Origin: Candidatus Saccharibacteria bacterium RIFCSPHIGHO2_02_FULL_47_12
Lineage (GTDB): Bacteria; Patescibacteriota; Saccharimonadia; Saccharimonadales; JANWIN01
Direction: 5' to 3'
Assembly: GCA_001790455.1 (NCBI GenBank)
Contig: MGCP01000036.1
Location: 353 to 34,191 of the forward strand
Length of the DNA stretch: 33,839 nucleotides
Numbering within the stretch: position 1 is the stretch's first letter; every line of letters starts with the position of its first letter. Of the stretch, positions 1-33,839 are shown one piece after another. Made by a program: the position numbers and the translations under genes. Under the pieces are notes generated by a model that ran no database searches, had not been told where the DNA came from, and saw nothing but the letters and a program-made list of their open reading frames with translations.

Positions 1-7299: not shown

Positions 7300-8367
7300 A
7301 TGCCAAAATCAGCAACAATGACAATGGACGACTTGCTGGCGTCCACAGATATAAAGGAACTAAAGCCCGGTGACGTGGTAGAGGGGGTAATTACCTCTGT
7401 AAAGAAGCACGAAGTCTGGGTAGACCTGGGCGCCCACGGGATTGGTGTGGTTATGCGCCGTGAAATAGGCCATTCTCAAAAACTTGAGGAAGAAGCCAAG
7501 GTTACGGTTAGCGTAGTAGACCCCGAACTAGACGAAGGCTTTGCTCTGCTGTCTATGAAACGGGCAGCCAAAGACCGCGGATGGGACGAGCTAGAGCGCG
7601 TGTTTGAGGCCCAAGAAATAATTGAAATACAACCATACGATGCAAACAGAGGCGGCTTGCTTGTAGAGCTAGAAGGAATCAGGGGCTTTTTGCCAGTATC
7701 TCAGTTGGCCGCAGGCCACTACCCCAGAGTCTCTGGAGCAGATAAAGACGAGATTTTGCAGAAGCTCAACGCCTTGGTAGATGCTCCGGTGCGCGTCCGA
7801 ATCTTAGACGTTAGCAAAAAAGACAATAAGCTAATTTTCTCTGAAAAAGAGGCTATCAAGGACGACATGCAGTCTAGACTGGGCGAACTAAAGATTGGTG
7901 ACGAAGTAGAAGGCGTAATCACCGGAGTTATAGACTACGGTGCCTTTGTAAACGTAGACGGCATAGAGGGCTTGATCCATATTTCTGAAATCTCTTGGGA
8001 GCGCGTAGAAGACCCACGCGATTACGTAAAAACTGGGCAGAACGTAAAGGCAAAGATCATTGCTATAGACAAAGACAGGTTGAGCCTATCACTCAAACAA
8101 ATGAGTGAAGACCCCTGGCTTAAGGAAGTAAAATCGTTTAAGAAGGGCGAGCTGGTAGAGGGCAAGGTTACCCGCATTACTCCGTTTGGAGCTTTTGTAC
8201 AGCTGTCTTCGTCGGTTGAAGCATTGGTGCATGTGTCCGAGATGAGCAAGGACGACAGTGCTGACCCAGAAAAGATCTTTCAGTTAAACGAAAAGAAGAA
8301 GTTCAAAGTGCTTGATATTGATACCGAAGCGCGGAAAATAGCCCTGTCACTTAAGGACGCGAAATAA
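7300..8367 (+). CDS. rpsA: 30S ribosomal protein S1 (four S1 domains)
   Basis: Repeated OB-fold S1 motifs: GDVVEGVITSV, GDEVEGVITGVIDYGAFV, GQNVKAKIIAID, GELVEGKVTRITPFGAFVQL. Confidence 0.92.
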   Translation: MPKSATMTMDDLLASTDIKELKPGDVVEGVITSVKKHEVWVDLGAHGIGVVMRREIGHSQKLEEEAKVTVSVVDPELDEGFALLSMKRAAKDRGWDELERVFEAQEIIEIQPYDANRGGLLVELEGIRGFLPVSQLAAGHYPRVSGADKDEILQKLNALVDAPVRVRILDVSKKDNKLIFSEKEAIKDDMQSRLGELKIGDEVEGVITGVIDYGAFVNVDGIEGLIHISEISWERVEDPRDYVKTGQNVKAKIIAIDKDRLSLSLKQMSEDPWLKEVKSFKKGELVEGKVTRITPFGAFVQLSSSVEALVHVSEMSKDDSADPEKIFQLNEKKKFKVLDIDTEARKIALSLKDAK

Positions 8368-8404
8368 CGGCTATGTAGTTAGCAGGCTTAAAAGGAGAAT
8401 AAAG

Positions 8405-10168
8405 ATGTCGACACGCACTATCGAAATAGAAGACATGGCAACCGTCGGCACTTTAGCCGAAAAGCTTGATTTGCCAGTCTCGCAGCTCATCACTGAGCTC
8501 ATGAAAAATGGCGTAATGGCTACTGTAAATGAGAGAGTAGATTTTGACACTGCTCAGATTATAGTTAGCGAACTAAACCTAGACGTAGAGCTAAAAAAGC
8601 AAGTCTCTGAACCGTCCGCGTCCAAGCGGGAAAAACGCAAAGTTCATGAGAGCGGAGACACCCGTCCTCCGGTAGTGGCTATGATGGGGCATGTAGACCA
8701 CGGCAAGACCAGCTTGTTAGATGTAATACACGGCAAGGAAGTTACCAAAACCGAATCTGGCGGCATAACTCAGCATATAACCGCCTACCAAATAGTTCAC
8801 AACAAGCGCCCCATTACATTTTTGGACACTCCAGGTCACGCTGCCTTTGCGGCTATTCGCGAGCATGGGGCTTTGCTAACAGATTTAGTAGTTATTGTTG
8901 TAGCTGCAGATGACGGCGTAAAACCACAGACCGTAGAGGCTATACGCTTTGCTAAAAAAGCTGGTGTCAAAATTATCGTAGCCGTAAACAAGGTTGATAA
9001 ACCCGAGGCCGACGTCAATCGGGTCAAACAACAGCTAGCTGACCACGAAGTTTTGGTAGAAGGCTGGGGTGGCGACACTGTGGTGGTAGAGGTATCTGCC
9101 AAAGCAAAACAAGGAATAGATAATTTGCTAGACATGATTCTACTCTTAGCCGATGTAGAGGAGTTAAAGGCGCCAAAGTCAGGTCCGGCTGCCGGCCTTA
9201 TAATTGAATCGCATATGGTCACTGGCCGTGGTTCTGTAGCGGTAGTCTTGGTAGAGGAAGGCACCCTAAAAAAGGGTGATTTTGTAGTGGCGGGGTCGTC
9301 TTATGCCAAGATACGTAACCTAGAGACACCAGACGGAGATGTTTTAACAGAAGCAGGCCCCTCTACGCCGGTGGTCATAACCGGCTTTAAGTCTTTACCA
9401 GAGTTCGGCGATGAGTTTAAGCAGGTTAAAGACGAAAAGGTCGCACGTAGCCAAACTACAGAAGCCCAAAACGCTCAACAAGCGTCTTCTAGCAGGCAAA
9501 ACCTTGGTAGCAGCGAACTACTTCATATGATGAAAAGAATACAAGAGCTGGCAGAGCTAAACGTGATTGTTAAAGCCGATGTACAAGGCTCGCTAACCTC
9601 TGTCATAGACAGCCTTAAATCGCTTGGCACAGATGAGATTGCGGTTAGGGTAGTTGGATCTGGCATTGGCGCTGTTAGTGAGAGCGACGAACACATGGCG
9701 CAAACCAGTGGTGCAATAGTTTATGCATTTAGAGTGCCTATACCAGTTGGCACCAAACGATTGGCTGCCAGGGACCATGTGTCTATAAGGCACTATGATG
9801 TGATTTACGAACTGCTCGACGATGCTAAAGCCGGCATGAGCCTGCTACTGAGCCCTGAAATTAAAGAGACTGAACTGGGCAGGCTGATTGTACGTGGCAT
9901 ATTTAAATTGACCAAGACAGAAGTAATATGTGGTGGCGAGGTTACCAAAGGCAAGCTGAGTTTGCCTGCCCAGGCGCGTATTATGCGTGACAAAGAACAA
10001 GTGGCCGAAGTTGAAGTAGTGGCGCTTAAAAGGGGCCCTACAGATGTAACAGAAGTCAACGAGGGTGAAATGTGCGGACTTAGCTTTCATTCTAGTGCTC
10101 GAGTTGATTTGCAAGAGGGTGACCACGTAGAGCTCTTTAGGCGCGAAACGCTGCAGCGTAGTTTGTAG
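8405..10168 (+). CDS. infB: Translation initiation factor IF-2 (short N-terminus)
   Basis: GTPase motifs GHVDHGKTS, DTPGH and NKVD. The C-terminal IF-2 domains are collinear with the family. Confidence 0.95.
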   Translation: MSTRTIEIEDMATVGTLAEKLDLPVSQLITELMKNGVMATVNERVDFDTAQIIVSELNLDVELKKQVSEPSASKREKRKVHESGDTRPPVVAMMGHVDHGKTSLLDVIHGKEVTKTESGGITQHITAYQIVHNKRPITFLDTPGHAAFAAIREHGALLTDLVVIVVAADDGVKPQTVEAIRFAKKAGVKIIVAVNKVDKPEADVNRVKQQLADHEVLVEGWGGDTVVVEVSAKAKQGIDNLLDMILLLADVEELKAPKSGPAAGLIIESHMVTGRGSVAVVLVEEGTLKKGDFVVAGSSYAKIRNLETPDGDVLTEAGPSTPVVITGFKSLPEFGDEFKQVKDEKVARSQTTEAQNAQQASSSRQNLGSSELLHMMKRIQELAELNVIVKADVQGSLTSVIDSLKSLGTDEIAVRVVGSGIGAVSESDEHMAQTSGAIVYAFRVPIPVGTKRLAARDHVSIRHYDVIYELLDDAKAGMSLLLSPEIKETELGRLIVRGIFKLTKTEVICGGEVTKGKLSLPAQARIMRDKEQVAEVEVVALKRGPTDVTEVNEGEMCGLSFHSSARVDLQEGDHVELFRRETLQRSL

Positions 10169-10180
10169 ACTAGTGCACCC

Positions 10181-10209
10181 TTCAGAAAACCTATAAATTA
10201 TGGTATAAT
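10181..10209 (+). promoter_or_regulatory. Promoter for the 10220 ORF
   Basis: TTCAGA, 17-nt spacer, TATAAT (10204-10209) with an extended TG at 10201-10202. The ATG is 10 nt downstream, with no SD. Confidence 0.55.
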
Positions 10210-10219
10210 ATCTCTTACT

Positions 10220-11455
10220 ATGCCGGAGTTTGCGGGTCCGCAACCATATAAGGAAAAAGACGAAGAAAAGCTGGACAAAAAAGGGCGTAAAAAACGCTCA
10301 TATGTAGCCAGCCCTTTAGATGCGCTTTTGAAACACTGGCGTGGCAGTGAGGCTGAAGCAGCAAACCAAGAAGCGGACAAAGAGCATGGACTCTGGAGGA
10401 AAGTGGTTAGCCTGTTTAAGAGGTCAAACCTAGAGATTATACCCCAGCCAGAACTAGTCTCAGACGCTGCAGAGGTATTAGAATATACCGATGCGTTTGA
10501 AACACACGAACCAAATGAACCAAGCGCAGAAATAGATAATACTGCTACCACTGTGCCCGAATCTTATACAGCCGCCGAAAAAACAGAAATCGATAGCGGC
10601 GAACTACTTATAGACCACAGTGAGGCAGAAGAAATACTACCGGTAGTAGAGGAAACCCAGGGAGAACAAATAATTGCCCCCGTAGATTTACCGGTTGAAT
10701 CTACTGCCGGGCAACAAAGACAGTCGGAAGCTCCCGAGTCCGTGGGTAGTATTGTAGAGCGCATGAGTGTTCGCCCAGAAACGGTTGCTAGTACAGCTCG
10801 TGCCCAAGAATACTTGCTAGAAAGGCAAGAAAAGCCGCTTAAGCGTGATGTAAGGCGCCTAAAATACCGCAATCGCCAGCAGTTTAATCGCCAGAAGGCT
10901 CTAGAGCGAAGGCAGAGAGAGCTAGAGAAACAATTAAAAGAAGGCCTGGAGCGCGAGGCTCTGGCCCATAATCTAGAAACGGTCCAAAGACCTTCGACGC
11001 CAACTATTGAACGCGCACCAGAAAGGAATATATCTCCGCCAACTCCCGTAGCGACCGAACTTCACCCCCTGCAGTTTAAAGAATTGATAGAGCACAAGCC
11101 TGAATCTGGCAAAGCAGAGGACGTTCTGGAGCGCGTAGAAATAGCCGCCAAAGAAAATGTTCCCATAGAGCAGCTATACGAACGTCGCCATGAAATAAAA
11201 GACGAATCTTCTAGCCTAACCTCTGGCACTAGGACTGGTATGGGAGGCGGCTCTGAACGCCTAGAAGCATCCAGTAAACGTTTGGCTAAGACCTTGGAAT
11301 CAGCTTCAATTGTAATGAAGGACATTGCCTCTGTGGTAAAACCTGACCAACTGACCCGTAACAACCCCGATCTTTACCAGCAGTCCATGAAGAGCGGTTT
11401 TTGGGCGGCCATAGTTATACTGGTACTTATTGTTTTAGCAAGTCTGATAAAATAG
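10220..11455 (+). CDS. Acidic, low-complexity, coiled-coil-like protein with a single C-terminal TM helix (tail-anchored)
   Basis: 411 aa, rich in E/K/R/Q (RRQRELEKQLKEGLEREAL). The only hydrophobic segment is at the extreme C-terminus (FWAAIVILVLIVLASLI). Confidence 0.7.
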   Translation: MPEFAGPQPYKEKDEEKLDKKGRKKRSYVASPLDALLKHWRGSEAEAANQEADKEHGLWRKVVSLFKRSNLEIIPQPELVSDAAEVLEYTDAFETHEPNEPSAEIDNTATTVPESYTAAEKTEIDSGELLIDHSEAEEILPVVEETQGEQIIAPVDLPVESTAGQQRQSEAPESVGSIVERMSVRPETVASTARAQEYLLERQEKPLKRDVRRLKYRNRQQFNRQKALERRQRELEKQLKEGLEREALAHNLETVQRPSTPTIERAPERNISPPTPVATELHPLQFKELIEHKPESGKAEDVLERVEIAAKENVPIEQLYERRHEIKDESSSLTSGTRTGMGGGSERLEASSKRLAKTLESASIVMKDIASVVKPDQLTRNNPDLYQQSMKSGFWAAIVILVLIVLASLIK

Positions 11456-11470
11456 CAGAAAAGGAGAGAT

Positions 11471-11806
11471 ATGTTTAAACTTGACGAAAATTTACTAAAA
11501 GAACTGGGTCTGGGTACTCTTCCGGCGGCCGAAAAAAACAAAATGCTGGGGCATATTTATGAAACGCTCGAAATGCGAGTGGGCATGAAGCTAGCAGAAC
11601 AGATGAGTAACGAACAGCTAGATGAGTTTGAGGCCTTTATAGACAAAAATGACGAAGCCGGAGCGTTGAAGTGGCTAGAGACCAATTTTCCCAATTATAA
11701 GCAGGTGGTTGCAGACGAGCTTGAGAGCCTAAAAGCAGAAATTAAACAGGCTGCTCCTCAGATTATTGCTGCCAGCCAGGCCGACCATGGACAGACTGCC
11801 ACCTAA
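11471..11806 (+). CDS. Small acidic helical protein (resembles the DUF5663 family, from memory)
   Basis: 111 aa. SD AAAGGAG lies 8 nt upstream. N-terminus LLKELGLGTLPAAEKNKMLGHIYETLEMRVG. Confidence 0.6.
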   Translation: MFKLDENLLKELGLGTLPAAEKNKMLGHIYETLEMRVGMKLAEQMSNEQLDEFEAFIDKNDEAGALKWLETNFPNYKQVVADELESLKAEIKQAAPQIIAASQADHGQTAT

Positions 11807-11873
11807 AAAGCCAGGTTGCAAGATGACAAAAACAGCAACTGTGACGAAATGAAGAGGCTAATAGAGGGATTGT

Positions 11874-12764
11874 CTATCTGATATTTTGCAGGTAGCCTCT
11901 TATAAATTCGGCACCTGTCATTTCGTTTTTGCCGGCTGGTTTGAGATGATCAACAACCAGCGAATCCTTACCCGTTCCTATCAGTAACTGCTTATCCCTA
12001 ATGCTAACATTACCTGGCTTATTGCTGTCTTCTACTACACGAGCCCCAAGAACAATCACTTCTTTACCAGCCAATTCTGTGCGACTGCCAGGCCAGCCTG
12101 CAAAGGCGCGAACTTCTCGTTCAATCTGTTCTGCTGGCTTGTTCCAGTCTATAATGCCATCTTCTTTAACAAGTTTGCGAGTATAAGTTGCGCGGTCCGG
12201 GTGGGGTTGGTTGCGCGGTTTGACCTTGCCGGAAACATACAGTGGCAAATACTCTGCTAGCAGCGAATTGCTCAGTTCCACTAGCTCTCTGGTAAGGCTT
12301 GGAGTAGTAGCATCTGGTTTGATGTGCAAGGTCTTTTGGGTAATCAACTTACCGGTGTCCATTTTTTCGTCAATAAGCATCAGGCTGACACCTGTTTTTT
12401 CGTGTCCTTCCAAAATGGCAAAGGTAATGGGGTCGGCTCCACGTAGCTTTGGTAACAGGGAAAAGTGGCTGTTTACAACACCAAGTTGAAAAGTATCTAT
12501 AACTTTTTTTGGCACAATCACACCGAAATCTACCAATATTCCCAACTTGCTTTGGAATTGCTGCTTGCCCATGAGTTCATCAAGCTCGGTGGCATTTTGA
12601 ACGGCAAACACCGCTAAATTGCCAACCAGTTCAGCCATTTCACCCTTGGTAGCAGGCTTAGTTACAATAGCCTCAACATCAAAGTGTTGCAAAATGAACT
12701 GGAGCGAGGCCTTGGCAACCGGCCCGCTACCAAAGAATAGGATTGGATTTGACATCTTTTTCAT
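11874..12764 (-). CDS. fmt: Methionyl-tRNA formyltransferase
   Basis: FFGSGPVA N-terminus and HFSLLPKLRGADP motif. The C-terminal domain is present. It lies downstream of def. Confidence 0.92.
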   Translation of the reverse strand: MKKMSNPILFFGSGPVAKASLQFILQHFDVEAIVTKPATKGEMAELVGNLAVFAVQNATELDELMGKQQFQSKLGILVDFGVIVPKKVIDTFQLGVVNSHFSLLPKLRGADPITFAILEGHEKTGVSLMLIDEKMDTGKLITQKTLHIKPDATTPSLTRELVELSNSLLAEYLPLYVSGKVKPRNQPHPDRATYTRKLVKEDGIIDWNKPAEQIEREVRAFAGWPGSRTELAGKEVIVLGARVVEDSNKPGNVSIRDKQLLIGTGKDSLVVDHLKPAGKNEMTGAEFIRGYLQNIR

Positions 12765-13302
12765 AATCTAGCGATTCTAATTTACCATCTGCTTTTAGCC
12801 TAAAGAAAGCCTCTGGCTTGTCCTTTATGTGGTCTACAAAAACTATACCTTTGGTATGGTCGATCTCATGTTGAAATACTCGGGCTAAAAACCCCTCGGC
12901 GGTTACGCGGATCTGTTTGCCGTTTAGATCTTGCGCCTTAACCCGAACCTTATTGTATCTGGGTACCTGGCCATAAATATCTGGTACGCTTAGGCAACCC
13001 TCAAAGTCCTCCACAACCTCACCCTCGTACTTTGTAACTTCCGGATTTATAAAGACACTGAACGTTCGGTCGTCTTTGTTGTCAAAGTCATTACGAATTA
13101 CCACCACTTTAAATGGTTTATCTAGCTGAATAGCTGCCAGTGCTACACCAATCTCGTGATTACGACTATCTTCCCAGTCTAGGGTAGCGTCTTCCATGTC
13201 TTTTACCAGACCCTTGACCTCGTCTGTGACAATGCCAACTTTGCCTGAACGCTGCCTCAGATGTTTATTTGGCAGCGCAATAATGTCTTTTAGACTCGCC
13301 AT
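12727..13302 (-). CDS. def: Peptide deformylase
   Basis: Motifs GVALAAIQL, EGCLSVP and QHEIDH. It overlaps the fmt start by 38 nt. Confidence 0.93.
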   Translation of the reverse strand: MASLKDIIALPNKHLRQRSGKVGIVTDEVKGLVKDMEDATLDWEDSRNHEIGVALAAIQLDKPFKVVVIRNDFDNKDDRTFSVFINPEVTKYEGEVVEDFEGCLSVPDIYGQVPRYNKVRVKAQDLNGKQIRVTAEGFLARVFQHEIDHTKGIVFVDHIKDKPEAFFRLKADGKLESLDYEKDVKSNPILW

Positions 13303-13328
13303 TACCCATCAGTATAACAGAGACAGGC

Positions 13329-15278
13329 CTACAATAAATTAATTGGATCAATGTCGTATTTACAACTTGCTGGCAGGCTGGCAATAATCTTTAAAAGCTC
13401 AGCTCTGTCTTTGGCCTTTATTACCAGCTGCCAGTGAAAGCTACCGCGCGATTTTTCATAAAAAGCCGGGCTGGGGCCAACAATTTGTATTTTGTAGTGA
13501 TCGGCCCCGAGCTTATGCCTTAGGTCTGTTGCGGCTAACTCTGCAGTCTTTTGGGTCTTTCTGGCTACAGATAATCGCAAGATGTGGTAAAACGGTGGAA
13601 AGCCAAACTTACGGCGCTGTTCGATCTCTGCCTCATAAAAAGCGCCCCAATCTTTTTTAATAGCCGCCTGTAGGGAAGGGCCAGCAGGTTGAAACGTCTG
13701 TATAACTGCGTGTCCGGGTTTGTGCCCGCGTCCTATGCGTCCAATAATCTGGTATAGCAACTGGTAGGTGCGCTCTTCGGCCGTAAAATCGGGAAATTGC
13801 AGGCTGCTATCTGCATTTATTACGCCAATTAGCGACAGATTGGGCAGATCCAAACCCTTGCCCAGCATCTGTGTGCCAACCAAAATGTCCACGTCACCCT
13901 TTACTATTGCCTCGTAGTGTTTCTCAAGCTTCTCTGTGGCGCTGTTGTCGGTGTCAAAGCGGCGTATAGTTGCCTTAGGAAACATGGACCCTAGGGCTTC
14001 CGCAATTGCTTTAGTGCCTGCGCTTTTAAATAAAATGTCTGTGCTGTTACACGAAGGGCAGCGAGTAGGCGTTGTTTGCTTGTAGCCGCACGTATGGCAG
14101 CGCAGCAGGTGGCTGTCGTGGTGATATGTAAGTGGTAGGTTACAGACTGGGCAAGTGGCTTGCCAGCCGCAGTTTTGACACAGCACCAATCTGGCACTGC
14201 CTCTGCGGTTGAGGAATACCAGCGCTTGCTCGTTTGAATTCAAAGTAGCTTGCAGAGCCTTCAATAGAGCGTCTGAAAGGTACGGGTGGCGCGTAAACGT
14301 TTTCCGATCTCGCAGATTTACAACTTCTATGTCAGGTTTTGGATGAGGACTGTCTATTGCCAATTTTTCCATGCGTAAGATTGGTATATTTTTGGCTATC
14401 GCAAAATAATACTCACCTACACCTGGGGTTGCGCTTCCGGTTATTAGTTTTGCTTTGTGTAGTTCAGCCAGTTTAGCCGCGACCCTCAGTGCATGGTAGT
14501 GAGGTGCCTGCTCTTGTTTGTATGATGGTTCGTGTGCCTCGTCTACTACTATTAGTCCAATGTTTTTCATTGGGCTAAACAGGGCAGAGCGTGGTCCAAT
14601 TACAACCTGTGGGCCTTTGTTTTGTAAGATTCCCGTCCATGTGTCACGCCGTGTGGCGGGCGCTAGATTGGAATGAAATACAGATACGGGTGCCTCTAAA
14701 GCGCCACTAAAAACCCCGGCAAGCTGGGGTACCAAACCAATCTCGGGTGTTAACACAAGCACAGACTTACCTTCGCTCATTGTTTGTTTGGCCAGCTCCA
14801 GGTAGATACGCGTCTTGCCGCTGCCAGTCTCGCCGTGGAGCAGCCATGAACTGCCGGATTTGGCTTGGCCTGCTATGGTTTTTAGCACAGTCTTTTGTTC
14901 GGTGGTTAGGTTGGGTAGGGGGTGAGGACGCTTGGCCCTGGACTTTACCGGTTCTGGCTCTTTTTTGGGTGTTTGCACCAAACTAGAGGGTAAAAACTGG
15001 CTGTTGATTGAACCAAGTGGAGCGGGGTAATAGTTGCGAATCCATTTGAGCAGGTCTAGTAGTGCTGGTGGTAGCGGATCGGGACTCACAACCCGGATGA
15101 TGCTCCTGGTCGCAAATTGCGGCTTGGTATCTTTGGACACAACAATCCCGGGAACTTCTTGTTTTTGCAGGGGTACAACCACAACACTACCAATGCTTAG
15201 CTGGTCAGACGAAGAATATGTTAGTGCGTCTTGTCCGTGGTAGCGCAAACTACTAGGTAGCACCTTGTAAAAACCCAT
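13329..15278 (-). CDS. priA: Primosomal protein N' (PriA helicase)
   Basis: Walker A GETGSGKT, DEAH box VVDEAH, and a Cys-rich zinc insert CQNCGW..CPVC..CHTCG..CPSC. Confidence 0.93.
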   Translation of the reverse strand: MGFYKVLPSSLRYHGQDALTYSSSDQLSIGSVVVVPLQKQEVPGIVVSKDTKPQFATRSIIRVVSPDPLPPALLDLLKWIRNYYPAPLGSINSQFLPSSLVQTPKKEPEPVKSRAKRPHPLPNLTTEQKTVLKTIAGQAKSGSSWLLHGETGSGKTRIYLELAKQTMSEGKSVLVLTPEIGLVPQLAGVFSGALEAPVSVFHSNLAPATRRDTWTGILQNKGPQVVIGPRSALFSPMKNIGLIVVDEAHEPSYKQEQAPHYHALRVAAKLAELHKAKLITGSATPGVGEYYFAIAKNIPILRMEKLAIDSPHPKPDIEVVNLRDRKTFTRHPYLSDALLKALQATLNSNEQALVFLNRRGSARLVLCQNCGWQATCPVCNLPLTYHHDSHLLRCHTCGYKQTTPTRCPSCNSTDILFKSAGTKAIAEALGSMFPKATIRRFDTDNSATEKLEKHYEAIVKGDVDILVGTQMLGKGLDLPNLSLIGVINADSSLQFPDFTAEERTYQLLYQIIGRIGRGHKPGHAVIQTFQPAGPSLQAAIKKDWGAFYEAEIEQRRKFGFPPFYHILRLSVARKTQKTAELAATDLRHKLGADHYKIQIVGPSPAFYEKSRGSFHWQLVIKAKDRAELLKIIASLPASCKYDIDPINLL

Positions 15279-15314
15279 AGTCCCTACATTATAACGACCA
15301 ATGCCATAAAAAAG

Positions 15315-15343
15315 TTGTCAACACGTAAAGTAGTCGCTATACT
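15315..15343 (+). promoter_or_regulatory. Promoter of the wHTH regulator gene
   Basis: TTGTCA, 17-nt spacer, TATACT (15338-15343). Confidence 0.6.
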
Positions 15344-15377
15344 TTGATTTACGTTGTTCTAATAACAATATACGCTT

Positions 15378-15665
15378 ATGTTAGATGTGTTTATAACCTC
15401 CAGAGTGCGGCGCAAAATCATTGTGGTTTATGCAAAGTACCCAGATTTTAAGACCCACGTAAGGGGTCTGGCTAAGCTTATCAAAGAAGATGCAGGCAAT
15501 ATCCAGCGCGAGCTAAAGCGTTTAGAAAAGATCGGGTTTCTGATATCTGAAAAACAAGGTAACACCAAGATTTACCACACCAACAAACAGTTCCCAATTT
15601 TTAAAGAACTCCAAAGTATAGTGTTGAAGTCACAACGTCCCGGCCAACACAGACCGACTATTTAA
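15378..15665 (+). CDS. Small winged-helix transcriptional regulator (ArsR/MarR-like)
   Basis: 95 aa. RRKIIVVYAKYP..HVRGLAKLIKEDAGNIQRELKRLEKIGFLISEKQGNTKIY is a typical wHTH layout. Confidence 0.65.
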   Translation: MLDVFITSRVRRKIIVVYAKYPDFKTHVRGLAKLIKEDAGNIQRELKRLEKIGFLISEKQGNTKIYHTNKQFPIFKELQSIVLKSQRPGQHRPTI

Positions 15666-15674
15666 TAACTCAAG

Positions 15675-15703
15675 TTGCAGGCTTACCTCTGTTTTAGTAT
15701 AAT
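15675..15703 (+). promoter_or_regulatory. rpsU promoter (near-leaderless)
   Basis: TTGCAG, 17-nt spacer, TATAAT (15698-15703). The ATG is 8 nt downstream. Confidence 0.65.
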
Positions 15704-15711
15704 CTTGTCTT

Positions 15712-15927
15712 ATGATACAAGTTACACGCAAGGATTCTAAAGAATCACTAGAAAATATGATTCGGCGCTTCAACCGCAAGGTTCAGCAGTCTGGTTTGCT
15801 CACAACTGCAAAAGGGCAGCAATACTTTGAGAAACCCATCAGCAAAACTGACAGGCGAAAAAAGGCCATCGTACGGCAAGAGCGCAGGGCCCTAAAGCTC
15901 AAAAAGATCAAACTCGGACAGAAGTAA
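15712..15927 (+). CDS. rpsU: 30S ribosomal protein S21
   Basis: 71 aa, basic. ESLENMIRRFNRKVQQSGLL...KPISKTDRRKKA is the S21 pattern. Confidence 0.9.
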   Translation: MIQVTRKDSKESLENMIRRFNRKVQQSGLLTTAKGQQYFEKPISKTDRRKKAIVRQERRALKLKKIKLGQK

Positions 15928-16077
15928 GCATCTGCTGCTGCAACGCTACAGATAAAAACGTGGGGAACTATACTTCTCACTGTAACGTTGCACCTGAAAG
16001 AACTGAGCTGGGGTTGCTTTCCCTAAAAACGGAAATTTTTTATAACAGATAATTTTTGATACACTTCTTTTGAAATC

Positions 16078-16527
16078 ATGAGTTTAAAACAACAGATTGA
16101 CCAAGACCTAAAGCAGGCCATGTTGGCTGGTGACAAAATGCTTGTAACCACGCTGCGCGGCCTAAAGAGCGCTATTTTAAATGAAGAAGTGGCCAAGGGC
16201 GTTCGTGAAACCGGACTGCCCGACGATGACATTGTGAATTTATTTACAAAAGAGGCCAAAAAACGCCAAGAGAGTGCCGACTTGTTTAAACAGGGGGGCA
16301 ACGACGAAAAAGCCAGCCAAGAGCTGGCAGAAAAAGAAGTCATAAATAATTATCTGCCAGAACAGATGAGCGAAGAGGATCTGGCCAAGCTAGTTGACGT
16401 GGCTATAGCGAGCATGGGCAAGGATCCTGCCAAAATGGGGCAGATTATAGGTGCGGTCAAACAAAAAGCTGGCGCAGGCGCAGATGGCGCAGCCATTGCT
16501 AGCCTAGTAAAACAGAGGTTGCAATGA
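16078..16527 (+). CDS. yqeY: GatB/YqeY domain protein
   Basis: 149 aa. LKQQIDQDLKQAMLAGDKMLVTTLRGLKSAI is a typical YqeY N-terminus. Confidence 0.85.
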   Translation: MSLKQQIDQDLKQAMLAGDKMLVTTLRGLKSAILNEEVAKGVRETGLPDDDIVNLFTKEAKKRQESADLFKQGGNDEKASQELAEKEVINNYLPEQMSEEDLAKLVDVAIASMGKDPAKMGQIIGAVKQKAGAGADGAAIASLVKQRLQ

Positions 16528-17063
16528 TACTGCTCATAGGTGTAGCGGGAAGCGGCAAAAGCACTCAGGGCAAGATGCTAGCTGACCAAAAAGGTTACGC
16601 TTGGCTATCGACGGGCGAGATTTTGCGTGTATTAATTACAGGGAGCCGCCGCCAGGAGATGCTCGAGGGCAAGTTACTCACGGACGAAGAAGTGATTAAC
16701 GTAGTAGACAAGGTGCTGGAGCTGATTGATCCAAATGATGAATTTGTGCTGGATGGTTTTCCTCGCACCCTAAAACAGCTTGATTGGTTGCTAAAGCAGG
16801 AAAAGAGTGGCCGTTTTTCTCGCATACTGGTGTTTCACCTAACGGCTTCAGAAAAAGTCGTGCATGACCGGCTGCGCCAGCGAGGGAGGCTAGATGACAG
16901 CGAAGAAGCCATTGCAAAACGGTTTGACGAATACAGAGCTCTTACGCTGCCCATAATTCAAAAGTTAAAACAGGCAGGCACTACGGTGGTAGAAATAGAC
17001 GCAGGCAACAACCCAGAGGATATTCATAAACAGATCATGAAACAGATTAACGGGCCAAGGTAA
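16524..17063 (+). CDS. adk: Adenylate kinase (short form, no Cys4 lid)
   Basis: P-loop GVAGSGKST, then LDGFPRT and RLRQRGRLDD. ATGA overlap with yqeY. Confidence 0.88.
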   Translation: MILLIGVAGSGKSTQGKMLADQKGYAWLSTGEILRVLITGSRRQEMLEGKLLTDEEVINVVDKVLELIDPNDEFVLDGFPRTLKQLDWLLKQEKSGRFSRILVFHLTASEKVVHDRLRQRGRLDDSEEAIAKRFDEYRALTLPIIQKLKQAGTTVVEIDAGNNPEDIHKQIMKQINGPR

Positions 17064-17839
17064 TGGTCGAAACCCATACTTCACGGATGACTCGCATCAA
17101 ATCAGATGTAGACATACGGGCAATGAAAGAGGGCGGGCGCATGTTGGCAACCGTACTCGATCAGTTGGAGAAAAACCTAGCACCAGGCATGAACACCAAA
17201 GAACTGGCCAACCAAGCAGCAAAGGAGCTAAAGTCACTGGGCGGCAAGCCGGCCTTTTTAGGATACGAGGGTTACCCGGACGTTTTATGTGTATCTGTAA
17301 ACGACGAGGTGGTACACGGCATACCCAAGACCTCAAAGATTATTAAAGAAGGCGATATTGTGGGTTTGGACTTTGGTGTCTTGCATAAGGGGTTAATTAC
17401 TGACGGGGCCAGAAGTCTGATAGCCGGATCAAGTGCATCTAAGGCCGACAAGCAGCTGGTAGCGGCTACCAAACAAGCCCTAGATGCGGCCATAGACGCT
17501 GTTCGCGACGGGGCAAGGGTAGGAGATATTGCAGCGGCTGCGCAGGCCGTGCTCGAAAAACACGGTCTAGGTATTGTTAGGGATCTGGTAGGGCACGGTG
17601 TGGGTGACCATTTGCATGAAGAGCCAAATATACCCAACTTTGGTTCAAAAAATACTGGCCCTATGCTAAAGGCCGGCATGACAATCGCCATTGAACCCAT
17701 GGCTACGCTCGGTGGTTACCATGTTTTTATGGCCGAAGATGGTTGGACGGTTTGCACAAGGGACGGATCGCGTTCTGCCCACTTTGAACACACTGTTTTG
17801 GTTACCAGAGACGGAGCGGAAATACTAACCACGGCTTAG
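17063..17839 (+). CDS. map: Type I methionine aminopeptidase
   Basis: VVHGIP, DFGV..GLITDGARS, GHGVG, IEPM and FEHTVLVT metal-ligand blocks. TAATG overlap with adk. Confidence 0.93.
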   Translation: MVETHTSRMTRIKSDVDIRAMKEGGRMLATVLDQLEKNLAPGMNTKELANQAAKELKSLGGKPAFLGYEGYPDVLCVSVNDEVVHGIPKTSKIIKEGDIVGLDFGVLHKGLITDGARSLIAGSSASKADKQLVAATKQALDAAIDAVRDGARVGDIAAAAQAVLEKHGLGIVRDLVGHGVGDHLHEEPNIPNFGSKNTGPMLKAGMTIAIEPMATLGGYHVFMAEDGWTVCTRDGSRSAHFEHTVLVTRDGAEILTTA

Positions 17840-17894
17840 CTCTACATTGGTCGCTTCTTCCTCGCACTGCACCTAAGCGCTAAGCGGTGAAAGG

Positions 17895-17924
17895 TTGGCA
17901 AATTCCAAGTGTAAGCGTTATACT
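17895..17924 (+). promoter_or_regulatory. ftsA promoter (leaderless)
   Basis: TTGGCA, 18-nt spacer, TATACT (17919-17924). ATG 17931 lies 6 nt after the -10. Confidence 0.6.
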
Positions 17925-17930
17925 TGCCTC

Positions 17931-19163
17931 ATGCGCGAGCAAAATGCTCATATCTTTGTTGGCCTAGATATAGGCACCAGTATGGTTCGTTGTGTGGTTG
18001 GTATGCCAGGCGAGCAGGACCCCACTAAGCCATCGGTCATTGGCCACGGTTCAGCCCCCAACCAGGGTATGCGCCGCGGCGTTATAGTACATATTGACGA
18101 CGTTGTCCAGGCCGTCCAGCAAGCCGTTAGTGAGGCTGAGCGTCTTTCTGGCATGCAGATTGGTCGCGTGACTGTGAACGTTAATGGCAGCCACGTTGTG
18201 GGGGTAAACTCTCGGGGAGTTATAGCCATAAGTACAGCCAACCGAGAAATCACTGCCGAGGATCGGTTTAGGGCAGAAGAAGCCTCGGCAATCATCAAGC
18301 TACCACCCAACCGCGAGATCATTCAAATTTTTGCCAAAAACTATAGGTTGGACGGCCAAGACAATATAAAAGATCCGGTTGGTATGCAAGGTGTTAGGTT
18401 AGAGGTTGACACCCACATCGTCACGGCTTCTATACCAAACCTTCGCAACCTAGATGCTGTATTAGATAAAGCACGCCTATCTGCCTCGCATCATACCGTT
18501 TCTAGCCTAGCTGCAGCCGAGGCTGTTCTAAACAGGCAGCAAAAAGAGGCGGGAACGGTTTTGATCGACATTGGCGCCGGCACGACCAACCTGGTGGTTA
18601 TAGAAGACGGTGAGGTACAGCACATAGCCGTTATACCCATGGGCGGCATACACATTACTAACGATCTAGCTATTGGTCTAAAAACCGACCTAGATATTGC
18701 CGAGGCCGTCAAATTACAGCACGCCAATCTATCTGGTGATACCAAGAGAACACGCGTCTCGGTCACCGTTAATCGCAAAAATCATGCTTTTGACCCTGAA
18801 GAAATACATATGATTGTAGAGGCTCGCGTAGAAGAGATATTTGAGTACGTAGATAAAGAGCTTCGAAAAATCGGGCGTTCGCGAAAATTGCCTGGCGGTA
18901 TAGTTCTGGTTGGCGGAAGCTCCAAACTTCCAGGTATTGCAGAGTTCGCAAAAGAAAAACTAGAACTTGCTGCCCGAATTGGAACGCTAGAATCAGTCCA
19001 GGGACTTAAAGATACTGTGGGTGACCCTTCTTTCTTTACGGCTGTGGGCCTAATGTTACTAGACATGTTGCTTCTGCCCGATAGCCACCACATCTTAGCT
19101 GGCAACGGGGGCAAGGGAGTTTCGGGGCTTATTGAGGGTATTTTTAAGCGCATAAAGCGTTAG
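17931..19163 (+). CDS. ftsA: Cell division protein FtsA
   Basis: Actin-fold motifs VGLDIGTS, IDIGAGTT and IVLVGGSS. The track start at 17895 is a TTG that coincides with the -35 box, so I prefer ATG 17931. Confidence 0.9.
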   Translation: MREQNAHIFVGLDIGTSMVRCVVGMPGEQDPTKPSVIGHGSAPNQGMRRGVIVHIDDVVQAVQQAVSEAERLSGMQIGRVTVNVNGSHVVGVNSRGVIAISTANREITAEDRFRAEEASAIIKLPPNREIIQIFAKNYRLDGQDNIKDPVGMQGVRLEVDTHIVTASIPNLRNLDAVLDKARLSASHHTVSSLAAAEAVLNRQQKEAGTVLIDIGAGTTNLVVIEDGEVQHIAVIPMGGIHITNDLAIGLKTDLDIAEAVKLQHANLSGDTKRTRVSVTVNRKNHAFDPEEIHMIVEARVEEIFEYVDKELRKIGRSRKLPGGIVLVGGSSKLPGIAEFAKEKLELAARIGTLESVQGLKDTVGDPSFFTAVGLMLLDMLLLPDSHHILAGNGGKGVSGLIEGIFKRIKR

Positions 19164-19229
19164 CTTACGCCTAATCTGCAGTTTTTGTATTCACTCATTT
19201 AATATCGTTACGCAAGAGGGTTCCGGCAG

Positions 19230-19258
19230 TTGTTCATTGCAAATTAGTACGCTATACT
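19230..19258 (+). promoter_or_regulatory. ftsZ promoter
   Basis: TTGTTC, 17-nt spacer, TATACT (19253-19258). Confidence 0.6.
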
Positions 19259-19296
19259 ACCACTTATAAAAGTGAGTTAAAGGATAGTTCAGCGAT

Positions 19297-20583
19297 ATGC
19301 CTCAAGTTACACCTGCCATAGAAACATTCGCCCGTATTAAGGTAATTGGAATAGGTGGGGCGGGTGGTGCAGCTATCAACCGAATGGTAGAAGCTGGGGT
19401 TACTGGTGTAGAGTTTATTGCGGTTAATACCGACGCGCAGGCCTTGCATCATTCTAAGGCTAGCGTCAAGATTAATATTGGCAAAGACACTACCAGGGGC
19501 CTGGGTTCTGGTGCCGATCCTTCCGTGGGGCAAAAAGCAGCTGAGGAATCAGAAGAAGAGATTAAAAGCGCCATAGAAGGTGCAGATATGGTGTTTGTGA
19601 CCTTGGGTGCCGGAGGAGGCACGGGCAGTGGCGCTGGCCATGTGGTGGCCAACGTAGCCCGAGACCTGGATATTCTAACTATAGGGTTTGCTACAAAGCC
19701 ATTTGCTTTTGAGGGTGAAAAACGCCGCCGCAACGCCGAAACAGCCATAGATAAACTACGAAAAAAGGTAGACACGCTGATCGTTATACCTAACGACCGC
19801 TTGCTTCAGACTATAGATAGGCAAACTCCGCTTCTTGAGGCATTTAAGGTAGCAGATGATGTTCTGCGCCAAGGAGTCCAGGGCATTTCAGATCTTATCA
19901 CCGTCCACGGGCTTATTAATTTGGACTTCGCTGATGTTAAGACGGTTATGGCTCACGCCGGTTCTGCCCTGATGGGCATAGGACGGGCCAGCGGCGAGAA
20001 TCGCGCCGTGCAGGCTGCACAGCAAGCCATAGAGTCACCTCTGCTAGAGGTGTCAATCGACGGGGCTAGAGGCATCTTGTTTAACGTCATTGGTGGCAAC
20101 GACATGACCATGCATGAAATTAACGCCGCCGCAGAAACAATCACTGCTGCCGCCGACCCAGATGCCAACATTATATTTGGCGCTACTATTAATCCAGAAC
20201 TAGAGGGCGAGATAATCATTACAGTAGTGGCAACGGGTTTTGATTCATCATACTTTGCCAACAGACAGCACGTAGATCGCCCGGAAGCCGCTTTTTCTGA
20301 AGATAAGCACGAAGAATTGCCAGTTGGCGAAGAAGCCATGTCTGACATAAACATGGACCTAGAGTCTAAAAAAGAAGGCATAGACCCACACGAGGAGTTT
20401 CATTCTGACCATCCTGTAGCAAACATATGGACCCTGGGAGACGACAATCACAGCGATAGTGCCAGCCATAAGGATGCGGATGAGGACCCTAGCACAGCTG
20501 AAGAGTCAGAACTAGACAAACCATCGTTTATTCGTAGGCTAAAAAAGGGCAAAAACAAAAAAGACGACGAAAAAAAGGGTTAG
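19297..20583 (+). CDS. ftsZ: Cell division protein FtsZ with a long acidic/basic C-terminal tail
   Basis: [21 protein letters not shown] and the tubulin signature [11 protein letters not shown]. The C-terminal peptide [10 protein letters not shown] follows a ~90-aa acidic linker. Confidence 0.96.
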
Positions 20584-20596
20584 CTGGCCCTTTTTG
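20576..20596 (+). terminator. Weak intrinsic terminator after ftsZ
   Basis: AGGGTT-AGCT-GGCCCT stem followed by a T5 run. Confidence 0.45.
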
Positions 20597-20607
20597 TATT
20601 AAATAAT

Positions 20608-20753
20608 ACACCATAATATGGGTTGCAAACCCCTACGGGTAGAGTTATGATGGTTGCACATAACGCTATATGTAGCGATAGCCAAAAGGTTAGCACCTTT
20701 AAAACCATAAAATTTTGCGAATAGAAGTGCTAGCCCTGTAAACTATATGTAAC
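20608..20753. promoter_or_regulatory. Candidate NrdR boxes upstream of nrdR-nrdJ
   Basis: AT-centred palindromes: CCATAATATGG 20611-20621, ACATAACGCTATATGT 20658-20673 (6/8 arms pair), GTAAACTATATGTAAC 20738-20753 (overlaps a possible -10 TAAACT). They are only loosely like the published acaCwAtATaTwGtgt consensus. Confidence 0.3.
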
Positions 20754-20777
20754 TGAGACATCTAAGGAGACAAACCG

Positions 20778-21257
20778 ATGAAATGCAGCCAGTGCCAAAC
20801 CGATGACACCAAAGTCATAGAGTCGCGCGATGTAGCTGATGGCCAAGCCATTCGCCGCCGCCGGGTCTGCATGAAGTGCAATCATCGTTTTACCACCTAC
20901 GAGCGCATAGAAAAACCCCAGCTCATTGTTATAAAAAACAATGGTACGCGTGAGTTGTTTAACAGGGACAAGCTAATGGCAGGGCTTTACCGCGCCTGTG
21001 AGAAAACGCCGGTAACTAGCCTGCAGCTAGAAGAGCTGACCAATAAGATAGAGCAGGATATCTATGAGCTAGGAGAGCCAGAAGTGTCATCTTCTAAGAT
21101 TGGCCAAATAGTTATGGACCGGCTGGCCAGCTTAAACGAAGTAGCATATGTGCGATTTGCAAGCGTCTATCGTCGATTTAAAGATATTGCCGGGTTTGAG
21201 AGAGAATTATCACAGATTCGGGAGGGTAAGACAGGTAGCATTAAAGACAAGGGTTAG
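20778..21257 (+). CDS. nrdR: Transcriptional repressor NrdR
   Basis: N-terminal zinc ribbon CSQC..CMKC followed by an ATP-cone. SD AAGGAG. Confidence 0.93.
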   Translation: MKCSQCQTDDTKVIESRDVADGQAIRRRRVCMKCNHRFTTYERIEKPQLIVIKNNGTRELFNRDKLMAGLYRACEKTPVTSLQLEELTNKIEQDIYELGEPEVSSSKIGQIVMDRLASLNEVAYVRFASVYRRFKDIAGFERELSQIREGKTGSIKDKG

Positions 21258-21440
21258 ATCGGCTGCCCAGTTTCTTTTACAGATGTTAAAAGGAGCTGGG
21301 GAGCTGATGGACGGTTCATAAGAGAGACTAAAGAACCGACTGCAACTCTAAACAAAAACTTAAAAACTAAAAGACTAAAGGCAGTGGGCTTTGTGTACCC
21401 ACTGTCTAATGGTCGCAACAAAACATAACAGGAGGGAACA

Positions 21441-24227
21441 ATGGGACAGACAACAATTCTAGCTCGCCAACGGCTTTTTACGGAGCCAGGCATCAAAGCT
21501 TATAAGGCTCTAAAGTGGGTTAAACGTGACTCATCAATAGTAAACCCCATGACCGGCAAGCCTGTGTTTGAACAAAAAGACGTTCTGTTCCCAGAGGGTT
21601 GGTCGCTCAACGCAATCAACATTGTTGCCCAAAAATACTTTACTGGCACCCCCGGTACCAGTGGGCGAGAACACAGTCTAAAGCAACTAATAGACAGGGT
21701 AGTAGACACTATTACCCGCACGGGTATCCAAGAGGGCTATTTTGAGTCTGATACCGAAGCAGAAGACTATAAAGAAGAACTAAAGTACGTACTAGCCACA
21801 CAGCGCGCAGCTTTTAATTCTCCTGTATGGTTTAACATTGGCGCTCCTGACCGTTCCCAGCAGGCTAGCGCTTGTTTTATATTGGCCGTAGACGATACTA
21901 TGCCCTCAATCCTCAACTGGTACAAAGAAGAAGGCATGATATTTAAGGGTGGCTCTGGAGCAGGCATAAACCTGTCCAGCCTGCGTGCTTCTACCGAAGA
22001 GCTTGGCAAAAGTGCCGGTACGGCTTCTGGCCCAATTAGCTTTATGCGCGGAGCCGATGCTTCTGCCGGAGCCATTAAAAGCGGTGGCAAAACACGCCGG
22101 GCAGCTAAAATGGTCATTTTAAACGCTGACCACCCTGATGTAGAGGAATTTATTTGGTGTAAGGCTATAGAAGAGCGCAAGGCTCGCGCCTTATCAGAAG
22201 CTGGCTACGATATGGACCTAGACGGCAAAGATGCCTTTAGCGTGCAGTATCAGAATGCCAACAACTCTGTAAGGGTTACAGATGACTTTATGCAGGCTGT
22301 CCAAAACGACGATGACTGGCAGCTAAAGGGCGTAAAGACAGGCAAGGTTGTAAAAACAGTTAAGGCCCGCGACTTGTTTAGGCAGCTTGCAGAGGCAGCT
22401 TGGGAATGTGCTGATCCTGGCATGCAGTTTGACACCACTATTAACCGTTGGCACACCGCTCCAAACGCAGGCCGCATAAACGCCTCTAACCCCTGTAGTG
22501 AGTACATGCACCTAGACAACTCTGCGTGCAATCTTGCATCTATCAACCTGCTTAAATATTTAAATGATGACGGAACGTTTGATATAGAGTCATTCAAGCA
22601 CACCGTAGAGCTTATATTTACAGCCCAGGAAATTCTGGTTGGCTACAGCGAATACCCAACAGAAAACATCACCAAGAATGCACGTATCTACCGTGAGCTT
22701 GGTATAGGCTACGCCAATCTAGGAGCCCTGTTGATGGCTCAAGGTTTACCCTATGACTCAGATGAAGGCCGCGCCCAAGCGGCAGCTATTACCGCCCTTA
22801 TGACGGGCCATGCGTATGCTACCAGTGCACGCATATCTCATAGGGTTGGTCCGTTTGCCGGTTTCCACAAAGATCAAGAAGGCATGCTAAAAGTGTTAAA
22901 AATGCACAGGGAGGCAGTTTCACACATAGATGCCGGTTTGGTTAATGAGGAACTACTAAGTGCTGCTGCTAGTGCATGGGACGAAGCTGTAGAACTAGGC
23001 GATTTATACGGAGTACGTAACTCTCAGGCTAGTGTGTTGGCTCCCACAGGTACCATAGGCCTCATGATGGACTGTGACACTACTGGTATTGAGCCAGATC
23101 TAGGACTAGTAAAGGTTAAAAAACTAGTTGGTGGCGGTACCATGAGTATAGTCAACCAAACAGTGCCTCGAGCACTAAAAGTACTCGGTTATAGTAAGGA
23201 CCAGGTAAAGGATATAATTGACTATATTGATGTAGAAAAGACTATACTTGGTGCACCCCACCTCCAGAAAGATCACGAAGCTGTCTTTGCTTGCTCTATG
23301 GGCGACAACTCTATCCACTACATGGGGCACGTAAAAATGATGTCAGCAGTACAACCTTTTATTTCTGGTGCTATTAGCAAAACCGTAAACATGCCAGAAG
23401 AGGCTACAGTAGAAGATATAGAGCAACTCCACATGGAAGCTTGGAAGCTGGGGCTTAAAGCAGTGGCTATTTACCGCGACAACTGCAAGGTAGCTCAGCC
23501 ACTTTCTATGGCTAAGAAGGAAGGCAAAGAAAATCAGCAGCCAATTGCTATGGCGCCGGAAGGTATGAATGACAAGATCATTCTAAAAGGCGCTGTACGC
23601 AGGCAAATGCCCAAAGTTCGTACGGCCAAAACGTTTAGCTTTACTGTAGGGGGCTTGCACGGCTACTTCACTGTGGGTGAGTTTGAAGACGGTAACCCTG
23701 GTGAGCTGTTTATCAGCATTGCCAAGATTGGTTCAACGCTTGATGGCCTTATGGACTCATTTGGACGGTCTATAAGCTACGGTCTTCAGTATGGCGTACC
23801 ACTAAAGACCTATGTAAAGGGAATGTCCCATATGGCCTTTGCACCGTCGGGCATAACTGATGATCCAGATATCAGGACGGCCTCGTCGGTAGTTGACTAC
23901 ATATTCCGCCGCTTGGCTCTAACCTATCTGTCGTTTGATGATCGCCTAGAGCTTGGGCTGGCTAGCATAGACGATATGCCAGAAGACCAAACCAGCTTGT
24001 TGGAAGCTGCTACTGCTGTAGAGGAATCTAGCACACCAGAACCCAAGTTAGAGAAGGTTTCAGATACACCCGCTCCTCAATTTGGATCTGTAGCAAAGCA
24101 ACCAAGCAAACCCTCTACCACCAAAGACGAAACGGCGCCTTTGTGCTACAACTGTGGCAACCAGACCCAAAAAGCCGGCAGTTGCTATGTTTGCACCGCC
24201 TGCGGCTCCACCACTGGCTGCAGCTAG
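21441..24227 (+). CDS. nrdJ: Class II (adenosylcobalamin-dependent) ribonucleotide reductase
   Basis: INIVAQKYF, NPCSEY and ACNLASINL active-site blocks. C-terminal Cys-rich tail CYNCG..CYVCTACG. SD AGGAGGG. Confidence 0.93.
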   Translation: MGQTTILARQRLFTEPGIKAYKALKWVKRDSSIVNPMTGKPVFEQKDVLFPEGWSLNAINIVAQKYFTGTPGTSGREHSLKQLIDRVVDTITRTGIQEGYFESDTEAEDYKEELKYVLATQRAAFNSPVWFNIGAPDRSQQASACFILAVDDTMPSILNWYKEEGMIFKGGSGAGINLSSLRASTEELGKSAGTASGPISFMRGADASAGAIKSGGKTRRAAKMVILNADHPDVEEFIWCKAIEERKARALSEAGYDMDLDGKDAFSVQYQNANNSVRVTDDFMQAVQNDDDWQLKGVKTGKVVKTVKARDLFRQLAEAAWECADPGMQFDTTINRWHTAPNAGRINASNPCSEYMHLDNSACNLASINLLKYLNDDGTFDIESFKHTVELIFTAQEILVGYSEYPTENITKNARIYRELGIGYANLGALLMAQGLPYDSDEGRAQAAAITALMTGHAYATSARISHRVGPFAGFHKDQEGMLKVLKMHREAVSHIDAGLVNEELLSAAASAWDEAVELGDLYGVRNSQASVLAPTGTIGLMMDCDTTGIEPDLGLVKVKKLVGGGTMSIVNQTVPRALKVLGYSKDQVKDIIDYIDVEKTILGAPHLQKDHEAVFACSMGDNSIHYMGHVKMMSAVQPFISGAISKTVNMPEEATVEDIEQLHMEAWKLGLKAVAIYRDNCKVAQPLSMAKKEGKENQQPIAMAPEGMNDKIILKGAVRRQMPKVRTAKTFSFTVGGLHGYFTVGEFEDGNPGELFISIAKIGSTLDGLMDSFGRSISYGLQYGVPLKTYVKGMSHMAFAPSGITDDPDIRTASSVVDYIFRRLALTYLSFDDRLELGLASIDDMPEDQTSLLEAATAVEESSTPEPKLEKVSDTPAPQFGSVAKQPSKPSTTKDETAPLCYNCGNQTQKAGSCYVCTACGSTTGCS

Positions 24228-24265
24228 TCCTTGACCCTATATCCTAAACCCTATACCCTAGCAGT

Positions 24266-24532
24266 ATGAAAGTGCTTGTGCTGTACCGGCCACAATCTGA
24301 ACACGCCAGACGAACTGAGGAATTTGTAGAAAACATCAAACGGCAACACGGGGTAAAACTTGACGTAGTAGATGTAGATTCACGCGACGGTGTGGCTACG
24401 GCCAGCATGTACGACATAATGCTTTACCCGGCGGTGCTAGTGATGACGCTAGATGGCAGGCTGATAAAGCTATGGAGTGGAGAAGAAGTACCACCCATGC
24501 CAAATGAAGTCGTAGCCTATACTTTCAGTTGA
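24266..24532 (+). CDS. Thioredoxin-fold-like small protein with no cysteine
   Basis: 88 aa. The beta-alpha-beta layout (KVLVLY / ARRTEEFVENIKRQ / KLDVVDVD) and a cis-Pro-like LYPAVLV fit a Trx/Grx fold. The CxxC position reads RPQSEH and the protein has zero Cys. Confidence 0.5.
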   Translation: MKVLVLYRPQSEHARRTEEFVENIKRQHGVKLDVVDVDSRDGVATASMYDIMLYPAVLVMTLDGRLIKLWSGEEVPPMPNEVVAYTFS

Positions 24533-24581
24533 TTGCCTAAGCCTAACAGATAAGATATAGTGATTATGAAGTCTAAAACCT

Positions 24582-27461
24582 ATGGCAGTACAGAAATCAC
24601 AATTTGCTGTCCTTGAAGAGGACATGCTAAAGATCTGGAAGAAAGAAAAAACCTTCCAGAACAGTTTAGATTTGCGAAAAGGCGCCAAACAGTTCAGCTT
24701 TTATGATGGGCCTCCGTTTGCAAATGGACTGCCACATTATGGCCATGTAGTACCCAGTACCATAAAAGACGCCATGGGACGGTACAAGACCATGCGTGGT
24801 TACTACGTACCACGAGTGGCGGGGTGGGATACTCATGGTTTGCCCGTTGAATACGAAGTAGAAAAACAGTTGGGTATATCTGGCAAAAAACAAATACTAA
24901 AACTTGGTGTAGACAAATTCAACCAAGCCTGCCGCGATTCTGTTTTTCGCTACAAGGGTGAGTTTGAAGATTTTATAAGCAGGTTAGGGAGATGGATTGA
25001 CCTAGAACACCCATACACCACGCTAGATGACAGTTACATAGAAAGTGTGTGGTGGGTTCTCAGCGAACTTCATAAAAAGGATCTGGTATACAGGAGCTTT
25101 CGCAGCATGCCTTACTGTCCGCGCTGCGCAACGCCACTGTCAAACTTTGAGCTAAACCAGGGTTACCAAGACGATGTAGAAGATCCAAGTGTCTACGTAA
25201 CGTTTCCCCTAAAGAGCGATCCAGATACGGCCTTACTGGCCTGGACAACCACCCCTTGGACTCTGTATGCCAATGAGTTACTAGCAGTCAAACCAGACGC
25301 TACCTACGCAACTGTTGAGCTTAAAAACCCGGTAGATATAAACGTCAAGCGGCTGATTTTGGCTAAGAACAGACTAAGTGAATTAGACCTACGCAAGTCA
25401 GAATATAGGGTTGTAAAGACCCAAAAGGGCCAGGAGCTAGTCGGCCAAAAATATGAGCCTTTGTACAAAGTTACAACGTTATCTGCCAAAGACCTAGAGA
25501 ACGCTTACCAGGTTTTACCAGAATCAACTGTAAGCCTAGAGGATGGCACGGGGGTATTGCACGTGGCGCCGCGTTACGGAGAAGTAGACCTAGCCCTAGG
25601 CCTAAAGCACCGTTTGCCGCTTATTAGTAGCGTAGATAATACCGGTCAAATGGTGCCCGAGCTAAACGATGTAGCGGGGCAGTTCTTTAAAGATGCGGAT
25701 CCGCATATAATTGCCCATCTTACTAAGGAAAAGAGAGTGTTTGCAGCTGAAACCATAAAGCATACCTACCCATTCTGCTGGCGGTGTGATTCCCCACTGC
25801 TGCATTACGCCACCCCTAGTTGGTTTGTGAAAGTTACAACATTTACAGATAAGCTGGTCAAAAATAATGAACAAATAAATTGGGTACCGAAACATATCAA
25901 AGCGGGTCGTTTTGGCAACTGGCTGGCCGACGCACGTGACTGGGGAATCTCTAGAAACAGATTCTGGGGAGCACCTTTGCCTATTTGGGTAAACGAAGAA
26001 GATGACACAGACATAATTGTTGTAAGTTCACTAGAAGAACTAAGCAAGCTGTCTGGGCAAGACAAGTTTGATCTACACCGCCCAGGTATAGATATGGTGA
26101 TTATTAAGAAAGACGGCAAGACCTACAAACGCGTAGAAGAAGTGTTTGATTGCTGGTTTGAATCTGGCTCTATGCCCTATGGCCAAGGACACTATCCGTT
26201 TGAAAACAAAGAAGAGTTTAACACCGGGTTTCCGGCGGACTTTATATCTGAAGGGCTAGACCAAACCAGGGGCTGGTTCTATACCTTGCATGTGCTTGCT
26301 ACTGGGTTATTTGACAAACCGGCATACAAAAACGTGGTTTGTCACGGTATTGTCCTGGCAGCAGACGGCAAAAAACTCAGCAAACGCCTGCGCAACTACC
26401 CACCATTAGAAGAGGTTTTTAACACCTACGGTGCAGACATACTGCGTTTCTTTATGCTAAACAGCCCAGTAGTGGTGGGTGAAAACGTTCGCTTTGGCGC
26501 TGACCTACTAAAAGACGTTCAGAGAAACGTATTTATGACGCTACAGAACGTACACAGATTCTTCCAAACTTATACAGGGGTAGACAAGTGGCAACCAGAA
26601 TCATTTGAGTTGCCAAACGCAACCCATGTTTTAGACAGGTGGATCTTAGCTCGACTTCAGCAGACTATAAACGAGGTCACAAAGCAGGCGGATGCCTACA
26701 GGCTAGACAAGGCTACGGATCCACTGGTGTCTTTTGTAGATGACTTGTCGAACTGGTACGTACGCCGCAGCAGGCGCCGTTTCTGGAAGAGCGAGAACGA
26801 CAGTGACAAGCTGGAGGCTTATACCACGCTCCACTACGTTTTAGTTCGCTTAACCCAGCTATTTGCACCCTGGTCACCATTTATAAGCGACCACTTATGG
26901 CGTGAACTTACAAAAGGTCTTAATCTGCCACAATCAGTACATTTGAGCGACTGGCCCAAGGAAGAAGAAGTAGATAACCATGTCATAGAACAGATGGAGC
27001 TAGCCAGGAACTATATAAACGAAGGACTTGGCCAAAGGGCTAGCGCCGGCATAAAAGTCCGCCAGCCTCTAGCTAGCCTAGAGATACCAAGGCTAGACAA
27101 GGAGTTGCAAGCAGTTATTGCCGAAGAGGTAAATGTTAAAGAGGTGGTTGCCGCTAAGGGAAGCAAGGTCGTGCTGGATATACGTCTAACAGAGGACCTG
27201 AAAGCAGAGGGCCTTATGCGCGACCTGGTGCGCCAGATTCAGGAAGCCCGCAAAAAAGCTGGCCTAGAGGTAAGCGACCGCATACACCTAGACGTCAAAT
27301 CAGACGACAAGACGGTTCAAAAAGCCCTAGACGTATTTACAGACGTAATAAAGCTGGAAACGCTAGCAGTAAGCCTCAATGAAGCCCACAAACCATCTAG
27401 CCATGAGTCCCTTGCCAAGGTTGAGGGCAAGGAAGTGGTGATTGGCCTCGCAAAGGCGTAG
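24582..27461 (+). CDS. ileS: Isoleucyl-tRNA synthetase (type 2, eukaryote-like)
   Basis: PFANGLPHYGH (HIGH), the CP1 editing domain, and KLSKRLRNYP (KMSKS). Confidence 0.95.
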   Translation: MAVQKSQFAVLEEDMLKIWKKEKTFQNSLDLRKGAKQFSFYDGPPFANGLPHYGHVVPSTIKDAMGRYKTMRGYYVPRVAGWDTHGLPVEYEVEKQLGISGKKQILKLGVDKFNQACRDSVFRYKGEFEDFISRLGRWIDLEHPYTTLDDSYIESVWWVLSELHKKDLVYRSFRSMPYCPRCATPLSNFELNQGYQDDVEDPSVYVTFPLKSDPDTALLAWTTTPWTLYANELLAVKPDATYATVELKNPVDINVKRLILAKNRLSELDLRKSEYRVVKTQKGQELVGQKYEPLYKVTTLSAKDLENAYQVLPESTVSLEDGTGVLHVAPRYGEVDLALGLKHRLPLISSVDNTGQMVPELNDVAGQFFKDADPHIIAHLTKEKRVFAAETIKHTYPFCWRCDSPLLHYATPSWFVKVTTFTDKLVKNNEQINWVPKHIKAGRFGNWLADARDWGISRNRFWGAPLPIWVNEEDDTDIIVVSSLEELSKLSGQDKFDLHRPGIDMVIIKKDGKTYKRVEEVFDCWFESGSMPYGQGHYPFENKEEFNTGFPADFISEGLDQTRGWFYTLHVLATGLFDKPAYKNVVCHGIVLAADGKKLSKRLRNYPPLEEVFNTYGADILRFFMLNSPVVVGENVRFGADLLKDVQRNVFMTLQNVHRFFQTYTGVDKWQPESFELPNATHVLDRWILARLQQTINEVTKQADAYRLDKATDPLVSFVDDLSNWYVRRSRRRFWKSENDSDKLEAYTTLHYVLVRLTQLFAPWSPFISDHLWRELTKGLNLPQSVHLSDWPKEEEVDNHVIEQMELARNYINEGLGQRASAGIKVRQPLASLEIPRLDKELQAVIAEEVNVKEVVAAKGSKVVLDIRLTEDLKAEGLMRDLVRQIQEARKKAGLEVSDRIHLDVKSDDKTVQKALDVFTDVIKLETLAVSLNEAHKPSSHESLAKVEGKEVVIGLAKA

Positions 27462-27472
27462 TATCTAAAGGA

Positions 27473-27497
27473 AAGGACGCTTGTACAAAGCGTCCTT
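27473..27497 (+). terminator. Hairpin after ileS (no U-tract)
   Basis: AAGGACGCTT-GTACA-AAGCGTCCTT, a 10-bp stem. The downstream sequence is not T-rich, so its role as a terminator or processing site is uncertain. Confidence 0.4.
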
Positions 27498-27523
27498 ATC
27501 TGTTAAACTCTTTCGGTATATTT

Positions 27524-27832
27524 ATGAAAAAAGCAGTAATTACTACCGGTGGAAAGCAGTACCTCGTGTCTGAAGGTGATGAGTTCAATGTGGAACTGAT
27601 CAGCTCAAAAGACAACAAGCTTTCTTTTGAACCTCTTCTAACCATTGACGGAGATAAAGTTACCGTTGGTAAGCCAACAGTCGATGGCTCTAAGGTTAGC
27701 GCTGAAATTATCGAAGCCCAGCTAAAGGCAGACAAAGTGACAGCTATTCGTTATAAAGCCAAAAAACGAGTAAGAAAAGTACACGGCCACAGGCAAAATC
27801 TTACCAAAATAAAAATTACTAAAATCAGCTAA
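27524..27832 (+). CDS. rplU: 50S ribosomal protein L21
   Basis: AVITTGGKQYLVSEGD N-terminus and a basic C-terminus (KKRVRKVHGHRQ). Confidence 0.92.
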   Translation: MKKAVITTGGKQYLVSEGDEFNVELISSKDNKLSFEPLLTIDGDKVTVGKPTVDGSKVSAEIIEAQLKADKVTAIRYKAKKRVRKVHGHRQNLTKIKITKIS

Positions 27833-27858
27833 CTCCATACCTGTTAGTAGCTTCATTT

Positions 27859-27913
27859 GTCACACTTTTTTGCTTTACTTGGTCACACTTCTTCGCTTGA
27901 CTTGGTCACACTT
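27859..27913 (+). repeat. Three GTCACACTT direct repeats at exact 23-bp phasing
   Basis: Copies at 27859-27867, 27882-27890 and 27905-27913. The last two extend to GCTT(T/G)ACTTGGTCACACTT. Confidence 0.85.
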
Positions 27914-27925
27914 TGAGCCGATAAT
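27897..27925 (+). promoter_or_regulatory. Promoter of the 27984 membrane-protein gene
   Basis: TTGACT, 17-nt spacer, GATAAT. The third GTCAC repeat sits in the spacer, 8 nt from the start of the -35. Confidence 0.6.
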
Positions 27926-27983
27926 GGCTCTTGAATAGCATTAGGGGTATAAAAAAGAAACCGGTAAATATACCATAAGTGAT

Positions 27984-28919
27984 ATGAAGAATCTGGCTAA
28001 AAAGTTGACTCAGCATAACAGGGATCCGTTCTATCGGGGTTATTCTTGGACAACCAAGCTTATGTGGCTTTTGCGGTATCTAGGGGGGCGGGCAACAGCG
28101 CAAATAAGGAAGCTACGATGGACTACTTTGATAACAATCCTAGCGATCCTATCTATACTACCCACCAGCATATATGCAGCTAGTATTGCCCAGGGTTATA
28201 CATCGAGCGACAAAGGGTTGCAGGTAGGCATGGCTGCCTCACTAGTAAATCCAGAATCCGGTACTACCGGTGAGGTAGAAGCGGCGACAAACAAAACCCA
28301 GGACAAGTTTGTAGGAATAGTTACAACAAAAGACACAAATTCAGTAGTTATAACTGACAAAAACCAAACGGTTTATATTACAACAGAAGGACAAACTAAG
28401 GCCCTGGTGTCTGATGTAGGGGGTTTAATCAAGCAGGGAGATCATTTAACGCTCTCACCGCTTAGAGGTTACCTCATGAAGGGTAACTCCTCTGACCTAA
28501 AAAGTGTCGCTGTAGCGCTTGAGGACTTTCCCAGTCAAAACAACACCAAGGTAGAGGTAAAGGACGTAGACAATCAAATAAAAGCTGTACAAGCAGCCTC
28601 TATGGGCGTAGAAGTACGCAGACCAGAGTTTGTAGATGTCACCTATAGCAAGCGCCCACTACTAACAAATTTTGCTCGGTCACTAACGGGTAAAGAGGTA
28701 AGCCAGTGGCAGGTAATTATAGCTCTAGTAATCTTCTTTGTACTTTTGGTAGCCATTGGTTCTGTCATATACAGCGCAGTCCACAGCACCATAGAGGCGC
28801 TAGGGCGGAACCCCTTGGCGAAAGCAGACATCTATAAAGAATTTATGCAGGTTTTGCTCATCTCTGTTGCCATATTAATTTTTGGCGGACTGATGATTTT
28901 CGTACTTTTGTGGTTATAG
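27984..28919 (+). CDS. Hypothetical membrane protein (N-terminal anchor, ~170-aa external domain, two C-terminal TM helices)
   Basis: 311 aa. Hydrophobic segments LITILAILSILPTSIYAA, VIIALVIFFVLLVAIGSVIYSAV and VLLISVAILIFGGLMIFVLLWL. No recognisable catalytic motif. Confidence 0.7.
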   Translation: MKNLAKKLTQHNRDPFYRGYSWTTKLMWLLRYLGGRATAQIRKLRWTTLITILAILSILPTSIYAASIAQGYTSSDKGLQVGMAASLVNPESGTTGEVEAATNKTQDKFVGIVTTKDTNSVVITDKNQTVYITTEGQTKALVSDVGGLIKQGDHLTLSPLRGYLMKGNSSDLKSVAVALEDFPSQNNTKVEVKDVDNQIKAVQAASMGVEVRRPEFVDVTYSKRPLLTNFARSLTGKEVSQWQVIIALVIFFVLLVAIGSVIYSAVHSTIEALGRNPLAKADIYKEFMQVLLISVAILIFGGLMIFVLLWL

Positions 28920-28944
28920 TTGGTAGTTAAGTACAAGTTGCCTG

Positions 28945-29016
28945 CAGTGTTGCAAATCATGAATGAAGAAGAGGGTGAATAACCCTATTTCGTAATGTCA
29001 AGATTTTGCAACACTG
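28945..29016. repeat. 12-bp perfect inverted repeat with a 48-nt loop
   Basis: CAGTGTTGCAAA (28945-28956) pairs with TTTGCAACACTG (29005-29016). An inner AGGGT-GAATAA-CCCT hairpin is also present. Confidence 0.6.
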
Positions 29017-29162
29017 TGGATAAGTACGGCAAAACGTCACAACAAACACCTTGAAGATAATATATTTTTTACAACGTTAAAGTACGGGAAACAGATAGGC
29101 ATAAGGGTTATTAATTTCATAAAACCAGGTATTAATTTCTAGGGTAAATTATTAGTGCAAAA

Positions 29163-29214
29163 GTCACGTTTTATATCTTGACGCTGTCACGTTTTGGGCG
29201 GATAATTGTCACAG
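29163..29214 (+). repeat. Three GTCAC direct repeats spaced 23 and 22 bp
   Basis: GTCACGTTTT at 29163-29172, GTCACGTTTT at 29186-29195 and GTCACAG at 29208-29214. Confidence 0.8.
29178..29206 (+). promoter_or_regulatory. Promoter of the giant surface-protein gene
   Basis: TTGACG, 17-nt spacer, GATAAT. A GTCAC repeat sits in the spacer at the same +8 offset as at 27897-27925. 19 of the 26 positions that follow the shared CTTGAC match between the two promoters. Confidence 0.6.
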
Positions 29215-29264
29215 TAACTGAACACAAAATTTAATAAACCAAAAATAACAAAGCTGATACAAAA

Positions 29265-32200
29265 ATGACTAAAACCTGCCAAGCCTGTAACACAGTTTTT
29301 GAAGGGCGCCGTCATGCCAAGACGTGTTCAGACAAATGCCGCAAGCGGATGCAGCGTTTGGCACAAGCGGCAGCCCAAGAGCTTGAACGGGTTGAGGTAC
29401 GTGCCGAAAATACAGTCCGCGATGTCGCCCGTGAAGTGCGGCGGGACGTGCAGACAATAGAGACTTCTTTGGGCAAAGTTGCAGGAAGCCAAGCAGGGTT
29501 TGCGGCTATAGCCGAGCCACTGGTTGCTCCTGGCGTGGCAAAGCAGGCTTATCAGACTCCGTCACAACCTAGACAGACACAGATTGCCAGTAGCCAGCCC
29601 GTAGCACAGACACCCACCATACCTAGCCCGAGCCCAGAAGCAGATGTGACACCAAACATAGTTTCTGACTTGCCGGTGGCACCGGCTCCCAAACAGTCGG
29701 TACCTCAGCCCAAACCAGTAGAACAAACCGTGCAAATTGTGCACGAGCCCATTTCGCAGCCAGCAGCAGCCCCACCACCAATAACTAACACGGCTAGGCT
29801 AGGTATAGACGTAGTACCTGCTAAACCAAACCAGCCAGTACCTGCACCACAACCCAATTCTTCATACAAATCTGTGGATCCGGATTACATACTAACTCCG
29901 GTTGATTCTAACGCTGGGGTATCAAATTTAGCTAAGCCCGCGCAAACCCAACCAAAACCACCGGTTCAGCCTGCTGTAACCCCGCTGACAGGGCAGGCAC
30001 AACCCCAATCAGTGACAATTCCCACACCCCAAATACCAGTATCGACGTCACTGCCAGAAGCCGAATCGCTAGAATCCCAAACCGTTGCCGAGCAAAAGCC
30101 AGATCAGGCCTTTGCTGGCGCTTCAAGCCAGGACAGCCAACAAAACACCTTTGCCAGCCAGTTCCAACCTCAATCACAGACAGAGGCTAAATCCAGCCAA
30201 CCAGAAGCTAGTGGGCTGGTTAAGGCAAAGAAACGTTTGTTTAAAGTAAACAAAACCTTGGTAAAACTTGCTGGGGTTGCTGCTCTGCTAACTCTTTTGG
30301 TCGGTGGATGGGGTCTGTACATAGGCGATCACACCCGACCAGATACGGGCTCTGTTACACAAAGCATACCAGAGCAAACGCTTGGTCTATCTGCCTCGGA
30401 AATAGCTCGTCTAAGCGGTGACTTTCCTTATAACCAACAACAACAACTGTTAGTCCAGGGAGACGGTATATTTACGGGCAACCTAACGGCGGCTAACTTT
30501 GTGGGCGGTGGTGCTGGTTTGACAAGCCTAAATGCCAGCAATATTTCATCTGGCACCATTAGCGCGGACCGTCTGCCAGATAACGTTACGCTGCTTGGCG
30601 ACAGTATTCCGCTTGCCAACCTGCAGGGTTCGGTCGTATCGAGCCTAAACAACGTTACCAACAATGGCGGAAACATCAATCTGGTGGCTGGCGCTAACAT
30701 TACCATAACAGCCGATGATGCCACCGACGCAATTACCATTAGCGCAGATTTGCTGGGTGGCGGCTCTAGCTTTGGCGACATTTTCAACAACGGCCAAACC
30801 GGCCCGGTTCGTATTGGTACAAACGACGCCACGAGCACCATTTTAGAAACCAATGACACAGATCGGCTAACTATAGACAGTAGTGGCACCTTTACGTTTA
30901 ACGGTAGCGCATCTAGCAACATTGTATTTGGCGGGGTAACAGTCTCTGCCGCCGAGCTAAACCTTCTAGACGGCCACGACGTAGCCCTGGTAGACGTAAA
31001 CGACGCCGTAAATACAGCCATAATTGGCACCGGCGCTCTAAACGTCGGTTCTATAACCTCTGGTTTTGGTTCCATAGACACCGGAAGCGACAACATTACT
31101 ACCACCGGAACAGTCTTTGGCAACAACTTTGACCGGTCTAGCGCCGGAGGACTAACCTTTGGTGACACAAATGCGAGCAGTGTTTCTATTTGCAACTCAG
31201 CAAGCTGCGACACCGTGACCATAGGCACCAACACCGATGCCGACATTATATCTATAGGAGACGGCAGCGATACGCTCAATTTGACTGCTGCTACCACCAC
31301 CGTTAGTGGTCACACCAGTGGTGCTGCTAACGCTTTGGTGGTTACCAACTCTACCAGTACCGGCAATATTTTGGTCCTAAATGACAATATAACTACCGTA
31401 GCTACAGTAGCCGATGGCGGTGCAGTGACCTTCCAAAACTCAGCAGACTCTGCTGCGGCATTACGGATTCTAAATGCTGCTGGCACCGGTATTATTACTG
31501 CCGACACCAGTGCCGGCACGGTAAAGCTTGGAACTTCTGGCTCCTTGACCGGTGGCCTAGTATTTCAGCACGCTGTTGGTGCAGGCAGCATAGTCTTGCT
31601 GGGGGATAACCCGGGTGCTAGCAGCTACACCATCACTCTGCCGGCAGCCACCGGATCGGTTTGTCTAACCTCTGGCAACTGTGCTGGTGTAGGTGGCACC
31701 GGCGACTTACTAAACAACGGACAGCCAGGTGCTATCAGGGTAGGCACAAATGACGCCACCAGTTTGTTCTTAGAAACCAACAACACCGATCGCTTGACCA
31801 TTACAAGTGCTGGCAACGCTACCTACGTAGGCGGCACTACTGGCGATGCTCTAACTATCTCTAACTCTACATCTACCGGCAACATCCTGGTGCTACAAGA
31901 CAACCTAACAAACGTGCTAACTATTGCCGATGGCGGTGCAGCTACCTTCCAAAACTCAGTAGACTCAACCACTGGCTTTAGGGTGCTAGATCTAGATGGC
32001 GGTAACCCTGTTCTAAACGTAGACACACTAAACGAAAGGGTTGGGATTGGCCTATCTAACCCCGGCTATGCACTTGATATAAATGGTGATCTGAACCTGC
32101 AGCTGGGCAATGCCTTTCGCATAGGTGGCACAGCTATTTGTACCAGCGGTGGTTGTGCCGCCGAGGCTGGCTCTGCCAACTACATCCAAAACAGTGCTAG

Positions 32201-33839
32201 CTTGCAGGTAGGGGGCAACTTCTATATAGAGAGCGCTTCTATAAACAGTGTGGCGGGGGCCATAAAAGGCAAAACAGGCCAAGTGTCTGATTTGTTCCAG
32301 CTAGAAGACAGTAATGGTGTAGACGTAGTGACCTTTGGTGCTACCGGAAACTTGCTGGTCAAGCCGTCTACAAACTCTGCCAGTGCATTTCAGGTTCAAG
32401 ACTCGACAGGCAACAACTATATCGCGGCAGATACATCAGGCGGCGCGGTTAACCTATGTAATTCTGCCAATTGCGACACTGTGTCCATCGGCACCAACGC
32501 CGACGCCGATGCCATTAACATAGGCGACAGCCTAGACACCCTTACTCTCACTGGCAGCAGTGCCAGCACTATAGTCCTAAATGGCATAACCGTCTCTGCC
32601 GCCGAGCTAAACCTTCTAGACGGCCACGACGTAGCCCTGGTAGACATAAACGACGCCGTAAATACAGCCATAATTGGCACTGGTGCCCTAAACGTCGGTT
32701 CTATAACCTCTGGTTTTGGTTCCATAGACACCGGAAGCGACAACATCACCACCACCGGCACAGTCTATGGCAACAACTTTGACCGATCTAGTGTTGGAGG
32801 ACTAACCTTAGGTACCACAAATGCCAATGCGGTAACGGTTAGCAATAGTGGAGCCACAACCACTATCAATGGTGCCTCGGTTTCTATATCCAGTAGTGGC
32901 TTTCTTGCCTCTACTACTATTACGGGCGCGCTAACTCTAAATCTTGGTAATGCGACAACGACGGTTATTAATCAACGGTCGTCTGGAGGTGGCGTTATTG
33001 GTATTGGCGACAACGCTGTAGCTAATACCATCTATATCGGCGCCAACGGTGTCAACACAGGCAATACTCAGACAATTTTACTTGGTGCTCTCGGTGCGGC
33101 TGGCACTACCAACGTCACTATCGGTAGTAACAACAACGCCACAGCAGGTACTACTACCATCCAATCAAAAGGCACACTGGCAGTTGGGAATACTATTTCA
33201 CCCACCATCAACATCCAGGGTGGCGCAGCTGGCACCATTGGCATTGGTAATAATGCTGTAGCCAATACCATCCAAATTGGCGCCACCTCTACCGGTGGCA
33301 ATACGCAAACAGTCAACATTGGCACCAACAACGCCGCCGGCACTACCAATGTCACAATTGGCACAGGATCATCCGCCACCGCCGGTACCACTACCATCCA
33401 ATCAAAAGGTGCTCTGGCGCTCGGTAATAGTATCAGCTCATCTATCGCTATCCAGGGTACTGTAGACGGTGGTGGCATAAGTATTGGCACCTCTAATACA
33501 ACCGCCGGCATTGCGCTTGGTGGTAGCACCCAAACAGGTACGATTACCATTGGGCAGTCACTGGTTACGAATACCATTAATATTGGTGCTGCTGGGTCCA
33601 GTTTTGGTACGCAGACTATCAATATTGGCAATACTTCTAATGGGGGCGCTATTGTAAACACAACTTTAGGATACGCGGGCGCCAATAGCACGTCCCCAAC
33701 TGCTTCGGCAACAGTTATCCAATCAGGGAGTGGCAATATCAAACTCAATGCCAATGGTGGTAGTGTGCTGGTTCAAAATTCTACCAACAGCAATACTGCG
33801 TTTATGATCCAGAACGCCAATGCTAGCAATACCATATTC
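29265..33839 (+). CDS. Giant repetitive cell-surface protein, 3'-truncated by the window end (at least 1525 codons)
   Basis: I translated it by hand in the frame of ATG 29265. An in-frame TAA lies at 29235, and I found no stop through 33839. MTKTCQACNTVFEGRRHAKTCSDKCRKRMQR is a Cys4 motif. It is followed by ~240 aa rich in P/Q, then KKRLFKVNKTLVK plus the TM helix LAGVAALLTLLVGGWGLYIG (~30267-30326), then G/T/N/S/A-rich repeat modules. The ORF is absent from the track, presumably because it has no stop in the window. Confidence 0.9.
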   Translation, partial: MTKTCQACNTVFEGRRHAKTCSDKCRKRMQRLAQAAAQELERVEVRAENTVRDVAREVRRDVQTIETSLGKVAGSQAGFAAIAEPLVAPGVAKQAYQTPSQPRQTQIASSQPVAQTPTIPSPSPEADVTPNIVSDLPVAPAPKQSVPQPKPVEQTVQIVHEPISQPAAAPPPITNTARLGIDVVPAKPNQPVPAPQPNSSYKSVDPDYILTPVDSNAGVSNLAKPAQTQPKPPVQPAVTPLTGQAQPQSVTIPTPQIPVSTSLPEAESLESQTVAEQKPDQAFAGASSQDSQQNTFASQFQPQSQTEAKSSQPEASGLVKAKKRLFKVNKTLVKLAGVAALLTLLVGGWGLYIGDHTRPDTGSVTQSIPEQTLGLSASEIARLSGDFPYNQQQQLLVQGDGIFTGNLTAANFVGGGAGLTSLNASNISSGTISADRLPDNVTLLGDSIPLANLQGSVVSSLNNVTNNGGNINLVAGANITITADDATDAITISADLLGGGSSFGDIFNNGQTGPVRIGTNDATSTILETNDTDRLTIDSSGTFTFNGSASSNIVFGGVTVSAAELNLLDGHDVALVDVNDAVNTAIIGTGALNVGSITSGFGSIDTGSDNITTTGTVFGNNFDRSSAGGLTFGDTNASSVSICNSASCDTVTIGTNTDADIISIGDGSDTLNLTAATTTVSGHTSGAANALVVTNSTSTGNILVLNDNITTVATVADGGAVTFQNSADSAAALRILNAAGTGIITADTSAGTVKLGTSGSLTGGLVFQHAVGAGSIVLLGDNPGASSYTITLPAATGSVCLTSGNCAGVGGTGDLLNNGQPGAIRVGTNDATSLFLETNNTDRLTITSAGNATYVGGTTGDALTISNSTSTGNILVLQDNLTNVLTIADGGAATFQNSVDSTTGFRVLDLDGGNPVLNVDTLNERVGIGLSNPGYALDINGDLNLQLGNAFRIGGTAICTSGGCAAEAGSANYIQNSASLQVGGNFYIESASINSVAGAIKGKTGQVSDLFQLEDSNGVDVVTFGATGNLLVKPSTNSASAFQVQDSTGNNYIAADTSGGAVNLCNSANCDTVSIGTNADADAINIGDSLDTLTLTGSSASTIVLNGITVSAAELNLLDGHDVALVDINDAVNTAIIGTGALNVGSITSGFGSIDTGSDNITTTGTVYGNNFDRSSVGGLTLGTTNANAVTVSNSGATTTINGASVSISSSGFLASTTITGALTLNLGNATTTVINQRSSGGGVIGIGDNAVANTIYIGANGVNTGNTQTILLGALGAAGTTNVTIGSNNNATAGTTTIQSKGTLAVGNTISPTINIQGGAAGTIGIGNNAVANTIQIGATSTGGNTQTVNIGTNNAAGTTNVTIGTGSSATAGTTTIQSKGALALGNSISSSIAIQGTVDGGGISIGTSNTTAGIALGGSTQTGTITIGQSLVTNTINIGAAGSSFGTQTINIGNTSNGGAIVNTTLGYAGANSTSPTASATVIQSGSGNIKLNANGGSVLVQNSTNSNTAFMIQNANASNTIF
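30942..31174 (+). repeat. Intragenic repeat A1 (VSAAELNLLDGHDVALVD.NDAVNTAIIGTGALNVGSITSGFGSIDTGSDNITTTG..)
   Basis: ~93% nt identity to 32592-32824, including identical runs of 54, 34 and 59 bp. The offset is exactly 1650 bp (550 codons). Confidence 0.9.
32592..32824 (+). repeat. Intragenic repeat A2
   Basis: Partner of 30942-31174. Confidence 0.9.
33000..33479 (+). repeat. Tandem ~237-240-bp (79-80 aa) repeat units, with a third degenerate unit to ~33750
   Basis: Unit starts are GGTATTGGCGACAACGCTGTAGCTAATACCATC (33000) and GGCATTGGTAATAATGCTGTAGCCAATACCATC (33240). A shared 20-mer ACTACCATCCAATCAAAAGG occurs at 33153 and 33390. Confidence 0.85.

Follow-up and report, generated by a model that had tools for sequence, protein, structure and literature searches.

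The window analysed here is a stretch of 33,839 nucleotides in which ileS and rplU are followed by a short region with three direct repeats, a gene for a 311-aa membrane protein and a giant ORF that starts at 29265. Other assemblies of the organism show the surface protein encoded by this ORF at its full length, 4,782 aa. The features around the repeats are, in order:

27524 to 27832, + strand: rplU, ribosomal protein L21 (Pfam Ribosomal_L21p, E 1.7e-27)
27856 to 27878, + strand: box 1 unit, a species-specific extra 23-bp unit found with Tandem Repeats Finder (TRF), with GTCACACTT at 27859-27867
27874 to 27879, + strand: TTTACT, a putatively decayed copy of the -35 hexamer within the region of the extra unit
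27882 to 27890, + strand: box 2, the putative ancestral box A, starting 15 nt upstream of -35
27897 to 27902, + strand: -35 hexamer TTGACT (promoter scan), with TTGAC invariant in six species
27905 to 27913, + strand: box 3, the putative ancestral box B, at position 3 of the 17-bp spacer and starting 15 nt upstream of -10
27920 to 27925, + strand: -10 hexamer GATAAT (promoter scan), invariant in six species
27926 to 27983, + strand: predicted 5' leader of the membrane-protein gene, from an inferred transcription start
27984 to 28919, + strand: gene for the 311-aa membrane protein (ORF; homologues of 311 aa at 70% identity)

A search of the whole window found exactly three copies of GTCACACTT, all on the + strand, at 27859, 27882 and 27905, the positions given in an earlier note on this DNA, and none of 100 dinucleotide-preserving shuffles reached three matches (mean 0.19). 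TRF reported the array as 27859-27914, with a period of 23, 2.4 copies, 87% matches and a score of 91, the fourth highest in the genome (661 kb, 48 contigs). Because the period is 23, the repeated unit is 23 bp and extends beyond the 9 bp of the repeated word; the successive units read TTTGTCACACTTTTTTGCTTTAC, TTGGTCACACTTCTTCGCTTGAC and TTGGTCACACTTTGAGCCGATAA. The consensus of these putative operator boxes is GTCAC-R-N-TTT.

The best sigma-70-type match returned by a promoter scan of 27400-28200 was TTGACT (27897), a 17-bp spacer and GATAAT (27920), scoring 10/12; the pair has the -35 near TTGACA, the spacer of 17 ± 1 bp and the -10 near TATAAT of a sigma-70-type promoter. As had been claimed, the third repeat lies between these two hexamers, within the spacer. 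The phasing of 23 bp is the sum of a hexamer and the spacer (6 + 17), since every box begins 15 nt upstream of a hexamer. With a helical repeat of 10.5 bp this makes 2.19 turns, and successive boxes are rotated by ~70 degrees, so that the boxes face one side of the DNA only roughly, and not exactly as the earlier note had proposed. No half-site is evident between the boxes, which lie 23 bp apart (22 bp for box C' of the second module described below).

The earlier note had also remarked that the array follows rplU in the place where rpmA would be expected. The array does follow rplU, and rpmA sits on another contig; this marks no disruption, since rplU followed by the membrane-protein gene, the giant gene or both is a gene order common in many genomes of the order and typical of the lineage. 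No intrinsic terminator was predicted between rplU and the array in a terminator scan, and an Rfam search of 27300-28300 returned nothing credible. Several independent assemblies of the organism have contigs that begin at this point: L034-L036 and L120-L122 start at 27847, 12 nt upstream of box 1, and L123 starts inside unit 2. Strain variation upstream, or an assembly break related to the repeat, may lie behind these contig starts.

By hydropathy, the membrane protein has transmembrane (TM) segments at ~46-70, 237-270 and 282-311 and an external domain of ~165 aa, and its only match in Pfam is a sub-threshold one to GOST_TM. The distance from -10 to the ATG is 58-59 nt in five of six species and 76 nt in the sixth (L047). 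An alignment of the six species shows two conserved blocks in the leader, AGCATTAGGGG (27937-27947) and AAATATACCATAAGTGAT (27966-27983); the leader (27926-27983) gave no Rfam match and has no obvious Shine-Dalgarno sequence next to the ATG.

A genome scan for phased GTCAC pairs located a second copy of the module, before the giant surface-protein gene, which reads GTCACGTTTT-ATATC-TTGACG-CT-GTCACGTTTT-GGGCG-GATAAT-T-GTCACAG:

29163 to 29214, + strand: second module, before the giant surface-protein gene
29163, + strand: start of box A', GTCACGTTTT
29178 to 29183, + strand: -35 hexamer TTGACG
29186, + strand: start of box B', GTCACGTTTT
29201 to 29206, + strand: -10 hexamer GATAAT
29208, + strand: start of box C', GTCACAG, overlapping the expected transcription start

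The boxes of this promoter therefore lie at about -50, -27 and -5. The second module stands 58 nt before the giant-gene ATG, a distance equal to that at the first promoter, and is almost invariant in all five related species introduced below. Because the giant gene has the same module, the two genes would form a small regulon.

The long intergenic region before the giant gene also contains a DnaA-box-like sequence, CTGTGGATAAGT (29012-29024; TGTGGATAA at 29015), which, like the further blocks TTTTTTACAAC and AACAGATAGGCATAAG, is kept in 5/5 related species. Many further genomes of the order also have the DnaA-box-like 9-mer after rplU, and ten copies are scattered through this genome, three of them in an identical AACTGTGGATAAGT context. 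It prompted the idea of a replication origin or iterons, which was rejected: copies of TTATCCACA are spread over many contigs, and the cumulative GC skew near the giant gene is at a maximum, not a minimum. Within 28500-33839, the GC skew itself turns from positive to negative at ~28.5-30 kb, at the start of the giant gene; this sign change is probably compositional rather than replication-related.

In a genome-wide count, a check that the earlier note had proposed, GTCACACTT occurs nine times on both strands against ~5 expected; of the six copies outside the array, five fall within long ORFs and the remaining one lies at a contig end. The GTCAC pentamer occurs 746 times on both strands, an observed/expected ratio of 0.99. 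These counts indicate that the cluster is real and local and that the 9-mer is no dispersed motif; restriction-modification avoidance or enrichment of GTCAC was likewise rejected on the ratio of 0.99. The combination TTGAC-N3-GTCAC is found in this genome only at the promoters of the membrane-protein gene and the giant gene, and three of the four cases of GTCAC-N18-GTCAC fall within these same two promoters. Since the pentamer is common, specificity must lie in the longer box and in the cooperative filling of phased arrays.

Conservation of the promoter was followed in contigs of five other species-level lineages (L041, L045, L047, L048 and L049), traced through membrane-protein homologues of 50-72% identity. 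The hexamers, TTGAC(T/G)-17-GATAAT, are kept in all five, as is a box 15 nt upstream of -35 (GTCACGCTT, GTCACGTTT, GTCACACTT, GTCACACTT and GCCACACTT). A clear second box at spacer position 3 is present in three of them (GTCACGGTT, GTCACAGTT and GTCACACTT) and degenerate in the other two (GTTATACTT and GCCAAGCTA); the spacing of the box pair in the relatives is exactly 23 bp. The stretch from the rplU stop to box A cannot be aligned between species, so that conservation starts abruptly at box A. Two broader searches were negative: the membrane-protein query found no relative in a genome contig collection, and the pattern GTCAC-NN-TT-N6-TTGAC-NN-GGTCAC, searched in genome and metagenome contig collections from which the relatives are evidently absent, gave unrelated, mostly coding matches, none of them near L21 or the membrane protein.

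The third box is found only in the window's species among the six species of the clade. The ancestral design would have been box A before -35 and box B before -10, within the spacer. The extra unit of this species is what slippage between these near-identical boxes would yield, a duplicate of one 23-bp unit (box A plus -35); it added a third box further upstream, and its own -35 copy later decayed to TTTACT. The units do lie head to tail, and the relatives carry the seeding boxes without the extra unit. Units 1 and 2 differ at 4/23 positions, with 0/9 substitutions in the 9-mer and 4/14 outside it; under uniform mutation this sparing of the 9-mer could be chance (p ~0.11), so that selection on the extra box is putative. 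The three-copy array is identical in all examined contigs of the species that span it (~20 contigs, more than ten samples, three protein variants), and no copy-number variant was seen in these ~20 assembled contigs, bearing in mind that assemblies drop rare variants. One relative offers a second example of slippage remodelling the module: in L047 (1566-1870) the box that follows -10 at the giant-gene promoter has been duplicated in tandem (TGTCACAGTAT TGTCACACAAC), and the upstream box has been lost.

The giant protein begins with a small cysteine-rich domain (hereafter the head), which is encoded as follows:

29265 to 29474, + strand: Cys4 zinc-ribbon head, aa 1-70 of the giant protein, candidate box-binding domain

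Using the first 74 residues of the giant protein (C-x2-C-x12-CS-x2-CRKR) as a query against 401 genomes of the order, we found the Cys4 head in 22, mostly at the N-terminus of very long ORFs (up to 7,644 aa). TTGAC-17-nATAAT promoters precede about 27 head genes; most of these promoters have a GTCAC-like box 15-16 nt upstream of -35, ~60% have another at spacer position 3 and some have a third directly after -10. The first base of the -10 is non-canonical throughout (GATAAT, AATAAT or CATAAT). The exact pattern GTCAC-N10/11-TTGAC-N3-GTCAC was present in 4/22 head-bearing genomes compared with 2/379 others (Fisher p = 1e-4, with kinship between genomes ignored), and the reversed-pattern control gave one match. 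Matches in head-bearing genomes always stood before a head gene or this membrane-protein gene, whereas both matches in headless genomes were not promoter-like. Distant members of the order in which rplU precedes the membrane-protein gene have no GTCAC boxes there, and G005, a genome of the same family with a head gene, has none at its membrane-protein promoter.

Boxes A and B resemble each other more within a promoter than between promoters (mean identity 6.31 vs 5.82 ± 0.17 of 10; p = 0.003), and variant pentamers change together (GTTAC/GTTAC, GGGAC/GGGAC, GTCCG/GTCTG). The head varies with the box as well: A[KR]TCS heads go with xTCAC boxes in 18/18 cases and other heads in 1/6, a covariation that rests on few lineages and has exceptions, namely a DAITCS head with a GTCAC box in L090 and identical heads with different degenerate boxes in L093 and L106. 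Several head-gene promoters (L082, L083, L086, L090 and L104) have boxes only upstream of -35, and L082, L097 and L104 independently have three boxes upstream. Three other genera carry the head as a direct fusion to the N-terminus of a membrane-protein homologue (L096/L108 from G394, L097 from G339 and L098 from G179), in ORFs of 344-353 aa with boxes upstream; in L097 these are three GTCAC boxes 21-22 bp apart. In one genome, G234, two Cys4 heads in tandem open a single ORF (G234:C1:741977-742297, L089, a 7,644-aa frame, and G234:C2:16-255, L104), an arrangement that would match direct-repeat sites.

The head has the invariant residues C5, C8, C21 and C25 and a basic CRKR; a P/Q-rich linker and then a single TM helix (aa ~328-354) come after it. 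An AlphaFold2 model made from a 25-sequence alignment (pLDDT 96.5) has a beta-hairpin at residues 2-13 and a long helix at 23-69 that opens with the basic CRKRMQR. Curated families gave no hit above cut-off, with weak similarity to DUF2256 and DUF2116 ('probable treble clef'); comparison with solved structures by sequence gave no match, and a Foldseek search with the model gave nothing at E <= 0.001. The weak top Foldseek matches were YacG (a protein binder), ribosomal L24e, an FCS finger and a DUF1470 protein; YacG, L24e and the FCS finger are not sequence-specific DNA readers. As modelled, the head fold is a treble-clef zinc ribbon, a type that binds nucleic acids or proteins, and sequence-specific DNA binding by it is putative.

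Neither a LytTR (PF04397) nor an OmpR/PhoB-type Trans_reg_C (PF00486) domain was found in this genome (86% complete), and all four receiver proteins (C38:3063, C37:10547, C11:2659 and C37:15924) lack a recognisable output domain. Three of these four have P/Q/A-rich low-complexity extensions at the N- or C-terminus, the long C-terminal tail of C38 being the most extreme; in composition these extensions resemble the giant-protein linker. The relative G010, whose genome is closed and 99% complete, has the exact module and no Trans_reg_C, and one OmpR-type regulator is present in five of seven head-bearing genomes checked. There is a single sigma-70-family gene in this genome, in G201, which has the exact module, and in G234, so that an alternative sigma factor is not needed. 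The proposal in the earlier note of a phased array bound by a regulator is strongly supported by the conservation in relatives, the second module and the recurrence across the order, but its two candidate binders are not: with one sigma factor, no LytTR or OmpR-type domain and receivers without output domains, the response-regulator and iteron readings are unsupported.

Several known systems resemble the module in part. LytTR operators (AgrA, ComE and PlnC type) are ~9-bp direct repeats, roughly two helical turns apart, that end just upstream of -35. Their period is 21-22 bp compared with 23 bp here and, unlike those operators, the module here places one box within the spacer, with a further box over the start site in the giant-gene promoter; their cognate domain is the LytTR domain that this genome lacks. 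Plasmid iterons are likewise direct repeats in phase, with a period of ~22-23 bp; they may lie across a promoter and bring about autorepression. The array here differs in being chromosomal, with only two or three copies tied to hexamers, and has no replicon context: no Rep gene or origin features lie nearby, and its neighbours are ileS, rplU, the membrane-protein gene and the giant gene, in conserved synteny. ToxR, CadC and TcpP combine an N-terminal cytoplasmic domain, one TM helix and an extracytoplasmic part with direct-repeat sites by -35, a layout that would be matched if the head binds the boxes; the giant protein does have the arrangement of a membrane-tethered one-component regulator (head at aa 1-70, P/Q linker, TM at ~328-354). 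However, the ToxR/CadC domain is a winged helix whereas the head is modelled as a Cys4 treble-clef zinc ribbon that carries a long basic helix, and the extracytoplasmic part consists here of a giant fibre exceeding 4,000 aa, or of the membrane protein, unlike in ToxR, CadC and TcpP. The closest known motif is the MtrA box of Mycobacterium, bound by the OmpR-family regulator MtrA, with direct repeats of GTCACAgcg in promoters (PMC4285127, PMC2945938). It shares the GTCACA core and the promoter location, but MtrA sites are two adjacent repeats whereas the boxes here are 23 bp apart and locked to -35 and -10, and the MtrA-type OmpR DNA-binding domain is absent from both this genome and the closed G010. 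The SARP heptamer repeats of Streptomyces promoters are direct repeats that overlap -35 at a fixed phase to -10 (PMC5930380). They have an 11-bp period and serve as sites for OmpR-type SARP activators, which are absent here.

From the sequence comparisons we consider it fairly probable that the GTCACACTT copies are operator-type boxes of a dedicated factor, built into the promoter of the membrane-protein gene and probably repressing it; the binding, its sign and the factor are all things that we infer. Three observations favour sites read by one sequence-specific factor over a neutral duplication or RNA-polymerase elements: the boxes are kept at fixed offsets while the coding sequences have diverged to 35-70% identity, they are confined to two promoters in the genome, and they vary in concert within a promoter. 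Such a factor would bind the phased boxes cooperatively, the array giving specificity, and its binding would block RNA polymerase and produce negative feedback. Repression by occlusion is favoured because the hexamers are near consensus and the boxes lie on both sides of -35, occupy the spacer and, in the giant-gene promoter, extend over the start site. For the lineages with boxes only upstream of -35, activation fits as well as repression.

Other explanations have to be weighed against these putative operators. A conventional response regulator, either of the OmpR/PhoB family (MtrA-like) or of the LytTR family, seems a quite improbable reader of the boxes. The OmpR-type regulator in five of the seven genomes checked speaks for it, as does the fact that LytTR regulators bind 9-bp direct repeats ~21-22 bp apart upstream of -35; it is opposed by the missing Trans_reg_C and LytTR domains and outputless receivers of this genome, by the presence of the exact module in the closed G010 without Trans_reg_C, and by the half-sites of MtrA/OmpR-type operators, which are adjacent, ~10-11 bp apart, rather than 23 bp. 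Alternatively, no dedicated factor exists and the boxes are promoter-intrinsic elements (UP-like, spacer or alternative-sigma sites) that tune promoter strength. The fixed 15-nt offset of each box from a hexamer would be expected in that case, and the non-canonical first base of the -10 suggests a special promoter class. However, the three genomes mentioned have one sigma-70-family gene each, the boxes occur at only two promoters in the genome and co-vary within promoters, and different parts of RNA polymerase would have to read one sequence at -50, -27 and -5; we regard this explanation as improbable.

A narrower alternative grants function to boxes 2 and 3 and takes box 1 (27856-27878) to be a neutral by-product of slippage without function. 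Its restriction to one of six species, the decay of its -35 copy, the non-significant substitution pattern and the recurrence of slippage in the module (the box C duplication of L047) are all consistent with this, but the unit is fixed, with no difference among the contigs and strain variants examined for the species, its 9-mer is intact while its flanks have changed, and three boxes are also found, independently, in L082, L097 and L104 and at the giant promoter. On balance we hold a functionless box 1 to be rather unlikely. Finally, the array could be a phase-variation switch, operating through copy number by slippage, or an RNA-level element in transcripts that read through from rplU. That the 23-bp tandem unit includes a -35 and that no terminator is predicted after rplU could be read in this way; the uniform copy number in ~20 contigs from more than ten samples (with the same reservation about assemblies and rare variants), the lack of an Rfam match and the conservation of the boxes relative to the hexamers, not to an RNA structure, make it highly improbable.

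If the boxes are operators of a dedicated factor, as we prefer, the head at the cytoplasmic N-terminus of the giant protein is the leading candidate, because it is the only feature that travels with the module through three protein architectures; this inferred role is a matter of association, not proof, and the co-occurrence could also be co-inheritance, since promoter and head coding sequence are physically linked. The Cys4 treble-clef head would then make the giant protein a membrane-tethered autoregulator. Carried further, and here we are tentative, judging it possible but short of even chances, the boxes would be targets of a transcription factor of a kind not described before, in which a Cys4 treble-clef zinc ribbon is joined to a basic helix. 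Carried on giant surface fibres and tethered by a P/Q linker, this factor would act back on the surface-module promoters and thereby couple the cell-surface state of these ultrasmall episymbionts to transcription without a two-component system. As part of the same tentative reading, the factor would sit on the partner membrane protein in some genera or occur as tandem double heads.

Almost nothing is known about gene regulation in bacteria of the candidate phyla radiation, which have very few recognisable transcription factors. We found no description of the module in the literature searched, and it has the appearance of an undescribed circuit dedicated to controlling the surface of an ultrasmall bacterial cell. 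What is defined here is a precise, conserved cis-regulatory module (box, -35, box, -10 and an optional further box), tied to the largest and presumably costliest genes of these cells, those of the giant surface fibres thought to mediate attachment. The third box confined to one species provides a natural experiment in which slippage between operator repeats would have remodelled a promoter. Both the short DNA fragment and the 70-residue domain are open to direct testing in vitro or in a surrogate host, and if the head binds the boxes, this would be a new use of its fold in DNA binding and a new form of membrane-tethered autoregulation.

Follow-up and report, generated by a model that had tools for sequence, protein, structure and literature searches.

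In the iteron replicons P1, F, pSC101, and RK2, a DnaA box and an AT-rich stretch accompany repeats with a period of approximately 22 bp that overlap the promoter of the adjacent gene. At P1 repA/incC, pSC101 repA, and F repE, direct repeats of approximately 22–23 bp overlap the −35 and −10 elements of the downstream gene, and such promoters are repressed by their own product, a winged-helix initiator. Short direct repeats, spaced at 21–22 bp from centre to centre, are also found beside the promoters controlled by LytTR-type regulators including AgrA, ComE, and PlnC, where they sit upstream of the −35 element and activate weak promoters. NrdR boxes, read by a zinc-ribbon protein, are tandem phased sites overlapping promoters and consist of 16-bp palindromes in pairs. 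Furthermore, ToxR, CadC, and TcpP each carry a nucleic-acid-binding module at the cytoplasmic N-terminus, followed by a single membrane helix and an extracytoplasmic part; proteins of this type act on promoters with direct repeats and mostly activate them. Saccharibacteria and other ultra-small episymbionts possess very few recognisable transcription factors, and their giant surface proteins are prominent candidates for a role in attachment to hosts. To our knowledge, almost nothing is known about gene regulation in these organisms. The present analysis is focused on an array of GTCAC boxes upstream of a giant surface protein gene in Candidatus Saccharibacteria bacterium RIFCSPHIGHO2_02_FULL_47_12, within a stretch of 33,839 nucleotides (hereafter, the window). 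Judged from sequence comparison, the array is genuine: it is a cis-regulatory element with deep conservation and belongs to a promoter class specific to zinc-finger-headed giant surface genes. The preferred explanation, to which a probability of approximately 0.5 is assigned, is that the boxes are operators within a strong sigma-70-type promoter, that their effect is repression, and that the zinc-finger head of the giant protein is their likeliest reader.

The genome comprises 0.66 Mb with 46% GC and is 86% complete, and the gene order in the window is nrdR, nrdJ, an 88-residue gene, ileS, rplU, the gene of a 311-residue membrane protein, and the giant gene. Re-reading of the sequence locates the three GTCAC copies upstream of the giant gene exactly where the initial annotation had placed them, 23 bp and a further 22 bp apart, and agrees with its call of TTGACG and GATAAT hexamers separated by 17 bp (Table 1). 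The middle copy starts 8 bp past the start of the −35 element, the same offset as in the sister promoter of the 311-residue gene. In a consensus scan, these two promoters are the top two sigma-70-like sites in 27400–29400, each with 10 of 12 matches, and TTGACG-17-GATAAT conforms to the sigma-70 type (TTGACA-like and TATAAT-like hexamers, 16–18 bp apart). With a transcription start at approximately 29213, a position deduced from the −10 element alone (about 7 nt downstream), the GTCAC of the third copy would span −5 to −1. The boxes are non-palindromic direct repeats, and their period of 23 bp corresponds to 2.2 helical turns, which is not an exact same-face arrangement. A palindromic reading, TGAC-N3-GTCA together with the −35 element, was rejected because variant lineages alter both direct boxes and leave the −35 element unchanged. 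Pairs of GTCAC-N17-19-GTCAC occur four times in the window versus 0.02 expected, approximately 200 times chance, and none of 100 shuffles reached four; in the whole 661,502-bp, 48-contig assembly, triple arrays are confined to this site and to 27859–27909. No Rfam RNA family was found in 27400–29400 at E up to 1, that is, no known riboswitch, leader, or small RNA.

Table 1. Features of the two promoters and of the giant gene (window coordinates; positions relative to transcription refer to the start deduced from the −10 element)
Feature	Position	Strand	Remarks
Extra box GTCACACTTT	27859–27868	+	Sister promoter; young 23-bp tandem duplication
Sister promoter core	27882–27925	+	Box 27882, TTGACT 27897, box 27905, GATAAT 27920; precedes the gene (27984–28919) of the 311-residue membrane protein
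DnaA box, TGTGGATAA on the + strand (= TTATCCACA)	29016–29024	−	Perfect; approximately 160 bp upstream of the −35 element; invariant in five close species; DnaA binding predicted
Box 1, GTCACGTTTT	29163–29172	+	15 bp upstream of the −35 element, about −50 to −41; kept in 4/5 close species
−35 element, TTGACG	29178–29183	+	Preceded by C (CTTGAC); CTTGAC or TTGAC in 27/27 tabulated head-gene promoters
Box 2, GTCACGTTTT	29186–29195	+	Inside the 17-bp spacer, about −27 to −18; GTCAC invariant in 5/5 close species
−10 element, GATAAT	29201–29206	+	Invariant in five close species
Box 3, GTCACAG	29208–29214	+	One base past the −10 element, about −5 to +2; invariant in five close species
Leader box, CTGAACACAAAATTTA	29218–29233	+	Presumed 5′ untranslated region; conserved
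Cys4 zinc-finger head, residues 1–35	29265–29369	+	Candidate reader of the boxes
Giant surface protein gene	29265–33839	+	Continues past the end of the window; the protein has 4,782 residues in other assemblies of this species

A set of close relatives was assembled by protein search and contig look-up and comprises five species, counting that of the window. The four further species share the conserved chromosomal synteny nrdJ-ileS-rplU-311aa-giant, and their 311-residue proteins are 72, 70, 57, and 50% identical (L037, L033, L051, and L049, respectively). The initial annotation had proposed that the conservation of the repeats be compared with that of the flanking intergenic DNA, and the comparison strongly favours the repeats: 40 of 55 positions are invariant in the five species over the array and promoter (29160–29214), versus 33 of 134 in the middle part of the giant-gene spacer and 4 of 93 in the region preceding it. 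Invariance is complete (100%) in the −10 element and in boxes 2 and 3. All three boxes and both hexamers are present at unchanged spacing in L033, L037, and L049; in L051, boxes 2 and 3 are kept, box 1 is lost, and an extra copy has been gained 11 bp past box 3. The change in L037 is concerted, GTCACATTTT replacing GTCACGTTTT in both boxes. Among 10 assemblies of the same species, the rplU–311aa spacer is identical in all, and three differ at a few single bases in the giant-gene spacer, always outside the array.

The two promoters in the window are paralogous, as initially annotated, and match at 32 of 50 positions when the entire core, first shared box through −10 element, is compared, although a recount of the 26 positions past the shared CTTGAC gives 18 matches and not the 19 claimed. 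Both share an ancestral two-box core, with boxes centred near −48 and −25 and the second inside the 17-bp spacer. The unit that carries the extra box of the sister promoter (27856–27878) is identical to the next unit (27879–27901) at 19 of 23 positions, including TTTAC where the −35 element has TTGAC, and this box is therefore regarded as a young, species-specific tandem duplication. It is missing from the sister promoters of all four related species: those of L033 and L037 have just two boxes, at −15 and +8 from the −35 element, that of L049 retains one, and that of L051 has degenerate ones. The description of the giant-gene array as shifted one unit downstream of its sister is thus correct for this genome; read by alignment, the shift is the sum of one old box gained or kept at the giant promoter and one young box gained at the sister. 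Provided that the head is the reader of the boxes, a copy of the promoter would have brought the neighbouring membrane-protein gene under the same control in this clade. Relatives of the 311-residue gene across the order (29 loci, 25–39% identity) have no array, and a search of metagenome contigs for loci related to its protein found nothing. Occurrences of GTCAC near −100 to −180 in three of the loci (L008, L010, and L022) are artefacts inside the rplU coding sequence, where GHRQ is encoded. A sigma-28 reading of GCCGATAA at 27918–27925 was likewise rejected, as TAAA is not present at the required distance.

The promoter class extends well beyond this clade. Its layout, CTTGAC with one box at −15 and another at +8 from the −35 element, a 17-bp spacer before the −10 hexamer, and often a third box directly past that hexamer, is found upstream of approximately 27 genes in several families of the order, all of which begin with one Cys4 zinc-finger head. 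A profile search for this finger in 301 genomes of the order was positive in approximately 17 genomes from five families (roughly 6%), in which the head forms either the N-terminus of open reading frames (ORFs) of up to 7,644 residues or ORFs of 55–92 residues. The 27 tabulated upstream regions all contain (C)TTGAC, with a spacer of 17 bp, rarely 16 or 18, and −10 hexamers that mostly match TATAAT at four to six of six positions; nearly every copy combines these elements with GTCAC-like pentamers at −15/−16 and +8. In 23 dereplicated promoters, exact GTCAC occupies the −15/−16 slot in 10, the +8 slot in 13, and the slot past the −10 hexamer in five, the chance being about 0.5–0.6% per slot. 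The third copy, over the likely start deduced above, proves to be an old conserved feature, being present in the five clade species and in two other families (L079, L084, and L103); it occurs as TTCACAG in L107, from another family of the order. Several lineages have changed their boxes in pairs: with the −35 element still TTGAC, GTTAC occurs twice in L088 and GGGAC twice in L089, and the 10-mer GTCACATTTT is found twice in L037 and in L105 and the 11-mer GTCACAGTTTT twice in L106. Such concerted changes argue that the boxes are direct repeats read by one factor and are not products of chance or parts of a palindrome.

The specificity of the class was evaluated by genome-wide scans. A weight matrix built from 22 promoters, all from other genomes, was scanned over the whole assembly and scored the giant promoter at 46.4 bits and the sister at 30.5 bits, second best in the genome, versus 16.9 bits for the next site elsewhere; the window thus holds the only two members of the class in this genome. 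An exact-pattern scan for GTCACNNTTNNNNNCTTGACNNNGTCAC in a metagenome collection of 241 million records gave 19 matches, and all five with the complete layout, including GGATAAT, lie directly upstream of a finger-headed gene; in three of these five loci, a 66-residue ORF of its own encodes the finger and overlaps the start of the giant ORF. In 185,579 species genomes, a collection possibly not including the lineage of the window, an 18-base pattern gave six matches in unrelated phyla, which is the chance level. The 11-base core CTTGAC-N3-GTCAC is present in 82 of 301 genomes, a frequency close to that of a reversed control, and is not specific alone. The core loci inspected in head-less genomes lack a −10 hexamer or an upstream box in 28 of 29 cases, the exception (L139) having only TATCAT as its −10 hexamer, and most core-only loci in such genomes fall within coding sequence. 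Hence, specificity belongs to the full layout and not to the 11-base core alone. A full-text literature search found no description of the promoter, the boxes, or the finger.

Several features of the array would be compatible with promoter architecture that requires no dedicated regulator. The 23-bp period is the same as the −35 to −10 distance, which puts each box 15 bp ahead of a hexamer; the T-tracts near −45 resemble UP elements; and the unit at 27859, complete with a −35-like TTTAC, demonstrates that 23-bp units duplicate as a whole. The units of GTCAC and T-tract could then be intrinsic features (an UP-like element plus a spacer element) or traces of 23-bp duplications, inherited along with a strong promoter that stays attached to the 5′ ends of the head genes, and their conservation could reflect selection for very high expression. 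This explanation is quite unlikely. No other promoter in the genome has the box elements, which are therefore not general polymerase signals; the five lineages with paired changes have altered the pentamer or its tail identically in both boxes with the hexamers fixed, which is hard to account for without a common reader; and box 3, past the −10 element where no polymerase-contact role is known, is nevertheless invariant in five species. The boxes are very probably protein-binding sites.

The protein encoded downstream has an unusual composition. The head (residues 1–35) is followed by a charged helix, about 250 P/Q-rich residues, a basic patch (KAKKRLFKVNK), one hydrophobic helix at approximately 350–385, and a repetitive ectodomain, and the positive-inside rule predicts the head to be cytoplasmic. 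This arrangement resembles that of ToxR, CadC, and TcpP in its predicted N-terminal cytoplasmic nucleic-acid-binding module, single membrane helix, and extracytoplasmic part, and in its proposed action on a promoter with direct repeats. Unlike ToxR and CadC, the giant protein has no OmpR-type winged helix that could be found in Pfam or NCBIfam searches; the model instead has a Cys4 knuckle and basic helix of approximately 35 residues, and the protein has a disordered linker of approximately 300 residues and an outside fibre of approximately 4,400 residues. A further difference is that ToxR-type proteins mostly activate, whereas repression is suggested here, and that the head is a free small protein in some lineages. 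The finger is strongly basic and has the motif C-x2-C-x5-GR-x3-KTCS-x2-CRK-x3-R with 12 invariant positions; in the structural model, a zinc knuckle is followed by a long basic helix, with a pLDDT of 94–96 over residues 1–40. No significant match to the head was found in Pfam, NCBIfam, or the PDB, and the best fold matches of the model are weak (Foldseek, E of 0.7 or more, about 1) and of the treble-clef, TRASH, FCS, and CGNR kinds, including the protein-binding finger YacG and the RNA-binding fingers L24e and FCS. Among phage families, the head matches phrog_6975 (function unannotated, 1.3e-7), phrog_15471 (3e-6) and phrog_1271 (1e-5), annotated as HNH endonuclease, and, more weakly, phrog_8643 (E 0.008), annotated as DNA polymerase/primase. 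These phage proteins have the same C-x2-C ... CS-x2-CR finger, and by analogy its fusion to phage DNA-acting enzymes suggests a DNA-binding accessory module, although the phage finger is attached to enzymes whereas that described here heads a surface protein or stands alone. The head appears to work as an independent module, because in at least four lineages (L073, L105, L106, and L107) it is encoded by a free, translationally coupled ORF of 55–72 residues that overlaps the start of the large ORF. A zinc-binding anti-sigma domain was considered and rejected: the HxxxCxxC four-helix domain and an adjacent ECF sigma gene are lacking, and the promoter is of the sigma-70 type. Tandem heads occur in L086 and were considered as a match for boxes 11 bp apart; this correspondence was dropped, having been seen once and not repeated in L104.

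The head is the foremost candidate for the reader of the boxes, and the odds that it plays this role are put slightly below even. It is the sole feature common to all tabulated downstream genes, and exact GTCAC boxes accompany 14 of 15 heads of the KTCS..CRK form versus 2 of 8 variant heads (Fisher p = 0.002, with no correction for phylogeny). Promoter and head go together largely through common descent, and their association is therefore no proof that one reads the other. Strict co-evolution of head and operator does not fit, because two genes of genome G295 with identical heads have differing box sequences (L085 and L102), and the 311-residue gene has a promoter of the class and no head. Both of these observations would suit a separate, trans-acting regulator, for example a short NrdR-like zinc-ribbon protein encoded on contig C4 or a factor missing from the assembly; in a genome that is 86% complete, a trans-acting regulator could be out of view. 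Regulators often bind near their own genes, and the only other close GTCACR.TTT pair in the genome lies at 3231–3258 of contig C4, approximately 215 bp upstream of a divergent short NrdR-family gene (3473–3880; PF22811 at 1.8e-11). That site, however, looks like a decayed copy, as its −35 element is lost through a 4-bp gap, its −10 element is displaced, and it faces a convergent terminator; furthermore, short NrdR-like proteins occur widely in the order (170 relatives, many named Saccharimonadales), whereas the promoter class occurs in only approximately 6% of genomes. The array shares with NrdR boxes a tandem phased arrangement overlapping promoters, and two NrdR-family genes are present in this genome, but canonical NrdR boxes are 16-bp palindromes and such a palindrome sits upstream of nrdR (20664–20677), whereas the GTCAC boxes lack palindromic symmetry and are absent from nrd genes. 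Other families of regulators fare no better. LytTR-type sites are similar in repeat spacing and differ in their position and in activating weak promoters, and no match to the LytTR domain PF04397 was found in this 86%-complete genome; in its four receiver proteins, which are stand-alone or have low-complexity tails, no DNA-binding output domain was recognised on reading the sequences. The usual readers of direct repeats are thereby removed from consideration, which also counts against a separate reader. A separate regulator is thus a serious but unlikely alternative, and the head is retained as the preferred reader.

Provided that the boxes are bound, the effect of occupancy is probably repression. 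With 10 of 12 hexamer positions matching at the optimal 17-bp spacing, neither promoter should need an activator, and near-consensus hexamers together with boxes in the spacer (−27) and over the deduced start (−5) point to repression at both. The initial annotation had suggested that the same factor might repress the giant promoter, where a box covers the start, and activate the upstream promoter, where the boxes lie further upstream. Dual regulators with position-dependent effects are well known, and the arrays do differ in the required manner, since that of the sister promoter reaches about −73 without a box at the start and that of the giant promoter has a box at −5 to −1, given the deduced start. 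The contrast is unsupported, however: the box at −73 is absent in four of four related species, which places this young duplication outside the conserved design, and both promoters share a box in the spacer, a position at which a site is normally repressive. Opposite outcomes at the two promoters are therefore very improbable. Under the preferred reading, repression at both, a quantitative difference is plausible, the giant gene being shut off more tightly than the 311-residue gene because the sister promoter has no box at the start.

Further conserved elements accompany the array. Of 28 head-gene loci, 17 have a perfect DnaA 9-mer 190–300 bp ahead of the start codon, the chance being about 0.005 per locus; one further locus has a perfect 9-mer at −552 and four have one with a single mismatch. 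Downstream, 16 of 22 positions in 29215–29236 are invariant in the five species, and a GAACA(C)AAAA(A)TT box approximately 20 nt past the −10 hexamer recurs in most head-gene promoters; in many lineages, ACACCTTA is likewise conserved immediately ahead of box 1. A DnaA box, an AT-rich spacer, and 22–23-bp direct repeats over the adjacent promoter constitute a layout resembling that of iteron replicons, and the proposed reading of the repeats by the downstream product, with negative autoregulation, is a further likeness. Nevertheless, an iteron-type replication origin or partition site is exceedingly unlikely. There are just two or three repeats and a single DnaA box in place of at least three to four iterons; no Rep-like gene is adjacent, the downstream gene encoding a giant membrane-anchored surface fibre with a Cys4 finger and not a winged-helix initiator; and the module lies in conserved chromosomal synteny and occurs up to five times per genome (in G234), in contrast to one functional copy per replicon. 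The genome has 10 perfect DnaA boxes, including that at 29016–29024, and the chromosomal dnaA gene and a cluster of DnaA boxes sit on another contig (C32), so the present site is not the chromosomal origin either. Within the preferred reading, the isolated DnaA box, approximately 160 bp upstream and part of the same conserved module, may add an input from DnaA.

The proposed mechanism can be outlined as follows. A sequence-specific DNA-binding protein would occupy the GTCAC boxes within the strong CTTGAC-17-GATAAT promoter, thereby blocking RNA polymerase and repressing transcription. Promoters of this class would drive genes whose products carry a small cytoplasmic Cys4 head, which a long disordered linker and a single membrane helix usually connect to a giant extracellular fibre. 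Binding of its own promoter by the head of the giant protein would result in negative autoregulation, and the neighbouring membrane-protein gene would fall under the same control through its copy of the promoter. A bolder and more tentative proposal is that the fibre is its own transcription factor: the head, on its 300-residue tether or free, would bind the boxes at its own and at the partner promoter, such that the amount or state of the fibre in the envelope would feed back directly on transcription, and the DnaA box would couple this circuit to the replication cycle. If true, this would establish a new class of autoregulator, membrane-tethered and based on a zinc finger, that is conserved in several families of the order.

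For organisms with so few recognisable transcription factors, the array provides a concrete and testable cis-regulatory module, in which a DnaA box precedes a consensus promoter with two or three GTCAC boxes and a conserved leader box follows it; the module is specific to giant head genes and conserved across several families. A candidate reader can be named, an 86-residue peptide that is purifiable; if the head does read the boxes, both the zinc finger as a DNA-binding module and this form of membrane-tethered autoregulation, which would link transcription to the cell surface, would be new. Otherwise, the boxes would still serve as bait for finding the regulator. Furthermore, the boxes and promoter offer a portable, probably strong, regulated promoter for the emerging genetics of Saccharibacteria-like organisms.

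At the promoter of the 311-residue membrane protein gene (window 27859-27925), sister to that of the giant surface-fibre gene (29265 onward), two adjoining 23-bp units (27856-27901) are identical at 19 of 23 positions, TTTAC/TTGAC included, and this identity indicates that a whole promoter unit was recently duplicated in tandem. Four related species lack the extra copy. Many promoters of head genes, i.e., genes that start with the Cys4 zinc finger (head) of the giant protein, carry an additional conserved element in front of the first GTCAC box (see table). The giant-gene promoter of the window is without this element and has an 11-nt gap there relative to three related species of the same synteny (L033, L037, and L049).

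The giant gene is preceded by an isolated, perfect DnaA box, and a perfect box is found at the matching relative position, 190-300 bp upstream, in 17 of the 28 zinc-finger-head loci across the order. Contig C32 carries chromosomal dnaA and its cluster of DnaA boxes. A 12-bp inverted repeat was also observed (arms 28945-28956 and 29005-29016, within 28920-29012), the right arm of which extends by one base (29016) into the DnaA box. The repeat probably terminates the transcript of the 311-residue gene, and the stretch of ~77 bp that holds it is restricted to this species.

A third GTCAC site of the genome, on contig C4, resembles a promoter copy that has decayed, with 4 bp lost from the -35 element and a displaced -10 element. 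It is flanked by the terminator of a putative ORF of 37 residues and by a short NrdR-like gene (C4 3473-3880), apart from which the surrounding ~900 bp are mostly non-coding; a further GTCACGGATT is located ~80 bp 5' of the latter gene. The genome holds, on C4, a second and shorter NrdR-family gene. Upstream of nrdR itself (20778-21257), a palindrome and a second CTATATGTA resemble NrdR boxes and, if this reading holds, would imply autoregulation of nrdR. In the whole genome, receiver domains of response regulators are present in four proteins (C38 3054-4187, C37 10337-10912, C37 15918-16301, and C11, minus strand), one of which has a P/Q/T-rich tail of ~250 residues; on reading of the sequences, no DNA-binding output domain was recognizable in any of the four.

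Features discussed in the text (window coordinates unless a contig or locus is named)
Feature	Position	Remarks
Perfect DnaA box, isolated, TGTGGATAA	29016-29024	~250 bp 5' of giant-gene start codon
Additional conserved element, ACACCTTA or CTCCTTA	immediately 5' of box 1, 17-24 bp upstream of -35	many head-gene promoters (L081, L083, L085, L087, L088, L101, L104, and others)
Upstream element, window copy, ACCTGTTA	27845-27852	
Third GTCAC site, GGTCACGGTTTGGGCTCTTGGTCACGTTTTGCGACACACTTTTATAAT	C4 3231-3258	minus strand; locus L052 ~932-959
Palindrome, CGCTATATGTAGCG	20664-20677	upstream of nrdR
Second CTATATGTA	20743-20751	upstream of nrdR
Separate head ORFs	L073 3657-3857; L105 1483-1668; L106 1486-1704; L107 1492-1659	oriented coordinates
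Tandem heads in single ORF	L086 (G234:C2 1-255); L104 (G234:C1 741977-742381)	
Break in giant gene	33808-33839 and beyond (C36 34160-34254)	

The head is fused in some lineages and split in others. In at least four lineages it is a standalone ORF of 55-72 residues, the stop codon of which overlaps (ATGA type) the start codon of the big ORF, and the big ORF encodes the linker and membrane helix. Two loci have a pair of heads in tandem; at one of them, L086, where three GTCAC boxes with 11-bp spacing lie upstream of the -35 element, a repeat-induced assembly artefact is possible because the locus sits at a contig end.

The giant gene is split in this assembly into frames of 1,555 and 3,201 codons that overlap by ~95 bp. 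A single 4,782-residue product in other assemblies of this species means that the break is a frameshift or an assembly error. The gene order rplU to 311-residue gene (27984-28919) is kept in several families. Within the 311-residue protein, residues 61-188 are similar to a stretch close to the giant protein's C-terminus (C36 42890-43273; 28% identity, E 1e-4), as well as to giant-ORF segments in three other genomes; a domain is therefore common to the two presumably co-regulated genes.

Follow-up and report, generated by a model that had tools for sequence, protein, structure and literature searches.

The last part of the 33,839-nucleotide stretch analyzed here (the window) carries on its forward strand a reading frame that starts at ATG 29265 and runs without a stop over 1,525 codons up to the window edge at 33839. 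Its translation joins a small zinc finger, placed ahead of a single membrane helix, to a very long fibre-like region. The locus raises two questions: whether so large a frame is a gene at all, and what a zinc finger could be doing at the cytoplasmic end of a surface protein.

A giant chromosomal gene and the topology of its product

The frame makes up the first third, at the 5′ end, of a real chromosomal gene that belongs to an ultrasmall bacterium of Candidatus Saccharibacteria (Patescibacteria/CPR). The closest upstream in-frame stop is TAA 29235-29237, with no alternative start codon before ATG 29265. The ORF track does not show the frame because the lister by design skips ORFs that run off an end, and the minus-strand ORFs that it does list (29932-30177, 30428-31300, 32417-32761, and 33068-33754) lie antisense within the giant gene. 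As the first-pass annotation had supposed, the ORF is open-ended and extends past the window: at one locus (L001) it continues stop-free to 3,218 aa, and independent ENA/JGI assemblies annotate the same locus with a 4,782-aa product, positions 29265-33839 (+) holding the first 1,525 of 4,782 codons. Differences between assemblies in these 4,575 nt amount to 10 synonymous and 2 non-synonymous changes, and homologues of the protein reach E = 1e-164. The surroundings are those of a bacterial chromosome (FtsA, FtsZ, NrdR, RNR, IleRS, L21, and rRNA), synteny is conserved with another Saccharibacterium, and the GenBank proteins OGL29591-OGL29597 (Candidatus Saccharibacteria bacterium) support both the gene and the host assignment.

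The product is a bitopic, N-in/C-out surface fibre or adhesin, with about 334 cytoplasmic residues, one transmembrane (TM) helix, and more than 4,400 extracellular residues. Its parts follow in the order Cys4 head, P/Q linker, K/R cluster, TM helix, and fibre-like ectodomain, with CBM_4_9 domains and Kelch propellers beyond the window. By composition, the linker (aa 81-319; 29505-30221, +) is a low-complexity region rich in P, Q, A, and S (P 18%, Q 13%, A 12%), and provides a disordered cytoplasmic tether of about 240 residues between the head and the K/R cluster. This cluster, KAKKRLFKVNKTLVK (aa 320-334; 30222-30266, +), is evident from sequence and charge and forms the cytoplasmic flank of the TM helix LAGVAALLTLLVGGWGLYI (aa 335-353; 30267-30323, +), a signal-anchor that coincides with the single strong hydrophobic peak. 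The topology call is that of hydropathy and the positive-inside rule only: seven K/R fall within the 20 residues N-terminal of the helix, and in 28 relatives with the same plan the mean net charge is +3.2 ahead of the TM helix and +1.2 after it. Both indicators place the N-terminal domain in the cytoplasm and the C-terminal domain outside, and they bear out the earlier view of a cytoplasmic head with a K/R cluster preceding the membrane.

The zinc-finger head and its promoter

The N-terminus folds, according to AF2 and the family alignment, as a Cys4 treble-clef zinc finger, C5-x2-C8-x12-C21-x3-C25 (29277-29339, +); the Cys4 module and the basic helix had been recognized from the start, while the spacing then given, x11, has to be corrected to x12. 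AlphaFold modeling of the head, an approach already suggested by the first-pass annotation, was informative: the AF2 model (mean pLDDT 96.5) has strands at residues 2-4 and 11-13 flanking C5 and C8, and C21 and C25 at the start of a 43-residue helix (aa 23-65; 29331-29459, +), the N-terminal basic part of which, CRKRMQR, carries R31. With a zinc knuckle in a β-hairpin and the remaining ligands at a helix N-terminus, the modeled head can be assigned confidently to the treble-clef fold class. Seven positions are invariant in the family (C5, C8, F12, C21, S22, C25, and R31), and QAGF (aa 76-79; 29490-29501, +) is an instance of a short [EQ][GA]GF motif that 22 of the 91 unique family members contain (0.24 expected).

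As judged from sequence comparison, the head belongs to no curated family. It scores 15.2 bits against Pfam DUF2256 (PF10013; gathering cut-off 25.0) and 10.6 bits against DUF2116 (PF09889; cut-off 26.8), with weak matches among family members to DUF2256 in 40/48 (best E 0.0043) and to DUF2116 in 32/48 (best E 1.1e-4), none of them at the cut-off. Foldseek against the PDB gave nothing at E<=0.001, the top entry being YacG, a protein-binding finger and gyrase inhibitor (E=0.63), and at the sequence level neither the ectodomain nor the head, as a single sequence or as a profile, has a significant PDB match. The suggestion that the finger has kin in phages and in small stand-alone proteins was confirmed (phrog_6975 at E=5e-6, 20 viral loci, and relatives of 45-97 aa). 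Phage Prim-Pol primases (phrog_8643, E as low as 1e-65) carry the same finger as their N-terminal module, and it is also found in HNH endonucleases; the head can be superposed at 0.5-1.3 Å on Zn modules from phage HNH, NinG, and GIY-YIG proteins. DUF2116, DUF2256, and the phage Prim-Pol/HNH fingers (phrog_8643, phrog_1271, phrog_15471, and phrog_6975) share with the CPR head the pattern C-x2-C...F...C-S-x2-C-R/K and the hairpin-plus-helix geometry, at sequence matches that are sub-threshold to modest; the CPR head differs in its own invariant signature, GR.DAKTCS.RCRKRLQRA, and its 43-residue helix, and is fused to membrane proteins, whereas the phage fingers are fused to DNA enzymes.

While the head by itself retrieved nothing in a word-indexed protein search, an exhaustive HMMER search of 1.84 billion representatives identified 83 relatives. 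Among 80 metagenome loci, the head is fused to a TM protein in 43, and in 12 it is encoded by a separate ORF of 62-72 aa that overlaps the start of a TM protein (up to >3,301 aa); at 55 of the 64 informative loci it is either fused to a membrane-anchored surface protein or present as an overlapping small ORF. At one locus (L008), a separate AGGAG Shine-Dalgarno for the giant gene lies within the head gene, an arrangement identical in a second sample. The head is always located at the extreme N-terminus, ahead of the signal-anchor, and defines a family of membrane-anchored surface proteins. Gene callers truncate such genes, as in the syntenic orthologue L112, where a mis-called start removed the head and linker, and the family is consequently under-annotated. 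The homologues P0001-P0004 were for a related reason rejected as a uniformly head-less control set, the head of P0001 being concealed by a mis-called start. A scan of genome contigs yielded one weak Dehalococcoidia match (L007), in the helical part only.

The promoter of the giant gene (29163-29212, +) contains three GTCAC direct repeats, at 29163-29172 (GTCACGTTTT), 29186-29195 (GTCACGTTTT), and 29208-29212 (GTCAC), which are interleaved with a -35 element TTGACG (29178-29183) and a -10 element GATAAT (29201-29206) at a 17-nt spacing. A promoter of the same type (27859-27925, +), with three GTCACACTT direct repeats (27859, 27882, and 27905), -35 TTGACT (27897-27902), and -10 GATAAT (27920-27925), serves the neighboring gene (27984-28919, +). 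The window holds 4 motif pairs against 0.16 expected. This neighbor encodes a 311-aa membrane protein that is 42% identical to a 280-aa protein of L112 in conserved synteny and has no Pfam or NCBIfam family at cut-off; it is probably co-regulated with the giant gene.

Across the family, the consensus TCAC...CTTGAC-N3-GTCAC-N-GATAAT was found at 57 of 64 loci, with one (G/T)TCAC repeat inside the -35/-10 spacer and another about 23 bp upstream. The strict repeat pair accompanies 19/64 head genes versus 1/136 control ORFs (p=7.5e-10). At the fixed offset, the strict element went undetected in roughly one third of the loci. The composite promoter precedes the head in 45 loci, two more hits also precede heads (L048 and a second gene in L021), and besides head genes the single hit in 1.24 Mb scanned is the 27859-27925 promoter of the neighboring gene. 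None occurs in the 20 viral loci, and the head-less relatives L113-L115 are without it, whereas L112 has both head and promoter. On the evidence of the control ORFs and the 1.24-Mb scan, the possibility that TCAC repeats are common to promoters throughout these genomes was rejected: head genes carry a dedicated (G/T)TCAC-repeat promoter that is almost absent elsewhere. Farther upstream lies TGTGGATAA (29015-29023), a perfect DnaA-box-like 9-mer and the sole copy in the window. First spotted as an enriched 8-mer, this site occurs once, some 160-220 bp ahead of the -35 element, in 45/69 head-gene upstream regions, where it is enriched about 40-fold relative to the remainder of the loci. The idea that it belongs to an extended -10 was rejected, given its position 160-220 bp upstream and its occurrence in either orientation.

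Head and promoter are also connected at the level of single positions. Residue 31 of the head covaries with the first base of the repeat, Arg occurring with G in 38 cases and other residues with T or A in 9, with zero exceptions and in at least three separate clades. This pair ranks first among the 1,980 tested (normalised MI 0.95, the next being 0.71; 45/45 concordant), and it corresponds to only about three independent events on a tree built from sequences of about 50 residues. Natural heads with Leu31 include those of L015, L024, and L056. In Arg31 loci, the upstream repeat starts with G, A, or T, so that a simple one-residue, one-base code fails for some sites. Promoter and head could moreover descend jointly as a single 5′ module, and for this reason their co-occurrence alone does not single out the protein that binds the repeats.

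Possible roles of the head

We suggest that the giant protein is best read as a membrane-tethered DNA-binding autoregulator, a reading that we consider rather probable on computational grounds. The head would then be a sequence-specific DNA-binding domain for the TCAC repeats of its own promoter, and its Arg31 would read the G of the repeat; most likely it would act as a repressor, because one repeat sits in the spacer of a near-consensus sigma-70 promoter. Each fibre inserted into the envelope would retain one repressor head in the tiny cytoplasm, allowing fibre number, state, or cleavage to feed back on transcription of the costly giant gene and of gene 27984-28919; the membrane-tethered head would still have to reach the DNA. 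In this manner the surface coat would be linked to its own transcription through a promoter-binding head.

Zinc-ribbon, linker, and TM arrangements at the N-terminus are common in monoderm bacteria, and the head invariably occupies the extreme N-terminus before the signal-anchor. It might on these grounds be a device for biogenesis or topology, i.e., a fast-folding zinc domain that holds the N-terminus inside or recruits an insertion or secretion factor, with some other regulator binding TCAC. However, neither a covalent plug nor a targeting signal is possible where the head is encoded separately, as it is in 12 loci as well as in L008 and L009; the covariation between Arg31 and G would be left unexplained, and the phage kin of the finger occur as modules within DNA enzymes. 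We regard this account as unlikely.

A further comparison is invited by zinc anti-sigma factors and RsgI, in which a small cytoplasmic N-terminal Zn domain is followed by a TM helix and extracellular carbohydrate-binding modules, as in the giant protein, and in which the extracellular state is coupled to transcription, as proposed here. Together with YacG as the top PDB fold match (E=0.63), this resemblance would suit a protein-binding module that sequesters a partner at the membrane (a sigma factor, gyrase, or a cytoskeletal protein) and signals through it. The anti-sigma motif H-x3-C-x2-C is missing from aa 1-334, though, and the Pfam results include neither zf-HC2 or another anti-sigma family nor RsgI_N. 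There is also no sigma-factor gene among the annotated neighbors, the promoter hexamers are sigma-70-like rather than ECF-like, the promoter has internal repeats, the action proposed here is direct DNA binding, and the fold matches are not significant. An anti-sigma-like or YacG-like role is in our view decidedly improbable.

The ectodomain and the question of a phage origin

The extracellular region (30324-33839, +) is rich in G, T, N, S, and A and has no curated family matches. Sequence comparison distinguishes a membrane-proximal conserved region (30417-30764), a duplicated module with copies about 79% identical (30855-31223 and 32526-32867), a Cys-loop module with SANYIQNSASLQVGGNFYI (31878-32450), and short repeats (32844-33674), all on the plus strand. 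Within the window, the ectodomain has no match in Pfam, PHROG (E<=0.01), NCBIfam, or PDB sequences, and an AF2 model of the module at aa 872-1062 (7-sequence alignment; mean pLDDT 45.7) was discarded. Beyond the window, L001 contains CBM_4_9 (67.2, 35.9, and 42.0 bits; cut-off 25.9) and Kelch_KLHDC2 (91 bits; cut-off 50), neither of which occurs within it, and through this continuation the product falls among CBM_4_9/Kelch-bearing surface proteins; the Pfam hits on record for the full 4,782-aa product are of CBM_4_9 and Kelch types only.

These data bear on the earlier reading of the locus as a phage-derived tail-fibre or chaperone-type fibre gene, a prophage or tailocin remnant, with a fused phage zinc-ribbon. 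The G/T/N/S-rich repeats do recall tail fibres with an S74 chaperone. The homologue P0004 ends in Peptidase_S74 (30.1 bits; cut-off 22), the CBM region beyond the window matches a GTA spike fibre (GTA_spike_fiber), and these two observations lend the tail-fibre comparison a little weight, as do the phage relatives of the finger for the fused ribbon. Yet P0004 is the sole homologue with S74: Peptidase_S74 (PF13884) was found neither in aa 1-3,218 nor in the recorded Pfam annotation of the 4,782-aa product, and the six complete head-bearing relatives have LVIVD, CBM, or Kelch domains, or none, with S74 in 0/6. The in-window ectodomain is without a PHROG tail-fibre match, and a TM signal-anchor is ill-suited to a virion fibre. 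The setting of the zinc-finger gene is chromosomal and not that of a phage, and the housekeeping and rRNA context with its conserved synteny largely refutes a phage origin of the giant gene, which we consider very improbable. That the frame is an artefact, either a chance opening in repetitive, compositionally biased DNA, as its low complexity and the long shadow ORFs on the opposite strand might suggest, or an assembly chimera, is refuted by the independent assembly of the locus from several ENA and JGI samples, the mainly synonymous substitutions, the homologues, and the Pfam domains over cut-off in the continuation.

Among known regulators, a tethered autoregulator would resemble the one-component ToxR, CadC, and TcpP, which act on transcription while anchored in the membrane. 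In these, a cytoplasmic N-terminal DNA-binding domain (its counterpart here being the putative role of the head) is joined by a flexible linker to one TM helix, beyond which lies an extracytoplasmic domain. Those proteins combine an OmpR-type winged helix, for which the giant protein has no Pfam match, with a small periplasmic sensor, whereas the giant protein combines a Cys4 treble-clef finger with a 4,400-residue CBM/Kelch fibre; its target is apparently its own promoter, and its head can also be encoded by an ORF of its own that is translationally coupled.

Saccharibacteria and other CPR are host-attached, have very few recognizable regulators, and devote a large share of their tiny genomes to giant surface proteins. 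Their giant adhesins, like the giant protein, are envelope proteins of very large size that are anchored at the N-terminus and bear glycan-binding domains. Tn-seq in Southlakia epibionticum showed that multiple adhesins with polysaccharide-binding domains are required for epibiotic growth (PMC10633639). In the literature searched, the coverage of which is incomplete, we found no report that describes adhesin genes of this kind as sharing a promoter element or as encoding a zinc-finger head on the cytoplasmic side. The head and the TCAC promoter together provide a sequence signature by which this gene class can be found in metagenomes, and the pairing of Arg31 with G, and of Leu, Lys, or Gln with T, offers a testable protein-DNA recognition pair. 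If the autoregulator reading is true, a DNA-reading domain in the cytoplasmic tail of an adhesin and a matching promoter would amount to a simple means of fibre counting or sensing. An extension of this idea, which we put forward as speculation and hold to be quite unlikely, is a Notch-like sensor of contact or tension: engagement, shedding, or cleavage of the fibre on the host would alter the availability of the head, through proteolytic release or through clustering of the heads of oligomeric fibres, and so reprogram a small TCAC regulon of surface genes, with the DnaA-box-like site adding a cell-cycle input. Were this the case, genome-reduced epibiotic CPR would possess a direct wire from envelope to promoter without two-component systems.

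A conserved head coupled to membrane-anchored surface proteins

The product of the giant gene opens with a C-x2-C-x12-C-x3-C zinc finger (aa 5-25) running into a single long helix with a basic N-terminus (aa 23-65), followed by a short QAGF motif (aa 76-79, nt 29490-29501), a linker with 18% P, 13% Q and 12% A (aa 81-319), a K/R cluster, KAKKRLFKVNKTLVK (aa 320-334), the only strong hydrophobic helix (aa 335-353) and an ectodomain rich in G, T, N, S and A with internal duplications and short repeats (aa 354-1525). The charge distribution favours the N-in/C-out topology proposed in the first-pass annotation, and its reading of the N-terminus as a Cys4 zinc module with a basic helix agrees with an AF2 run on a 68-sequence alignment (mean pLDDT 96.5), in which C5 and C8 lie on a beta-hairpin and C21 and C25 at the start of helix 23-65, a treble-clef geometry. 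Solved structures gave no significant match to the head, the nearest being YacG, eL24 and the CGNR finger of 3h0n. Among viral models, HNH endonucleases, NinG and GIY-YIG nucleases have Zn modules on which the finger superposes at 0.5-1.3 A.

A word-indexed protein search with the head returned no relatives; 83 were found when 1.84 billion representatives were searched exhaustively with phmmer, and these have in common, at the extreme N-terminus, the signature C-x2-C-x3-F-x-GR-x-DAKTCS-x-RCRKRLQRA. Across 48 aligned sequences, C5, C8, F12, C21, S22, C25 and R31 do not vary. The likeness to DUF2256 and DUF2116 is weak and below cut-offs in every case, the finger being related to these families without being a member. 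We take the head to be a new module with sharp sequence conservation. Named cellular relatives come from Ca. Saccharimonadales and Patescibacteria, with one protein of 7,609 aa. The phage relatives suggested for the finger in the first-pass annotation do exist: on viral contigs a related finger forms the N-terminal module of Prim-Pol primases of about 200 aa (phrog_8643, E down to 1e-65) or of small soluble proteins, and these viral forms carry no TM helix.

Behind the head helix, ~60-70 residues past the first Cys, 22 of the 91 unique members (0.24 expected from shuffling) have an [EQ][GA]GF motif, often ATEGGF[VI]GD, which might serve for interaction or cleavage. Among outlying matches, P0155, a 53-aa stand-alone head relative (L010, 883-1044), is encoded on a contig of 333 kb beside an integrase of phage type, a mobile-element context unlike that of the CPR surface proteins; P0026 (HXY18115.1), a head + TM protein from a contig of 2.7 kb, carries the GenBank label Candidatus Nitrosopolaris, an archaeon, probably through a binning error; and a weak match in a Dehalococcoidia MAG (L007, 2353-2487; 44% over aa 28-72, confined to the helical part), the sole match in the scan of genome contigs, is probably not a true head.

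In 28 of the 83 representatives the head leads through an 85-300 aa P/A/S-rich linker and one TM helix to an ectodomain that can reach 2,471 aa and that in 21 of them is similar to that of the giant protein; sizes in the family range from about 335 aa to giants. A profile scan of metagenome contigs yielded 80 head loci: the head is fused in 43 and split off in 12 (there a head ORF of 62-72 aa overlaps at its end with the start of a TM protein, the largest exceeding 3,301 aa), while 16 are too short to classify and 9 are other, with the head paired to a TM protein in 55 of the 64 informative loci. At L008 a 4,402-aa gene is served by a Shine-Dalgarno and ATG of its own, both lying within the last part of the head gene, identically in a second sample; the head therefore serves as a free protein as well, one still genetically coupled to the giant gene. 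Duplicated heads were seen at L021 (9986-16048 and 16773-20153), L052 (8463 and 9818), L067 (3558 and 4871), L036 and L049: some loci have two head-bearing genes in tandem, each with a TCAC-containing upstream region in L021, and some proteins carry two heads in a row, 46-52 residues apart, as would fit binding to direct repeats.

A shared promoter element and its covariation with the head

Three direct repeats of GTCAC (29163, 29186 and 29208) are interleaved with the promoter of the giant gene (TTGACG-17-GATAAT, 29178-29206). When upstream regions of other head genes were aligned on TTGAC, the consensus AAA.TCAC...TTTACA.CTTGACa..GTCACGCTTATGC.tGATAATT was evident in 57 of 64 non-redundant loci. 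GTCAC-N16-20-GTCAC lies upstream of 19/64 head genes as opposed to 1/136 control ORFs from the same loci (Fisher p=7.5e-10), and the composite TTGAC-N3-4-[GT]TCAC-N9-12-(-10) precedes the head in 45 loci; scanning both strands of 1.24 Mb gave three more matches, and the viral loci gave none. Two of these three also precede heads, in L048 (where the head start was over-extended) and at the second tandem gene of L021; the remaining one, at 27859-27925 with three GTCACACTT copies, is the promoter of the neighbouring gene (27984-28919, +), the only non-head gene found with a head-type promoter. The motif pair occurs four times in the window against 0.16 expected, always within the promoters of the giant and the neighbouring gene.

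No such promoter precedes the giant relatives without a head, L113-L115. At the syntenic orthologue in L112 both head and promoter are present; there (2047-3001) the JGI call for P0001 starts about 950 nt late and had removed head and linker, the true ORF beginning MIKTCQICNQSF... and including the head and P/Q linker. Truncation of this family by gene callers may be systematic. The 311-aa membrane protein encoded by the neighbouring gene matched no curated family, and its synteny is kept in L112 (483-1325, 42% identity). Between this gene and the giant gene L112 has a 118-aa gene (1384-1740) with bAvd and 23S_rRNA_IVP Pfam matches, which could be a diversity-generating retroelement accessory gene and has no counterpart in the window.

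Head-gene leaders are A-rich, with AACAAAAA in 31/64 (that of the giant gene spans 29213-29264), and no obvious Shine-Dalgarno precedes the head's ATG in them, whereas the downstream giant gene of L008 does have AGGAG. Further upstream, a perfect DnaA-box-like 9-mer, TGTGGATAA/TTATCCACA, occurs once in the window, at 29015-29023; in 45/69 head-gene upstream regions (from loci among L008 and L012-L091) a single copy in either orientation precedes the -35 by about 160-220 bp, an enrichment of about 40-fold over the rest of the loci. A perfect 12-nt inverted repeat, CAGTGTTGCAAA / TTTGCAACACTG (28945-28956 / 29005-29016, arms 48 nt apart), follows just past the stop of the neighbouring gene, its right arm abutting the 9-mer.

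The spacer repeat opens (offset +8 from TTGAC) with G in 38/38 unique Arg31 heads, and with T or A in 9/9 heads bearing Leu, Lys or Gln at position 31, with no exceptions; in a tree inferred with column 31 masked, three or more clades with the non-Arg31 state are nested within Arg/G relatives. Because this covariation was first spotted by eye, all 1,980 pairs of head and promoter columns were scanned: residue 31 and offset +8 came top (normalised MI 0.95; next 0.71) and were the only pair with 45/45 concordance. Arginine and guanine are a classic recognition pair. The upstream repeat is looser: with Arg31 its first base may be G, A or T, whereas non-Arg residues never go with G there.

Possible autoregulation and competing accounts

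Building on the observed architecture, head family, promoter and covariation, we consider it fairly probable that the giant protein is a membrane-tethered autoregulator, whose head would recognise and bind the (G/T)TCAC repeats in the promoter of its own gene. If transcription starts ~7 nt past the -10, the spacer repeat would fall at about -27 to -23 of a near-consensus sigma-70 promoter, and the others near -50 and, in the giant gene, near -5; given these positions inside and around the promoter, repression would be the likelier sign. In a very small cell the roughly 240-residue disordered tether could bring DNA within the head's reach, and the locus would be held nearby if the product of this 14-kb gene enters the membrane co-transcriptionally. 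Such an autoregulator would work like ToxR/CadC-type membrane-tethered regulators, and its layout resembles RsgI-type sensors with extracellular CBMs, although tests for the defining domains of both systems were negative. The searched literature describes neither the head nor its promoter element.

It is unlikely, in our judgement, that the head is a biogenesis device and that a different regulator acts on the repeats; the split forms count against a purely covalent topology plug or targeting signal. We are more doubtful again of the head as a protein-binding or anti-sigma-like module.

Ectodomain, extent and setting of the giant gene

The ectodomain within the window contains a duplication (aa 531-653 vs 1088-1201, about 79% identical) and short repeats at aa about 1194-1470; it matched nothing in Pfam, PHROG, NCBIfam or PDB sequences, and an AF2 model of one module was unusable (mean pLDDT 45.7). 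Its seven homologues (E down to 1e-164) are all N-anchored giant proteins. Past the window the giant protein has at least four CBM_4_9 domains and two Kelch propellers, all over Pfam cut-offs, and only these families are among the recorded Pfam matches of the full 4,782-aa product; in six complete head-bearing relatives the recognised domains, where there are any, are LVIVD, CBM or Kelch, and never S74. The earlier description of the ectodomain as tail-fibre-like retains only the Peptidase_S74 at the end of homologue P0004 (over cut-off) and the match of the CBM region to NCBIfam GTA_spike_fiber, with the missing PHROG match against it, and we regard a phage-derived fibre as very improbable.

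As first annotated, 29265-33839 (+) translates as 1,525 stop-free codons; ATG 29265 is the sole possible start, with no start codon between it and the closest in-frame stop (TAA 29235-29237). The ORF is indeed absent from the ORF track, and the omission is mechanical, since ORFs running off an end are left out of that listing and only antisense and off-frame ORFs are shown there. Look-up of the complete neighbouring gene traced the locus to several ENA and JGI assemblies in which the giant gene is called at 4,782 aa, so that the window contains its first third. L001, with 13 differences from the window in 5,856 nt, carries the protein to 3,218 aa, in line with the suggested extension past the edge, but without reaching a stop within that length. 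Differences between assemblies in the giant gene are 10 synonymous vs 2 non-synonymous in 4,575 nt, which together with the multi-assembly calls indicates a real gene under purifying selection and makes the chance of an artefact negligible.

The window opens inside a partial 23S rRNA gene (1-1416, model positions 1674-2925), followed by 5S rRNA (1527-1641), and no tRNA genes were found in it. The giant gene has FtsA, FtsZ, NrdR, class II ribonucleotide reductase, IleRS and L21 as neighbours, and neighbour proteins match OGL29591-OGL29597 of a Candidatus Saccharibacteria bacterium in GenBank by exact-sequence look-up, on contigs no longer than 46,058 bp. In Saccharibacteria, giant glycan-binding adhesins are needed for epibiotic life (PMC10633639).
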